From the NCBI GenBank assembly GCA_963662275.1, contig OY759316.1, positions 4,128,001-4,192,000 of the forward strand: a stretch of 64,000 nucleotides of DNA, read 5' to 3'. The stretch is from Candidatus Cloacimonadales bacterium (GTDB lineage: Bacteria; Cloacimonadota; Cloacimonadia; Cloacimonadales; DAONDQ01). Shown here piece after piece: positions 1 through 64,000 of the stretch (position 1 is the first letter of the stretch; each line of letters begins with the position of its first letter). The notes beneath the pieces were generated by a model. The model did no database searches, was not told the origin of the DNA, and worked only from the letters and a program-made list of their open reading frames with translations. The translations under genes were made by a program, and so were the position numbers.

Positions 1-1134
1 GACATTTCCGAAAGGTACCATCTCCTGCATAGCCTTCACAGTAATTGGTCCAGGCTGCAAAGATGTACGCATACCTCCACAATTGATAACACTGAAATCA
101 ACATCGAGAGAATCATGATATGTTTCATATAGCGCTTTTGCCTGCCAGCGGGAGACTGTAGTTTCCTTAAATTTGTCAGGTATCCAGGGAATCGTCAGAT
201 CACCAATTTGCTTGCCTGATTCACTTTCCACTTTTTGAGCAATATCATCGACAAAGCTGGATAGTTCCGTGGAAATGTTTTTTTGATCCTCTACAGGAAT
301 AAGGATATGCTTCCAAGTATTGATTCGATCATTCTGAACATCTATGTCCAATTCTCCCAGATATACCATTTGAGCGCCAGTCTGTGTTATCAGTATCCCA
401 TTTACCATTAAAGGCTGTTCCAGGATGGCATGTGTATGTCCTCCGAGAATCAAATCCACACGAGAATCCAACTGTGTAGCCAGTAGACTGTCAGCATCAA
501 CGCCAATATGCGTAAGAATGATAACCAGGTCTGATTGTTTATCCACTTCATCGATTACTTTATCAATTGCCTGTTTATAAGGAAGGACAGAAAGTCCCTT
601 AATAGACGCAAGAGTCACTTTCTCAGGAAGCTCTGTCATGATTAAACCGATCACACCTACATTGAGAGAATCAAACTGAAATATCTTATATGTGTATTGT
701 GAAAAGTATTCTTTATCTTCCATCAGGTTTGAATTGATATAAGGATACTTTGCCAGGCGCATATAACCTTTCGCATCTGATAAAGAATTATCGAATTCAT
801 GATTCCCGAAAGTGGCAGCAGAATAGCCAAGTTTATTGAATACTTCAACCACGGCACCACCCTTAACACTTTCATAAATATAACTGGAAAAAGCCGTACC
901 TGTATGCTGGTCTCCACTGTCAAAAGTCAGATTACGCAAATATGCTGATCTTTCATGATTCAAGAGTCTTTCTAAATTTGCATAGCCACCTAACATTATT
1001 TTCTGATCACCCATTTGAAATTTCTGTGGCAGGTAATAAGAATGAGTGTCATTGGTAAACAAGATACGTATTGGTACAGCATTGAGGATAGTAGAAAGCA
1101 GGATTATCAGCAATGAAAGGCTAATTTTATTCAT
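1..1134 (-). CDS. Secreted bifunctional metallophosphatase/5'-nucleotidase (3' end outside window; absent from ORF track)
   Basis: Manual translation from ATG at 1134: MNKISLSLLIILLSTILNAVPIRILFTNDTH...DSGD...GNHEFD; GGHTH further on. These are calcineurin-like phosphoesterase motifs with a signal peptide; no stop found before position 1. Confidence 0.88.
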   Translation of the reverse strand, partial: MNKISLSLLIILLSTILNAVPIRILFTNDTHSYYLPQKFQMGDQKIMLGGYANLERLLNHERSAYLRNLTFDSGDQHTGTAFSSYIYESVKGGAVVEVFNKLGYSAATFGNHEFDNSLSDAKGYMRLAKYPYINSNLMEDKEYFSQYTYKIFQFDSLNVGVIGLIMTELPEKVTLASIKGLSVLPYKQAIDKVIDEVDKQSDLVIILTHIGVDADSLLATQLDSRVDLILGGHTHAILEQPLMVNGILITQTGAQMVYLGELDIDVQNDRINTWKHILIPVEDQKNISTELSSFVDDIAQKVESESGKQIGDLTIPWIPDKFKETTVSRWQAKALYETYHDSLDVDFSVINCGGMRTSLQPGPITVKAMQEMVPFGNV

Positions 1135-1257
1135 TATTAATTCCTTTTCTTGGGAAACTTAAACTTCAGTAGTTCAAAATGTCACTTCATATATAAGTAT
1201 ATTGGATAACTGCAGTGTTTGAGATGTTAGATTTTGAACCTTCACGGATGTCTTCTG

Positions 1258-1662
1258 CTAATTCAGGTACTTTACTAAAACCTGGCTATTGTGTCCATTA
1301 TCACGATTATAAAAATACTCATGTGTCAGTTTCTTTACAATGTGAATTCCTAAACCGCCAATATCCCTTTCTGATAAATCCGGATTTAGTTTAGGCTCGG
1401 GATAATCGAGTGGATTAAACTCAACACCGTCATCAACTACTTCAATATAGATTTTTTGATCTTTCTTTTCAAAATTAATCTCAATATTGTGCTTAGCATT
1501 ATCTTTAAAGGCATATTTGATAATGTTTGAAAGTAATTCATCAAATACAAGATTCAATTGAGCTTCAATATTCATGGGCAAATTCCAAGGTTTAGAAATT
1601 TCCTCTACAAGGTCATTTACTTTTCTGATCTCTGAAATCTGATTCTTAATAATGATCTTCAT
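1258..1662 (-). CDS. Anti-sigma regulatory factor / Ser-Thr kinase (RsbW/SpoIIAB-like HATPase)
   Basis: ELLSNIIKYA (N box), DDGVEFNP (G1), GGLGIHIVK (G2); 134 aa. Confidence 0.9.
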   Translation of the reverse strand: MKIIIKNQISEIRKVNDLVEEISKPWNLPMNIEAQLNLVFDELLSNIIKYAFKDNAKHNIEINFEKKDQKIYIEVVDDGVEFNPLDYPEPKLNPDLSERDIGGLGIHIVKKLTHEYFYNRDNGHNSQVLVKYLN

Positions 1663-1741
1663 AATTAACTCCCACTGATTTCAAAACAAGACCAAAAATC
1701 CTTTTTTTTTACCGAATTGAATCATAAAGTCTTATAGTTGA

Positions 1742-1770
1742 ATTATAAATAGGTTATTTGTTAGTGTCAA
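1742..1770 (-). promoter_or_regulatory. sigma70-type promoter for the anti-sigma gene
   Basis: Perfect TTGACA-N17-TATAAT on the minus strand, about 80 bp upstream of the start. Confidence 0.75.
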
Positions 1771-1813
1771 GGTTTTTTTCTTAGAGAATTTGGATTTTAA
1801 TATAAACAATATC

Positions 1814-2737
1814 TCAGTTCTCTACAAAAGCAGTGATAACACGATTATTCAGATAATTTTCCCAAGTTTCCACGGTTTCTATCGCTAACCTCTTTTTTGC
1901 TGCTTCCGTATAAGCACCCGCATGAGGTGAAAGCAATACTTGTGGGTATTCAGCAAAAGCTGCTGGTTCCCAAGGCTCGTCTTCAAAAACATCAAGTGCT
2001 GCACCTTTCAGCATATTGCTCTTCAATCCCTGTTCAATCGCTTTTTCTTCCACAATTGCACCACGTGCAGTGTTGATCAAATAGATTGGCTGGGAAAGAA
2101 GCTTAAGCGTAGCTGTAGAAAAATAGTACTTTGTTTCATCCGTTAGCGGACAATGGAAGGTGAGTAGATTGCACCACTTCAGACCGGAGACATAGGAAAT
2201 TGGCTTCACTTTTCTTTCTTCCCACTGCTCTTGGGTAAGATAAGGATCAACACCCAGGACAGTAGCTCCCAGTTGCTGAAGCAGATTGGCTACCTTCGTT
2301 CCAACCCTTCCTACCCCAACGACAAGAGCTTTCAAGTCTGATATTTCCATATTAGGTAGTACTTGTGCCTTCCATTGCTTGGTAAGGACTGCATCCTTCA
2401 TCTGGTTTTGCTGCTTGGTCAGTGAGAATATGAAAGACATCGTCTGTTCAAAGGCGGAGATAGCATTGGCCTCCGGTGTGCAACACACAGGCACACCATA
2501 CTTCTTCGCTGCATCCAAATCGATATTATCAACACCTGTACCGGCACGGATAACGAGTTTCAGGTTGGGGAATCTCTTAAAATATGATTCATTGAAGATA
2601 GTCTTTGTACGTATAATGATAATTTCTATATTCTCTGAAAAGAGAAGGTTCTCTGCCGTAAACCAATGAGACAGACCTTTCCTTTCCAGTTCTTCCCAGA
2701 ATTGCTTGGGCATTTCTTCTAAAACCAATGTATGCAT
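1814..2737 (-). CDS. D-isomer-specific 2-hydroxyacid dehydrogenase (SerA-like)
   Basis: RAGTGVDNID, GVGRVG, HCPLT, INTARG, LDVFEDEP and SPHAGA motifs. Confidence 0.9.
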   Translation of the reverse strand: MHTLVLEEMPKQFWEELERKGLSHWFTAENLLFSENIEIIIIRTKTIFNESYFKRFPNLKLVIRAGTGVDNIDLDAAKKYGVPVCCTPEANAISAFEQTMSFIFSLTKQQNQMKDAVLTKQWKAQVLPNMEISDLKALVVGVGRVGTKVANLLQQLGATVLGVDPYLTQEQWEERKVKPISYVSGLKWCNLLTFHCPLTDETKYYFSTATLKLLSQPIYLINTARGAIVEEKAIEQGLKSNMLKGAALDVFEDEPWEPAAFAEYPQVLLSPHAGAYTEAAKKRLAIETVETWENYLNNRVITAFVEN

Positions 2738-2810
2738 TATTCTTCCTTGTAGAGTAGGACGCCGTTCGGGCTAAATCGTGTCGTAAAGCAAGACGCCGTT
2801 CTTGCTATCC

Positions 2811-3716
2811 TCAAACCTTATCAAACGTCACAAAATGTACTTTCGCTACTTCACAAAGCCTATCTTTTCCAAAGCGTGCAACGTATTCCCTCGCAGCCTC
2901 AATCACACCGTGCGATGCTCCTTTGGGAAATTCTATGCCATATTTACGCCTGAGAACTGTCATTGTTTCCAGGAAATGATACCGCGCAATGATGGAAGCA
3001 GCAGCAACAGCAATGTCTGATTCTGCATGTGTCCTTTCCATCACAGCGACCTGGTGTTCCTTCTTGATTTGCTTGGAAAGATTATTGTTTTTCTGGAACT
3101 GATCGATCAGCACTCCCTCACTGGGATATTTCTTCAATAACTCACAAATGGCAGTGCCATGCATCCAGGTCATCATTTCATTCAGCTTCTTTCCCTGCTT
3201 GCGGAAATCAGCATAGAGTGCATTGTATTTATCAGGTTTCAGAATAATGACTTTCGCATGGGAACCATACGCCTGCAACACTTGCTTCGCTGTTTTGTAG
3301 ATCGCATCATCATTGAGAAGCTTACTGTCACGAACACCCCATTTCTGAAGATTTGCTACCATATCATCCCGACAGAAGAAGCTGCAAATCACAAGCGGAC
3401 CAAAGAAATCACCTTTCCCTGATTCATCAGAACCTATCCATTCCTTCCAATTGTGATGTTTGGGAGCAGAAGCATCTATGCTGATGATCTTGATCTTTTC
3501 TATCAATGGACGCAAAGGATTGGTCTTGTTCCCTCCAATGATATGCGATATTCCCTTTTTCTCAGAGTAATAGATATTCAAGGGAATGATCTGCTCTCCC
3601 TTTTCAAATACTAATTGCATCCCATAAGGAATTTCCTTCTCTTCCAGGAGAGTCAATCCTTGTTTCTTTGTCTTTTCCAGCAATTCAGCAACATGCGAAA
3701 GAAGCTTTTGATTCAT
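2811..3716 (-). CDS. rnhC: Ribonuclease HIII
   Basis: IGSDESGKGDFFGP, VRDSK, IDQF, AVAAASIIAR, KVHF, plus an N-terminal extension. Confidence 0.88.
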   Translation of the reverse strand: MNQKLLSHVAELLEKTKKQGLTLLEEKEIPYGMQLVFEKGEQIIPLNIYYSEKKGISHIIGGNKTNPLRPLIEKIKIISIDASAPKHHNWKEWIGSDESGKGDFFGPLVICSFFCRDDMVANLQKWGVRDSKLLNDDAIYKTAKQVLQAYGSHAKVIILKPDKYNALYADFRKQGKKLNEMMTWMHGTAICELLKKYPSEGVLIDQFQKNNNLSKQIKKEHQVAVMERTHAESDIAVAAASIIARYHFLETMTVLRRKYGIEFPKGASHGVIEAAREYVARFGKDRLCEVAKVHFVTFDKV

Positions 3717-3759
3717 TTATCCTACCTTTATTTTCAGGAATGGGAGAAAGATAAATCTG

Positions 3760-3843
3760 TCAAGAGGGAGTGTTTCTTTCCTCTCGCATGTCTTCAAAGG
3801 TAGAGCTGACAAATATACGGAATATCTTGCTTTGTCGGGGCAT
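3760..3843 (-). pseudogene. 5' remnant of a DUF4062 (TIR-like) domain gene
   Basis: GGAGG then ATG: MPRQSKIFRIFVSSTFEDMREERNTPS*. FRIFVSSTF.DM..ER resembles the DUF4062 N-terminus; truncated after 27 aa. Confidence 0.7.
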
Positions 3844-3883
3844 AAGTCCTCCAGCGTAATGCGATTTTGTTGCTTTTGAAGCA

Positions 3884-5744
3884 GAGACTGTTCATGAAGT
3901 TATTCATAATATTCAATAAGTTAGAAAGTAGCAAGTTGAAAAAAGTGGTCGAAACGGTCATAATTTAACATACCTTCCAGAATTGACAGATAAGCTCTGC
4001 TAAGGACACCAAATCACAAGTTAAGCTTTTTGACTAAAATTGAAAAACACGCGATTATAAGTAATGTTTCGAAGCCGTTTCTGACTAAATGTGTAGTTAA
4101 AATCATATAAAATAGTTCTTTACAAGTTTTTTGCTATAGCTTCAATGGCATTTGTTACCTGGTAACAAAAGGGAGGATATTATGACAAAAAAACACTCCA
4201 ATTCAAGAAGCGGTAAGTGTTAGTCATGAAAGTAACCAATACCATGTAAGTATTAACGTACCATTTTCATTCACTTTGCCTGAGACAACATCAAACCACA
4301 AGTTCTTAATAGCGTTTCTACGCTTATTAGTAGGAATAGGCGGAGACAACCTCCTTACACTTCAGCAAATAGCTGATCTGTTTAACTACGCAGACCGCAG
4401 GAATGTACATAATTTCTGGCAAGAGTTTGAGCAGCATGGTCATGATATCCTGGCATATTTAAGCCGGAAAGTTGACCTGCTGGAGTGTATTCCTCAGATC
4501 GAGAATTTTGTTATCAATAACCTGCTTTTACCTTTAAATGTCATGTATCAGGAGTTCATCAGCCATCATGATTTTAAAATGTCCTATACCACTTTCTGCA
4601 AATATGCTTCTCAGGTCAATTCTCTGTCTGTAGTTAAGCAAGCTCAGAAGCTTCTTCTGAAAAAGACAGTAGGCGGTGATGCTGTACATCTGCTGAAACT
4701 GCTTGCCGGTCAGCAGAATACACCTGTTATCTGTGACAGACTCCTGGAACAAATGAAGACTGCTAAAGGCAATACATCCCATAGAACCGCCGATGCAAAG
4801 CCGTTCCATAGTCTGGAACGCAAGAACCTGTGTCTGCTGGTACATTACCTGGTTGGAAGCGGTATGAACTTCGAGACGATAGCTTTGCTGCTCAACACCT
4901 GTAAAGCTACAGTCTCAAATCTCTGGCATGAAATCGCTGACCTGCAGAGCCTGATTCTGAACTCAATCGGTAAGTGGAGCGGAAAGATCAGCATTGATGA
5001 GAAATATGTGAAGATCAAAGGTATTCCGTACTATGTCATCAGTATTGTTGATTTTGTGACTCACATCCCTCTGTTTTGTGAGTTGTATCCTGACACAAAG
5101 AAAGAATCATTCGAAGCATGTTTCAGAACCTTCAGACAGCTCTACAGGAAAGATCCAACCCTGATTGTCAGTGATGGCAGTAAATCGTTAGCAGTTGCAA
5201 GAAAAACAGTGTTTCCAAAAGTCCATTACCAACTCTGTAAGTTCCATAAGATACGAAATCTCTTCAAAAGAATCAGTCAATGTCATCTCCCTGAAGACAG
5301 GGACAAGTTCTTTAAGAAGAGGATTATGAAAGCTTTCCGAAGAGAAACGGCGGGCGGAAGGAAAAAGGGTATCGCAAGCCTGACAGCTATTACTCCCCCA
5401 ACCGCCGCCGAATACATCAAAAGCAATATCATTAGTGATTGGAGACACCTCAGCAAAGGTTTGACTTCCAATGTCTCTGAACGCTGGAACCGCAAAATCA
5501 AGAAGGTGACATCCGGTAGATTTGGACTAAAATCTGAAGAAACCACCCGCAACCTTGTGTTTTCGCTTTGGTTCAAAGAACTGGTCGATAAAGGTCAACC
5601 AATCATGCGTCAGGAATCACTTTTAGCAAGTTTAAATATCTCCCGCATATGTCAAGAAAATGTGGATTGGTCGCACTTAGACCACTTTTTCTCTGTCACT
5701 ACCAATAAGGCTGCGTAAAATGGAGGTTAATTTTGAACAGTCTC
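3884..5744 (+). mobile_element. Insertion sequence, 1861 bp, IS256/Mutator-like DDE
   Basis: Terminal inverted repeats GAGACTGTTCA (3884-3894) and TGAACAGTCTC (5734-5744); 8-bp target duplication TTGAAGCA at 3876-3883 and 5745-5752. Confidence 0.92.
4276..5718 (+). CDS. DDE transposase (true start probably ATG 4182 via an A7 frameshift)
   Basis: SIDEKYVK (D), VSDG (D), QLCKFHKIRN (CxxH of Mutator/IS256), TSNVSERWNRKIK (E); HTH-like segments in the N-terminal half. Confidence 0.88.
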   Translation: MPETTSNHKFLIAFLRLLVGIGGDNLLTLQQIADLFNYADRRNVHNFWQEFEQHGHDILAYLSRKVDLLECIPQIENFVINNLLLPLNVMYQEFISHHDFKMSYTTFCKYASQVNSLSVVKQAQKLLLKKTVGGDAVHLLKLLAGQQNTPVICDRLLEQMKTAKGNTSHRTADAKPFHSLERKNLCLLVHYLVGSGMNFETIALLLNTCKATVSNLWHEIADLQSLILNSIGKWSGKISIDEKYVKIKGIPYYVISIVDFVTHIPLFCELYPDTKKESFEACFRTFRQLYRKDPTLIVSDGSKSLAVARKTVFPKVHYQLCKFHKIRNLFKRISQCHLPEDRDKFFKKRIMKAFRRETAGGRKKGIASLTAITPPTAAEYIKSNIISDWRHLSKGLTSNVSERWNRKIKKVTSGRFGLKSEETTRNLVFSLWFKELVDKGQPIMRQESLLASLNISRICQENVDWSHLDHFFSVTTNKAA

Positions 5745-5860
5745 TTGAAGCATCACCTTCTGCAAATCCACATTTTTCTTGACATGATACTCTTTATTTT
5801 CGCACTTCATAGCAAGTCCAGTGAATGGAATACAATTATTAAATTGATTGTGGAGTATAA

Positions 5861-6838
5861 ATGAAGATTTTCATAACAGGTTCAAATGGATTTGTCGGTT
5901 CACGGCTCATGTGGGTATTAGAAGAAAAGGGACATGATGTCTGGGGAATCGATAGAAATATTAAATGCAAGATCAAGACGCATCCCAATACGAAAATAGG
6001 TAACATCCTGAATATGGATGATCTTCACCAATTCGATACCATTAACTTCGACCTTGTGATCCATTGCGCTGCTGCCAAGCATGATTTTGGTATTACTAAT
6101 GAGGAATATTACCTCGATAATGAAAAAGGAACCGAAGTGCTGATGCAGTATGCCCGTTTGAGAGATATTAATAAGATAATTTACTTTTCAACAGTTTCCG
6201 TCTACGGACACCAGCCGGGAAGAGTGGATGAAACCGGAGAATATTTACCGAATACCGTATATGGCTCATCCAAGCTTGCCGGTGAACATGTCATCGATCG
6301 CTGGATGGTATTTCAACCCCGCTCGGAAGTCATCTATCTCAGACCAACCATTATCTATGGACCATTTAATTATGCAAATATGTACAATCTTATCGATATG
6401 ATGCGTCGTCGTCCTTTTATTATGATTGGTAAGGGAGATTATGTGAAAAGCGTTGTTTCCCTGGAGAATATCATCGACATGACCCTATTCAGTATGACAC
6501 TATTGAAACCCGGATTACAAACTTTTAATTGCATTGATAAGCCTTATGTTACACTCAGTGAATTGATGAATATGATTGCTTCTCATCCTGGTTTCAGAAT
6601 ACCTGTGATCACAATTCCCCTCGATTGGGCAATTGCTGTGGGAAAAGTATTTGACATTTTGGGAAAGGTGACATATAAAGACTTTCCAGTAAATAGTGAC
6701 CGTATGCGTAAGTTTGCAACTGCAACAGATTATTCAGGAGAAAAGATCAGGGAAGCAGGTTATATTCAGAATAAAACGATCGCATATGAACTTGCGCGGA
6801 CAATCAACTGGTATTTGAAAAGCAAAGGTAATAAATAA
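5861..6838 (+). CDS. NAD-dependent epimerase/dehydratase (extended SDR)
   Basis: TGSNGFVG, YGSSK catalytic motif. Confidence 0.9.
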   Translation: MKIFITGSNGFVGSRLMWVLEEKGHDVWGIDRNIKCKIKTHPNTKIGNILNMDDLHQFDTINFDLVIHCAAAKHDFGITNEEYYLDNEKGTEVLMQYARLRDINKIIYFSTVSVYGHQPGRVDETGEYLPNTVYGSSKLAGEHVIDRWMVFQPRSEVIYLRPTIIYGPFNYANMYNLIDMMRRRPFIMIGKGDYVKSVVSLENIIDMTLFSMTLLKPGLQTFNCIDKPYVTLSELMNMIASHPGFRIPVITIPLDWAIAVGKVFDILGKVTYKDFPVNSDRMRKFATATDYSGEKIREAGYIQNKTIAYELARTINWYLKSKGNK

Positions 6839-6873
6839 TTATAGTAAGCACTTAAATCTGTGCTGGAGGTTTC

Positions 6874-7908
6874 ATGGAAAAGCTTAGATTTGGTTTAATC
6901 GGTTGCGGACGTATCTCTAAAAATCATTTTGAATCAATGAAGACTTTCGAAGAGGCTGAATTCGTAGCCTGTTGTGATATCATTGAACAAAGAGCACAAG
7001 AAATGGCAACAGAATATGGAGTTGCCCATTATTATACTGATTATCATGAAATGCTGGAAAAAGAAAAACTGGATTGTATCAGTATTTGCACTCCCAGCGG
7101 ACTTCATCCTGAAATTGGTATTGAAGTCGCCAAGTATCAAATCCATGTTTTAACAGAAAAGCCGATGGCAATTAATGTCGCTTCTGCGGACGCACTCATT
7201 AAAGCCTGTGATAAAAATAAAGTACATCTATTTGTCGTGAAGCAAAACAGGTTGAATACAACTATGCAGCTTCTTCGTAAAGCAATCGATAAGAATCGTT
7301 TTGGCGAGATCTTTATGGTACAGTCTAATGTTTTCTGGCAACGCCCTCAGAGTTATTATGACCAGGCAAAGTGGCGTGGTACCTGGGAATTTGATGGTGG
7401 TGCCTTCATGAACCAGGCTAGCCATTACGTAGATGCCTTATATTGGCTCATTGGCAATGTTGATTCTGTCATGGCTGAGACAGCTACCATGGCTCGTAAG
7501 ACAGAAGCAGAAGACACAGGCTCCGTTATTTTGAAATTCAGATCAGGTACGATAGGTACAATTAATGTCACGATGCTCACTTATCCCAAGAATTTTGAAG
7601 GCTCTATTACAATATTAGGTGAAAAAGGGACAGTGAAAGTTGGGGGAATCGCCCTGAATAAGTTTGAAAAATGGGAATTTGAAGAATATGATGATGACGA
7701 TAGAGTTGTGAACGAATGCAATTATCAACCACCTTCAGTTTATGGTTATGGACACATTCCTTATTATCACAATGTCATTGAAGTCTTATTAGGAAGAGAA
7801 GAACCTCATACTGACGGCAGAGATGGACGCAAATCTGTGGAAATTATCCAGGCTATCTATCTTTCTGCCAAGTCAGGGAAGAAGATTTCGCTGCCCTTGA
7901 ATGTGTAG
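6874..7908 (+). CDS. Gfo/Idh/MocA oxidoreductase, WlbA/WbpB-like UDP-GlcNAcA 3-dehydrogenase
   Basis: GCGRIS, EKPMA, VVKQNR, WRGTWEFDGGAFMNQASHYVD, SVYGYGH. Confidence 0.85.
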   Translation: MEKLRFGLIGCGRISKNHFESMKTFEEAEFVACCDIIEQRAQEMATEYGVAHYYTDYHEMLEKEKLDCISICTPSGLHPEIGIEVAKYQIHVLTEKPMAINVASADALIKACDKNKVHLFVVKQNRLNTTMQLLRKAIDKNRFGEIFMVQSNVFWQRPQSYYDQAKWRGTWEFDGGAFMNQASHYVDALYWLIGNVDSVMAETATMARKTEAEDTGSVILKFRSGTIGTINVTMLTYPKNFEGSITILGEKGTVKVGGIALNKFEKWEFEEYDDDDRVVNECNYQPPSVYGYGHIPYYHNVIEVLLGREEPHTDGRDGRKSVEIIQAIYLSAKSGKKISLPLNV

Positions 7909-7981
7909 AGGAATATTCTCCGAGTAATTTTACTCACTCACCCCCGACCCCTCTCTTGTTCTAAAAGAGGGGAACTCCGCG

Positions 7982-8422
7982 GTTCTCCGAGTGATTTTAC
8001 AACATCGAGTGTCATTCTACTAAACGATGTATCAAAATGAGTAAAATCGTATCGAGGAGTTAGCGGATTATTTCACGAAATGCTTTTTCGCTAATAATGG
8101 AAGTAACTCAAATTCACGATTAACTACTGCTTGCTTTTTCTGATGACTCCAACCGTGAATCTGCTTTTCAACTGCATATGCGTCATCAATACGCTGGAAT
8201 TCTTCAACATAAACAAGTTCTAAAGGCAGTCTCTTTTTCGTGTAATTTGCTCCCCTTCCTTCCTGGTGTTCAAAGACTCATCTTTCGATATCTTTAGTAC
8301 TACCAACATAAAACGTGCCGTCTGAACATTTGAGAATATACAGATATGGCATACAAATCCCTCCCTATTATGTCTATTCATTTCGATACGATTTCTCCTT
8401 CGTCGAAATCACTCAATGAACC
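7982..8422. mobile_element. Putative GIY-YIG element with hairpin ends (family A, gene-containing copy)
   Basis: Left end GTTCTCCGAGTGA...GTATCGAGGAG (7982-8059) and right end CATTTCGATACGATTTCTCCTTCGTCGAAATCACTCAATGAACC (8379-8422) bracket the gene; the same ends recur at 42414-42531 and 55449-55566. Confidence 0.6.
8068..8352 (-). pseudogene. GIY-YIG nuclease (YhbQ/UPF0213-like) with in-frame TGA at codon 25
   Basis: MPYLYILKCSDGTFYVGSTKDIER*VFEHQEGRGANYTKKRLPLELVYVEEFQRIDDAYAVEKQIHGWSHQKKQAVVNREFELLPLLAKKHFVK*. Confidence 0.88.
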
Positions 8423-8495
8423 GTCTCGGATAAAATCACTTAACGAACCTTCTTCTCTGAACTGTACCCTGTACGCTGTACGCTGTTACCTTCTG

Positions 8496-10502
8496 CTATT
8501 TCACCAGCGTCAATATCTTATGTGCATTCTCCAGGAAACCATGCAATTCCTGACCATCAAAGCGTTTCTGCTCCAGCAGTGCTAATTCGTGAATGAAGTT
8601 ACACAATAACTGCACTTCCTCGTCATTCCCCTTAGCTTTCAAATCAAGGATACGCTTGACCGTTGGATTTTCTGCATTCAAAACGAGGGTATGATTCTTC
8701 AGGAAATCATTACCTTCTTTATGCATCATACTATTCATCTCTTGAAAGCGTCTCATGAATTCTTCAAATATAATCATACCTGGGATAGAATCTGTGCGCA
8801 GGTGCTTGATTTCAACTTTTACATTGGGGTATGCCTGATCCACAATTTCCTTGAATGCATCTTTGCCAATCGTCTCCCGAACTGCTGCTGATAATGCATA
8901 AGGATGGATATATGTCATATCATCATTGACCGTAATCTGGCTTGCCAAAGACTCTGCCACAACAGGATACTTCTCAATGAGTTTTGCATAACGATCTTTA
9001 CTGAATGCAGACTTAAAATCATCATTCAATGCCAGGGAGAAAATCTCTTTCAGCTTATCGGAATCTGACTCATCGTTCAAATCGACTAAATCCGCTTTAT
9101 CTTTATCCACTAAATTTTCATTGATCTCAGAATCCACACGCACAAACCGCAGTTCATGGTCTTTCATTTCCAGGCTCTGGAACAGATGCGCATCCATCGG
9201 AGAAGTTGCATAGATCACTTCAATGCCCTGTTCCTTCAATAATTGGAGATAGGTCACTTGTGTATGTTCACTGGGCGCATAATAGACCTTTTGCGGCTTT
9301 TCCTGGCTGGTAATACGGGATTTGTATTCTTCTAATGTTACATATTCACCATTGCTGGATTTAAAGATGATCGTGGATTGCAGTGCATTGAAGAAATCCT
9401 CATTGGTTAGTAATCCGTATTTTATGAAATTACTGATATCATCCCAATAAGTCTCAAACTTCTTCCGGTCATTGGTAAATGTGTCCATAAAGTGGTCAGA
9501 AACCTTCTTCACGATGTATTTGGACATCTGCTGTACCATTTTATCATTCTGCAGGAAACTGCGTGATACATTCAACGGGATGTCAGGAATATCAATTCCG
9601 CCTTTCAACAATAAAAGGAATTCAGGGATCAGATCTTTGAGGTTATCTGCAACGAAGACATTATTGCAGAAGAGCTTTACTTCCCCGCGATTGATATCGA
9701 GTTCATTCTTGATCTTTGGAAAATAGAGAATCCCTTTCAGCGGATTTGGGAAATCAATATTCAAGTGAATCCAGAATAACGGATCTTCATAATCATGGAA
9801 GTAGGAGCGATAGAATTCACGATATTCTTCTTCAGTCACATCTTTGGGCAGTCTATTCCACAGCGCTTCTTTCTGATTCACCTGTTTATCTTCAAACATG
9901 ATCGGATAAGGCATGAAATTACAGTACTTTTCTAATATCTCTCTTATCTTTTCCGGTTTCAGATAGTCATCTGATTCTTTATTCAAAAAAATGGTGACTG
10001 TTGTTCCAATTGTATCTCGAGTACCTTTTTTCATCGTATAATCAGTAGAACCATCACATTCCCAAAATGCAGGTTCAGAACCTTCCTGGTAAGAAAGAGT
10101 ATCGATTGTAACTTTCTCTGCAACCATAAATGAAGAATAGAATCCCAGCCCAAAATGACCAATGATGTTCGCCTGCACATCTTTGTATTTTTCCACGAAA
10201 TCCTCTGCACCGGAAAAGGCAATCTGATTAATGTATTTCTTCACTTCTTCAGCCGTCATACCGATACCGGCATCAGAAACCTGCAGCGTTCTTTTCTTCG
10301 CATCGAGCTTAATCGTTATTTTAAGAGTTTCTGCATCGAAATCAGTTTGCGCATATTTGCGTTTATTCATGGCATCGATGGCATTTGATACCAATTCTCT
10401 CAAAAAGATATCATGTTCGGAATACAGCCATTTCTTGATGATAGGGAATATATTCTCAGTATGGATCGATAATGACCCTTTTTCTTTTGGTTTGGCAGCC
10501 AT
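8496..10502 (-). CDS. htpG: Molecular chaperone HtpG (Hsp90)
   Basis: IFLRELVSNAIDA, DAGIGM, IGHFGLGFYSSF, DIPLNVSRSFLQ; start moved to ATG 10502 behind an AAGGAG RBS. Confidence 0.96.
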   Translation of the reverse strand: MAAKPKEKGSLSIHTENIFPIIKKWLYSEHDIFLRELVSNAIDAMNKRKYAQTDFDAETLKITIKLDAKKRTLQVSDAGIGMTAEEVKKYINQIAFSGAEDFVEKYKDVQANIIGHFGLGFYSSFMVAEKVTIDTLSYQEGSEPAFWECDGSTDYTMKKGTRDTIGTTVTIFLNKESDDYLKPEKIREILEKYCNFMPYPIMFEDKQVNQKEALWNRLPKDVTEEEYREFYRSYFHDYEDPLFWIHLNIDFPNPLKGILYFPKIKNELDINRGEVKLFCNNVFVADNLKDLIPEFLLLLKGGIDIPDIPLNVSRSFLQNDKMVQQMSKYIVKKVSDHFMDTFTNDRKKFETYWDDISNFIKYGLLTNEDFFNALQSTIIFKSSNGEYVTLEEYKSRITSQEKPQKVYYAPSEHTQVTYLQLLKEQGIEVIYATSPMDAHLFQSLEMKDHELRFVRVDSEINENLVDKDKADLVDLNDESDSDKLKEIFSLALNDDFKSAFSKDRYAKLIEKYPVVAESLASQITVNDDMTYIHPYALSAAVRETIGKDAFKEIVDQAYPNVKVEIKHLRTDSIPGMIIFEEFMRRFQEMNSMMHKEGNDFLKNHTLVLNAENPTVKRILDLKAKGNDEEVQLLCNFIHELALLEQKRFDGQELHGFLENAHKILTLVK

Positions 10503-10532
10503 AATTTTCTCCTTGTTGGGATTTGTTTTGCC

Positions 10533-10592
10533 GTAGGGGTTCGCGTCAGCAAACCCGTTCTTCACCCGTAGGGGTTCGCGGCAGCAAACCCT
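10533..10592 (+). repeat. Tandem pair of GTAG-type palindromes in the htpG leader
   Basis: GTAGGGGTTCGCG(T/G)CAGCAAACCC at 10533 and 10568. Confidence 0.65.
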
Positions 10593-10641
10593 TTTTTCTT
10601 CGTACACGCAAATCCATCTGCTATGTTTTAATTATGAACAT

Positions 10642-10670
10642 AATTTATTGAGAGGTGGAAATTCTGTCAA
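10642..10670 (-). promoter_or_regulatory. sigma70-type promoter of htpG
   Basis: TTGACA-N17-TAAATT next to the CIRCE. Confidence 0.65.
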
Positions 10671-10677
10671 TATGTTT

Positions 10678-10704
10678 TTAGCAGTCATGTCGCATGAGTG
10701 CTAA
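10678..10704. promoter_or_regulatory. CIRCE (HrcA operator)
   Basis: TTAGCAGTC-N9-GAGTGCTAA, one mismatch to consensus TTAGCACTC-N9-GAGTGCTAA, upstream of htpG. Confidence 0.88.
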
Positions 10705-10782
10705 CATATACATGAAACAGTCTAAGCTTCGTGGTGTTTTTCCCTTTTTTTCCCAGTTTGAAATACAAGGAGAAATTTTTTC

Positions 10783-10936
10783 CATAAAGCTGGGAGTTTG
10801 GAGTTTACCTGAAAGCTAAGAGTTTGGAATTCAAATTTCCTTCGAATCTACTACGACTTCTCAAGTAATAGGAAATTCGGACTTCAAAATCAACATTTTC
10901 ATCCTCGGTAGCGAAAATTCTTTTCTGGGAAGTTCA
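10783..10936 (+). repeat. Modular intergenic repeat, family B
   Basis: AAAGCT...GAAAGCTAAGAG-[central hairpin]-TTTCATCCTCGGTAGCGAAAA...GGGAAGTTCA; other copies at 15146, 15971, 40534(-), 42400, 55404(-). Confidence 0.75.
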
Positions 10937-10993
10937 AAATCGACAGGGCAGTTCTTTTCTTGACTGCAAGCTGCAAGCTGCAAGCTGTAAGCT

Positions 10994-11047
10994 CACCTGT
11001 CACCTGTCACCTGTCACCTGTCACCTGTCACCTGTCACCTGTCACCT
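10994..11047 (+). repeat. (CACCTGT)7 heptamer tract
   Basis: Seven perfect units, preceded by CTGCAAG/CTGTAAG units. Confidence 0.95.
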
Positions 11048-11122
11048 TCTGCCACGAATATTTAATTTGACAAACTCAACAGTAAATGCAATTCTAAAAA
11101 TACATTTTCCTGGGAGGATGAT

Positions 11123-11449
11123 ATGACAGATGATCTGAATTTTACTGAACTACCGCCAATGCAGCCGCAAAGCACTTTGAACCGTGTGCAGTATATTGAA
11201 GATACCGATGTTTCGATCGGTGAATGGGTTGGAACGATGCTCCTTATGTGCATTCCATTGGTAAATGTTATCATGCTCTTTATCTGGGCATTCGATAGTA
11301 CAGCAAAACTGAGCAAATCTAACTGGGCAAAAGCAACCCTGATCTTTGGCGGAATTTCTATCTTCGTTGGAATTTTCTGCGCCATCCTCTTTGGCTCTCT
11401 CTTCTCGTCATTGCTTGGCAGTTCCGGTCTTCCCTCCAGCTTTTATTGA
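11123..11449 (+). CDS. Small membrane protein, copy 1
   Basis: GGAGG RBS; VSIGEWVGTMLLMCIPLVNVIMLFIWAF...KSNWAKA with two hydrophobic stretches. Confidence 0.8.
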   Translation: MTDDLNFTELPPMQPQSTLNRVQYIEDTDVSIGEWVGTMLLMCIPLVNVIMLFIWAFDSTAKLSKSNWAKATLIFGGISIFVGIFCAILFGSLFSSLLGSSGLPSSFY

Positions 11450-11647
11450 TTTTACTAGTTGTGGAGTAAGATTCCGATCTTACTGAAAACTATCTTATTG
11501 TAAAGTAAGACGCCGTTCTTACTATCTGGTCAGTGTAGAGAAAAACACCTATCATACTCTACATTACTTTGTACTTTCTTTGAAAGCCTGCTGTTTTGCT
11601 ATCTTCCCTGTTAGCTGTAAGCTGTTAGCTGTCAGCTATACTCTTCG

Positions 11648-11917
11648 CTACTTCACCTTCATCATCTTTTTAGTATTACTGTACCCCGGTTTATCCACTT
11701 TGCAGAAATAGACACCCGATGCCGTTGATTTGCCGTTATCATCCAAACCATTCCAGGTGAGTTGAATCGTACCGGCACACATTTTACCCGCTGCCAGTGT
11801 TTTAACCTGCTGCCCGCGGATATTATAGATATTGATAACGATGTCATCAGGGGAAGGCAAATCAAATTCTATCTTTGTGTTTTCCCGGAAAGGATTGGGG
11901 TAAATCCTGATATGCAT
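11648..11917 (-). pseudogene. Orphan FlgD-Ig/T9SS-type C-terminal sorting domain (gene remnant)
   Basis: 11648-11913 is near-identical to 16177-16442, the 3' end of the 783-aa gene; no signal peptide or passenger domain. Confidence 0.8.
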
Positions 11918-11985
11918 GAATTCGTTTAAGATTTATCATGTTAATAAATATGATATTTATGTTAACCTCTATTTTCTTCTAAGAT

Positions 11986-13008
11986 TTAGAGCTTTGGCTT
12001 TGATAAATCAAATAGCATTTTCATCATCTCAGGAATTGAAAACCCAACATAGAAAGCATTGAATTTATTAGAATCATTGAGGAAAGCTCCCAAGCATATC
12101 ATTTTGATATCTGCTCCTTGCTTACCACTACCACTAAAGACGTCACTTCGTAATAAACCAATACCAAAACCATAACCGATATTTTTCCCTTCATTATCTT
12201 GCCATAATGCTAATTGACCTTCAAAATTTCGACAAATGGGATCACGGCTACCAACTCTAAGAACAGGGGTTGTTAGTATAAAAGCTTCATTCTTACCAGA
12301 TTTGAGATTAACATCAATTGTTGATGTGTAACTGAGTGTAGTATATTGTAAACCGGAAAAGAGGTTTTGCCAAGATGCAAATGAAAAGCCAGTTAGATCA
12401 ACTAAAAGAATTGTACCATAATGTCTTATATTGACTGTAAATTTACTATCCGGATGTGATTCATTGTTTGATTCACTAATACTGACACTAGCACGCCAAT
12501 GTACTACGATTTCAGCACTCAGAGTATTTATGTTACTTAGAGTAATTTTGCTTCTAACATTTTCGGAGATTAGAGAAGGTTCATCTGTGTCTCCATTTAA
12601 GACTTTAATTGGGAATATCGCACCTTCTCCAGCATCTTCGTAATTAACGAAACTAATTATATTTTTATCATTGTAATATGTAACACCTTCAAGCGTGCAA
12701 ATAATATCAACAGATTCAACATTTTCCCAAAAGTTCCATGCCTCAAAAGGCTTTGTCGAGTTAGTTTTCCGGATAATCAAATCAATTTTTTCATTTGTTC
12801 CAACTTCGACAAATTTCCCTGAAGGAATTCGATTTGGTACTTTTTCAACTCCATAGTTAGCTACTTCACTGTCTATTAGTAATTCGCATACGAAAAATCT
12901 TGAAGAAGTTGGATTTAGAATATTTTGATGAGTTTGAGCCAACAAAGCTGTTGAATTAAGAGTTAAAAACAAAAATACAATAGCAAGAAACAAACGATTA
13001 ATTACCAT
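11986..13008 (-). CDS. Hypothetical secreted protein (AT-rich insert)
   Basis: 340-aa ORF with signal peptide; GAGGAGG RBS overlapping the upstream ORF. Confidence 0.7.
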   Translation of the reverse strand: MVINRLFLAIVFLFLTLNSTALLAQTHQNILNPTSSRFFVCELLIDSEVANYGVEKVPNRIPSGKFVEVGTNEKIDLIIRKTNSTKPFEAWNFWENVESVDIICTLEGVTYYNDKNIISFVNYEDAGEGAIFPIKVLNGDTDEPSLISENVRSKITLSNINTLSAEIVVHWRASVSISESNNESHPDSKFTVNIRHYGTILLVDLTGFSFASWQNLFSGLQYTTLSYTSTIDVNLKSGKNEAFILTTPVLRVGSRDPICRNFEGQLALWQDNEGKNIGYGFGIGLLRSDVFSGSGKQGADIKMICLGAFLNDSNKFNAFYVGFSIPEMMKMLFDLSKPKL

Positions 13009-13757
13009 TTTACCTCCTCTAGCTTATAGTAAGTAACTTCCATAGTGATTTCCCAAATATGGGAGTTTTTCTGAATAATGCTAAAACTTCGCCTAATTTC
13101 ATGAAGTTTATCATGACTGTCAATATAATCATCAGCTAGATGTAATACATGATTTACAGCTCCAAAAAAACCTTCTGAGGTAGCAGTAAATGATTCCGTA
13201 AAATCAGAAGAAACAGGTGGATTGTATAAATTTCGAACAACAAATATATGATACTTGTGATTTGGAGTGAAAGTAGATGGATTGCTATATTCTATAACCT
13301 CAATTTTTGAGACTGGGAAATTATCATCCATTACAAAATACCACCTGATAGGTCTCTGGTTTCCATGAGAAGTATTTGAATACAGATCCTCATCAGGAAA
13401 ATATACATCCCGAAAACAACCCCTTGCTTTAAAAAAAGCATATCTAGATGACCACGGATACATTCTTGTTGAACCAAGGAAATCAATGATATTTTCAGGA
13501 ATCTTTTCAGAACTTCCTTCAGTATCACTACAAAAAATGAACTCATTAGATATTCTCCTATGTTGTTCAAACACAATTCTAGTGCCTGATACTATTATGT
13601 AAGATTTAGAGTTCATTTTCTGTGTTTGTAAGTTTGATAAATACATTAAAATGAGGGCAATTACAATAGCAAACACAATTTGTATAACAACAATCTGTAA
13701 AACAACAATTTTTGGTTCTAAGTTTTTATGCTGCTTAATTTTCACATCTCCCCCCAT
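13002..13757 (-). CDS. Hypothetical N-terminally anchored membrane protein
   Basis: 251-aa ORF, one N-terminal TM segment, overlaps the next ORF by 7 nt; start could be the GTG just after the GGGGGAG RBS-like run. Confidence 0.65.
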   Translation of the reverse strand: MGGDVKIKQHKNLEPKIVVLQIVVIQIVFAIVIALILMYLSNLQTQKMNSKSYIIVSGTRIVFEQHRRISNEFIFCSDTEGSSEKIPENIIDFLGSTRMYPWSSRYAFFKARGCFRDVYFPDEDLYSNTSHGNQRPIRWYFVMDDNFPVSKIEVIEYSNPSTFTPNHKYHIFVVRNLYNPPVSSDFTESFTATSEGFFGAVNHVLHLADDYIDSHDKLHEIRRSFSIIQKNSHIWEITMEVTYYKLEEVKW

Positions 13758-14245
13758 ATTTGAGAACTGCTAAATCGATCATATATAAATAATGCATTAC
13801 TAATTATGCTACAATAACTATAAACTTTTAAATACATGTCAACTTAAATATCTCCCTGATAGTAAGACTATACTTCTTTTATTATTAGTTTATAAAACTT
13901 TATTATATAGCTTTTGCGCTTATATAAGAAGAATATAGTGAAGATTGAAGAAATATAAAAAATATTAAATATTGCTATTAAAGATTTGCTGATGGATTTA
14001 CCTCCGCAAATTCCTATTTTGCCAATCTTTTCCATCTTTCATCTCCCATTCTACTATATCCTCTCTATATCTGCCTTTCAACCCTTCGCACTTCGAACTT
14101 CGAACTTCGCACTTTAGATTTATTTTTGTAATTTCAAAAATAAATCACAATGCTCCCTCGATTTTGCCAAAAAGCTCCCTCCTATATATATATGAAGGGT
14201 ATAAAATAAAACAGAAAATACATGAAGATGCCAAAAACTTCCAGA

Positions 14246-14282
14246 GGATGCTTTATGGATGCTTTATGGATGCTTTATGGAT
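14246..14282 (+). repeat. (GGATGCTTTAT)3 11-bp tandem repeat
   Basis: Three perfect units plus a partial unit, upstream of the 152-aa ORF. Confidence 0.85.
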
Positions 14283-14340
14283 CGAGGATGTATGTTTTAT
14301 TTTGAACCCGGATTAATAAATAAAAATTAGGAGAAACATC

Positions 14341-14799
14341 ATGAAAACCAAATTCACGAATTGCGTTAAAGCCTTCTACGGAAGATTTAAATCACAGGGA
14401 CTTGTTCACTGCAAATACAACCAGGGCAGTCTGGTCATAACCCGGAAATATCCGGTTCTGGAAATCCAGGAACATCATCATACTTTCGGAAATAAAGGTA
14501 AGAATCTCGCAGCTTTGTTCCATACTCTTTCCCCGGAATATGTTGCTGATCTGAAAAACTATACTGTCCTTCTGAGCCGGACAACCAATCTCAATGAAAA
14601 ATTACCTGCTACACATTATGCTGTCTATCTTGCCATGATGTGGAAATTGAAACATCTACATCCAGAGATTGATATGGCAACTCTTACAAGAGAAGATATT
14701 CTGCAGAATGAATTTCCTGTAAGAACTATCGTAGAGGCAATGGAGGCAGGGTTTTTGATGCAAATTGTAGAAGCGTCAATGTTAATACATGAAATGTGA
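14341..14799 (+). CDS. Hypothetical protein (basic N-terminus)
   Basis: 152-aa ORF with AGGAG RBS. Confidence 0.7.
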   Translation: MKTKFTNCVKAFYGRFKSQGLVHCKYNQGSLVITRKYPVLEIQEHHHTFGNKGKNLAALFHTLSPEYVADLKNYTVLLSRTTNLNEKLPATHYAVYLAMMWKLKHLHPEIDMATLTREDILQNEFPVRTIVEAMEAGFLMQIVEASMLIHEM

Positions 14800-14924
14800 T
14801 CCTCTGGCAATCCTCCTTTTAGATAAATAGAGCGATGCACTGAGCTTGTCGAAGTGATGTCTCGGAGTGACAGAAGGTTTGATGCTCTTCTCTATCCTGT
14901 CAGTTGTGACCTGTAAGCTTCTTC

Positions 14925-14959
14925 AAAAGGGGTTGGATTTGTAACCCAATCCCTTTTTT
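14925..14959. terminator. Bidirectional intrinsic terminator-like hairpin
   Basis: AAAAGGGGTTGG-loop-CCAATCCCTTTTTT. Confidence 0.6.
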
Positions 14960-15039
14960 CTTCGTACATGCAAATCCATCTGCTATGTTTTAATTATGAA
15001 CATAAATTATTGAAGGGTGGAAATTATGTCAATATGTTT

Positions 15040-15066
15040 TTAGCAGTCACGTCGTATGAGTGCTAA
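15040..15066. promoter_or_regulatory. Second CIRCE (duplicated, no chaperone gene downstream)
   Basis: TTAGCAGTC-acgtcgtat-GAGTGCTAA. Confidence 0.75.
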
Positions 15067-15356
15067 CATATACATGAAACAGTCTAAGCTTCGTGGTGTT
15101 TTTTCCCTTTTTTTCCCAGTTTGAAATACAAGGAGAAATTTTTTCCATAAAGCTGGGAGTTTGGAGTTTACCTGAAAGCTAAGAGTTTGGAATTCAAATT
15201 TCCTTCGAATCTACTACGACTTCTCAAGTAATAGGAAATTCGGACTTCAAAATCAACATTTTCATCCTCGGTAGCGAAAATTCTTTTCTGGGAAGTTCAA
15301 AATCGACAGGGCAGTTCTTTTCTTGACTGCAAGCTGCAAGCTGCAAGCTGTAAGCT

Positions 15357-15438
15357 CACCTGTCACCTGTCACCTGTCACCTGTCACCTGTCACCTGTCA
15401 CCTGTCACCTGTCACCTGTCACCTGTCACCTGTCACCT
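15357..15438 (+). repeat. (CACCTGT)11 heptamer tract
   Basis: Eleven perfect units. Confidence 0.95.
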
Positions 15439-15513
15439 TCTGCCACGAATATTTAATTTGACAAACTCAACAGTAAATGCAATTCTAAAAATACATTTTC
15501 CTGGGAGGATGAT

Positions 15514-15840
15514 ATGACAGATGATCTGAATTTTACTGAACTACCGCCAATGCAGCCGCAAAGCACTTTGAACCGTGTGCAGTATATTGAAGATACCGAT
15601 GTTTCGATCGGTGAATGGGTTGGAACGATGCTCCTTATGTGCATTCCATTGGTAAATGTTATCATGCTCTTTATCTGGGCATTCGATAGTTCTGCAAAAC
15701 TGAGCAAATCTAACTGGGCAAAAGCATCTCTGATCTTTGGCGGAATTTCTATCTTCGTAGGGATTTTCTGCGCCATCCTCTTTGGCTCTCTCTTCTCGTC
15801 ATTGCTTGGCAGTTCCGGTCTTCCCTCCAGCTTTTATTGA
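15514..15840 (+). CDS. Small membrane protein, copy 2
   Basis: Differs from copy 1 at two residues (both T to S). Confidence 0.8.
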   Translation: MTDDLNFTELPPMQPQSTLNRVQYIEDTDVSIGEWVGTMLLMCIPLVNVIMLFIWAFDSSAKLSKSNWAKASLIFGGISIFVGIFCAILFGSLFSSLLGSSGLPSSFY

Positions 15841-16176
15841 TTTTACTAGTTGTGGAGTAAGATTCCGATCTTACTGAAAACTATCTTATTGTAAAGTAAG
15901 ACGCCGTTCTTACTATCTGGTCAGTGTAGAGAAAAACACCGATCATGCTCTACCTTACTTTGGACTTTCTATGAAAGCTGAGGATTTATGAAAGCTAAGA
16001 GTTTGGAGTTCAAATTTCCTTCGAATCTATTATAAAATTTAACTAATAGGAAATTCGGACTTCAAAATCGACCTTTCATCCTCGGTAGCGAAAATCATTA
16101 TCAGGGAAGTTCAGAAGTGACATCTTCTATTCTACAATTCGTAATTCATAATTCGTAATTAGAATCTCTGCTTCTT

Positions 16177-18528
16177 CTATTTCACCTTTATCATCTTTTT
16201 AGTATAGCTATGTCCCGGTTTATCCACTTTACAGAAATAGACACCCGACGCTGTTGATTTGCCGTTATCATCCAAACCATTCCAGGTGAGTTGAATCGTA
16301 CCGGCACACATTTTACCCGCTGCCAGTGTTTTAACCTGCTGACCGCGAATATTATAAATATTGATAACGATGTCATCAGGGGAAGGCAAATCAAATTCAA
16401 TTTTTGTATTTTCCCGGAAAGGATTAGGGTAAATCCTGATATTGGATACATCTGCAATGGGGCTCGTATCATCATTAACATCAACAGAACCATATTCATA
16501 ACAGCCCATATCCACACCATTCCCATGAATACGAGAAGCGCCGTTCAGATCATAGGGATACAACCCGCCCGGTACATCAGTTGTCCCCGTATCGATACAG
16601 GGAGAACCGGAGGCTAGTTCATATGGTTTTTCAGTATTACCCGAATTGAATAAAGGCAATTCATTAATATTGCCTTCCTGCCAGTAAATGGTCCCCCACC
16701 AGTCTTCATTAAAAACACCAACAATTCCATCTTTCACATTACAGTGATTAAAAGCCACGTGATTAGCCGGCGGATTTGGTTCAAATGGATGAAGCAGAAA
16801 TACCTGGTGGGATGTATCATTAGCAAAAATACAGTTCCAGAAGTTCACCGAATCTGCACAAATCTGCACTGCTGCACTGGGGCTAAGATTATCAGCGAAT
16901 GTACAATTAATGATATTAAAAGGTCCATTTCCAGAGAAAATAATAGGTCTGCCTTTGTATTGTGCGTCTGAATATGCGCTTTGATTACTAGAAAATAGAC
17001 AGTTTTCGATGCGATAAGTAGGAGTTTCAAGATCGAATCCTGTCAACACACAAGCGGCTCCACCCAATTCTGTATTATCAGAGTTATTTTGAATTATGCA
17101 ATTTCGAACCATCCCTGAATCGTGAGCATCTATACGAAGTGCTGCACCTTGATGCCAACCTTCATCATTAAAACGGTCTGATTCATTATTAGTGAAAGAA
17201 CATGCTTCTAAAGACGTATTCCTGACGCTACATAAATATACTCCTGATATTCCATCTGCACCAATATTATTTGAAATTACTAAGTTTTTGAAAAAAATTG
17301 AATCTATCCTGTCTAGTGAAATAGCAGGGACCATTTTTGATGTACAGTTTTCAATTTTTATGTTCTCCAAATAGATATCTGTTGAAAATGCTCCATTAAT
17401 TGCTGATCTATAACTTTCGTGTTCAAAATTAGCGTAACTTAAGTTTTTGAAAACAAAATTGACTATGCCTCTTGGAATGCAGAGCATAGGATAATGGCTA
17501 TCACCATTCATGATTGTATTTTCCTGCGACTGTCCTATCACTTTGACGTATGATTTTGCACTTAAGGGCAATTTCTGAGTGTTAGTTACACTGGAATACA
17601 TCCCGTTTGCTATATGCACAGTTTTGGGATTAAGGCTATCACTGGCAATATTATGCAATGCCCACGCTATAGTTTTAAATGGAGATGCTGAAGTAAGTCC
17701 ATCGTTATGATCATCACCATCAGTTGCCACGTAGAAATCATGATTAACAGGTGTTAAAAAGGCATGATGGATGTCAAAGTGATATAGATAAATGTCCTCG
17801 ATAAAATTTACTTGTGTTTCCGCATAGTACCTGTCCGGGTTTATTACTGTAAAAGTATCTACTATCACATTAACTGTCATAGGTAAATCACAGCTTAAAA
17901 TGTCAGTTCCCTGCCCGGAATAATTATTATAGATACTGCATCGGTTATCTGCATCCATGGTAAAACTAATCTCATCACCTTGAAGACAAATACCACCGCC
18001 TCCTGCAGTGGCGAGATTATTAAAAAATGAAGTCCCTTTCAGACTTACACTTCCACGCCAAACAAATAATCCGCCTCCAAATTCTGTTTCATTGGCGAAT
18101 ATTCGACAATCTTCAATTGATAACATGCTATAATATCCAATAAGAATGCCTCCTCCGTCATCGAAGTAATAACAATGTTCACCTGACCCATTGGTAATGG
18201 AGAAGCCGATTATCCTCGCAGAAGTTTCTCCGCCCATCACACGTACACAACTGCCCATCCGTTGACCGTCAATAATCGTAGTCCCGATATAGACAGGATC
18301 ATTCATCGTGAACTTCAGACTGGCAACTGTAATGTTTTTACCGTTGAAATCTATGTTCTCCAAGTACCTGCCCGGATGGACAAGCACCAAGTCACCATTA
18401 TTAGAGGCATTGATGGCTGCCTGGATGGTTAGGTAATTCCCCAGCCCATCCTGTCTGACAGTGATCGTAATTGCGCTTAGTGATACTATTGAGATCGTAA
18501 CGATAATCAGCAGCATGAATTTTAACAT
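16177..18528 (-). CDS. Secreted parallel beta-helix protein with FlgD-Ig/T9SS-type CTD
   Basis: Signal peptide; TIQAAINAS...LVHPGRY; GGG beta-helix repeats; YVATDGDD...PFKTI; SPCIDTG...DMGCYE; YPNPF...SGVYF...KKMIKVK. Confidence 0.85.
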   Translation of the reverse strand: MLKFMLLIIVTISIVSLSAITITVRQDGLGNYLTIQAAINASNNGDLVLVHPGRYLENIDFNGKNITVASLKFTMNDPVYIGTTIIDGQRMGSCVRVMGGETSARIIGFSITNGSGEHCYYFDDGGGILIGYYSMLSIEDCRIFANETEFGGGLFVWRGSVSLKGTSFFNNLATAGGGGICLQGDEISFTMDADNRCSIYNNYSGQGTDILSCDLPMTVNVIVDTFTVINPDRYYAETQVNFIEDIYLYHFDIHHAFLTPVNHDFYVATDGDDHNDGLTSASPFKTIAWALHNIASDSLNPKTVHIANGMYSSVTNTQKLPLSAKSYVKVIGQSQENTIMNGDSHYPMLCIPRGIVNFVFKNLSYANFEHESYRSAINGAFSTDIYLENIKIENCTSKMVPAISLDRIDSIFFKNLVISNNIGADGISGVYLCSVRNTSLEACSFTNNESDRFNDEGWHQGAALRIDAHDSGMVRNCIIQNNSDNTELGGAACVLTGFDLETPTYRIENCLFSSNQSAYSDAQYKGRPIIFSGNGPFNIINCTFADNLSPSAAVQICADSVNFWNCIFANDTSHQVFLLHPFEPNPPANHVAFNHCNVKDGIVGVFNEDWWGTIYWQEGNINELPLFNSGNTEKPYELASGSPCIDTGTTDVPGGLYPYDLNGASRIHGNGVDMGCYEYGSVDVNDDTSPIADVSNIRIYPNPFRENTKIEFDLPSPDDIVINIYNIRGQQVKTLAAGKMCAGTIQLTWNGLDDNGKSTASGVYFCKVDKPGHSYTKKMIKVK

Positions 18529-18544
18529 CTTTTCTCCAGGATTA

Positions 18545-18573
18545 TCAGGCAGAGAGACCAGCTCTCTGCCTGA
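18545..18573. terminator. Strong hairpin between the 830-aa and 783-aa genes
   Basis: TCAGGCAGAGAG-acca-g-CTCTCTGCCTGA; no U-tract on the minus strand, so it may stabilise rather than terminate. Confidence 0.45.
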
Positions 18574-18734
18574 ATCATGTTTTGTCTCTTTACTTCTGTT
18601 TATATTGATACACGTTTTAGGATATTAAGTAACATTTAACAGGTGTTAGAGATGAATCATCGCCTTCGCAAGGATGACAGTGCTGTTATTCTGATCTTCT
18701 GCCCCAGCACCTGGCACCTAGCACCTTCTGCAAT

Positions 18735-21227
18735 CTATTTCAGCAGCATCAGCTTTTTCATGACCTGGTGTTCAGCAGTCTGCAAGCGGGCAAAATATAT
18801 ACCGCTGCTCACTGCTTCACCATTTTCATTATTGCCGTCCCATTTGATTTTGTGAGAACCTTCAGTTTGCCAGCCATCCCACAGAGTTTTTACCAGTTGT
18901 CCCTTCACATTATAAATCTGCAGAGAGGACGAACCGGCTTTAACAGTATTGTATTCAATGACAGTACTGGGATTGAAAGGATTGGGATAACAGGTCATTC
19001 GTATCGGTACTTCTGCAGCAGGTGTCATGAACGATAGCCTGGTGCCGGCATAGAGGTAATCATCACCCTTATGCAGTTTCAAAGGCGACTGTGTAATGAC
19101 CCTGGTTTGAGGATCATAGACGTAGGCTGTGGAAATGTGCTGCAGACCGGCTTTCGATGCGTAGTATTTGACAATTTCCAGTTCCGTGTCTTCCGGAAGG
19201 TCAAGGACATAAGCATTGATCTCCATCAGCGTATCATCAACAACCGAAGCTCCTTTGCAGACACCGTCGGCATAGACAGCGATTTCTTTCAATCCGGTTT
19301 CTGCTCCGAGAGCGATAAAGACAGGCAGGTAATCCGCTTTCTCATTGAAGGTGAAATATTCCGGTATTTCCCTGACTACATGGGGTATTGGATTAATCCG
19401 ATTCCAGATAAAACTCGGAACTTCATTATAGCATTTAATGATTGCCATATCGCCATAATTGAACTGTCTTTTCCCGCTGGAAATCATCCAGCCGTCTTTT
19501 GTTCTTGCCATAAACCAGGTTTGGGTTTGAATCGAATACACATTTGCCCAGATGGAAGCTAGGGCTTTTTCAGGGGACTGGGACTCCGGCAGAAAATATC
19601 CAACCCAGTTTTCAATGCGGTTGCCGTACAGGTGAAGCGGTGTATCCGGTGAACATCTCGGTGCGGTGATCGAAAGCTCAGAATAATCTGCGGGTGTAGT
19701 AATCAGAGCTTTGTATCCTTGGGGTGAAGTGATTATGTGGTTAGAATTTTGCCAACTTGAAGAACTATACAAAAATGAGCTTTCAGTGCCTCTATTTGAC
19801 CACACTTCATAATCAAGAACCCCTGTACCGCTAAGATGCGACATGACATTCCCAATCTGAGGATTCGTGTCATAGACATCCAGGACGGGATAACAGAGCC
19901 AGGTCCAGCCATGATGGATGGAATCAGTACCGTAGAACTTGTAGTTGCGTGTTTCCTGGGAAACAGGTAATGCTCCCATATCACTACGGGTATTATCAGC
20001 ATCAGGAAGTTGAGGATCACCGGAATCAATGCATGGGCTTTTACAGTTTGGTTCCCAGGCTAGCGAGAAGTCATCAGCCTCCAGGTTCTTAAACCCGGGA
20101 TCAAGATTAATAGTGCCTGTGTTAATCGTCGGATACACGGTATTACCAATATCGCAATAGGTAATTGTCTGGGGATATTCATTGCTGGAACCAAACGCGC
20201 CATTAGTTGCCAGTTGTATTGGCAGGTCATTATGCATCGCATCCTGGTTATGATAAATAATGCAATTGCTTAAAACTGCCTGACCGCCCAGATTGCCGGA
20301 AGCTCTCTCAAAATAAACGCCGACAGCATTGGTAGATGATATGTGATTATGCGCAACTGTGCAATAATCCATGATAAATCTCACTTTATCCGGACCCAAA
20401 AAGTTGAATGCATCCGCTGCATAGATGGCACAGGAATGGGAGAAGTTATCGTATACCAGGCAACTGCCGAATAGTACATTGTAGGCATTTGACTGATTTG
20501 CTGCAGCATGATTAACTTCAAATGCCCCGGCATATCCTGCAGGAGCAGAATTTGTATAAATCCCGCACGCCTGGATTGTATGCGTACCTTCTTCAATATA
20601 CAAGCCCCCTCCGGAACTGTCATACCCTCCGTCATCTGCAACTGAATTGCTGTATATTTTACAATTTGTAATGCTGCTGCTTCCCCGCATGAGGGCAATG
20701 CCTCCGCCATGAAGAGCAGTATTATTCCTGATATCGCAATGATCAATATTTACATTTATGGCATTTTTACAGAATACTCCGCCGCCTCTGCGCTCATTAT
20801 GCCCATTTGCCGAAATTAATGTACCACCGCCATTTTTCAGTGTGAAACCCTTCAGATAAATACTTACACCCGGAGTGACACAATTAATGATCTCACAGGC
20901 GGAATCCGTTAATTGAGTTCCCGTGTTTCCGTGGATCATGGTGGAGCCGATAAAATTGGAATTATACGCTTCATAGTAACGGCTCTCAATCGTCAGGTTA
21001 GATGTCCTTCCTGAAATGACAATCGGTCCATAGTCACCGGGATAAACAATAATCCTGACAGCCTCGTTAGGATTCATGCACGATATTGCCGTATAAATTT
21101 GCTGGAATGGAGAGGCAAGCGTACCTGCTCCGCCGGTTGAAGATGTGATGTTGACATAAAGCGTTTGCAGCGAGAATAAGATAGAAGTGAGTGTGAGCAG
21201 CGTTCCCAAGAAAATGACTCGTTTCAT
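18735..21227 (-). CDS. Secreted parallel beta-helix protein with FlgD-Ig/T9SS-type CTD
   Basis: Signal peptide, GGG beta-helix repeats, SPCIDSG..RSDMGA, YPNPFNP...KKLMLLK. Confidence 0.85.
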   Translation of the reverse strand: MKRVIFLGTLLTLTSILFSLQTLYVNITSSTGGAGTLASPFQQIYTAISCMNPNEAVRIIVYPGDYGPIVISGRTSNLTIESRYYEAYNSNFIGSTMIHGNTGTQLTDSACEIINCVTPGVSIYLKGFTLKNGGGTLISANGHNERRGGGVFCKNAINVNIDHCDIRNNTALHGGGIALMRGSSSITNCKIYSNSVADDGGYDSSGGGLYIEEGTHTIQACGIYTNSAPAGYAGAFEVNHAAANQSNAYNVLFGSCLVYDNFSHSCAIYAADAFNFLGPDKVRFIMDYCTVAHNHISSTNAVGVYFERASGNLGGQAVLSNCIIYHNQDAMHNDLPIQLATNGAFGSSNEYPQTITYCDIGNTVYPTINTGTINLDPGFKNLEADDFSLAWEPNCKSPCIDSGDPQLPDADNTRSDMGALPVSQETRNYKFYGTDSIHHGWTWLCYPVLDVYDTNPQIGNVMSHLSGTGVLDYEVWSNRGTESSFLYSSSSWQNSNHIITSPQGYKALITTPADYSELSITAPRCSPDTPLHLYGNRIENWVGYFLPESQSPEKALASIWANVYSIQTQTWFMARTKDGWMISSGKRQFNYGDMAIIKCYNEVPSFIWNRINPIPHVVREIPEYFTFNEKADYLPVFIALGAETGLKEIAVYADGVCKGASVVDDTLMEINAYVLDLPEDTELEIVKYYASKAGLQHISTAYVYDPQTRVITQSPLKLHKGDDYLYAGTRLSFMTPAAEVPIRMTCYPNPFNPSTVIEYNTVKAGSSSLQIYNVKGQLVKTLWDGWQTEGSHKIKWDGNNENGEAVSSGIYFARLQTAEHQVMKKLMLLK

Positions 21228-21419
21228 TTTTTCCTCCGTGGGTTTTCCTAAAACGTGTATGCCTTAATAGTAATCATTATAATTATATGTCAAGAAAAAG
21301 ATGGGAATAAATTAATAATTAAATACAAATTGAATATGATGATATTTCTAACTATATATGGGATCATTTGCAGTCGAGACATGGAACGCTGTTTTCAAAC
21401 GGCTATGCTTCCGGATAAA

Positions 21420-21580
21420 CTACTATCATTCCACTTAATTGATACCAAGTTCATACCAGTTTCAATCCTGTTTCATTCCTGTTTCGAGAAATTGGTATGA
21501 GATAGGATTAATATTTGTTTGATCTTGCTATATATCAAGTATACACTTTGAGGAAAGATGTCGGTGTATGGTGGAATTAG
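21420..21580 (+). repeat. Intergenic repeat family C with internal 11-bp units
   Basis: ATACCAAGTTCATACC...CCTGTTTCATTCCTGTTTCGAGAAATTGGTATGA; inverted copy at about 42240-42392. Confidence 0.75.
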
Positions 21581-21898
21581 GATGATTATATGGTTATATT
21601 ATGGATGATCATATTATGGAATTGTCGAGGAACGAGTCCGAATGACGTTACTCTGTTAGCCCAGGAAGTCCCTACTGGGAAAAGTAGGGGTCCGCGTCAG
21701 CAGACAAATTCTGGTTCGGAGTCCGGTAGGACGGAACAAGACTGTAGCGCTTACTTTAGGAGGTTTTTTCTTTGTGGTCACTGCTTCAGCTTGCGGGTTA
21801 TGATCTTTAGGTCATAGTCTGCCGTCCTGTGAGCTACCGGAACGCCTGACCCCGTCAGGTGGCATAACGCACCCCGTGCGTTTCTATCTCCAAGCTGA

Positions 21899-22016
21899 AG
21901 CAGGATCGGCATCCTGCTCTACAAAGAAGGCAACCTGAAGGATGCCACTACCAAAGAAAGACAGTAAGATCGGCGTCTTACTTTACGCATACCATAAGAT
22001 TGGAATCTTATGCCAC
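21899..22016 (-). repeat. Cluster of three GTAG-type REP palindromes
   Basis: Reverse complements of GTAGAGCAGGATGCCGATCCTGCT, GTAAAGTAAGACGCCGATCTTACT and GTGGCATAAGATTCCAATCTTATG. Confidence 0.75.
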
Positions 22017-22017
22017 G

Positions 22018-23181
22018 TTAGAACTTCACAATCTTGCGAGTGTGGTTCATGCCATTTTTTTTTGCATTCACAAGATATATACCACTACTTACCAGATCGT
22101 TAAACCTATCCTTACCATCCCAGGTCACTGAAGTACTCTTATTTACATCCCATTTCCTGACCAATTGACCTTTGATGTTGTAGATGGCAATATCGGGTAG
22201 CGCAGTAGATTTGTCTTTCAATTCGATGTTAACATTGCTTCTGAAAGGATTTGGATATACGTTCATAGAAAGATCTGGTGTTGGAGCTATTGGATCGTCG
22301 TTGGGTACGATTGTTTCCCAGGTGAATGTCATCAGAGTTGTTGCAGGATCAGGTCCACCACGATCAAACTTATAATATGTAATGTACCCTTCATCATCAA
22401 ATTTCAAAGTATAGTCAAAGAAATCATGAAATGTGATCGTGAAAGGAGAATTCGAATACAAAGGATAAACCATTGAAGTGATACCTTGATCAGGAATAAT
22501 ATAACTGTTTATCTGAAAATGTTTATCATATATCATTCTCAATTTGAACAGCATCGTATTATTGTAATATTGCAATATCTCATCAAGATTTATATCTATA
22601 GGATTTATTGGTAATCCCTCTGGATAAGTAATAGGAATTTCGTATGCGCCATAAGTAATCGCAGTTAATAGTCCTTGAGTATTATAAAGCATTCTATACA
22701 TAACAGATTGTGATTGTAAACTATCTAGTTTGTCATACTCGTTGTAATAACTTTTCCTCGACACTCCATTACCGGAATAATCTATAATCCTGTTTTGATT
22801 GTCTTTGATGATATCGACCATTCCTCCCGGCAATAAAGAATAATGAATGTGCTTTAGTCCACCTTCCCATATCATGCTTCCCGTATAATCAACTGAAGTT
22901 GAGCTAGTTGTATCGACAATTTCATCTCCATTATACCATACATTGTAATCATTTTGTGTAACAACAGAATCAATTAATTCCACGTTTTCCGTTTGATAAA
23001 AGTAGTTTGTCATTATATTAGTGCTTTCTAGAGTTATATCATCCGGGTGTGCAAGATAACTGCTATTCATGGAAATAATATGCTTCCCATTTATCGGACG
23101 TGCATCACCATAATTGGCAATAGGGTATAGAAGCAGTAAAAGCGAGAATAAGACAATCCTAGTAAGATAAGGTGTTTTCAT
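22018..23181 (-). CDS. Secreted protein with FlgD-Ig/T9SS-type CTD
   Basis: Signal peptide; YPNPF...SGIY...RKIVKF. Confidence 0.8.
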   Translation of the reverse strand: MKTPYLTRIVLFSLLLLLYPIANYGDARPINGKHIISMNSSYLAHPDDITLESTNIMTNYFYQTENVELIDSVVTQNDYNVWYNGDEIVDTTSSTSVDYTGSMIWEGGLKHIHYSLLPGGMVDIIKDNQNRIIDYSGNGVSRKSYYNEYDKLDSLQSQSVMYRMLYNTQGLLTAITYGAYEIPITYPEGLPINPIDINLDEILQYYNNTMLFKLRMIYDKHFQINSYIIPDQGITSMVYPLYSNSPFTITFHDFFDYTLKFDDEGYITYYKFDRGGPDPATTLMTFTWETIVPNDDPIAPTPDLSMNVYPNPFRSNVNIELKDKSTALPDIAIYNIKGQLVRKWDVNKSTSVTWDGKDRFNDLVSSGIYLVNAKKNGMNHTRKIVKF

Positions 23182-23191
23182 ATGTCCTTCA

Positions 23192-26100
23192 CTATTTAAG
23201 AAGCATCATTTTGTTTGTATAGATTTTACCTTCTGTCATCATGCGATATAAATAGATACCGCTCGTGACCTTATCTCCATGTTCATCTGTGCCATCCCAC
23301 GAGATAACATTAACTCCTTGTTTAGACGCATCCCCATTCAATGACCTGATATGTTGTCCGCTGATATTGAATATTTCGAATGTCGCCGGACTATTTGTCT
23401 TCAATTCATAACTAATTTTGATAGAAGATGCAAAAGGATTTGGGGAAGCTGAAATCAGCCTGGTAATACCTGGACTAGTCCCAGGATCTAGATTACCAAC
23501 AGGCTTTTCAATCGTATTGGAAAAACCGGCTGGAGATAATTGATTTCCTGAATATATCGCTTGCACCGCATATTTATATAATCCTGATACTACGTTTTGC
23601 CAACCATTATCTACACAAAAAGTAGTATCAATACTCCCAAAAATCAATGTCCAGGCATTTGGATTTTCAATATCACTCTCCAGCAGCAGCCAGACTTTAA
23701 ATCCATTCAACGAGCGCAGTATATCTCCAACTGGAGACTGCCAAGAGATGGCAGCTAGAGTATTGTCCGAATTATTCAGGGCTATTACATTGAACGGTAC
23801 TTTCAAACTATCCGATAAAGCAATATTTTGCTGCAGAGTATGATTAGCAGAAATCGTGATATTCAAAGGTGAGATATTCTGATAGCCATTTGCTGAGCAC
23901 GAAAGATAATAATCCCCATACCAAATACTGCTGAATGTGTAATTCCCGTTCACATCAGTAACTGTCATATACGGGTCAATACCGTTGGGAGTTACCCGGG
24001 TTAGTGTCAGTGCTGTATTTACAATTGGATGAAGATCCTGATCATGTACAGTTCCTGTTAAATCACCATAAATAAATCGAAAAACAGCATGGGAAAAAGA
24101 TGGTGCTGATACAATATCATTTGAATACTGTGCCTTGACTGCATAACGATATAAACCAGCATCAATGCTACACCAGGCTGTATCAATAAAAAAAGCGGAT
24201 GAGGCAGGAACATTTCCTAATAATGTCCATGTTTCTTCATTATCCTGCTGGGCACTAGGCAAACGCCAAATCATATAACCAACCAGGTTTCTGTCTCTTT
24301 GACTGAAATCTGCCTGATTATTCCTATCCGATTTGTTTTTTGTACCTTCCAGACTGATTTTCTCTGCAATACTTCTTTGTCCAGGCAATTGCCAATTGAT
24401 TTGCACCGAATTATTACCCGCTTGGAGAGTTGCTGTAACACTGCTTGGGGGATTTGACGATTCTGACATGAAAATCGTACCCATATCATAATTTTCATCA
24501 AAAACATTGATGGTATTCGTTACTGTGTTATAGGATTGTTTAATAACGAAATACTGATATTGATTATCCCTTAATACAAAAGGGATTGAAAATTGTCCCA
24601 AATTATTCGTTAATCCGGTATATGACTGGGTTCCAATCATACGAACAGTGGCATTCTGGATTGCAACAGGAGGATTCCCTCCAAGAACGATACCTGATAC
24701 AGTTATTGGAGGAATTGGAGCTGTAAGGTTGAAATCCAGATGTATCATTTGTATGTTGGAAACAACAATATTATTGATTGTTTGAGTATCAAATCCCGGT
24801 GCATGTACTGTTACAGAATATGTTCCGTAAGGTAGTAACAAAGAATAATCACCATTCGCATCCGATGTAGTAGAATATTGTGCGGTTGTGATTGTAGCAT
24901 GTGCGATCACCAGATGATTATCTGCTCGCCTGATTGTCCCATAAATCCCTGGAATGGTTTGAATCCAACCAGGGAAATCGATGTCGATCTTCATATATTT
25001 GACGTTTCCGCCATCATTCTCTCCAACCGGTGGATCTATGGAAGATGCACCCCAAGTATTATCGTGATAATACATTAGACTCAGTCTTCCAATAGTATGT
25101 TCCTCACTGTCTGTTCCCAGAAACTGAATTTGATCAGCAGGATATACCCACATTGGTCTGTTTCCCGTAAATTCTGCTATTTCCACTGAATTAAGCACTA
25201 TCGGTTCAGACCAAATCAAACCATTATCGGTAGAAACGGAGATATAAATTTCTGGAACGGTCTCATAGGCAGCATATTGTAAATCTTCCTGATGATACTT
25301 TCTTGACCTCCAGGAATTTTGCCAGACACTTGCCATCATGCCTTGAGAATTTACTTCTGTGACTTTGATATTGTTATACAGAAAACGCATGGCACCATCA
25401 TGGACAGTGTCGTCCCAATAGCTGTAATTCCAGTCATCATACATGTAAGGATTACCTGAAAGCGCATTATAATTATCAACTGAGCCATTGCCATCAGTAT
25501 CCCAAGGCTGCCAGTAAATATTATCATAAGATGTCCCTGCAATTGGATATACTTCCCGGATACTAAATTGATGTGTATCAATATCGAAAACCATTTCTTT
25601 TATCGTATTGAAAGCCGGATAAAAAGTACCATCAGAAGTACTTAATGTCCACATCCCCTGGTAATGAATGAGTCCATTGTTATCGATGACAGCGTTTAGA
25701 TGACCGGAATCCCGGATTTTCCAGAATAATTCAGAGTCCAGGTATGGTACTCCATTCTCTTTCACAAAAAATCCAGGACCTGTCCCAGATTGGGTATGCG
25801 GATTCCAACTGGGTAACTTACTGGAAGCGCTATATCTCTGCCAAGTTCCCTGACCATAATTATCACAGGAAAAGACATCCATATCCGCTTCATTGATCTC
25901 CGTATTGCCAGCTATGTTATAGGCAGTATGGTAACCTGCAACATAAATCCTGTCATTAATTCCAGTGACCAGTGAATAAAAAGGTTGTCGCCAGTTGATC
26001 ATATCCACGTTCCAATTATCCATTTCCGGAATATGGATGCTATTCCAGATTAACGTATCTCCATTTTCGAGATTTGAAGGAGTAAAGTCGGCCCATTCAA

Positions 26101-26821
26101 TGATTGGATTCCCGCACGGGTAGCCATTATGACTTGCTGCATTGCGTGATAAAATATACACACGCCGATAGTCTGGAAAAGGAGATGGACCAATTACTAC
26201 GGTAGGAGATTGGAATTCGTTATCGGTAATAGAAATCCCATTGACTACATTTGTTTCCGGATAGGTCAGGATTTTAATAGGTTCACTAATCAAACCGGGG
26301 ATATGTTCCAGGTATGCATCCCAGGCAAAGGAAACATCATGATGTGTATTTGTGGGTGGATCATGGCTGGTATTCCAGGCGAAAAACGGCTTTCCTGAAT
26401 AAGGGTCTATATCCAAAGCAGGATATTCTTCATTAATATTATCTTCTGTTAACTCATTATTACATTCATACTCATCATCATAGTCTAAATATGAGTAAAA
26501 TACACGTCTTTGACCACCATTAGCAGATGTCTCTATTTGAGCCATATAAGTTAAATATATACCACCACCACCTGCCTCACTTTGCACTTTCATCGGTAAA
26601 TTATTATAGCTGCCTATCATATAATCATAATAGGATGTTCTTATGCTGGAAGGAAGAACACCGAATTCAAAGGTGGGAACCGGACGCAACGAAGTAGGAT
26701 TATGACTTGATTCAAATTGAGGGTATTGGGCACGACCAATAGGTACGTACTGCTCCTGGTCATTCGATAAAAGATAACTGAAGGATATAAGAATAATAAC
26801 AACGGATAATAATCTGTTCAT
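23192..26821 (-). CDS. Large secreted protein (BNR-like N-domain, carboxypeptidase-regulatory and FN3 domains, CTD)
   Basis: SVSTDNGLIWS (Asp-box), TTSDANGDYSL..YGTYSVTV, FN3 W..P/YAVKAQY, SPNPF...NKMMLLK. Confidence 0.85.
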   Translation of the reverse strand: MNRLLSVVIILISFSYLLSNDQEQYVPIGRAQYPQFESSHNPTSLRPVPTFEFGVLPSSIRTSYYDYMIGSYNNLPMKVQSEAGGGGIYLTYMAQIETSANGGQRRVFYSYLDYDDEYECNNELTEDNINEEYPALDIDPYSGKPFFAWNTSHDPPTNTHHDVSFAWDAYLEHIPGLISEPIKILTYPETNVVNGISITDNEFQSPTVVIGPSPFPDYRRVYILSRNAASHNGYPCGNPIIEWADFTPSNLENGDTLIWNSIHIPEMDNWNVDMINWRQPFYSLVTGINDRIYVAGYHTAYNIAGNTEINEADMDVFSCDNYGQGTWQRYSASSKLPSWNPHTQSGTGPGFFVKENGVPYLDSELFWKIRDSGHLNAVIDNNGLIHYQGMWTLSTSDGTFYPAFNTIKEMVFDIDTHQFSIREVYPIAGTSYDNIYWQPWDTDGNGSVDNYNALSGNPYMYDDWNYSYWDDTVHDGAMRFLYNNIKVTEVNSQGMMASVWQNSWRSRKYHQEDLQYAAYETVPEIYISVSTDNGLIWSEPIVLNSVEIAEFTGNRPMWVYPADQIQFLGTDSEEHTIGRLSLMYYHDNTWGASSIDPPVGENDGGNVKYMKIDIDFPGWIQTIPGIYGTIRRADNHLVIAHATITTAQYSTTSDANGDYSLLLPYGTYSVTVHAPGFDTQTINNIVVSNIQMIHLDFNLTAPIPPITVSGIVLGGNPPVAIQNATVRMIGTQSYTGLTNNLGQFSIPFVLRDNQYQYFVIKQSYNTVTNTINVFDENYDMGTIFMSESSNPPSSVTATLQAGNNSVQINWQLPGQRSIAEKISLEGTKNKSDRNNQADFSQRDRNLVGYMIWRLPSAQQDNEETWTLLGNVPASSAFFIDTAWCSIDAGLYRYAVKAQYSNDIVSAPSFSHAVFRFIYGDLTGTVHDQDLHPIVNTALTLTRVTPNGIDPYMTVTDVNGNYTFSSIWYGDYYLSCSANGYQNISPLNITISANHTLQQNIALSDSLKVPFNVIALNNSDNTLAAISWQSPVGDILRSLNGFKVWLLLESDIENPNAWTLIFGSIDTTFCVDNGWQNVVSGLYKYAVQAIYSGNQLSPAGFSNTIEKPVGNLDPGTSPGITRLISASPNPFASSIKISYELKTNSPATFEIFNISGQHIRSLNGDASKQGVNVISWDGTDEHGDKVTSGIYLYRMMTEGKIYTNKMMLLK

Positions 26822-26849
26822 CTTAGCTCCCTAATAATCAGGTCAATTG

Positions 26850-27462
26850 CTGGGATAGACATGTATGTCTATCATCTGTTTGAAATTAGCATTAAGAAAG
26901 ACACATGTACTACAACCGCGTAAATGCGGAGCTACTAATCAGCAGGATCGGCATTCTGCTCTACGTTCAGAACTTTTCGATCTAGCGGGTAAAAGATAGA
27001 ACATTCTCACTTTATTTCACATGCAATATTTATTCATTTTTTTGAAAATCTTTGCCAGAAAGTTAAATATGTAGAGCAGGATGCCGATCCTGCTGAAAGA
27101 AATCTCGTGCGTGGAGTAAGATTCCGATCTTACTGAATATTCAGCTTATGTTTACTTCAGTTTGTTTGTAGGGATAAACCCACGTGTTTATCCTCTTGCA
27201 TAAAACATATGATTACAATTCAAATTGATACCTGAGTAGAGGATAGACACATGAGTATACATGTATTGCGTGTTCAGTAGGATCGGAATCCTACTCCACG
27301 TTTTAGATTCAGCAGGAACGGCGTCCTACACTACAAGACAAAGGGTCAGCAGAAGCTGACCCGTATAATGATATTCTTTCAGCAAGAACGGCGTCTTGCT
27401 CAATACGAGATACCCACTGAAGTGGTTGCTACATATTCAGCAAGAACGGCGTCTTGCTTTAC
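26850..27462. repeat. Dense cluster of GTAG-type REP palindromes (BIME/REPIN-like)
   Basis: Copies at 26941, 27071, 27111, 27276, 27311, 27381 and 27439, plus other palindromes at 26850, 27168, 27236 and 27343. Confidence 0.8.
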
Positions 27463-27467
27463 AGATA

Positions 27468-28598
27468 TTATTCTTCAATTACTTCGACATTCGCACGTGG
27501 AATGGTGATGGTTGTACCATCTTCCAATTTAGCTTCCAGGACACGCACTTTTGTTTCGCTTTCCACAACGGTAAGTAATTCCGGCAATCCTGTCACCCTG
27601 CCAATCTTTCCAAAGCCAGGCTGACGAATCACACGGATGAGAGTTCCAATATCCAAGGTTGGCATAGCTGCCTCTTTCACGATTAATTCACTTTCATCGA
27701 AGGGCAGAGGTATGATTAGTTCAGGTCGCATAACACCTGCACGAATCTGTGTTTTGCCGTGAATAGATGCGTTACTGCCATCGAATTTCTTCAGCAGGTC
27801 ATACGTTTTCTTTGCCATATTGATTGGTCCAAAACCTTCTGTTACCAGGATAGTGATCCCAAGGTTTTCATGACCGGTAATTGCCACACCGATATCATAA
27901 CCCAGCAGCTTCTTGAGTTCCTGGTCATCAATACCACCTGTGATGATCGCATTCACACCTACTTGTCGTGCTTTCTGTATCACATCATAACTGCACATCT
28001 TACCGGACACGATGATTTGTCCTTTATTAGAGTCATTTAACATATCCACGGTAATTTCAGTTTCAGGAGATTTTGCTAACACATTAATAACACCTAAAGT
28101 CTCGCCCCCAATCCCAAAGATACCTTGGATATAGGCTGATTTGTTCTCAACCTCAACCCCTTCTTTCTCAATCACTTTTGTAATGATGCCATCAATGAAG
28201 GCTTTGATCTGAACCGGAATCCGAGGTTCACGAAGCAGGATTTGACCTGTTAGTTTCGAAATGCTTTCCACTTCTCCATCAATTGGAGATTTCACAGAAT
28301 TCTTCATGAAGCCCATACCGAAAAGACCTTTATTTTCTGCCAATATCTGGTTCTTTGTAATTTGCTGACCTGGTGCCACTTTAATAAATTGATTAATCAT
28401 GGCAGGAGTCACACCAAGTTTATTTGCCAAATTCAAGGGCAAAACCTTCCCTGGTAGCGAAGTTTCAGCAACAAGGTCTTCTGCCTTGACCTTATCCCCT
28501 TTTTTTACGAGAACAGTGCCTTTGAGAGGCAGGATGCGTTCCTTACGAAGGACTATGTTATCGGTTACACTTAAACCGGGAGAATATGCTTGTGCCAT
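27468..28598 (-). CDS. Conserved hypothetical protein with barrel-sandwich-hybrid-like repeats
   Basis: GTVLVKKGDKVKAEDLVA, SPIDGEVESI; C-terminal SH3/KOW-like segment; 9 bp from the glmL-like gene. Confidence 0.75.
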   Translation of the reverse strand: MAQAYSPGLSVTDNIVLRKERILPLKGTVLVKKGDKVKAEDLVAETSLPGKVLPLNLANKLGVTPAMINQFIKVAPGQQITKNQILAENKGLFGMGFMKNSVKSPIDGEVESISKLTGQILLREPRIPVQIKAFIDGIITKVIEKEGVEVENKSAYIQGIFGIGGETLGVINVLAKSPETEITVDMLNDSNKGQIIVSGKMCSYDVIQKARQVGVNAIITGGIDDQELKKLLGYDIGVAITGHENLGITILVTEGFGPINMAKKTYDLLKKFDGSNASIHGKTQIRAGVMRPELIIPLPFDESELIVKEAAMPTLDIGTLIRVIRQPGFGKIGRVTGLPELLTVVESETKVRVLEAKLEDGTTITIPRANVEVIEE

Positions 28599-28607
28599 TT
28601 CTGCCTC

Positions 28608-30470
28608 CTATGAAATAATTTGATCAGGATACGCTTTCAATTCTCGCATCCATTTTTTTAGCAAAGGAACACGTTCCGCTGCTTCTGTAGGCAACACAAA
28701 CGGTTTACGTCCACGAGTATCGAGAACGATACCAACCACACCACCATGTAAGACTGTCTCCAAGACTTTGTCTTTACCGGCACCGACATCTAATCCGCTG
28801 CCTGGCTTTAAGACTGCTTTGGCAGTCTGATCCAATCCACATGGAAGTAAACGAATTTCACCGAACTTGATATCTTCTTCAAATATTTTACCATCAGGAA
28901 GTTCAATACGAGCAGATAGAGCAACTTTATCGGGTTTAATCTTTCCAACAGGAGCTACACAAGAACCCAAATAAATAAGGCAATCCTTGTGGAACACTTC
29001 CGTGGCTGCTTTCTTACTAATCTCAGCTAGTACACCCAAGTGAGGCATCATAAAAATGGAATCCACCGCCAGCCTGGTCACACCTTCAGGTAGGAAGGCA
29101 TCAATCATCATCATGACACTCTGATGTCTACGAGGTGCATGGGAAAGAACACCACCGCTGCCAACTAAAAGCGCCAGGGACATCATATCGACGATAGTAT
29201 CACCTGATGTCGATTGGCTGAAGGCTTCAGAAATTTCACGTGTTTTTTGTGTTCCCTTCAAAGAAACGGCAAATGACTTATGTTGAATGAAAGCCAGGCG
29301 TAAAGCCTCTTTCGCAATTGCCTGTTCCAAGACTAATTCTTCAAGTAAATTAGGAATCGTAGTCGGACGTATCATTTTATTCTTGATCATATTCCGTAAT
29401 TCAGACTGGTCAATATCGAAAGGTACCCAGCGCAATATATTAGCAAGTCCCGTTGAAGCAAGGACGTTGGAAATACTATAACTCATACCAAGATTAGCAC
29501 TCACTGTTCTGTTAAAGACAAAGTCTTTGGTAAATACTGAAAAAACGTCAGTCGTTGCACCACCGATATCCACACCCAATACTTCAATTTGTTCTTCTTG
29601 AGCAATGGTTTTCATGATATTACCCACTGCACCGGGTGTAGGCATGATTGGGACATTGACACCATCAGGACCCACAGTCCATTCCATTAATTTATTGTAG
29701 CCGGGAGCTTGTGCCATCACATGTTCCATGAAAAGATCATGAATTTTATCACGAGCTGGTCCCAGGTTCTCCGCGTCCAATGTGGGTCGGATATTTTCTG
29801 TTATTATTAAATCTACACTGTCACCAAGAATGGATTTGATTTCTTCCCTGGCCTCTTTGTTTCCGGCATATATAACAGGAAGCTTATAGCTTGAACCCAA
29901 ACGGGGACGAGGATCTGCTGCACGTACCAATTCAGCCATTTCGAGAACATGCTTGGTTGTACCACCGTCAACTCCACCAGCCATTAATATCATATCCGGA
30001 CGAAGATGCCGGATTCTTTCAATTTTTTCATGATCTAATCTCTTGTCATTACTGGCAATCAAATCCATGACAATTGCACCTGCACCTAAAGCTGCACGTT
30101 CAGCACTTTCACCCGTCATCTTAGCGACAACACCGGTAACCATCATCTGTAATCCGCCACCTGCAGAACTTGTGGAGACATAAGCATCTGCCCCTTCGTC
30201 GCCATTCCTCGGTATGATCAGATGATCCTTATCGATTAATCTGATCTTAGGATTGTTGTACTTCAATCGAGCTATTTCTTCCAGCTCCTGCACAGCATTC
30301 AGAACTCCCCTGGTCACATCGTTCAAAGGAGCTTCCACTGTTGTAGGTGCTTCTCCACGAACTGTCTGGCGATATTCTCCATCAATGTACTCTATCAGGA
30401 TCGCCTTCGTGGTTGTACTGCCACAGTCTGTGGCAATAATCTTCGTTAGACGGCTATGATCATACTGCAT
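28608..30470 (-). CDS. GlmL/MutL (glutamate mutase L) family actin-like ATPase
   Basis: DCGSTTTK, SSAGGGL, AALGAGA, GGVDGG, PTPGAV, DIGGATTDVFS, GSGGVL. Confidence 0.85.
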   Translation of the reverse strand: MQYDHSRLTKIIATDCGSTTTKAILIEYIDGEYRQTVRGEAPTTVEAPLNDVTRGVLNAVQELEEIARLKYNNPKIRLIDKDHLIIPRNGDEGADAYVSTSSAGGGLQMMVTGVVAKMTGESAERAALGAGAIVMDLIASNDKRLDHEKIERIRHLRPDMILMAGGVDGGTTKHVLEMAELVRAADPRPRLGSSYKLPVIYAGNKEAREEIKSILGDSVDLIITENIRPTLDAENLGPARDKIHDLFMEHVMAQAPGYNKLMEWTVGPDGVNVPIMPTPGAVGNIMKTIAQEEQIEVLGVDIGGATTDVFSVFTKDFVFNRTVSANLGMSYSISNVLASTGLANILRWVPFDIDQSELRNMIKNKMIRPTTIPNLLEELVLEQAIAKEALRLAFIQHKSFAVSLKGTQKTREISEAFSQSTSGDTIVDMMSLALLVGSGGVLSHAPRRHQSVMMMIDAFLPEGVTRLAVDSIFMMPHLGVLAEISKKAATEVFHKDCLIYLGSCVAPVGKIKPDKVALSARIELPDGKIFEEDIKFGEIRLLPCGLDQTAKAVLKPGSGLDVGAGKDKVLETVLHGGVVGIVLDTRGRKPFVLPTEAAERVPLLKKWMRELKAYPDQIIS

Positions 30471-30483
30471 ACCGTTCCTCCGT

Positions 30484-30855
30484 TTATTTATGAATCATTT
30501 TGTTAAACCATTGTCTTATCATATTTCTTCTTCTCTTTCTCAAAATAGCTGTCTGTTTTCGTTGTTCACGATGCATTTCTTCATCCAATTCATCGATACG
30601 TTTCACAAGCATATTCACATATTCATCATTATCCAGCATCGCTGCAAATTCCTGGTATGCTTTGCTGTCGAAAAGTATTTCTGCTATCGGAAGCACAAAA
30701 TACATTAACTGACTACTGATAGAATGCAAAGGTCTTAAAGATTCAATCGTCATAATTGCTGCGGGAGCCATATGTCGTTCCACTATGAATTTTGACATTT
30801 TTTCTATCAGCTCTCCAGCTTTCTGAGGAGAAATCTCGACTATCAAATCCTTCAT
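30484..30855 (-). CDS. Hypothetical protein
   Basis: 123-aa ORF, ATGA overlap with the comF-like gene. Confidence 0.75.
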   Translation of the reverse strand: MKDLIVEISPQKAGELIEKMSKFIVERHMAPAAIMTIESLRPLHSISSQLMYFVLPIAEILFDSKAYQEFAAMLDNDEYVNMLVKRIDELDEEMHREQRKQTAILRKRRRNMIRQWFNKMIHK

Positions 30856-31577
30856 GCTCTTCCTATCGTCAAAACGTAGATTTTACCTGGATGTGCTTTT
30901 TTAAGCTCTCGACAAGCTGCCTGAACTGTTGCTCCAGTTGTGAACACATCATCAAGCAACAGAATATTTTGCTGTTTTAAGTCAACCAATTTCTTAATGC
31001 TAAAAGCTTGTTCCACATTCTTACGCCTTTTTGCCTTTATTAAATTTGCCTGTGGAACGGTAGCCTTTTTTCTGAATAGAATATCTGTTCTGAAACACCA
31101 CTTCATCTTCCCCGCAATATGTTGGGCAATTAAACTAGATTGATTATAGCCTCGTTGTCTTTTTCTAACTGAATGCAGAGGTATCGCTGTAATGATATTC
31201 GAATCCATGAATATCTTATTTCTTTCTAAGAATAACAAAGCTTTTTCACTTAGATATCCTGCAATACCTGGCATATCTCCAAATTTCAAATAATGAATTA
31301 AGGTTCGTATTGGTCCTTTATATTCATAAATCGAAACTGCCCGATCGAATAGTATTTCATTTTCCTGACAATAAAAGCAAATTTGATCCTGTATGGGAAA
31401 ACCACATACAGGACACTGGATATTGGTCAACAAATGCAAATCAGCTTCACATTCTGAACAGAGATACTCAGTCTGTCTTACAATCCTTCTGTTGCAGTGC
31501 AGACATACAGGAGGAAAGATCAAATCAAAGACTGCACTCAAAAAAATGTGTAAGAGACTGAAAAATCCCTTTTCCAT
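30852..31577 (-). CDS. comF: ComF family protein (double zinc ribbon + phosphoribosyltransferase); start uncertain
   Basis: CxxC motifs, IPLH..R..RGYNQS, LLLDDVFTTGAT. Confidence 0.88.
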   Translation of the reverse strand: MEKGFFSLLHIFLSAVFDLIFPPVCLHCNRRIVRQTEYLCSECEADLHLLTNIQCPVCGFPIQDQICFYCQENEILFDRAVSIYEYKGPIRTLIHYLKFGDMPGIAGYLSEKALLFLERNKIFMDSNIITAIPLHSVRKRQRGYNQSSLIAQHIAGKMKWCFRTDILFRKKATVPQANLIKAKRRKNVEQAFSIKKLVDLKQQNILLLDDVFTTGATVQAACRELKKAHPGKIYVLTIGRA

Positions 31578-32229
31578 CTTGGCTGACCAGAATATCTTCA
31601 GCCGCACGTTCCGGGTGTGGCATCATACCGAGTATATTTCTCTTTTGATTACAAATCCCTGCTATATTCGAAATTGAACCATTAGGATTTGAATCCTCCG
31701 TAATCTTACCTGATTTATCACAGTAACGGAAAATGATTCTTCCATTATCTTCTAATTCCTTCAGACCATCAGGTTCTATGAAATAATTTCCTTCCTTATG
31801 AGCAATGGGAATATCCAGGATTTTCCCCAACTCAATCCGATTGGTAAAGGCAGTGTCTGTATCTTCAACAGAAATAAACTGATGTTGACAAATAAATTGA
31901 AGAGACCTATTCACCAACAATGCCCCTGGCAGTAAACCGCTTTCCGTTAAAATCTGAAAACCATTGCATATCCCCAGTACTAATCCGCCACTATTTGCAA
32001 ACTGAATAACTTCTCCCACGATAGGAGAGAACTTAGCCAATGCACCGCAACGGAGATAATCACCATAGGAAAATCCCCCTGGTAGTATTACCAGATCAGG
32101 TTTTTGGAGATCATGATCTTTATGCCAAATCAGGACAGGATGCCAATCCTGGAGTTCTGCTGCATGATAAGCATCATGATCACAATTTGAACCTGGAAAT
32201 TGGATGATACTCACACGTATATTAGCCAT
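31525..32229 (-). CDS. purQ: FGAM synthase glutaminase subunit
   Basis: FPGSNCD, PGGFSYGDYLR, GICNGFQ, NPNGS, GMMPHPER. Confidence 0.97.
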   Translation of the reverse strand: MANIRVSIIQFPGSNCDHDAYHAAELQDWHPVLIWHKDHDLQKPDLVILPGGFSYGDYLRCGALAKFSPIVGEVIQFANSGGLVLGICNGFQILTESGLLPGALLVNRSLQFICQHQFISVEDTDTAFTNRIELGKILDIPIAHKEGNYFIEPDGLKELEDNGRIIFRYCDKSGKITEDSNPNGSISNIAGICNQKRNILGMMPHPERAAEDILVSQDGKGIFQSLTHFFECSL

Positions 32230-32476
32230 TTTCTCTCACGATTTCATAGACATATACTTCTGTATTCGGATTTGCCAGCACTTTATTACATATTGCTTCC
32301 ACTTCTTCAGAGATAACCCCGTCATCTGCATCTTCAAAGAACATTTCCATGTATTTGCTGATGCGCGTTTCCTGAACATTCGCATAGCCCAGGTTATGAA
32401 GCACATTCGTGACAGCAGCCCCTTGTGGATCTAAAACGCTGGGTTTTAAAGTTACATATATCTTCACTTTTACCAT
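32222..32476 (-). CDS. purS: FGAM synthase subunit PurS
   Basis: LKPSVLDPQG, LANP..E.Y. Confidence 0.95.
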   Translation of the reverse strand: MVKVKIYVTLKPSVLDPQGAAVTNVLHNLGYANVQETRISKYMEMFFEDADDGVISEEVEAICNKVLANPNTEVYVYEIVRENG

Positions 32477-32491
32477 TTGATATCCCATATT

Positions 32492-33106
32492 TTAGGATTT
32501 GATAATCACTGGTTTAGATAATTCGCAAAGGATAGTTTCACCAGCTTTCACAATATCTCCATTTTTTATTGGAATTGGTTGAGACAGGATACTTTCATTA
32601 AATCTCAATGTCACATTGAATGTACCTAGCATCAATCCTAATAAACTGCCCATGACTTTTCCATGATCATGAAAGAATATCGGAGTTTTTTCCCCGAAAC
32701 TCATTTGTATCTCATGATTTCCATAGCTAATCTCTATCTCTGAATCAATTACTTTCTCCTGTATATCAATCGGACATCTCAGTTCAATTGGATCAAAGAA
32801 GGATTTATTGATTCGTATCTTGATCATTCCATTGCTTTGTTCAACAGAAATCACTTTTCCATGAACCGGAGAAACAATTACATTATCCTGTTCTGGTATG
32901 GCAGGATTGCCAATACGATATAGGAATATAACAGCCAGGTATGCAACAAGTGATAGACCCATCAGTATTGATATGTATGGTATTTGAATCCTACCCAACT
33001 TAAGAATAAACCCTAATACTATGATGATAATGGGTAACAACGCAGTCTTATACTTTTGAAACTGCCATTGTCGAATGCAATTCATCGGCATTATTTTATC
33101 TATCAT
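32492..33106 (-). CDS. Degenerate phosphatidylserine decarboxylase-like membrane protein
   Basis: Two TM segments, IVSPVHGKV and VKAGETIL resemble Psd; catalytic motifs altered. Confidence 0.55.
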   Translation of the reverse strand: MIDKIMPMNCIRQWQFQKYKTALLPIIIIVLGFILKLGRIQIPYISILMGLSLVAYLAVIFLYRIGNPAIPEQDNVIVSPVHGKVISVEQSNGMIKIRINKSFFDPIELRCPIDIQEKVIDSEIEISYGNHEIQMSFGEKTPIFFHDHGKVMGSLLGLMLGTFNVTLRFNESILSQPIPIKNGDIVKAGETILCELSKPVIIKS

Positions 33107-34401
33107 TCTAATACTCCCGTTCTTTTTAGTAGAAAATCTACATGTCTCCGATATCGATCATCGGAAAAGATTTCTTTGATCTCCTGCTCATTTAAATATC
33201 CCAATATCTCTATATCATTTAAGATAAGATCTAGAAATGGCTTCTTTGTTTCATAGCATTCCATGGCATTGCGTTGAACTATGGAATAAGCATCTTCGCG
33301 ATTAACACCCTTTTGAGCAAGGGCAAGCAATACTCCCTGCGAATAGATCAGACCATGTGTCAATTCAAGATTTTTCCTCATCTTATCCGGGTAAACAGTT
33401 AGACGGTCTACCAGATCAATCATCTTAACCATCATATAATGAAGCAATATTGTCGAATCAGGTAATATGATACGTTCAACAGATGAATGACTGATATCCC
33501 GCTCATGCCATAAAGCGTTATCTTCAAATGCAGCCATGGCATTGCTCCGTAAGAGTCTTGCCAAACCGCATATTTGTTCTGATACAATAGGATTACGTTT
33601 ATGAGGCATCGCAGATGAGCCTTTTTGACCTTGACTGAAGTTCTCTTCCACTTCAGCTACTTCTGTTCTCTGTAAATGACGTATTTCCATTGCGATTTTT
33701 TCTACTGTGGAACCGATGATCGCAATACATGAAAGAAACTCTGCATGCCGGTCTCGCTGAATTACTTGTGTCGATATTTTCACAGGCTGCAAATCCAAAT
33801 ACTTACAAGTAAGTTCTTCCACTTTGGGTGATATATGTGCATAATTTCCAACAGCTCCTGAAAGCTGTCCTACACTGATGCTTGTAATTGCCTGTTTCAT
33901 GCGTTGAATATTGCGTTGCATTTCATCATACCATAAGGCAAATTTCAATCCGAATGTTGTTGGTTCTGCGTGAATACCATGAGATCGACCTATCGTCATA
34001 ACGTAGCGATATTCTTTGGATTTATGACGAAGTATTTCGGAAAAACGATACATTTCAGCAAGTATCAGTTCTCCTGCCTGTTTTAACTGCAAGGCAGTAG
34101 CGGTATCCAAGATATCGGATGAAGTGATTCCATAATGAATCCACCTGGAGGCAGGACCAACATATTCTGCTACATTCGTAAGAAAGGCAATCACGTCATG
34201 CCTGGTTACTTCTTCGATTTCCAATACTCGATCTGGATCGAAATCCGCTTTCTCCAGTATCACTTTCAAATCGCTATCGGGGATGATGCCGATTTGATTC
34301 ATCGCCTTACACGCAGCAAGCTCTACATCCAGCCAAGTCTGGTAACGATTCGTCAAATCCCATACTTTCCCCATCTCGGGACGTGTATAACGTTCAATCA
34401 T
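33103..34401 (-). CDS. purB: Adenylosuccinate lyase
   Basis: HDVIAF, GRSHGIHAEPTT, GSSAMPHKRNP, HERDISHSS. Confidence 0.98.
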   Translation of the reverse strand: MIERYTRPEMGKVWDLTNRYQTWLDVELAACKAMNQIGIIPDSDLKVILEKADFDPDRVLEIEEVTRHDVIAFLTNVAEYVGPASRWIHYGITSSDILDTATALQLKQAGELILAEMYRFSEILRHKSKEYRYVMTIGRSHGIHAEPTTFGLKFALWYDEMQRNIQRMKQAITSISVGQLSGAVGNYAHISPKVEELTCKYLDLQPVKISTQVIQRDRHAEFLSCIAIIGSTVEKIAMEIRHLQRTEVAEVEENFSQGQKGSSAMPHKRNPIVSEQICGLARLLRSNAMAAFEDNALWHERDISHSSVERIILPDSTILLHYMMVKMIDLVDRLTVYPDKMRKNLELTHGLIYSQGVLLALAQKGVNREDAYSIVQRNAMECYETKKPFLDLILNDIEILGYLNEQEIKEIFSDDRYRRHVDFLLKRTGVLE

Positions 34402-34413
34402 TTTTCCCTCACA

Positions 34414-35079
34414 TTAACGCACTTCAGCGGGAAGAGTTGCCAATGAATCACAACAGGAAGTATTCACAAATTGTTCTACCTGCATTCTAATATTACCAAG
34501 TTTGTTGATCTCTATATTGATTACACTTGGCTCGTTATTCCGATATTGAATCATAATATTCTGCTTTTTGTCTTGAGATATGATTTGAGATAGCTGCATA
34601 TTCTTGAAAAATCTAAACTCAAATGTCCCTATTGTGGTTTTACCGGTCGATACAATCTCCGGCATTTTATCTTTTAATACGGTTTTAAAATCAAGATAAT
34701 GAGATAAATTCGACTGTTTAAAACCAGACCTGTTGAACATAGATTGAATCATATCCCGATAAGGAGATTCTATCGTAAGAAGCGAATCGACTTTAATACT
34801 AACAAACGGTGCAGGTTCTGCACCAAGTAAACCGCTATTAACTAAATCAAATTGTACTGAATGAGTGTACTTCTGGCAAATGAAATACTTGCGAATAACA
34901 AATGAAGATATACTGATTTCAGCCATGCCTTCCATGTGAAAACTCTGCCATTTATTGATTTCATTCTCCAGTTGCACCTGGGGCGATATTTTTGTATTAT
35001 TCAGTGCACAGGAAGAGAGCAGAATCATACACACAAAAATGGTTGCTGAGATAAGAGTTCTTTGTATCTTTTTACGCAT
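34414..35079 (-). CDS. Lipoprotein of unknown function
   Basis: MRKKIQ...ILLSSC lipobox; start moved to 35079, overlapping the lgt stop. Confidence 0.7.
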   Translation of the reverse strand: MRKKIQRTLISATIFVCMILLSSCALNNTKISPQVQLENEINKWQSFHMEGMAEISISSFVIRKYFICQKYTHSVQFDLVNSGLLGAEPAPFVSIKVDSLLTIESPYRDMIQSMFNRSGFKQSNLSHYLDFKTVLKDKMPEIVSTGKTTIGTFEFRFFKNMQLSQIISQDKKQNIMIQYRNNEPSVINIEINKLGNIRMQVEQFVNTSCCDSLATLPAEVR

Positions 35080-35893
35080 TTTGCTTACCATGAGCTGAAT
35101 AAATGACATACAGACCAATGATACCTGAAATAATCATAAGTGAACTCAATAATTGACCTTGGGTCAAGGGCAGAAAACCGTATAATAAACCGTTTTGATA
35201 AATGGAAATCTTGTCTGGCTCCCGAACGAATTCTATCAGGATTCTGAATATGCCATAGAGAATAAAAAATATCCAGAAGATTGATCCATCTCTCAGTTTT
35301 TTATGAAGAAGCCATTGACTCACAGCAAATAAGACAAATCCCTCCAGGAATAGCTCATAAAGTTGGGATGGATGACGTGGTAATTCATCTGCGTTTGGGA
35401 ATATCATACCCCAGGGTAAATTTGTTGGCTTCCCGAACAACTCACCATTAATAAAATTACCTAATCTGCCAAGTCCAAGACCAATCGCAATGAATGGCAT
35501 TGCCGGATCAGATAATTTTAAAAAGCTGAATTTATTCTTTCGACAAAAAAGCCAGGTAGACAATACAACACCTAACGCTCCCCCGTGAAAAGACATCCCC
35601 CCTTCCCAAACAGAAAATATATGTATTGGATTGGATAAATAATAAGGTAAACCGTAAAAAAGAATGTAGCCTAATCTGCCTCCAATTATCACACCAAGCA
35701 TAATGACAAAGAGATAGTTTTCATATTGATCACGAGTCATCGTGATGTTCTTTAATTTGAGATTGTTGCGATAGAATGTATATCCTATGATAAAACCAAC
35801 AACATAAAGAAAACCATACCAGGTTACTGCCAGATGAAGACCGAAAATATGAATCGGCAGGATTTCAGGATTAATGGAAGGATATTGTATCAT
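35072..35893 (-). CDS. lgt: Prolipoprotein diacylglyceryl transferase
   Basis: WYG, GGRLGY, GGMSFHGG, GRLGNFINGEL, HPSQLYE, EFVREP. Confidence 0.97.
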   Translation of the reverse strand: MIQYPSINPEILPIHIFGLHLAVTWYGFLYVVGFIIGYTFYRNNLKLKNITMTRDQYENYLFVIMLGVIIGGRLGYILFYGLPYYLSNPIHIFSVWEGGMSFHGGALGVVLSTWLFCRKNKFSFLKLSDPAMPFIAIGLGLGRLGNFINGELFGKPTNLPWGMIFPNADELPRHPSQLYELFLEGFVLFAVSQWLLHKKLRDGSIFWIFFILYGIFRILIEFVREPDKISIYQNGLLYGFLPLTQGQLLSSLMIISGIIGLYVIYSAHGKQNA

Positions 35894-35992
35894 GGATTTA
35901 CTCCACAGTTAAAATGTGGCACTCTAATTCAGAGCGTGGTATATCTTATTTATCAACATTGCCTATCACACACTCGATTACAATCCTCCAGT

Positions 35993-36775
35993 TCAAGGCA
36001 TGATCTTTTTCAAGTGTTCGATGATCTTTGCTACTGCAGCATCCGGTTCACCTTCAAACTTCTCACCATGCTTTTCCAGTTTAGGGGAAAAGATGCTGAC
36101 TACTTGAGTGGGAGAGCCATTCAAACCTACATCTTTCTCATCAAGATTCAGATCAGTGCAATTCCACACTTTCATTTCCACAGATTTCGCTTGTTTTTTT
36201 CCACGTAAAGAGGGTAAGCGTGGTGAATTTATTTCCTTAACGACAGTGATAACCGCTGGTAACGGCACTTCCAAACGATCATATCCATCTTCCATCAAAC
36301 GTTGAACAACCAAGGTTCCGTTGTTATAATTTTCAATCTTTCGAATAAAGCATGTTTGAGGTAAATTCAGATGGGCTGCAATTCCTGGACCTACTTGTGC
36401 GGTATCACCATCGATAGCCTGTTGCCCGGCAAAAATGATGTCATATTCACCAATTTTACGAATTGCTGCGGCTAATGTATAGCTTGTTGCCCAAGTATCA
36501 GCACCTGCGAATTTACGATCAGATAAAAGAATGATTTCATCCACACCAAGAGAAACCGATTCCCGCAGTGCTTCTTCCACCTGTGGAGGTCCCATGCTAA
36601 TTGCAATAACCTTACCACCATGAAGTTCCTTCATGCGGATTGCTTCCTCAATTGCATAGAGATCGAATGGATTGAGGATGCTTTCTACTCCTTCGCGGAT
36701 GAGTGTATTGGTAACCGGATCTATCTTAATTTCTGTCGTGTTGGGTACTTGTTTTAAACATACAATGATATTCAT
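35993..36775 (-). CDS. etfB: Electron transfer flavoprotein beta subunit (FixA family)
   Basis: KQVP, NPFD..AIEEA, SMGPP, GADTWAT, GQQAIDGDTAQVGP, GSPT. Confidence 0.95.
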   Translation of the reverse strand: MNIIVCLKQVPNTTEIKIDPVTNTLIREGVESILNPFDLYAIEEAIRMKELHGGKVIAISMGPPQVEEALRESVSLGVDEIILLSDRKFAGADTWATSYTLAAAIRKIGEYDIIFAGQQAIDGDTAQVGPGIAAHLNLPQTCFIRKIENYNNGTLVVQRLMEDGYDRLEVPLPAVITVVKEINSPRLPSLRGKKQAKSVEMKVWNCTDLNLDEKDVGLNGSPTQVVSIFSPKLEKHGEKFEGEPDAAVAKIIEHLKKIMP

Positions 36776-36782
36776 CTCTCAC

Positions 36783-37889
36783 CTATGCATGATAAAAATT
36801 ACGAATCTCATGTACAACATACTCTTTTTGGTCATCCGTGAGGGCTGCGTCTATTGGAATGGATAATACTTTTCCGGTAGATGCTTCTGAAACTGGAAGA
36901 TCACCTTTCTTGTACCCTAAATCTGCAAAACATTCCTGGAGATGCAATGAAAGTGGATAATAGATCGCATTCCCTATTTCATGCTCATGTAGATGCTTCA
37001 TTAAACCATCACGGTTTTCCGCAGCTAATGTAAACTGATTAAAAATCGAATAAGCTTTCGAGTGAATAACGGGTAACTTTATTTGCTGAATATCGGATAA
37101 ATGCTTGAAATAATACTCCGCATTATGCCTTCTCGCCTCTGACCAGCCCTGCAAATAATCCAGTTTTACGGATAATATTGCTGCCTGGAGTGAATCAAGT
37201 CGACTATTAAGCCCTACCCATTTATGTATATATTTGGGATTCTCACCATGAACTCGAAGTTGGAAAAGCTTTGCTGCCAAGTCATCATTATTTGTGATGC
37301 ACATTCCCCCATCACCCATCGCTCCCAAGTTTTTACTGGGGAAAAATGACAATGTTCCAATATCACCGATGGTTGCTGACATCTTATCGCCAAAATTACT
37401 GCCTATGCCTTGGGCATTATCTTCAATCACAGAGAGATGATGTTTCTTGGCAATCTCCATGATTGCATCCATATCCGCCGGTTGACCAAACAGATGGACA
37501 GGCATGATTGCTTTCGTATTTGAAGTTATCGCAGCTTCGATAAGTGTAGCATCTATATTGTAAGTATTTGGATTAATATCCACAAATACTGGCTTGGCAT
37601 TACAACGATGAATGGAACCAGCGGTCGCAAAGAACGTGAAAGGAGTCGTGATCACTTCATCTCCTTCCCCTATCCCGAGAGCTTTGATTGCTAGAATTAA
37701 AGCATCCGTTCCAGAGGCGCAACCTATTGCATGTTTCGCTCCATGATAAGCAGCCATTTTGTTTTCAAAAGCTTTCACCTGCGGACCTAAAATATACTGA
37801 TGAGTATCCAGTACCTGATTTATCTCTTGTTTGATTTTTTCAAGTATCGGTATGTATTGCGCATGTAAATCCAATAATGGAACTTTCAT
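36783..37889 (-). CDS. DegT/DnrJ/EryC1/StrS aminotransferase (WbpE-like)
   Basis: SGTDAL, PVHLFGQ, EDNAQ, SFFPSKNLG, NSRLD. Confidence 0.92.
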   Translation of the reverse strand: MKVPLLDLHAQYIPILEKIKQEINQVLDTHQYILGPQVKAFENKMAAYHGAKHAIGCASGTDALILAIKALGIGEGDEVITTPFTFFATAGSIHRCNAKPVFVDINPNTYNIDATLIEAAITSNTKAIMPVHLFGQPADMDAIMEIAKKHHLSVIEDNAQGIGSNFGDKMSATIGDIGTLSFFPSKNLGAMGDGGMCITNNDDLAAKLFQLRVHGENPKYIHKWVGLNSRLDSLQAAILSVKLDYLQGWSEARRHNAEYYFKHLSDIQQIKLPVIHSKAYSIFNQFTLAAENRDGLMKHLHEHEIGNAIYYPLSLHLQECFADLGYKKGDLPVSEASTGKVLSIPIDAALTDDQKEYVVHEIRNFYHA

Positions 37890-37941
37890 TTGTTCTCCTC
37901 TCGATCTAGCCTGGGTTAACCTGATGACCTTGATTTATTTA

Positions 37942-39375
37942 TTATTTAGTTAAACTCTGAACAGCAAACAGGATCGTAACGATTTGGGAAGTGATCAGTA
38001 ATGTTTCCTTGAATAAATCCCAGTTGGTTCTGTCAGATTTTGAGGGAATAAAGATCATATCTCCAGTGTATAATCTCGTGTTCTTATCCGGTTTGATCCA
38101 GTTTCCGGAAAAAGCCCTGATAATACGAATTTTCCCTTTGTCTGCATTCCAATTGTATCCACCTGCTTTATCTATATAACTTGACCAGGTCATTGAAGGT
38201 GACCAGTCGTAAACTCCCGGTGTTTCTACTTGACCTAGTAATGTCACAGTTCTACTGACTTGAGGAACATGGATAATATCATTATCATGCATGAAGATAT
38301 CCAATGTTTTATCCTGCGTTGTCCATAACTTTTCGACATTTGTGGCAATCAGCCCCACAGGTTGCCTAATCTTCATGCGGAGATAGTCTTCATCTGATTT
38401 ATTTGTAACCACGTATTTTTGCAACTGCAGGAAGCTGAAAGCTGGATCATATGCTGATTTACGGATACTATTGAATGCCTGGGCATTACGTAAATCTGCC
38501 TTATCGGTTGGACCACCGCAACGACGTAATAATTCCAACAAAGATATTGAATCCTGTATAGCGTAAGTTCCTGGATATTTGACTTCTCCAGTGACTGAAA
38601 TACTTCTATCCGTGTGATAGTCTGCACGAGTACCAAATTCTATGCGGTCTCCATCCTGGAGCTGAATACTTGAGCCTGGCATCAAGTGGAGCACATCGGA
38701 CTTAGGAATCGTTAGCGTCGTTATTGACCGCCCATCGTCCTGGTAGCGATAAAGATAAACTCGATCCGGATCTGTCTCAGGTTTGATGCCTTGTGCTAAT
38801 TCCAGGATATCTCCTAGAGTCTCTTTTTCACTGATTTCATACTTCCCCGGCTGATATACTGCACCATCAATTGTAACCTGCATCTTGATAGGAAGAAGAA
38901 TGATGACATCCCCATCTTCTAAAAAAGGATTTTGGGATGTGTCACCGAGACGTATAAACCGGAAAACATCGAGGATTGTATCCTTTCCCTTTCTCCTGAG
39001 AATAACCTTCCTTAATGAAGAATCATAATCAAAAAGCAGAATTGATTCAGCGACTTGAACATACTGTTCTTCCTGGTTATTCTTGGCTTTATTGTCAGTT
39101 AAGTTCGCTTGTGCTTTCACTGGTTCATTTTGAGTCATGGTAATCAGGCTGGCTTTATAAATAGCATCAGTTACTCGGTTCATGTTAGTCAGATAGTATG
39201 AACCTGGATTCTTAACCTTACCGGACACAGATACATTGATTGGTATCGCTGCCCCGGAAACTGCATTCAATTTGCTTAGATCAACCTGTGCCAACAAAGT
39301 TGTACTGATGAGGAACAAAATAAAAAGAATGATTCTACATGTTGAATGAAACAATCTGTTATTGAAATCTATCAT
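37942..39375 (-). CDS. SLBB-domain polysaccharide export protein (Wza/KpsD-like)
   Basis: Four V.G.V..PG.Y SLBB repeats, signal peptide, amphipathic C-terminal helix. Confidence 0.85.
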   Translation of the reverse strand: MIDFNNRLFHSTCRIILFILFLISTTLLAQVDLSKLNAVSGAAIPINVSVSGKVKNPGSYYLTNMNRVTDAIYKASLITMTQNEPVKAQANLTDNKAKNNQEEQYVQVAESILLFDYDSSLRKVILRRKGKDTILDVFRFIRLGDTSQNPFLEDGDVIILLPIKMQVTIDGAVYQPGKYEISEKETLGDILELAQGIKPETDPDRVYLYRYQDDGRSITTLTIPKSDVLHLMPGSSIQLQDGDRIEFGTRADYHTDRSISVTGEVKYPGTYAIQDSISLLELLRRCGGPTDKADLRNAQAFNSIRKSAYDPAFSFLQLQKYVVTNKSDEDYLRMKIRQPVGLIATNVEKLWTTQDKTLDIFMHDNDIIHVPQVSRTVTLLGQVETPGVYDWSPSMTWSSYIDKAGGYNWNADKGKIRIIRAFSGNWIKPDKNTRLYTGDMIFIPSKSDRTNWDLFKETLLITSQIVTILFAVQSLTK

Positions 39376-39404
39376 GCAATCCTGCCTGTATCAAATCGTC
39401 CTGG

Positions 39405-40364
39405 TTATTCTTCATAGAAATCGATAATTCTTTTGATAATTGTATTTAAGTTATGTTTAGGTTTATAACCTATGAATTTCTCCAATTTGCTCAAATCCGG
39501 CATCCGACGTCTCATATCTTCAAAACCTTCTTCAAAAGCATCTTCATAAGCCATGTATTCAATTTTTGACTTGCTTTTTGTCATTGTTTTAATTTTTTCG
39601 GCTAATTCAGTAATCGTAATCTCTTCGTTATTTCCAACATTGAATATCTCACCTTCACACTTGGGATCTAACATCAGCTTGATAAAAGCATCAATAACAT
39701 CAGCTACATCAGCAAAACATCTTGATTGTTTTCCATCCCCATAAATAACCAATGGCTGACCTAATAAAGCGCTTTTTACAAATTTCGGAACCACCATCCC
39801 ATATTGACCTGTTTGTCGTGGACCTACCGTATTAAAACAACGGACGATTACCACGGGAAGTTTCTTCTCCCGAAAAAAAGCCAGGGCAAGAAATTCATCC
39901 ACTGCTTTTGAACAACTATAGCCCCACCGACTGATGTATGTAGTACCAAGAAGACGATCATCATCTTCAGAGAAAGGGACTTTTTCGCTTTTCCCATATA
40001 TTTCCGAAGTGGATGTAATCAGTACCTTGCATTTGTATTTGTTTGCCAAATCCAGTACGTTTTCTGTACCAATGATGTTGGTACGAAGTGAAGATAAAGG
40101 ATTTTCTATGATATACTTTACCCCCACTGCTGCAGCCAGATGATAAATTTGTTGCGTTTGTGAGACTAAGTTTTCCAATACTGCTTTATCTAAGATACTT
40201 CCGATAACACAGGTGAAATTCTTGTTTTGCTTCAAATGTTCAATATTTTCTAAACATCCTGTTGATAGGTTATCAATAATTGTTACAATATGTCCATTGT
40301 TTAATAACTTTTCTGCCAGATGTGAGCCTATGAAACCTGCACCACCCGTAATTAACACCTTCAT
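39405..40364 (-). CDS. NAD-dependent nucleotide-sugar epimerase/dehydratase
   Basis: TGGAGFIG, STSEIYG, YSCSK, FNTVGPRQ. Confidence 0.92.
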   Translation of the reverse strand: MKVLITGGAGFIGSHLAEKLLNNGHIVTIIDNLSTGCLENIEHLKQNKNFTCVIGSILDKAVLENLVSQTQQIYHLAAAVGVKYIIENPLSSLRTNIIGTENVLDLANKYKCKVLITSTSEIYGKSEKVPFSEDDDRLLGTTYISRWGYSCSKAVDEFLALAFFREKKLPVVIVRCFNTVGPRQTGQYGMVVPKFVKSALLGQPLVIYGDGKQSRCFADVADVIDAFIKLMLDPKCEGEIFNVGNNEEITITELAEKIKTMTKSKSKIEYMAYEDAFEEGFEDMRRRMPDLSKLEKFIGYKPKHNLNTIIKRIIDFYEE

Positions 40365-40533
40365 TTTTCCACCTTATATTTGGAAAGTTCGAAGTTCGTA
40401 TTCGAAGTTCGAAACAAATCAAAGATTTTTTAGCATAATATCCATGTTTTCTAGAATATAGCTAAGTTTCGTAAACTGCTTTTTTGTCAATGGAATTATC
40501 TGCACGAAGTTCGAAGTTCGAACTTCGAAGTAC

Positions 40534-40634
40534 GAACTTCCCAGAAAACAGGTTTCCGCTACGGGAGATGAAAAAGGGTGGCAAATTCCCTTTTGCCACA
40601 TGCAAAATTGGAGTTTGGCATCCCAGTTTTCATG
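40534..40634 (-). repeat. Family B repeat (diverged, different central hairpin)
   Basis: Minus strand: CATGAAAACTGGG...GTGGCAAAAGGGAATTTGCCAC...TTTCATCTCCCGTAGCGGAAA...CTGGGAAGTTC. Confidence 0.55.
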
Positions 40635-40639
40635 TGAAG

Positions 40640-40828
40640 TCAATAATTTGAAATGATATCCGCTGTTGATTTTCCTCTTCTTGCAGATCTATAATTTGCT
40701 CTAACGGATGTCGAACAACGAATAAGTTGCTTAGTAATGATTAAAGATTCTTGAGTTTTAGGTAATGTAAAACTGTATTTTACTACATCGATTGCTATTC
40801 ATTTAGTCCTATCTCATAAAGCATACAT
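40640..40828 (-). pseudogene. Four-helix-bundle protein (TIGR02436 / 23S rRNA-IVP / Avd-like), decayed
   Basis: GGAGG then MYAL*DRTK*IAIDVVKYSFTLPKTQESLIITKQLIRCSTSVRANYRSARRGKSTADIISNY*; resembles family motif KQL.RS.TSVGANY. Confidence 0.82.
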
Positions 40829-40937
40829 ACGACCCTCCATAATTCATTAAATTATCATATTCTAAATGTGAACTCTTACTCTGAAGCCTCTTTCTTCACT
40901 TCTACTTCGTACTTCGAACTTCACACTTCGTACTTCT

Positions 40938-41387
40938 CTAGAGCCTTCTCTTCAAATCCTGGAAAATATTAGCAAAAGTAGAAACTACAGCAATTCCTAT
41001 AGATATTGTCCCCGCTATCAGCAATGCCTGCATCGACAATCTCATCGCTTTCATGAAATTTCCCTGCACATATTGAGACATGGCATAATAGATTACACTT
41101 CCGGGAACAAGGGGAATAATTCCACATACAACGAAGACCGTAATTGGTACTCTGAATATTCTTCCCAAAACTTCTGAATAAATAGCAACAATCAGTGCTC
41201 CGATGAATGTAGAGAGAAGTAATGCATGAGTTTGATGGAGAACATAGAGGTAGCACCCCCAGCTTACAGCACCACCCAAACTGGTAAATAATAATTTCCA
41301 CCCTCGAATATTACTTCCTATGGCAAAGCCAAATGTACCCATCGTAGCAAAAAGTGTTTGGAGGAGGAATTTGGTTTCAAACATCAT
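40938..41387 (-). CDS. Threonine/serine exporter family, ThrE_2 subunit
   Basis: GIIPLVPG motif, multiple TM segments, TAATG overlap with the upstream gene. Confidence 0.88.
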   Translation of the reverse strand: MMFETKFLLQTLFATMGTFGFAIGSNIRGWKLLFTSLGGAVSWGCYLYVLHQTHALLLSTFIGALIVAIYSEVLGRIFRVPITVFVVCGIIPLVPGSVIYYAMSQYVQGNFMKAMRLSMQALLIAGTISIGIAVVSTFANIFQDLKRRL

Positions 41388-42157
41388 TAATACCAGAGAT
41401 ACCAAAGCTTGAGCATCGAACCTGTTCCGGCTGCAATGGCAATGGCTATGAAAAAGGCTTCTGTCATCCTGGCAGTTCCTGAGACAAGATCCCCTGCCAT
41501 CGTATCCCTGATCGCATTCGTGATGGCAAGACCCGGAACAAGAAGCATGATAGAACCTATGACAATCTTATCTGTCTGTAAATCATGAAAATAGGTACCG
41601 GCAAACCGGGCAATAAATACAGCCAGTGCCCCACAAACAGCATTGATTAAAAATATGTTAAAATGCAATCTATACAAAGAACGATTGAAAAGAATAATGA
41701 AAATTCCCGTTATAAAGGCAACACAAAAGTCCATCCAGTTTCCACCAAAAAGTAAAGCATAAAAACTGGCTGAGACTCCTCCAAATAATAACTGTATTGA
41801 CAAAGGATATACCTTTTTAAGCGCTAAAACGTGCATTTCCTGCTCATATTGCTCTGGGGTAAGACTACGTGTCTTAATATCATTGCAAAGCTTGCTCATA
41901 CGCGCTATTTTATCCAAATCTACGGTCCTGGATGAAATGCGTTTGATACTCGTCGCCACATGCTCCTGATTATCCCACACTGAGATAAAAATACCTGTGG
42001 GAGTAACAAAACTCTCTACTGTCTCATAACCAAATTGCTTACAGACTTTCTGAATAATATTCTCTACACGGTGGGTCTCACCACCGCTTTGTAAAACAAT
42101 TTGCGCTGTTTCTGTGGCTAACTCAGCCATCTTATGGAGTCCAATCGTTTTTGACAT
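41387..42157 (-). CDS. Threonine/serine exporter ThrE family
   Basis: GGETHRVE, VTPTGI, LVPGLAITNAIRD..GDLVSG. Confidence 0.9.
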   Translation of the reverse strand: MSKTIGLHKMAELATETAQIVLQSGGETHRVENIIQKVCKQFGYETVESFVTPTGIFISVWDNQEHVATSIKRISSRTVDLDKIARMSKLCNDIKTRSLTPEQYEQEMHVLALKKVYPLSIQLLFGGVSASFYALLFGGNWMDFCVAFITGIFIILFNRSLYRLHFNIFLINAVCGALAVFIARFAGTYFHDLQTDKIVIGSIMLLVPGLAITNAIRDTMAGDLVSGTARMTEAFFIAIAIAAGTGSMLKLWYLWY

Positions 42158-42413
42158 ACTGCAATTCGCATGAAGATGACAGAAATGTCAAGGAAGAAGC
42201 TGTAATCCTATAACAACCACTTCAGCGGATTCTTATTTTCCGTACAAATTCTTCATACCACCGAAATCATACCCCTAAATATATACTTCGTTAAAACCAG
42301 GTTCAAACAAATTCTAATGCTATATCATACCAATTTCTCGAAACAGGAATGAAACAGGTATGAACTTGGTATAATATACGTGGAATAATAGTAAATATGG
42401 AAGCTAAGAGCCG

Positions 42414-42531
42414 GTTCATTGAGTGATTTCGACTAAGGAGAAATTGTATCGAAATGACCCAATGTGACCTTATAAGGTTGTGCAATGTCGTCTCCTCGAT
42501 ACAAACAGATAAATCTGTTCACTCGGAGAAC
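42414..42531 (-). mobile_element. 118-bp gene-less family A mini-element, nested in a family B repeat
   Basis: Both ends of the GIY-YIG locus joined by a 35-bp spacer; about 5 mismatches to 55449-55566. Confidence 0.65.
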
Positions 42532-42584
42532 TCAGCTTTCATCCTCGGTAGCGAAAACTGATTTTCAGTGAACTTTAAACTAAT

Positions 42585-42612
42585 AAAAAACGCCGGTTTT
42601 CACCGGCGTTTT
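42585..42612 (-). terminator. Intrinsic terminator
   Basis: AAAAAACGCCGG-ttttca-CCGGCGTTTT downstream of the 1044-aa gene. Confidence 0.8.
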
Positions 42613-42632
42613 ATATTATAGGTTATTTAGAG

Positions 42633-45600
42633 TTATTTAACAGCAATCACTCTGTAGAAGCGAAGGCCATAAGAATCTGCATCACCAGTGGCTTCATAGG
42701 TAGTTGCACCAGTAAATTCACCAGTAGTAAGTACAGAATAAGTACCATTTGGAGCATCTGCATATTCAACGATATAGCTGGTAGCACCAGTTACCGCAGC
42801 CCAAGTAAGGATAACGTTATTTCCGCTAACTTCAACGCCTACAGCGATTGGTGCAGAAGTTGAAATATCAGCAAGACTGCGTGGTACAAATTGGGAAGTT
42901 GTTGTATACTGCAGACAGATACCAGTGTAGTTTCTCGCATCGGTAGGTGTGGCAGTTGTGATATAATCAAGATCAGAATAGGCTGTGCGTATTAAGCCTG
43001 TTCCGGTCGGATCAGTGATCGTGATGTTTGCTCCACTTGTAAATGTGGTTACTAATGGATCGATTTCGACATTTTTAATGCGGATAAGCTGTGCCTGGTA
43101 TGTAGTATTTAAACCGGCAAGTGTCACATCGACTGGAGTGGGCACATAGCCTGATGTATTTGTAGCAGTACCGGCATCAGCAGTAGGTTTCAGTTCTATC
43201 ATACCGTAATAATTGGTTAATGTTCCAAGAATTCCGGTGATTCCATTACCAATAGAATAAGTGGTTGTCATTTTTGCAGGAGCTGCATCATAAATCTGAA
43301 TCGCTCCAGTTGCATCCTGGATATACTTGTTTTTTGATAAACTAGTAGTCCCAGTGGTTGACTGAAGTGTCAAAATGGCTTCACTTGTCAATCTGTAAAG
43401 TGTTGTACCGTCATTGGATAACCCGTTGTAAGCAGGTGCAGCCGCACGTAAAGCTGCGATGCTGGCAACATTGATGGGGAATGTATAAGTTGCAGTTGCA
43501 ACATCACTACTTGTCCAAGTTGCTCTATAGGCAATTGCTTTGATCGTAGTTGTCGAACTGACATTAATTGGTGTCCCTGTGTACAAGGTTCCAATCGTTT
43601 CTGTCGGTGAGGTTACACCATCAGTCGTATAACGTATAGACGAACTGGGTGTTAAGCAACTTAGTGTTACGTTTTCTGAGGCAGAATAATAAATACCTGG
43701 TGCCGGATCAAAGGTCGGTAAGGACACAATCGTGAGAGCACGTCCGGTGATTGAAACATCATCAATACCGAGACCCTGGACATAGGTGGTGGTAGTTCCG
43801 GTAACAACTGAATAGTTCCAGGCAAGATACAGTGCAGAAGATGCAGGTACCGTAACACCTAGTGTGCCGGATACAGGAATTGTGGCACCTGGAGCTGAGA
43901 CATAACCATAAGTGGTATCATCGGCAGCAGGCCAGGAGGCAAGGAAATCCGTTCCAGCATCGTTCCAGGATGTACCATTCAATGAATAGTACATTTGGAT
44001 TCTGCTACCAGCACTATTGATTCCCTTTCTATACTTTTCAGCATTGAAAGAAATGTCAAATGCGGTTATTGCAGAAGCACCAGTGTTCGTTAACATGGCA
44101 TATATATTGCCACTTTTAGTTGCACTACCGGATGAGACAAAACCTAAAGCACGGTCAGTTGCCGTAGCCGCGTCACCGGCACCATAGTTATATATGCCGT
44201 TTTGCGCAGAAGAACTCATCAGGTTACCCGCTCTTAATTCAGTAGCAGAAACAGCAGCGCTATACGTACCTACCGTACGGACAGTGGTGTTTTTATCCAC
44301 TTTCCAACCAGATCCTAGAGTCGCAATTGCAGCAACGCCAATGGCATTAAAGTTTTCAGTAATAGTAGAACCTACTTCAATATTCATTGGTGAACTGGTT
44401 CCTGTACCATAAACATTAAGGTTTGTCGTCACACTATTTGCAGTATGAGAGACAAGTCCGTCATTCGTTCCATAACCCAGGGGTTTGAACTGAACATATA
44501 GCAGACCATCATATGTAGGTGGGACTTTGAATGTAGAAACCCAAGGTCCGGTGGTAAGTTTAGATATTTCATAACCTGTTGGTGCAGTCACGGTAATACT
44601 GTCTGTTAAACTGGCTCCTGTGAGAGTATATGACTGGTAGGAAGAAGTTGTACCAGCAGGTGTGGAAAAAGTACGTGACGTTGGATTAACAGTAATGGTC
44701 GCTGCAGTTGTCGCTGTACCATATACTGGGAGATCAACTTCTGCTGCACCTCCTGCAACATTGGTAACAAGACGATTTTCGGTTCCAGGTGCGACAGGGT
44801 TGTAACGTACAGAAATCGCTTGTGTGCCGGGAGGAGTTACATCGACCGAATCAGCCCAAGTTGAAGATTCTGAATATTTCACTTGGTAATGTAGAGGAGC
44901 TTTAATCCGAATATCCGTTGTAAAAGTCCCTGTACTTGTTACTTCATAATCTTGTCCAGCCGAAGGTGTACCACTCGGTGTTGAGAAAGTCAATGAAGCT
45001 TTGTTGAGTTCAATCAAACCGGTAAAACTGGAAGGGTAAACATCGTTCCAGGCTGTACCTACTTTGATTGCATCAATAATACAAGGAGGTGTATTAGAAC
45101 CTTGACGCAAAAAGAATGCTGATAGAGTAGTTGCATCAGCACCGGCATCTGTACTTGTCAAAGTAGGAGCTGTCTCTGTTCCCGGTGTGGGAGGGTTGAT
45201 CCATAAATAAGCCACATCATTCGTTGTACTTGCAACGTATGTATATTTCAAAATGAAAAGATAGGTTGTCCCTGTGTCATAGGTTGCAGTTGTATAGACA
45301 GCAGTGCCTGTATATTTAGATAATCCAACCGTATATTTGTTCGTTAATGTTGCATCTCTCTTAAAAAAGATTCTTCCATAGAATGTTGAAGATCCAGTTC
45401 CAAGACTAATTTCATAATCCGCATTTGCATTGGGAAAACTGGATACATTGATAAGAAAAGCAGAATAGACACTACCTGATGTAACTGCTGTAAATGTTTT
45501 GTTGATATCTTGACCGGTTGAAGTGGTTGTTTGGCATTGAAGACCAACACCGGTTGCTGAATAATTTGCGTAAGTCAAGTTACCAGTTGTTGACAACCAA

Positions 45601-45767
45601 GGATTTGTTGTGCCACCACTATGAGTAGTCCAACCATTGATTCCAGAGACAGCAGAACCAGCAGTAAATGTTGGTGTCGCAAAGTCTTCTGTCATCAAAG
45701 ATGTAGCATAGAGGGAACAAAGCCCAGCTACCATTAAAAGGGAAATGAGTAGAATCCATTTTCTCAT
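42633..45767 (-). CDS. Large Thr-rich secreted protein ending in a truncated FN3-like domain (no FlgD-type CTD)
   Basis: Signal peptide; Ig-like repeats; PTFDPAPG..IRYTTDG (FN3-associated); OB-like YIQDATG; ends LTWAAVTGATSY...FYRVIAVK. Confidence 0.85.
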   Translation of the reverse strand: MRKWILLISLLMVAGLCSLYATSLMTEDFATPTFTAGSAVSGINGWTTHSGGTTNPWLSTTGNLTYANYSATGVGLQCQTTTSTGQDINKTFTAVTSGSVYSAFLINVSSFPNANADYEISLGTGSSTFYGRIFFKRDATLTNKYTVGLSKYTGTAVYTTATYDTGTTYLFILKYTYVASTTNDVAYLWINPPTPGTETAPTLTSTDAGADATTLSAFFLRQGSNTPPCIIDAIKVGTAWNDVYPSSFTGLIELNKASLTFSTPSGTPSAGQDYEVTSTGTFTTDIRIKAPLHYQVKYSESSTWADSVDVTPPGTQAISVRYNPVAPGTENRLVTNVAGGAAEVDLPVYGTATTAATITVNPTSRTFSTPAGTTSSYQSYTLTGASLTDSITVTAPTGYEISKLTTGPWVSTFKVPPTYDGLLYVQFKPLGYGTNDGLVSHTANSVTTNLNVYGTGTSSPMNIEVGSTITENFNAIGVAAIATLGSGWKVDKNTTVRTVGTYSAAVSATELRAGNLMSSSAQNGIYNYGAGDAATATDRALGFVSSGSATKSGNIYAMLTNTGASAITAFDISFNAEKYRKGINSAGSRIQMYYSLNGTSWNDAGTDFLASWPAADDTTYGYVSAPGATIPVSGTLGVTVPASSALYLAWNYSVVTGTTTTYVQGLGIDDVSITGRALTIVSLPTFDPAPGIYYSASENVTLSCLTPSSSIRYTTDGVTSPTETIGTLYTGTPINVSSTTTIKAIAYRATWTSSDVATATYTFPINVASIAALRAAAPAYNGLSNDGTTLYRLTSEAILTLQSTTGTTSLSKNKYIQDATGAIQIYDAAPAKMTTTYSIGNGITGILGTLTNYYGMIELKPTADAGTATNTSGYVPTPVDVTLAGLNTTYQAQLIRIKNVEIDPLVTTFTSGANITITDPTGTGLIRTAYSDLDYITTATPTDARNYTGICLQYTTTSQFVPRSLADISTSAPIAVGVEVSGNNVILTWAAVTGATSYIVEYADAPNGTYSVLTTGEFTGATTYEATGDADSYGLRFYRVIAVK

Positions 45768-45942
45768 ATGAATCTCCTTTTGCGATCTTTGTTAAAGATC
45801 ATTACATAATTATTATCTAAGAAATCAAAATCATCGATTCTAATTTTGATGATTACATGAAGTAGGAAGGGATTAAGATTCGTGCTCAATGAATCTGTTA
45901 TGGGATAATCAACCCAACCTCTTCACACACTATACATTTGGG

Positions 45943-45977
45943 AAAAAATAGCGGGAGCATCAATTGATGCACCCGCA
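45943..45977 (-). terminator. Intrinsic terminator
   Basis: GCGGG(A/T)GCATCAATTGATGC..CCGC hairpin with U-tract on the minus strand. Confidence 0.7.
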
Positions 45978-45992
45978 TAATAATCTGAAAAG

Positions 45993-48506
45993 TTATTTCA
46001 TTAAGACGACTTTTTGAGTAGCACTATACTTACCGGCAGTCATGCGATAAAAATAAACACCACTACCGACTACTTGACCATTTTCATTTTTCCCATTCCA
46101 AACCAGATGATGCGTTCCAGCATTCCAATCTTGAGAGGTGAGGGTTCTAATTTTTTGACCTTTTACATCATAAACAGTGACATTTACGAAACTAGGTGTC
46201 TTTAAATCAAAGGAAATATTCGTATCAGGATTGAAAGGATTCGGATAAGCGCTGTTGAGTTTTGTTACAGCAGGTATGACTGGAGGTGTATTAGGATCAC
46301 TTTGTTCAAGAACTGTGACCATGACGGGTCCATTGAAACTGTTGCTGCCGTCTAAATCAACATTCTCAAGCCAGTAATAATATGTATTAGGTGCTTCCAC
46401 TGAAGCATCATTAAAATTATAATTATGCTGTGTTGAAGTGTTTGTCCCAGTAATAATATCAGAATTCATACTGATCGCATTTCCGATATTTGAATCTGTG
46501 GAACGAAGAACATTGAATCCCAAGTTATTGGTTTCCGATTCTGTCGTCCACTGTAAGGTTACTAATAACTCTACTGTAGAGAATGTTGCTGTAAAAGAAG
46601 ATAATTCAACTGGAAGTACAAGATCGCCAGCTTCTTGACCAATCGTATAAGTTCCCTTGGTTAGAGTTGATGAAATAGGAACTATTATCCAACGTGTTGC
46701 GGTTGAAACATCATATGATGTATTAGAAATCTTAGTTGAACCTTTATAGACAGCAGGTATTGAAATTGACCAATCATAGTCATGATCATCGCTGCTTGTC
46801 CAATAGAATTTAACATTCTTACTGCCAGTAAATGTCCCGTCTAAAACCCACTGTCTGTCTACTTTATAAGGGTAAAGGGAAGCAGGTGACATTGTTGCAG
46901 AAAAGCTACTAATGTCAATTTCGGTTTCGGCAATATCAATATAGTTATATGCTGCAGAAAAATAACCATCAACAGTAACAGCTCCAGTTATTGCCCCAGC
47001 AGTATGGGTAAAATTTTCAAGAACTACAAAGCTACCAGTAAGAGAAACTCCGGCAGCATTGTTGATTGTACAATTATTAAGTCCTGAAGTTACAGCGGGA
47101 AGCGTCAATGCTGTGGTTCCGCCAATAACGAGATTTGATGTGGCTCCGCCGACTAATCCGCCGGTTATGGTTGGGATTGTCCCATTTAGCGTTAACGTAT
47201 ATGCATCTATGGTCAGGGCAGTAGTCAATGAAAGAGCCCCACCAATAGTCATGTCAGATTTAAGAGTACAGGCATTTGAACTAGTGTTCACGGTTAAATT
47301 ATTCAGCGTTGGAATTATCTTTACATTAAAAGCCTGAGTACCTGGTGAAGCACTACCAAGAACAATAGTCCCTCCACTAATTGTACCGCCATCAATACTT
47401 ACATCATTACCAGAATAAGATCCCTGGTTAGCCTGTTGAATATTCAATGTTCCAGATGACATAGTAAATGTTCCGCCTGTGGCAGGAGCACCGAAAACAC
47501 CATTTGTAGTATTACTTACAGAAGTAGATGGCACATTAACAGTAGCTCCGTTAATCGTCAAAGTACCTGTCCAGTTATTCATACCAGGAGCTGTACTTGA
47601 TCCAATTCTTCCCCCAACATTGACCGTACCAGCGGTTAATGTAATTGTCCCGCCGTTCGGAGAAAGGCTGTTACCTGTTCCACCAATTGTGACTGTTCCG
47701 GAGGTATTGACTAAAAATGTTCCACCAGATACAGTTAAACTTGCTCCAGTTATTGTTAAACTACCACTGCCGGTTACACTTAAGTTACCTGTGTTGGCAA
47801 CAGGAAGAACTTGAGTATTTGACTGAAAAACCATCGTTCCTGCAGATTGTTCCCATGTGCCATTAGTCCATACCATTAAACCGTTGTTTGTTGACGAAAC
47901 CGAACACACAACTTTCCTTGAAGCTGCTCCCCTGTTCAGGGTTAATATTCCAAAGGAAACTGCTGTCGGGGTTCCGGGTGACGATATGGTAACATCACTA
48001 GCTGATGTGCTGTTGAATGTAACATTGCCTTTTTTTGTACTGGAAGAATACAAACCAAATGTGGCAGTATTTCCTACGGTCAGATTACCGCCAATCACTA
48101 AAACATGTTGAACATTATTTGTTTGAGTACCAATATTAAATTGTGCGGAAGTTTTTAACTCAACATTGCCAGCAACTGTTAGCGTTCTGACTGTGGTCGT
48201 ATTCTGGTATACCAATACACCCGTTGTACCTTCACCGATAGTTAAACTCGCTAATGCATTCGCTGGAGTTGAATCAATGGTTATCGTATGTCCGTCACGA
48301 ATTAACACCGCCGCTCCGGCTGCAACGCCCGGTGTTTGACCTGAAACTGCAGCTACCCAAGCTGAACCATTATAACGTTCCCAAGAGCCAAAGGCACTCC
48401 AATTCCCTGTCGCTTTGCTGCGGTAATCACCTGTGGCATCAGCAGCAAACAGAACATTAAAACTGAAAATGACACAAAGTGCAAAAATTAAGACCATTTG
48501 TTTCAT
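45993..48506 (-). CDS. Secreted Gly/Thr-rich beta-solenoid adhesin-like protein with LPVELSSF domain and CTD
   Basis: Start at ATG 48506 behind AAGGAG; GDYRS..TGNW; LPVELSSF; YPNPFNP...QKVVLMK. Confidence 0.85.
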   Translation of the reverse strand: MKQMVLIFALCVIFSFNVLFAADATGDYRSKATGNWSAFGSWERYNGSAWVAAVSGQTPGVAAGAAVLIRDGHTITIDSTPANALASLTIGEGTTGVLVYQNTTTVRTLTVAGNVELKTSAQFNIGTQTNNVQHVLVIGGNLTVGNTATFGLYSSSTKKGNVTFNSTSASDVTISSPGTPTAVSFGILTLNRGAASRKVVCSVSSTNNGLMVWTNGTWEQSAGTMVFQSNTQVLPVANTGNLSVTGSGSLTITGASLTVSGGTFLVNTSGTVTIGGTGNSLSPNGGTITLTAGTVNVGGRIGSSTAPGMNNWTGTLTINGATVNVPSTSVSNTTNGVFGAPATGGTFTMSSGTLNIQQANQGSYSGNDVSIDGGTISGGTIVLGSASPGTQAFNVKIIPTLNNLTVNTSSNACTLKSDMTIGGALSLTTALTIDAYTLTLNGTIPTITGGLVGGATSNLVIGGTTALTLPAVTSGLNNCTINNAAGVSLTGSFVVLENFTHTAGAITGAVTVDGYFSAAYNYIDIAETEIDISSFSATMSPASLYPYKVDRQWVLDGTFTGSKNVKFYWTSSDDHDYDWSISIPAVYKGSTKISNTSYDVSTATRWIIVPISSTLTKGTYTIGQEAGDLVLPVELSSFTATFSTVELLVTLQWTTESETNNLGFNVLRSTDSNIGNAISMNSDIITGTNTSTQHNYNFNDASVEAPNTYYYWLENVDLDGSNSFNGPVMVTVLEQSDPNTPPVIPAVTKLNSAYPNPFNPDTNISFDLKTPSFVNVTVYDVKGQKIRTLTSQDWNAGTHHLVWNGKNENGQVVGSGVYFYRMTAGKYSATQKVVLMK

Positions 48507-48645
48507 AATATTACTCCTTATCTTTTTTGAATATTTCATATGAATGCCTTATAAGGCTATTTATCCATAGTATGAATCAAAATAAACTTGAAGATACTTG
48601 TCAACCAAAAAATTGAACGTAATACCATTATTTTCAGATAATAAC

Positions 48646-48673
48646 ATGGGGATTCATAAAGCTGAATCCCCAT
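48646..48673 (-). terminator. Terminator-like hairpin
   Basis: ATGGGGATTCA-loop-TGAATCCCCAT. Confidence 0.55.
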
Positions 48674-48695
48674 AGGTTAAAGTATGCTACGAAAT

Positions 48696-51224
48696 TTACT
48701 TGAGAAGTACTATCTTCCTCATGTCATGATGCCCATCAGAAGTAAATCTAACGAAATAAATACCACTGGAAACGTGATGTCCCTGGTCATCTTTTCCCTG
48801 CCAGGATGTAGTATATTTTCCTGAAGTTCGATTTCCTTCGTAAATCGCACTAATTTTCTCACCTCGAATATTGTAAATATCGATGCTGATCCGACTCGGT
48901 CTTGTTACTTGATAACGGATATTCGTCTCCGGGTTGAAGGGATTAGGATAAATGGAAGTCATCCCGGTTGAAAGAGGAATCACATCCGTTTGATCATCAT
49001 TTCCCATGATTGGAGAGATCGTAACTTCATTGGAGAATGAAGACTCACCATTTTCGTACAAAGTGGTCACTTTATAGGAAGTCAATCCTGTCAATATTTC
49101 CGAATCATAATAGACCAAGGAATCAGTAGGACTGACCATATCGAGTAAATCATTATTCTTATAAATTGAATATCCGAGTATTTCTATTACTGAATCTGGG
49201 GCGACCCAACGTAATACTGCATGATTACCATTTACATGTAATGCAGCCAAATTCAAGGGTGGTAACAATGGTGCATCCGGGAAGGATATATTATCAATCC
49301 AGACGCAATCACTCCCGAAAGCAGTCGTTGCATTCTTCAGATAAGTCCATTTAAAGATATGTGCTCCTTCAGTAACTGGAAACGTATTTAATGCCCAATC
49401 ACTTGTTCCTGACCAACGTCCATTTTCTACATTATCGATATAGAAAATGAGAAAGTCATGATTTATTTGGGAAGATGTTTTAACATAAAAGCCAACATTT
49501 CCGTCCTGTGGAATAATATAATCAAGAGACGCTGAAGTATTTTGACTATTCCCAATCGTTCCTGATTTTGCACAATACAAACCGCTATAGACATTACTGG
49601 ACACAACACTCCAATTGGTATTCCCTGTTAATATCCAAGGCAAAGCTGTCATATTCCCGGATTCAAATCCTTCCTCAACGGTCACTATCACCGGGGCGAA
49701 ATCAACATAGAAATGCATCGTTGTATCCGGATTGCTAATTTGAGAAATGTTCAAACCGCCAGGTGCTCCATTTTGGAGAAAACCGGAAGGACTCGTTCCA
49801 TCATTAATGGCAATTCTTCCAGCCGAAGCTGAGTAGTTTGCCTGATTTATCTGTCCATTAATTGTTACGGTACCGTTTGGACGATATAGATAAACTTCAT
49901 CGGGAGGTCCGTCTGCATTGCCTTCTCCATCAAGCGTATGATCAATTCGATAGATCAATAGACCTGCACCGGGAGTGGAACTTTCAAAAGTTCCTAAGTT
50001 ATCCCTATATTCCACAACGTAGAATTGATCAGGTGAGTTTGGAGAAGCAATTTTATAGCAATTGTTCGTTGATGAGTTTAAAGAATGGATAGAATATGTA
50101 CCCGCTGTAGTTATTTCCGGGATTGAATCTATCCAATGCCCATATCGGAATTTCATATAGGCACCCATATGCTGAGGAGGGTTTTGCGTACCTTCCATTA
50201 AATCCCAGTCTCCCACGGGACTTGGTCCCTCATAGTAATAATGATAAAGGTCAGGAGAACCCAAGCTATGGAACATTTCATGGCAAAGAACACCTACCCC
50301 TTCATACTGTAGAAATTCCTGGAGCTGAAAATTATAGGTAAAGACTCTTTTATCGTTAATCATAACATTATATGATTCTAATACCCACATATGAGGCCAT
50401 AGAAGATCAGCCCAGTCGCCTGCTCCACCGCTTATCGTAAAACATATATTATCAACTTGTCCATCGCCATCACCATCCAGGTTCAAAGTGGAAGGAATTT
50501 GGTCACTGCAAAAAATACTGGCATCTCTAAGTAGCGCGTGTTCTCGTAAAGTTCTGTCATTATCATCCGTATAACCATTCGGATTCAAACTCTCATCGTA
50601 GGGTTCAAAATAATCTCGTGTATGGCTATCCTCGTAGGAGACAACAAACCCGCTCAGAGGTAAAGGATAGAAACTGGTATTCACATTTAAAGCACCATAA
50701 GATGCTTCTTCAAAATAGTTATGTAATGAATTGGCACCTTGTAAAGTATTGTTAAACATTGTATCATAACTTGAGATCGTTTCTCCATATTCTGATTCTC
50801 CACTAAAGCGGATGAAAATCACTAAATTATTGAGTATTCCTGTTGTTGGGGCTTGATACTCAATGCGAGACAATTTATGCTGCCATTGCTGGCGTATTTG
50901 ACGATAATTTTCTTCAGATTCTTTCACCCCGGGTATCAAACCTAACTGAGTTGGATCTGACTGACCAACAATATAATTAGAAGCCACAGGCATATTATTC
51001 ATTTTATTTGCATAGGTATAAAAGCCTGTTTTCCCATTCTTCAAGATAGTAAAATCTTTGGCATCATGAGCACGACGATAGAATTCATCTCCACTAATTA
51101 AACAGGATATTTTACTGCCATCAGGTTGTTGAATTTGATAAGGCATATTGCTCAACCAAGCTGCATGAAGAGGAACCAAACAAAGAACATATAGCATTAA
51201 CAATATAAGTATTTTACTTTTCAT
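48696..51224 (-). CDS. M6-family (immune inhibitor A-like) secreted metalloprotease with CTD
   Basis: Start at ATG 51224 behind GGAGG; QPDG..GDEF propeptide; CHEMFHSLGSPDLY; GDWDLM; VEYR; YPNPFNP. Confidence 0.9.
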   Translation of the reverse strand: MKSKILILLMLYVLCLVPLHAAWLSNMPYQIQQPDGSKISCLISGDEFYRRAHDAKDFTILKNGKTGFYTYANKMNNMPVASNYIVGQSDPTQLGLIPGVKESEENYRQIRQQWQHKLSRIEYQAPTTGILNNLVIFIRFSGESEYGETISSYDTMFNNTLQGANSLHNYFEEASYGALNVNTSFYPLPLSGFVVSYEDSHTRDYFEPYDESLNPNGYTDDNDRTLREHALLRDASIFCSDQIPSTLNLDGDGDGQVDNICFTISGGAGDWADLLWPHMWVLESYNVMINDKRVFTYNFQLQEFLQYEGVGVLCHEMFHSLGSPDLYHYYYEGPSPVGDWDLMEGTQNPPQHMGAYMKFRYGHWIDSIPEITTAGTYSIHSLNSSTNNCYKIASPNSPDQFYVVEYRDNLGTFESSTPGAGLLIYRIDHTLDGEGNADGPPDEVYLYRPNGTVTINGQINQANYSASAGRIAINDGTSPSGFLQNGAPGGLNISQISNPDTTMHFYVDFAPVIVTVEEGFESGNMTALPWILTGNTNWSVVSSNVYSGLYCAKSGTIGNSQNTSASLDYIIPQDGNVGFYVKTSSQINHDFLIFYIDNVENGRWSGTSDWALNTFPVTEGAHIFKWTYLKNATTAFGSDCVWIDNISFPDAPLLPPLNLAALHVNGNHAVLRWVAPDSVIEILGYSIYKNNDLLDMVSPTDSLVYYDSEILTGLTSYKVTTLYENGESSFSNEVTISPIMGNDDQTDVIPLSTGMTSIYPNPFNPETNIRYQVTRPSRISIDIYNIRGEKISAIYEGNRTSGKYTTSWQGKDDQGHHVSSGIYFVRFTSDGHHDMRKIVLLK

Positions 51225-51303
51225 AAATCCTCCAGATAAAATGAGCATATGCAAGAAAGAAGCCACAAACGAAGATTGAAGAATATGGGGAGCCATAAAA
51301 AAA

Positions 51304-51380
51304 GTAGAGACGTCCAATTTGGACGTCTCATAAAAATAGACCCTCAAAAACGTAGAGACACCCAAGTTGGGCGTCTCTAC
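51304..51380 (+). repeat. Pair of GTAG-type palindromes
   Basis: GTAGAGACGTCCAATTTGGACGTCTC and GTAGAGACACCCAAGTTGGGCGTCTCTAC. Confidence 0.75.
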
Positions 51381-51396
51381 ATAGAAATTGATATTA

Positions 51397-54300
51397 TTAT
51401 TTGAGCAATATCATCTTTTTTGTACTTGAGTAATTTCCTGATTTCATCTTGTAGAAATACAAGCCACTTCCCAGGGTATTACCTTTTTCATCGTTGCCAT
51501 TCCATGTTGCTGTGTAATTACCGGCTTCCATCCTGCTATTCACGAGAGTTCTGACTTTTTTACCAAGTGAATTATAAATCTCTAGAGAAACGAAACCGGA
51601 TTGTTTTACACTATAGGATATGACTGTTGTTGGATTAAAAGGATTTGGATAGTTTCCCTTCAGAGCTGTTACAGAAGGCATCACAGGATCCTGATTGCTT
51701 ACAACAGTAATTGTATTGCTGGGAGCTGATTCTCCCGGAGCTTCTGTATATAATGCGGTCACATAGTAATGATATGTGCTATTTACTGCATCTATGATAT
51801 TATACTCAGTTGTAGTCGGACTCATCACATCCTGGATCGGATGATTATTCTGATAGACCCTGTAACCAAGTAAACTGCGGTTCGGAGTACCTGACCTTCT
51901 CATACTGATTTGATTCCTGGAAGGAACTGGGGCAACCCAGGACAAATGTATATCATTTCCCGTCATAATTGATCCGGTCAGATTAGTTGGTGGAACTAAT
52001 GGAGGTGTTGCAGGAGTTACCGTGATATGTGGAGTTCCATCTGATTCACCTGTTGGATCTGTATAAGTTGCTGTTACCCAGTATTCATAAGGAAGTCCAT
52101 TTATCAAACCGGTATTTGTATAGGTAAGGACAGTTGGAGCCAATGTTGTGATTACACCTACATTCCGATAAACCTTATAACCAGTTGGCGTTCCACTTAC
52201 AGGTGCAGCCCACGTCAAGGTTGCCAATGCATTTCCGGCAACTGCTGTGAAACTGGTAGGCGGATTGAAGATTGGAGCAATAGGAGTAACTGTGATTGTT
52301 GGAGTTGCAGCAGATTCACCTGTTGGATTTGTATAAGATGCAGTAACCCAAAATTCGTAAGGTGTACCACTGGTTAATCCAGTATTTGTATAAGTCAAGA
52401 CCGTTGACGCTAATGTGGTCACCAGTGTGTTGTTGCGATAAACCTTATAACTGGTGGGTGTTCCGCTTGTTGGAGCTGCCCAGGTTAATGTCGCAGAATA
52501 AAAACCGGGTACGGCTGCGAAATTAGTGGGCGGATTGAATATATAGGGTGCAATTGTCACAGGAACTTCATTACTGAATGCAGATTCTCCATTCGGACTT
52601 GAATAGTAGCAAGAGATTTTATAAGTTAAAGTCCCCGGTACGGCTGTATTATCCACATACTGATGGGCAGTAGGATTGGCAATCGTAGTTAAAAGAGTTC
52701 CATTGCGATAGACCTTGATTCCTGTTAAGCTGCGATCTCTTAATTGTGTGACAGGCAGTACATTACCACTGAAAATCAAGTTATTATCAGCAATCTTCGT
52801 CTTTGTAACAGTTGTTTTAGAACGAATTGCACTTTTTACTTTAAAATCTTCTGCATTGAAACTAATTGATTTTGAGCTGCCTCTGGCTATGATCTGGTCA
52901 ATAAACCAAACATGAAATAAACCATCCATAGATGGTCCATCGATAGCCTGCCAAGCTAACTTGATATTCTGACCTGCATAGGCAGATAAACTGATTGTAT
53001 ATGGTGTCGCATAGTTATTCAGCAAAGGTGGAAGTGTGGAAGCATCCCATAATGTTGTCCATTGAGCACCACCATTGGTAGAGACTTTTACATAAAAATG
53101 ATCTCCACTGGCAGAACCTTGAGTACAATAAGACCAGAATGAAATATTCGCAGCAGTAGGGCAAACGAATTGGGGTGAGATTAACCATTCATCCTGGTGT
53201 TCAAAAGCTAACCATAAACCAACTTGTTTATTCCCGATATGTGGTACGATGGGAGGATCTACATTAATAATCCCCACCTGGCACCAGGTAGGAAGAACAC
53301 CTGTCACACCCGCGGTACCGGTATTTGTAATTGTTTGAGACCAGTCTGCAGGTGGATACGTACCTTCAAAACTTTCTGTATCTGAGGGAAGCAGCCAATT
53401 TAAAGTGATTGCATTCCAAGCTGTTTGATTGGCACTTAGGTTGAAAGGAGGATCAAATACAGGAGCAAGAGGTAATGCAGTAATTGTATTTGTCGGAGTT
53501 GATTCTCCACTCGGGTTTTCATATAAAGCGGTAACATAAAAAGAATAAGAAGCGTTATTCGTTAGTGTATCATCCGTATATGTAATTGCTGTTGGTGCCG
53601 TCGTGTGGATCAATGTTCCGTCACGATAGATTTTATATCCGCTTAATGTCATCCCGTCAGCCACTATTGCTGCATCCCAACTGAGAGTAGCACTGTGATC
53701 ACCGTCAATATGTGTTAAGTTGGTTGGTGGTGTATAGGTCGGAACAAAGATATCTATCGAAACATCATCAAGTCCAACACCATAAGAATTATTTGTCCCG
53801 TCGGAAAAATCTCTCCAGCGGATGAAAGAGTTTTCACCAACATATGGTGTTAAGTCGACTGCAACCTGGTGATAAGCTGTTTGCACAGAAGAAGCTGAAA
53901 GAATTGCCACAATATTCCAGGTAGAGCCTCCATTCGAAGATATTTCACAGTACGTTGTATCATGAAGTACAACTTTCGCAATATCAGCATCTTTCCACCA
54001 GAATCTCAGTCGACTGCTAGCTGGTATGGAAATTCTTGGTGTCATGAGGGTTTTTGTTCCCGCAGGTTGATAAAGAGATCTTGCACAATATGTACCGGTG
54101 TGAGTTCCTGTACCAGATATCCAGCCGGTTGTTGGCAAGCCGGTTATCGTCAAGCCGGTTGTAGTCCAGCCGAGAGGAGGAAAAATGGCACTTTCAAAAC
54201 CTTCGTTATAGGGAAAAACCACAATCGCAGGATCCGGTAGGGTAGTAAAAGACCATATTGGACACTCAGAAGTACTACCGAATTGGTTATATGGAACAAC

Positions 54301-55266
54301 CTTCCAGTAATAAGTTGTAGAATAAATAAAATTAGCTGCTGGAGTATAATTTAAAATTGTTCCAACATCCAGGCTATCGACAATGTTGGTAGGTGGATTA
54401 TTTGTTCCCAGGAATATCCTGTAGCCAGTAGGTCCACCACCACCATCAGCCCAGATCAGGTGTGCATTCAGCAGGACATCAATACCATTATTAACTGGGG
54501 TGACAATAGCTGCCGGATTGGGTGGGTCTCCTACTTCCGGAGGTGTAAAGATATAGGATAATCCCATTGGTGGTACAACCGTTGTTGACATCGCGCAGGA
54601 AGATGTGTTAATCGTTCCAGGAATTGATGTTAACCAATCATTTGTATTCAGGACAACGCTGCGATTATTGAATTCAGCATTGGAATTACCACGTAAACCA
54701 ATTTGGAAAGTATTAGCTGTCGGATTTGCAGCGCCAAATTTGTTATGACCATATTGAATTTCAATCACATTCGTTGTTTCATGGAGACGTATCTGAAAAT
54801 TGAGTGTATCAGCGGCATTGACTGTACCATATCTTTGGAAATTCTTCCATTGCAAAACAAAAATACGATTTGGTGCTTCACCGATCACCTTTCTCATTAA
54901 TTCGCCAATTGTTGGTTTGCCCCTAATATCTCTATTGAGAGCAACCACAACGCGATTACTCGCATTTGCATTACCATTACTTATAGCAAAAAAGCTGCTT
55001 ATCGCTGTTGCACCAAATACCAAATATCCATTGGAGTTGATGCTGATGATTGAGTCAGTACTAGTTGTTGAATCAAACTGAAAGCCAAAACCAATCGGAA
55101 TGGCATTAAAGCTTTGATTATCATTTTCTGCTGTGCCAATCACTGTACCCCCCGTAATTGGAATATATGTCCCAACACTGCTGGTGAATGTGTATTCTGA
55201 AACTACAGCAGGTAACAGAGAATATCCAAATAGGATGATCAAAAAAAGAATCAGGAATTTCCTCAT
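51397..55266 (-). CDS. Secreted multidomain adhesin (MAM/cleaved-adhesin domains, multiple FN3, CTD)
   Basis: DEWLISP, repeated PPTN...LTW.AP...YKVYR...YWVTA.Y..GES; YPNPFNP...KKMILLK. Confidence 0.88.
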   Translation of the reverse strand: MRKFLILFLIILFGYSLLPAVVSEYTFTSSVGTYIPITGGTVIGTAENDNQSFNAIPIGFGFQFDSTTSTDSIISINSNGYLVFGATAISSFFAISNGNANASNRVVVALNRDIRGKPTIGELMRKVIGEAPNRIFVLQWKNFQRYGTVNAADTLNFQIRLHETTNVIEIQYGHNKFGAANPTANTFQIGLRGNSNAEFNNRSVVLNTNDWLTSIPGTINTSSCAMSTTVVPPMGLSYIFTPPEVGDPPNPAAIVTPVNNGIDVLLNAHLIWADGGGGPTGYRIFLGTNNPPTNIVDSLDVGTILNYTPAANFIYSTTYYWKVVPYNQFGSTSECPIWSFTTLPDPAIVVFPYNEGFESAIFPPLGWTTTGLTITGLPTTGWISGTGTHTGTYCARSLYQPAGTKTLMTPRISIPASSRLRFWWKDADIAKVVLHDTTYCEISSNGGSTWNIVAILSASSVQTAYHQVAVDLTPYVGENSFIRWRDFSDGTNNSYGVGLDDVSIDIFVPTYTPPTNLTHIDGDHSATLSWDAAIVADGMTLSGYKIYRDGTLIHTTAPTAITYTDDTLTNNASYSFYVTALYENPSGESTPTNTITALPLAPVFDPPFNLSANQTAWNAITLNWLLPSDTESFEGTYPPADWSQTITNTGTAGVTGVLPTWCQVGIINVDPPIVPHIGNKQVGLWLAFEHQDEWLISPQFVCPTAANISFWSYCTQGSASGDHFYVKVSTNGGAQWTTLWDASTLPPLLNNYATPYTISLSAYAGQNIKLAWQAIDGPSMDGLFHVWFIDQIIARGSSKSISFNAEDFKVKSAIRSKTTVTKTKIADNNLIFSGNVLPVTQLRDRSLTGIKVYRNGTLLTTIANPTAHQYVDNTAVPGTLTYKISCYYSSPNGESAFSNEVPVTIAPYIFNPPTNFAAVPGFYSATLTWAAPTSGTPTSYKVYRNNTLVTTLASTVLTYTNTGLTSGTPYEFWVTASYTNPTGESAATPTITVTPIAPIFNPPTSFTAVAGNALATLTWAAPVSGTPTGYKVYRNVGVITTLAPTVLTYTNTGLINGLPYEYWVTATYTDPTGESDGTPHITVTPATPPLVPPTNLTGSIMTGNDIHLSWVAPVPSRNQISMRRSGTPNRSLLGYRVYQNNHPIQDVMSPTTTEYNIIDAVNSTYHYYVTALYTEAPGESAPSNTITVVSNQDPVMPSVTALKGNYPNPFNPTTVISYSVKQSGFVSLEIYNSLGKKVRTLVNSRMEAGNYTATWNGNDEKGNTLGSGLYFYKMKSGNYSSTKKMILLK

Positions 55267-55448
55267 AATATCTCCTTTTAAATAATTTTTTGTATAATTT
55301 ATCAGATATATTTTAATATATAATAATCAAATATCAAGGATAACCGTCAAGAAAAATCTATTAAATACAGAATGCTGAATTTAAAAAACTGTGGGGAATT
55401 CTATGAACTTCCCTAAAAAGGATTTTCGCTGCCGATCATGAAAGCTGA

Positions 55449-55566
55449 GTTCTCCGAGTGAACAGATTTATCTATTTGTATCGAGGAGACGACATTACAC
55501 AACCTTAAAGGGTCACATTGGGTCATTTCGATACAATTTCTCCTTCGTCGAAATCACTCAATGAAC
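55449..55566 (+). mobile_element. 118-bp gene-less family A mini-element, nested in a family B repeat (55404-55627)
   Basis: Right end matches 8379-8421 at 42 of 43 positions; left end GTTCTCCGAGTGA...GTATCGAGGAG. Confidence 0.65.
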
Positions 55567-55717
55567 TGTGTATTCTCTCGTTCGATACTTTAGCTTTCAT
55601 ATAAACTCCAAATCCTCAGCTTTCATGTTAAGTCCATAAGAGTTGTTAGTCACATTTCCTTTTCCTAGAGAAAGAATTGAATTAGAGAGTCTAGTTTTCA
55701 TATAGAGAGAAGATAGA

Positions 55718-56236
55718 CTATTTATTGAGTGGTAATTTACCTTTGGCTTTATTCAGGGGAGGAACTATTTGTGCTTCACTTTTATCACTCACGAAGATAG
55801 CCGCAGTCCCTTCCGGAATAAAATAACTCCACGAAGTTGATTGATTATAATATGGACCTTTTCCAATATAAGTGACAGTGCAATGGATTTCATCCCCGGG
55901 ATTTACCTGGTTCTCAAAGGAAGCTAATTGAACATATAAAAATGCACTAGCTAGTTGACCTTTTCTAAGCACATTGATCCTTAATGCATAAGGCGTAGCT
56001 CCACCTGGTTGTGCAGTCGTAATTACTTGTCCTGGAGACGAAGAGCAGGTCACTGTGACTAAGTAGTTTTCGTTATGCGTCATTCCTGTGTTAGTAACAC
56101 TTTCTAGAATATTCACTTTTGGACTGATAATCATCTGGTAATAACCGCGTGGATCATGCTTAATAGATGATGCGTTAGCTATCAGATTACTTAATGCCAT
56201 GAGGCAAATAATTAGTAAAATCATCCTGCACTTCAT
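55718..56236 (-). CDS. Secreted hypothetical protein, paralog of the N-domain of the 743-aa protein
   Basis: Signal peptide; R.YYQ.I, VTNT, NYL, YVQ..F, TYIG and P.GTAAI shared with 56450-58681. Confidence 0.78.
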   Translation of the reverse strand: MKCRMILLIICLMALSNLIANASSIKHDPRGYYQMIISPKVNILESVTNTGMTHNENYLVTVTCSSSPGQVITTAQPGGATPYALRINVLRKGQLASAFLYVQLASFENQVNPGDEIHCTVTYIGKGPYYNQSTSWSYFIPEGTAAIFVSDKSEAQIVPPLNKAKGKLPLNK

Positions 56237-56373
56237 TATTTCTCCTTAATTCTTTTAACAAGTACTTTGAAACTCAGTCAATGTGATACACCTCTATATT
56301 AATCATACTCTGTCAATGAAAATCTGTCTTGGACTTTGTTAAAACTGACAATGATGACAGTCTTAGTAGCATC

Positions 56374-56403
56374 AAAAAGAGGCAGGATTTTCATCCTGCC
56401 TCT
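56374..56403 (-). terminator. Intrinsic terminator
   Basis: AGAGGCAGGAT-tttc-ATCCTGCCTCT with U-tract on the minus strand. Confidence 0.8.
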
Positions 56404-56449
56404 CATATTTTTGCTGTATTACCGATAAATCGGCAATCTCAACATTTAG

Positions 56450-58681
56450 TTATTTTACAATAACCATTTTCTTGGTTGTATTGACACTAGCTGAGCTGAG
56501 TTTGTAGAAATAAATTCCACTGCCACAGACAGCATTACGATCATCACGACCATTCCACTGGATGTTGTGTGCGCCTTCTGAACGGACAAAGGTCTTTACG
56601 GTCTGACCAAGTACGTTGTAGATGGTAAGTGTGGCGTTTTCGCCTCTCTTGACATTCAAACCAATGTTGGTATTGGTATTAACATTGAAAGGATTTGGAT
56701 AAGCATTTTTCAGTTCTGTTGCAACTGGTACTTGTGGAACTGGTGTTTGACCATTCGTTGTTGTAACCATGACAGAATTACTGAAATTGCTTTGTCCACT
56801 GAGAGGAACCATCTCTAACCAATAGTAATATGTAGTTTGAGGATCAACTGAATTATCCACAAAACTATAGTTATGAGTTGAAGATGAGTTTGTTCCAGCG
56901 ATAATTTGGAAGTTTACTTTAACTGCATTGTCAACGTTGCTGTTACTTGAACGATAGACATTGAAACCAAGGTTATCAGTTTCTGATTCGGTCGTCCACT
57001 GCAGATTGACAAACATTTGTGCTGTAGCAACAGCATTGAATGATGACAATTCAACAGGCAGATCCAAGTCTGTGCCCATGATGAGTTCTAATACTCCGCC
57101 TGGAGCTTTTGCAGCCCACGTTGGGATTGGACCTATTGTCAAGGCACCGGCTAAATAACCTGCAGCCGTAAATGGTGCATCACCAAGGACAAAGTCATAA
57201 GGTGGATATTCAACTGTGCCACCATTGAAGGCATAACCAGGAGTAGGAAGGTTAACCATCGGATGATCAGTTGGATAATAACCATCATCGACTCCACCCC
57301 AGTGAATTGCTACATACTTGTAACCGAGAATTGGATCATAATTCAAGACAATTGTTGCGCCATTAAGCTCATTTTGATCTACGACTTCAGCTTTATAAAC
57401 TGCAACAACATTACGATAGCCGTTATAGAATCCTTTTGCTGGTGGAACATATTTTGTGAAAACAATCACACCACCAGTTGATGCTGGTCCTGCGGTACCT
57501 GATAATGTAACGCCACCAGTTGCAGGAAGTGTAAAGCCTGAACCTGCGGTTGCACCAATAACACCAACAGCAGCGGCAACGCCACCACCGGTTGTATTTG
57601 CTGGATTCGTATATACGAAGTTATGTCCACCACTTACAGCGGCTGTAAATTCAAATGGAGCTGGAGTAACCTGGGTAGTAAGATCCATAACTTTGTAAGT
57701 ATGTGAAGTACCGACATTACATGTGAAATGATAAGGTGCTGAATGACCTGTGGTTGTATAAGTTTCACCAATTAATTCATAGATCAGCACGCCGGGGATA
57801 TTGGATGTGACGTAAGCATCATAGGTGGTTGGAAGATCATCTTTCGTAGTGAAATCAAAGACATCTGACCATTCACCATCAGCTCTTGAAGTAGTTGCAG
57901 CACGCTGCATTGAAGGAGCTTTTCCCTTTCCAGGTGCCGTTGTACTTGCCTGTACTTGCCAATAGTAATGAGTTGAAGGTAATGCAGAAATTCCATAAGC
58001 TGTACCGACTACTGCAGCTTGATTATGAATCTGCGCAGTTGCTAATGCACCGGAGGATATTGCATATCTTACATTATAATAAGTAGGTGTTACGATACCA
58101 GCACCGAGAGTATAATCCCAATCCAAGTTAAGAGCACCGAAATCAACTCCTGTCTGATGTAGTGTTGGTGCTGTTAGTGTTGGTACACCAAATACATCTG
58201 GAGCTGGAGTCGGAGGTACTGTTACAGAATAACCGGAATGGATTAAGTCATTATAAATAGCTGCTGTACCTGATGGGACAACAAAATCCCACTGTGAAAA
58301 AGCACGACTTACACCTTTTGTGCCAATATAGGTCAATTTGCAACGAATAATAGTTGTTGCAGGAATTGCTGTAGGCATAAAAGCACTAAATTGAACATAA
58401 ACACGAGGACCGGCTCCAGCTAAACTGAAAACACGTAAACTGGAAATAGGGGTAGGTGTTGACCCACCAGTTGACAATGTTCTGACATAACCGTCAGCGG
58501 AAGTCGTGACTTCCAACAGATAGTTTGGACTCGTCGTTGTTGTTAAAGTGTTAGTTACATAAGTTGTAATCAGGTTTGGAGCTTGGCAAACGATTTCCTG
58601 ATAATAACTTCTTGTGGTTGCATTCAGTGATACGCCTAAAATTAGCGTAAACATTAATACTAAGAATACTAATTTTTTCAT
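56450..58681 (-). CDS. Secreted protein with FN3-like, LPVELSSF and CTD domains
   Basis: Signal peptide; LPVELSSF; YPNPF...KKMVIVK. Confidence 0.85.
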   Translation of the reverse strand: MKKLVFLVLMFTLILGVSLNATTRSYYQEIVCQAPNLITTYVTNTLTTTTSPNYLLEVTTSADGYVRTLSTGGSTPTPISSLRVFSLAGAGPRVYVQFSAFMPTAIPATTIIRCKLTYIGTKGVSRAFSQWDFVVPSGTAAIYNDLIHSGYSVTVPPTPAPDVFGVPTLTAPTLHQTGVDFGALNLDWDYTLGAGIVTPTYYNVRYAISSGALATAQIHNQAAVVGTAYGISALPSTHYYWQVQASTTAPGKGKAPSMQRAATTSRADGEWSDVFDFTTKDDLPTTYDAYVTSNIPGVLIYELIGETYTTTGHSAPYHFTCNVGTSHTYKVMDLTTQVTPAPFEFTAAVSGGHNFVYTNPANTTGGGVAAAVGVIGATAGSGFTLPATGGVTLSGTAGPASTGGVIVFTKYVPPAKGFYNGYRNVVAVYKAEVVDQNELNGATIVLNYDPILGYKYVAIHWGGVDDGYYPTDHPMVNLPTPGYAFNGGTVEYPPYDFVLGDAPFTAAGYLAGALTIGPIPTWAAKAPGGVLELIMGTDLDLPVELSSFNAVATAQMFVNLQWTTESETDNLGFNVYRSSNSNVDNAVKVNFQIIAGTNSSSTHNYSFVDNSVDPQTTYYYWLEMVPLSGQSNFSNSVMVTTTNGQTPVPQVPVATELKNAYPNPFNVNTNTNIGLNVKRGENATLTIYNVLGQTVKTFVRSEGAHNIQWNGRDDRNAVCGSGIYFYKLSSASVNTTKKMVIVK

Positions 58682-58696
58682 ATTTATCCTCCTACA

Positions 58697-59365
58697 TTAT
58701 TTTGTACGGGTTGTACGTGGTGTATGTACTTTGCCGCTGACAATGCCTTTCGCTGAAGGCCAGGTAGCTGCTGTTGCTGCATTAACCATGAATGCTGCAC
58801 CGATGGATGTTGCAGTTTCAGTATCAGACCAACCGAAAACTGAATCATAATCAACTGCATACCAATCTTGAACGTCATTCAGCCATTGATTAACAGTTGT
58901 TACATTACCGGTAAAAGCGTCACCAAATGCACTGATGGTTGCCAAGTCAGAACGATTCAATGGAACCATGACCAAATTCAAACCTTCATACATATTATAT
59001 GAAGGATCTGATGGTAATGGACCCATACTGTAAGCATCAAAAATAGCATTTGAATTTACATAGACAACTTCACCTGGTGAAATGGTAAATACATCTGACC
59101 AGCCAAAGACTTCATCATAATCAATTGCATACCAGTCTTGAATATCAGGCAGCCATTTGTTGACAGTCGAAATATTGCCACCCATCGCGGTACTGAAATC
59201 TTCAGCAGTAGCGAATCCTGGTGCCATTGGAAAGGCGATCAGATTCAACCCTTCTACACATGGATATTTCACATACCCAACTACAGCGCTGGGAGTGGAC
59301 TCAGCGGCTAACAGAAAACTGCTGATAGCCACGAGCATTAACAGAGGGAGTAACACTTTCTTCAT
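58697..59365 (-). CDS. Small secreted protein with two tandem repeats
   Basis: Signal peptide, then AESTPSAVVGY; two EGLNL...P...QDWYA.DYD.VFGWSD repeats; AAGGAGG RBS. Confidence 0.85.
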   Translation of the reverse strand: MKKVLLPLLMLVAISSFLLAAESTPSAVVGYVKYPCVEGLNLIAFPMAPGFATAEDFSTAMGGNISTVNKWLPDIQDWYAIDYDEVFGWSDVFTISPGEVVYVNSNAIFDAYSMGPLPSDPSYNMYEGLNLVMVPLNRSDLATISAFGDAFTGNVTTVNQWLNDVQDWYAVDYDSVFGWSDTETATSIGAAFMVNAATAATWPSAKGIVSGKVHTPRTTRTK

Positions 59366-59436
59366 GTAACCTCCTTAAGGTTAATCATAATTTTTTGTAG
59401 TCTCTTTTTTACAGACCTAGTTACAGATTTCATTGA

Positions 59437-59459
59437 GCGGGGATAAATTAAATCCCCGC
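59437..59459 (-). terminator. Hairpin between the giant adhesin gene and the 222-aa gene
   Basis: GCGGGGAT-loop-ATCCCCGC without a U-tract. Confidence 0.4.
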
Positions 59460-59474
59460 CCAAAATTTAGCAAG

Positions 59475-62400
59475 TTATTTTTTTATCCGCGCCCCTGTTG
59501 TGTTATAGCGAGGATGGATTGAAGCTGGTCTCAGAGCAGTAAGAGTCTGGTTTCTATTTACTTTTTTACTGCCATTGATCGCTGTTACTTTGTAGAACAA
59601 CATTCCGTTGGATGTTGTGTCTAAGTACGAATTCGTCAACACCGCTGTTACAAATGTCCAGAGACTATCAGCAGCATACGGATCCGCAGAAGTGTAGATG
59701 TTATAACCAGTTGCATTTGTGCTTGCCGCCCAATTCAATTGAACTCCAGTTGGCACAACTGTAGCTACGAGGCTATCAGGTACAGTAGGAATTACTGGAG
59801 CAGCCAAACCAGGTAAACCAACATCATCGATATATAACCCGTACATATCTGCAGAATAATATTGGAATGCCAGGCAGACCGTATAACCATCGTAATCAGA
59901 AAGATCAATTTCATATCCTACATATGTCTCGCTATCAAAAGCAGGAACATCTAACAGAGTGACTGTGAAGTCAGCAGGGAGAGTTCCCGTAGTGGAAAGC
60001 ATTACCTTGAAGGATTCAGGATAACTTGCACTCTCTACTCTTGCATAGAATGATATTTTATCACCAGTTACGATATCAAATATGGGTGCAATTAACCAGT
60101 CGTCATTAGCTGATTCATATGGAATACCAGCGGTTTTCACGCCTGAATGTGCATTCGAAGAGTAAATGCCCCAAGTGTTACCATCACCATCAAAGTCATC
60201 TACATACCATCCGGTATATGGTGACACTTCCCAATCCTGGGTTGTGATTCCGGCATTGGATTCGATGGCTACAACTTTATCAGCACCACCATTGGAGTGG
60301 ATCGTCACTGTTTCTGCAAATAAACCCTGTGTATCGGGTTCATAAACAACTTCAACAATGAGAGTAGCTGGTGAAGCTTGAGTGAATGTTGCCGGACCTG
60401 TAATACGATCAGAGGAATATTCAATTGTTCCGGTCAGTACGCCAGGACCTATATTGCTGATTGTGAATGTGTCAGATGTACCGCTGCCTATTGGAGTAAC
60501 AGGCAGGATAATTTTAGTTTTATTAATTGAAATCTCGGGAGTAGTTGGTACAGGATTAATCAGGATGTCATCAAGACCTGAACCATAAGCACTATATGAT
60601 CCATCTGTCTTATAGCGCCAGCGAAGTATTCCAGTTCCTGAATAAGTTGCCAATGATATTGTACTCTGATGAAATGCGGATTCAGAAGATGCAGCAGACA
60701 AAGTATCAAGAGGTGCCCAAGAAGAACCACCGTTCATTGAAATTTCAACAAAAGTAGAATCATGAGCTATGATCTTTGCATCCATATCATTATTCTTCCA
60801 CCACCAGCTTAAGATCATTGGAGCTGATAAATCGATTGGCGGAGTAGTTAAGATCTTGGTTCCAGCCGGGGTATATACAGCGCGTGCACTGTAAGTACCT
60901 GTATTGGGTTCGCTTGAATGCGACCATTGATCTGCAACCCAGCCAGCAGGCGGGAATATGGAATCTTCAAATCCCTGAGTATAGGGGAAGTCCTTGATTG
61001 TAGGATCATCCATCGTCGTGAACTGCCAGATAGGGCAGGTATACAGAAGAGTAGCATCACCATTCAAGTTGTAAGGAATGATCTGCCAATAATAACGCTG
61101 TCCGTATACTAAATCACCGACATCAGGGACAAACGTCGTTACATTATACAAGTCTCTTGCTTCGCAAACGTCTGTCGGTGGATTATCGGTACCTAAAGAA
61201 AGTTTGTAACCGGTAGGTCCGCCGCCGCCTGAAGCCCACTGGAAAGTAGGTAACAGAGAGACACCAGTAGCCATACTATCAGGAAGAATCATGACTGCTG
61301 GATTTGGAGGTGTGGGAGGATCCCAGTGTTCTACATGAATCGTATAATCTTCTGTTTCACCCCAACTATAGGTTCCGACTGCCACGGTGTTTACTTCCGT
61401 GCCACTTTCTCTCAGTACAACACGCAGACGTGTAGATCCTGTATCAGCAAGCGCTGGTACTTCGATAGAGCCATTAATTTGCATGTGTGTTGAAGATGTT
61501 TGTCCAGTCATAACCTGTTCATCAGGTAGATCGAAGGTTCCATTCTGGTTGAAGTCAATAAAGACTTTTCCCCAGCATGGGTAAAAAGTATCTTCATTGA
61601 TCTGATGAATTTGGGTAGGATAACTATGTCCCTGCTGTACATGGATTGTAATCGCTGTGTAATCCGTGTACATATTTACGGATGCAACATTAGGTATAGA
61701 ATCAGGATGTACTGCCGGATTGGTGACATCAGCCATAATGAACTGCCCGATATCATCGTCTAAAGGACTTGTTGCAGTGGATGCGCCATAAGCCCAGCCC
61801 GTGCCTGTTGTGAATCTCCAGGTTGAGCTGCCTGTGGCATCACCATAGGTATTCTTTGCCACAACTTTCCAGAGATACATCGTATTAGCAGTCATCGTTG
61901 GAGGTGTCCAGGTCAAAGGAGTGGTCACGTTTGCATTGGCTGTGCCCGGTAAGGTTTGACCGAAGTACACATCATAAGAGGTTGCTGTCGCAACAGCACC
62001 CCAGGTTACCGAGGCATTTCTGCCAACATTGGCTGCACTATCTGCTGGTGTATGTGTTGTGACTATTGGAGGAACACCGACTGTATAGAAATTCCAAGGT
62101 GTGCAGCCGGTAGCATGACCGACCAAGTTGTAAGGAACAACTTTCCAGTAGTAATGTCCGTTCAGTGCAAGTCCTGCGGGCATATATTTGTTCACAAGAC
62201 CGACATCAACACTATCCACCATATTTGTAGGAGGATTATTGGTTCCTAAATAGATCAGGTAACCGGTTGGATCAGGACCCGAAGAATCTTTGATCCAGCT
62301 AAGGCTATCTGTAAGAGCAATCGAAGTTGCCCCATTCGTAGGATGAGTTACATAAGCAGGCAGTGGAGCTGTAGGAATCTTTTCGACTCTCACATCATCC

Positions 62401-64000
62401 ACGTATATATTGTTACCAAATTGACTCTTGACTTTCAGCATGACATATTTGCCATTACCGCCAGAACTGGTACCGAAAGGTACTACATACTGATGCCAGC
62501 CAGTGGTCGCTGTCGGTGCAAAAACACCGTCTCTCGGAACAAAAGTCAGTTTGGTTGCTGATGTTGTATCGGTAGGAGATGTTCCGTACCATACTGCGAC
62601 GCCTTCATCTGAGAATTTAACAGTATTATAACTGCTGCTCAGATCGCGGTACATCCAGAAGGTTACACGGTAATCATCACCAGGAACATTCATCGGTGGA
62701 GTTGACATCACTGCATGGTTTCCACCGGTAATACTATACGCATTATAGCGAGTCATTCCAACACCGCTATGAGGTGTACAGGCAGGATTAGTTGATGATG
62801 TTGTCTGATAATCCCAGGCTACTGTTGAAGGTGTAGCAATCACCGGGATTTGAGGATCAAGCGCAGAGATGGACTGATTTGTCCAGCCATAAGGTCCGGA
62901 ATAGGCTCTGTTAACATCAAAGCTTTCCACTAATGGGAAAGTTGTGACTAACGGATTCGGACCGACCGTAAATGTCCATACACTTGGTGTTCCGCCTGTT
63001 ACGCCAAAATCGTTCTTCGGAACGATCTTCCAGGTGTAGGCTTGACCGTAGGTCATGGTTGGAGGTGTCCAGCTCAAAGGAGTGGTCACCGTTGCATTGG
63101 CTGTACCTGGCATCGTGGTTCCGAAATACACATCATAGGCTGTGGCGTTCGTCACGGAAGACCAGGTAAGTGTTGCATTGTTCATCACCGGGTTGGCAGC
63201 ATCAGCAGGATAAGGAGTCGTAGCAACTCCGGTTACTAATGAAGCTGTCGTGAATGACCAGGTTGCAGGGGTACTGCAATCACCAACAGCATTTTTAGGA
63301 ACGATTTTCCAATAATAGGGAGTTCCTGCTGTTAGTGGTGAACCATAAGTATAGGTAGAATCTGCTCCATTGTTATAATTACTTACAAGTTCATTGGCAG
63401 CAACAGATGTGCCGAGATTGAACCAGTAACCTGTCGGAGCTGCCCCTAAAGGACCTCTGTGCCAGGTAAAGGTAGGAGAAGGTCCGACCAGGGTTGCAGT
63501 ATTAGCCGGGTATGGCGTCGATGCTGCATCCGGAGTCTGCGGGATCTTCTCAATAATTACATCATCAATATACTGGGATGAACCATATAAGCCCAATCCT
63601 TTGAAGAATATGTATCTGCCAGAACCGGCTCCAACTGGAAGCGCTTGAGTAATTTGCTCCCAGCCCGTGGTCGCATTATAGCAGACTGCTGTTGTAAGCA
63701 GAGTGGCACCAGACAGGGTTGGACTGCTGTTGATATAAACTTCAGTTTTTTCATTCGCGTAAGTCGGATAACCATTATAATGACGATACTGGAATTTAAC
63801 CCTGCAGGCATCAGCCGGCAAAGTCAAACGCGGAGAAATTAAAACACCCTGTGTTCCTGTGGAAAATCCGCCTGAACCAAAATAGGCTGAGCGTGTACCA
63901 CTAACATAATAAGATGTTGAAGGAGCCCATATACCGGTAGATGCTGTTGTGATATCGGTTTTATAGGTTGTCCAGCCAACAGGCATCGTGGAGGCTGCAT
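59475..64000 (-). CDS. Giant secreted adhesin (MAM/cleaved-adhesin, FN3-like, GEVED, Ig domains); 5' end outside window
   Basis: Frame open to the window edge; WGETEDYTI (GEVED), DDWLIAP, repeated YYWKIVP.N..G; C-terminal LNWAAS...FYKVTAIN plus basic tail; no FlgD-type CTD. Confidence 0.88.
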   Translation of the reverse strand, partial: AASTMPVGWTTYKTDITTASTGIWAPSTSYYVSGTRSAYFGSGGFSTGTQGVLISPRLTLPADACRVKFQYRHYNGYPTYANEKTEVYINSSPTLSGATLLTTAVCYNATTGWEQITQALPVGAGSGRYIFFKGLGLYGSSQYIDDVIIEKIPQTPDAASTPYPANTATLVGPSPTFTWHRGPLGAAPTGYWFNLGTSVAANELVSNYNNGADSTYTYGSPLTAGTPYYWKIVPKNAVGDCSTPATWSFTTASLVTGVATTPYPADAANPVMNNATLTWSSVTNATAYDVYFGTTMPGTANATVTTPLSWTPPTMTYGQAYTWKIVPKNDFGVTGGTPSVWTFTVGPNPLVTTFPLVESFDVNRAYSGPYGWTNQSISALDPQIPVIATPSTVAWDYQTTSSTNPACTPHSGVGMTRYNAYSITGGNHAVMSTPPMNVPGDDYRVTFWMYRDLSSSYNTVKFSDEGVAVWYGTSPTDTTSATKLTFVPRDGVFAPTATTGWHQYVVPFGTSSGGNGKYVMLKVKSQFGNNIYVDDVRVEKIPTAPLPAYVTHPTNGATSIALTDSLSWIKDSSGPDPTGYLIYLGTNNPPTNMVDSVDVGLVNKYMPAGLALNGHYYWKVVPYNLVGHATGCTPWNFYTVGVPPIVTTHTPADSAANVGRNASVTWGAVATATSYDVYFGQTLPGTANANVTTPLTWTPPTMTANTMYLWKVVAKNTYGDATGSSTWRFTTGTGWAYGASTATSPLDDDIGQFIMADVTNPAVHPDSIPNVASVNMYTDYTAITIHVQQGHSYPTQIHQINEDTFYPCWGKVFIDFNQNGTFDLPDEQVMTGQTSSTHMQINGSIEVPALADTGSTRLRVVLRESGTEVNTVAVGTYSWGETEDYTIHVEHWDPPTPPNPAVMILPDSMATGVSLLPTFQWASGGGGPTGYKLSLGTDNPPTDVCEARDLYNVTTFVPDVGDLVYGQRYYWQIIPYNLNGDATLLYTCPIWQFTTMDDPTIKDFPYTQGFEDSIFPPAGWVADQWSHSSEPNTGTYSARAVYTPAGTKILTTPPIDLSAPMILSWWWKNNDMDAKIIAHDSTFVEISMNGGSSWAPLDTLSAASSESAFHQSTISLATYSGTGILRWRYKTDGSYSAYGSGLDDILINPVPTTPEISINKTKIILPVTPIGSGTSDTFTISNIGPGVLTGTIEYSSDRITGPATFTQASPATLIVEVVYEPDTQGLFAETVTIHSNGGADKVVAIESNAGITTQDWEVSPYTGWYVDDFDGDGNTWGIYSSNAHSGVKTAGIPYESANDDWLIAPIFDIVTGDKISFYARVESASYPESFKVMLSTTGTLPADFTVTLLDVPAFDSETYVGYEIDLSDYDGYTVCLAFQYYSADMYGLYIDDVGLPGLAAPVIPTVPDSLVATVVPTGVQLNWAASTNATGYNIYTSADPYAADSLWTFVTAVLTNSYLDTTSNGMLFYKVTAINGSKKVNRNQTLTALRPASIHPRYNTTGARIKK

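Follow-up and report, generated by a model that had tools for sequence, protein, structure and literature searches.

How do large secreted proteins that carry no T9SS CTD gain the cell surface and stay there? We know of no outer-membrane route for such CTD-less parts. The question is raised by a 64,000-nucleotide stretch of DNA, analysed as a whole and here called the window, in which two CTD-less proteins share the minus strand with a small secreted protein and its CTD-bearing neighbor; every window feature given below with its coordinates lies on that strand. The source genome (G000), of Cloacimonadota type, is one closed contig of 4.38 Mb, 99.97% complete, and it encodes T9SS machinery, with SprA_N at 66.7 bits (cut-off 27) and the PorU sortase at 582 bits (cut-off 420).

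A sequence-only reading of this DNA had claimed that the two CTD-less proteins end in FN3-like domains lacking the last strand, that the mature N-terminus of a neighboring 222-aa protein resembles the missing strand, and that the CTD-less proteins dock on this neighbor, which would itself be linked to the CTD protein. The present analysis favors a split FN3 through which CTD-less proteins dock, by donor-strand complementation, on an adaptor that is in turn tied to a partner anchored by the T9SS, and we place the probability of this reading at about 0.6. Computation shows that the adaptor segment is homologous to strand G, that the acceptors are truncated, and that natural fusions and a conserved gene order exist, and it predicts an interface with a high score. 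The 222-aa protein would be the free-standing donor half of the docking system, and the many large secreted proteins that end in an FN3 with strands A–F and no strand G would be its acceptors, P0004 being the firm case in the window and P0002 a possible one.

The candidate adaptor and its operon partner

The adaptor, P0001 (58697..59365), is a 222-aa ORF that starts MKKVLLPLLMLVAISSFLLA, continues with AESTPSAVVGYVKY, and then consists of two internal repeats and a basic tail. It has its own ribosome-binding site (AAGGAGG) and signal peptide, for which reason a readthrough or frameshift joining P0002 and P0001 was ruled out. The signal peptide (residues 1–20, 59306..59365) is modeled as a helix over residues 2–20 and contains neither a Cys nor a lipobox, and its MKK..LPLL start is conserved among 30 homologues, in which the mean column identity of the signal peptide is 0.68. 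Cleavage probably follows residue 20, which would place the donor at the N-terminus of the mature protein.

The donor segment itself, AESTPSAVVGYVKY, spans residues 21–34 (59264..59305) and is homologous to the end of the FG loop and strand G of an FN3 domain. It falls in a near-invariant region directly after the signal peptide, with the consensus VES.PS.VVGYVKY. Across the same 30 homologues, the 15 residues from 20 to 34 have the highest conservation of the whole protein (0.91 versus 0.53 in the repeats), and A20, E22, S23, S26, V29, G30, Y31, V32, K33, and Y34 are invariant in all 30. Behind a signal peptide, the motif occurs a single time in the genome.

The two repeats claimed for the 222-aa protein are visible in its sequence and again as two like halves of its structural model. 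Repeat 1 (residues 35–118, 59012..59263) is modeled at a pLDDT of 86–96, and repeat 2 (residues 119–203, 58757..59011) closes with a conserved W-P. The basic tail (residues 204–222, 58700..58756) has a pLDDT near 50 and a column identity of 0.30; it is poorly conserved, yet rich in K, R, S, and T in 30 of 30 homologues. The adaptor model has an overall pLDDT of 85, falling to a mean of 61 over residues 21–30. Residues 21–28 are unstructured in it, with no secondary structure ahead of residue 29, and residues 29–36 form a hairpin with residues 39–45. As modeled, the peptide is therefore not buried in its own protein, its first part being unstructured at low confidence and its second paired with residues 39–45, and the contacts of the predicted complex described below suggest that the other edge of residues 29–36 is open. 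Removal of the signal peptide would expose residues 21–34, of which 21–28 would serve as a free N-terminal extension, and residues 29–36 would form the outer edge strand of repeat 1.

The adaptor has no family in Pfam or NCBIfam. A Foldseek search of its body against the PDB gave no match at E ≤ 0.001, and the best VIA match, the RCK-type domain 6nd0_A (Z 5.3, rmsd 3.3, 71 residues), lies below the level at which that tool is informative. Among solved chains, the best match by sequence has an E of 0.93.

P0001 ends 15 bp ahead of the start of P0003 (56450..58681, start at 58681), the spacing that had been claimed for the adaptor and the CTD gene. P0003 is a 743-aa protein in which an N-domain and a middle part precede an FN3-like domain and, at the C-terminus, a T9SS type A CTD. 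The N-domain covers residues 20–157 (58211–58624; N-domain HMM, E 7e-44). The CTD covers residues 661–741 (56459–56701) and exceeds the cut-offs of both Pfam and NCBIfam, scoring 34.2 bits against 27 for Por_Secre_tail (PF18962) and 43.9 bits against 23 for TIGR04183.

The gene order is conserved: an N-domain protein with a signal peptide is encoded directly downstream of the adaptor in 19 of the 19 relatives' loci read that have a stand-alone adaptor, and in one fused locus (L014) an N-domain and CTD gene follows the fusion. Together with single chains that join adaptor, N-domain, and CTD, this order supports the claimed link between the adaptor and the CTD protein. The full order of cargo, adaptor, and CTD protein is found in G000, G001, G018, and G040. 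At least 10 loci read have no acceptor gene immediately upstream of the adaptor, and the adjacent cargoes (P0002 and those of G001, G018, and G040) carry long tails. In the window, a terminator-like match lies directly 3′ of the P0002 stop codon, ahead of the adaptor. It covers part of a G+C-rich hairpin (59455..59474) whose tail is not clearly T-rich and which may act as a partial terminator.

FN3 domains that stop at strand F

A regular expression modeled on the motif that had been described for the ends of complete FN3 domains, Y.VTA.Y...GES.[PFA][ST]N.[IV], returned five instances in the window. P0004 (42633..45767) departs from this form. Its C-terminal FN3 (42636..42875) ends ...RFYRVIAVK*, two residues beyond strand F, and a full-FN3 HMM aligns to this terminal domain only as far as position 88 of 109; the seventh strand, G, is absent from the chain by both the sequence end and the HMM. 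P0002 (59475.., about 1930 aa, with a signal peptide) has a C-terminal FN3-like domain and tail at 59478..59834, strands A–F occupying approximately 59580–59834 and the basic tail 59478–59579. It reads ...FYKVTAIN, followed by a K/R-rich tail of about 32–34 residues (GSKKVNRNQTLTA) whose weak, ungapped alignment to the full-FN3 HMM extends into the columns of strand G and ends at position 102 of 109. P0002 may thus form a weak strand G from its own tail, and the neighboring cargo may, judging by this alignment, not be a true acceptor. The claim of a missing last strand accordingly stands firm for P0004 and is uncertain for P0002. Neither protein matches Pfam fn3 at E ≤ 0.01, and the CTD families of Pfam and NCBIfam have no match in P0001, P0002, or P0004.

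The ending of P0004 is widespread in the genome, where at least 61 ORFs, P0004 included, have a C-terminal FN3 whose last strand is F. Between 1 and 44 residues follow the strand, 9 or fewer in 41 of the 61. These ORFs have a median length of 1105 aa, 55 of them have a signal-peptide-like start according to a heuristic, and K or R is the last residue in 37 of them (background 0.32). There is no overlap between the 61 and the 266 ORFs with a C-terminal T9SS CTD. The endings are not a product of chance, because at least 61 ORFs end alike and the motif behind a signal peptide is unique in the genome. A profile of 21 of the terminal domains matches the Fn3-like 3mpc_A (E 1.3e-10) only to residue 75 of 103, and it also matches 5g56_A and titin FN3s, a likeness to strands A–F of the fold. 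A circular permutation, with an extra strand before A in place of G, was considered as well and dropped because the conserved block of the 21 aligned domains begins at the usual L..P.N of strand A.

The natural fusions foreseen by the sequence-only reading do exist. Relatives of the adaptor were classed in the best 150 of 1118 representative clusters, giving 56 stand-alone, 26 N-fused, 17 C-extended, 18 both, 24 partial, and 9 other; the 56 stand-alone relatives have the same start as P0001. Of 44 N-fused relatives, a regular expression identifies 33 in which an FN3 strand F precedes the motif by no more than 32 residues; inspection by eye gives about 35. One such fusion, P0034, reads ...RMFYRVIAVSGIVESVPSEVVGYVKYPC... 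and is also given as ...MFYRVIAVSGIVESVPSEVVGYVKY; another is encoded in the same genome as the window (G000:2424532-2426718). The resemblance noted between the mature adaptor N-terminus and the missing strand is borne out by its position, for in the fused relatives the segment comes directly after strand F. Moreover, the A–F part of the fused FN3s prefers an HMM of terminal G-less domains to one of internal FN3s in 34 of 35 cases, both HMMs being built from this genome.

On the other side of the adaptor body, 21 of 35 C-extended relatives have a T9SS CTD, and the N-domain HMM matches the stretch right behind the repeats in 9 of the 35. Single chains such as P0120, P0121, P0159, and P0178 contain cargo, FN3, motif, repeats, N-domain, and CTD in this order, and so unite in one protein the products of three neighboring genes of the window. 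The repeat/N-domain unit and a G-less FN3 end also occur together in one protein, in a 2926-aa ORF beside a paralogous adaptor and in P0148, P0158, and P0166.

Whether the two families co-occur was assessed across genomes with a crude test. A codon pattern for the acceptor end, FY[RK..]V.A, exceeds its control 2.27-fold in 34 adaptor-positive and 1.29-fold in 27 adaptor-negative genomes, fold figures that are uncorrected for kinship among the genomes. They were obtained with a wider pattern, the narrow one (FY[RK..]V.A, one or two codons, stop) being too tight outside G000; it gave 131 occurrences versus 39 in the control for adaptor-positive genomes and 74 versus 70 for adaptor-negative ones. 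The expected association is seen as an enrichment but is only partial, with clear exceptions. The pattern excess persists in seven adaptor-negative genomes, and G010 has a real ...FYKVTAIR* end, yet no adaptor. The motif ES..S..VG[YF] is not above control in G010, and in five adaptor-negative, pattern-positive genomes the donor motif likewise gave nothing above control.

Predicted strand docking and competing explanations

An AF2 model of one fusion (pLDDT 90.5, pTM 0.84) has the segment in the position of strand G. Solved whole FN3 domains align to model residues 13 to 98–104, motif included; the best match is 5z06_B (Z 12.9, rmsd 1.8, 83 residues), and residues 2–91 of 7jgu_A align to model residues 13–102. 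For the separate chains, ESMFold2 was run three times on the last 81 residues of P0004 with adaptor residues 21–222, along with three controls. The ipSAE between domain and adaptor was 0.91 in all three runs versus 0.00 for the best of the three controls. The ipSAE mark is reached by 116 of 157 solved complexes and by 2 of 215 mismatched pairs, counts that apply only roughly here because the alignments supplied were our own. At least 93% of contacts are shared among the runs, with a partner pLDDT of at least 88.

In the predicted complex, adaptor residues 24–33 lie antiparallel to strand F of P0004, and the interface consists of residues 21–33. The contacts are F85 with V29, L83 with Y31–K33, R87 with S26–V28, and I89 with T24–S26, and strand A (residues 17–28) and core residues (33, 35, and W37) of the domain touch the adaptor as well. 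An acceptor without its last strand and an N-terminal donor on a second secreted protein are thereby both found in silico, and the complex of the P0004 terminal domain with the mature adaptor that the sequence-only reading called for is predicted, its peptide antiparallel to strand F. However, the complex amounts to one domain of a very well-known fold split in two, which the model may reassemble because it has learned the FN3 fold, so the score is evidence of fit between the pieces and not of binding.

Fusions, complex score, and free segment support, in silico, the claimed docking of CTD-less proteins on the 222-aa adaptor, and the pieces probably bind in the cell. The donor segment would insert antiparallel to strand F and beside strand A of a G-less FN3 and complete the sandwich, which amounts to donor-strand complementation by β-sheet augmentation. 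The two-repeat body of the adaptor would in turn be tied to the N-domain of P0003, the repeats presumably binding this domain directly. Since P0003 carries a T9SS CTD, the adaptor–P0003 pair could act as a detachable export or anchor cassette for CTD-less proteins. Docking would take place either in the periplasm, with co-export through the T9SS, or at the surface.

The G-less end may be explained otherwise, as an autonomous C-terminal module: either a domain that is stable with six strands, or a signal for sorting or anchoring that another machine reads by β-augmentation. The adaptor would then be a mere fission product of a fused ancestor, its conserved N-terminus serving its own fold or another partner. 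We consider this unlikely, though it draws on several findings, namely the G-less ends in genomes where neither adaptor nor donor motif is detectable (G010 and the seven adaptor-negative genomes with an excess), the 61 acceptors to one donor, the K or R that ends 37 of the 61, and the mutual exclusion of G-less end and CTD, which would befit alternative sorting tags. Against it stands the fact that strand F and some of the core of an FN3 are exposed when strand G is missing. Nor does an autonomous module explain why, in a stand-alone secreted protein, conservation peaks in the free N-terminal segment, why this segment is unstructured in the monomer model, or why F–G pairing in trans is predicted at 0.91 versus 0.00.

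One free, single-copy donor for at least 61 acceptors could also mean that the adaptor works transiently in the periplasm, as a chaperone or escort that lends its strand as PapD does and hands its clients on, and not as a permanent surface anchor. A signal peptide without a CTD or lipobox would suit such a role, as would the lack of any match in the genome to a PapD_N or usher family that could do the job. Yet the single-chain relatives join the repeats permanently to a cargo FN3 and a CTD cassette, and the tight operon with the CTD protein (15 bp) and the adaptor, N-domain, and CTD fusions suggest a lasting link, and we consider an escort improbable. Close to refuted is the view that decay, or an error of assembly or annotation, produced the truncated ends and the small ORF, for example from a broken fused gene. 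The order of P0002 and P0001 does mirror the fused form, but the genome is a single closed and nearly complete contig, the adaptor has a ribosome-binding site and signal peptide of its own, a stand-alone form with the same start is found in 56 of the best 150 representative clusters, and 61 independent ORFs are truncated at the same strand.

Beyond split FN3 docking itself, it is possible, if rather doubtful, that one donor strand provides a T9SS sorting signal in trans, about 60 CTD-less giants hitching onto a CTD partner and being co-exported folded or captured at the surface; proteins with both units could then build branched, cellulosome-like networks through the split FN3.

Comparison with known systems

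Donor-strand complementation assembles chaperone-usher and type V pili and is known from pilus polymerization. If split FN3 docking is real, its new use is to dock many unrelated large proteins on a common anchor, and it would explain surface access and retention without a T9SS signal for a fifth of the large secreted repertoire (61 G-less versus 266 CTD ORFs). It would also define a new C-terminal tag, an FN3 stopping at strand F, and an unnamed adaptor family of 1118 representative clusters that has no Pfam or NCBIfam model, and the natural split-FN3 pair would be a candidate tool for protein ligation or display. In the literature, searched by titles and the starts of abstracts, no split FN3, G-less C-terminal FN3 tag, or trans-supplied T9SS signal is described.

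The closest likeness is to the chaperone-usher pili (Pap/Fim), in which the acceptor is an Ig-like sandwich without its last (G) strand and another secreted protein donates its N-terminal extension to pair with strand F. Here, by contrast, giant multidomain proteins, not pilins, provide the acceptor as their C-terminal domain, there is no sign of a homopolymer, and the carrier of the donor is tied to a T9SS substrate. The usher family PF00577 and the chaperone family PapD_N (PF00345) have 0 matches in the 99.97% complete G000, with positive E. coli controls. The type V pili of Bacteroidota (FimA/Mfa1) likewise assemble by strand complementation in a lineage that uses the T9SS. Type V pilins are made as lipoprotein precursors, cut by a protease, and donate C-terminal strands, whereas in the adaptor the donor strand is N-terminal and a Cys lipobox is lacking.

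With T9SS type A cargo, which bears a CTD and is anchored by PorU, the system shares the CTD of P0003 and of the single-chain relatives and the presence of SprA_N and PorU; P0001, P0002, and P0004 differ in having no CTD, which is proposed to act in trans. Cohesin–dockerin cellulosomes resemble it in that a single small C-terminal docking module is common to many different large proteins and plugs into a surface-tied scaffold, but they rely on two complete folds binding each other, whereas here one fold is split between the partners. For export, a parallel is offered by Tat "hitchhiker" co-export (PaoABC), in which signal-less proteins travel bound to a signal-bearing partner (PMC4273604). The likeness lies in carriage of signal-less proteins by a partner, and the difference in the translocon and the membrane that would be involved.

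Locus layout and the adaptor family

On the minus strand of the window, three genes are arranged head to tail; the window (G000:C1:4128001-4192000) comes from a closed genome (G000; 4.38 Mb, 99.97% complete), and its proteins have relatives labeled Cloacimonetes. The cargo neighbor P0002 (59475.., ~1930 aa in the genome) carries a signal peptide; the adaptor P0001 (58697..59365) is a 222-aa ORF with its own copy of the AAGGAGG ribosome-binding site; and P0003 (56450..58681, 743 aa) starts 15 bp past the end of P0001 and carries a C-terminal sorting domain (CTD) of T9SS type A. The 15-bp spacing and the CTD had been described in the sequence-only reading. A G+C-rich hairpin lies between P0002 and P0001. 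The most economical account of these genes is a split FN3 domain. The N-terminal extension and edge strand of the adaptor would complete the C-terminal FN3 domains of CTD-less proteins that stop at strand F, termed G-less, while the adaptor and P0003 would together represent the detached T9SS cassette of single-chain relatives. Elsewhere in the window, a transposase-like ORF of 510 aa (4186-5718, plus strand) belongs to a highly multiplied insertion sequence, since near-identical C-terminal ends are found at 39 places in the genome.

The adaptor is ordered as signal peptide, AESTPSAVVGYVKY, two repeats, and basic tail, and has no family match in Pfam or NCBIfam. A word-indexed search yields 30 related proteins of 209-230 aa, in which A20, E22, S23, S26, V29, G30, Y31, V32, K33, and Y34 are invariant. 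Residues 20-34 are the most conserved 15-residue stretch, with a mean column identity of 0.91, whereas the repeats average 0.53 and the tail 0.30; this stretch holds the donor segment (residues 21-34), which is likened to FN3 strand G. Searching 1.84 billion representatives with a profile gives 1118 relatives at E <= 0.001, of which 362 reach <= 1e-10 and 91 reach <= 1e-30. The AF2 model of P0001 (pLDDT 85, pTM 0.73) has two like halves, with residues 21-28 of low confidence and devoid of secondary structure and strand 29-36 paired with 39-45. The repeats have no convincing match among solved folds. The basic tails of the adaptors (58700-58756, minus strand, and those of homologues; ...SRASK, ...TPRTTRTK) slightly resemble the start of the P0003 N-terminal domain, or N-domain (..PR.YYQK..), and could be left over from the split point of a single-chain ancestor.

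Acceptor domains and the predicted complex

Complete FN3 ends of the form Y.VTA.Y...GES.[PFA][ST]N.[IV] occur five times in the window, and P0004 (42633..45767) was correctly noted to lack the motif, stopping at ...RFYRVIAVK, two residues past strand F. An HMM seeded with 39 ends finds 127 domains in 86 ORFs of G000, with a bimodal distribution: 63 end <=45 residues from the stop, 44 of these <=10, and all others lie inside their proteins. The latter possess an ordinary strand G of the YYRVRAVN..GTS.NSN.ITV.T type. The 61 terminal cases that were parsed carry 1-44 residues after FY[RKY]V.A, and their number is a minimum because a few ends found by regex, such as a 3839-aa ORF ending ...MFYRVTAY, fall outside the HMM list. 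These 61 ORFs have a median length of 1105 aa, begin like signal peptides in 55 cases (by heuristic), end in K or R in 37 (background 0.32), and share no member with the 266 ORFs bearing a C-terminal T9SS-type CTD. A profile made from 21 terminal domains reaches only residue 75 of 103 in its match to 3mpc_A, a solved Fn3-like chain (E 1.3e-10), and a full-FN3 HMM stops at positions 87-90 of 109 on short-tailed ends.

The predicted complex pairs the last 81 residues of P0004 (21 paralogous ends aligned) with adaptor residues 21-222 (30 homologues) in ESMFold2. The ipSAE is 0.91 in each of three runs versus 0.00 for the best of three controls, a score that carries the caveat that split-fold halves are prone to pass because they resemble solved structures. 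Of 157 solved complexes, 116 attain this mark, as do 2 of 215 mismatched pairs, a rough guide only, as custom alignments were used. The runs share >=93% of contacts, with a partner pLDDT of >=88. The donor forms an F-G hairpin with P0004 (P0004 F85 to adaptor V29, L83 to Y31-K33, R87 to S26-V28, and I89 to T24-S26) and is also touched by strand A (residues 17-28) and by V33, L35, and W37 of the core, while adaptor residues 110-117, 136-139, and 187-189 contact the FN3. The cargo C-terminus sits beside the adaptor N-terminus, which places the break in the FG loop, where the basic last residue of the cargo could be a partner for invariant E22. In the model the pieces fit together as an FN3, and this fit is not proof of binding in the cell.

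Fusions and the T9SS partner

Natural fusions of FN3 end and donor motif, proposed earlier as a check on docking, do exist. In G000, a 728-aa frame (2424532-2426718, plus strand) reads ...YVYYRVTTSSRSRVESAPSETVSIAI... and continues into the repeats; the related genome G017 encodes two fused proteins, ...RRYYRVASYIGELESELSEVVGYSRYEC... and ...KFYRVTSFIGDNESEQSEVVGYFRSD...; and the relative P0034 has ...RMFYRVIAVSGIVESVPSEVVGYVKYPC.... Among the best 150 of the 1118 representative relatives, 56 are stand-alone, 26 N-fused only, 17 C-extended only, 18 both N-fused and C-extended, 24 partial, and 9 other. By a regex that, judged by eye, missed four and wrongly counted two, 33 of the 44 N-fused proteins have an F-strand pattern immediately before the motif; in the remainder this position is taken by an N-domain or a different domain. 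The A-F part of the fusion FN3s scores higher with the terminal G-less HMM of G000 than with the internal-FN3 HMM in 34 of 35 cases, a comparison that may favor the former because the two HMMs are unlike in depth and diversity. In the AF2 model of a G017 fusion (pLDDT 90.5, pTM 0.84), whole solved FN3 domains align to residues 13 to 98-104 and so cover the motif at 89-103; the top alignments are to 5z06_B (Z 12.9, rmsd 1.8 over 83 residues) and to 7jgu_A, whose residues 2-91 match 13-102 of the model. As modeled in cis, the donor segment fills the strand-G place, and its VGY..Y strand doubles as the opening strand of repeat 1.

Gene order and fusions link the adaptor to a T9SS partner. A signal-peptide protein is directly downstream in all 19 relatives' loci read with a stand-alone adaptor, and most of these proteins begin with a PR.YYQKVV-type N-domain. 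An N-domain HMM (10 seeds) matches P0003 (E 7e-44) and, in 9 of 35 C-extended relatives, the sequence immediately following the repeats. A CTD is present in 10 of 17 C-extended and 11 of 18 N-fused and C-extended relatives; truncation or divergence may account for the 14 that lack it. The fusion at locus L014 is followed by an N-domain and CTD gene, and P0035 joins adaptor, N-domain-like part, and CTD in one chain. The G000 fusion is followed by a 1709-aa ORF (2426703-2431832, plus strand) ending in a T9SS-type CTD, so a T9SS-linked partner follows the repeats at all three G000 loci. Single chains such as P0120, P0121, P0159, P0160, P0176, and P0178 run cargo-FN3-motif-repeats-N-domain-CTD, which by sequence is P0002, P0001, and P0003 in one protein.

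Other arrangements of these modules also occur. A paralogous pair in G000 consists of a 341-aa protein (G000:C1:697694-698719, minus strand; L002 1462-2487) with N-domain, two repeats, basic tail, and no donor motif, and, a few bases on, a 2926-aa ORF (G000:C1:688956-697736, minus strand) with an N-domain start and a G-less FN3-like end plus basic tail. This large protein could in turn use the single donor for docking, a hint of chained assemblies. The relatives P0148, P0158, P0166, and P0149 place a C-terminal G-less FN3 (e.g., ...KKFYRVTAVY*) rather than a CTD after the repeats and N-domain-like part, thus holding both module kinds in one protein. At L043 (G040:C2:3224000-3236000), two tandem copies of a pair of adaptor-like and N-domain/CTD genes lie downstream of a cargo gene whose product has an FN3 end and a basic tail. 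The motif AVESSPSATVGY is retained in these adaptors on a different body, and the profile matches positions 1-47 only.

Distribution, points against, and known systems

Co-occurrence of the two families, as the sequence-only reading expected, is borne out in part. The adaptor profile matches in 34 of 61 related genomes, where the FY[RK..]V.A codon pattern occurs 443 times versus 195 for the control (median excess 7.5), compared with 229 versus 177 (median excess 2) in the 27 adaptor-negative genomes (Mann-Whitney p 0.0017, ignoring kinship). However, seven adaptor-negative genomes have an excess of >=6. G010 encodes a 930-aa protein ending ...LKFYKVTAIR* and has neither an adaptor nor a donor motif above control.

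Other points also count against the split FN3. P0002 does run ...FYKVTAIN into a basic stretch of 32 residues, as claimed, but its missing last strand is uncertain: the tail aligns weakly and without gaps to the full-FN3 HMM up to position 102, so P0002 may have its own, poor strand G. Adjacent cargo genes in G000, G001, G018, and G040 have long tails, at least 10 loci have no acceptor gene directly upstream of the adaptor, and G000 has one free donor versus at least 61 acceptors.

Among known systems, titles and abstract openings in the literature gave no description of such an arrangement. The genome has no usher and no PapD_N, and it encodes SprA_N and the PorU sortase, both above cut-offs. 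The cargo part of P0121 (2004 aa) is a Peptidase_C25 (gingipain-family) protease with propeptide, showing the kind of enzymes that use the cassette.
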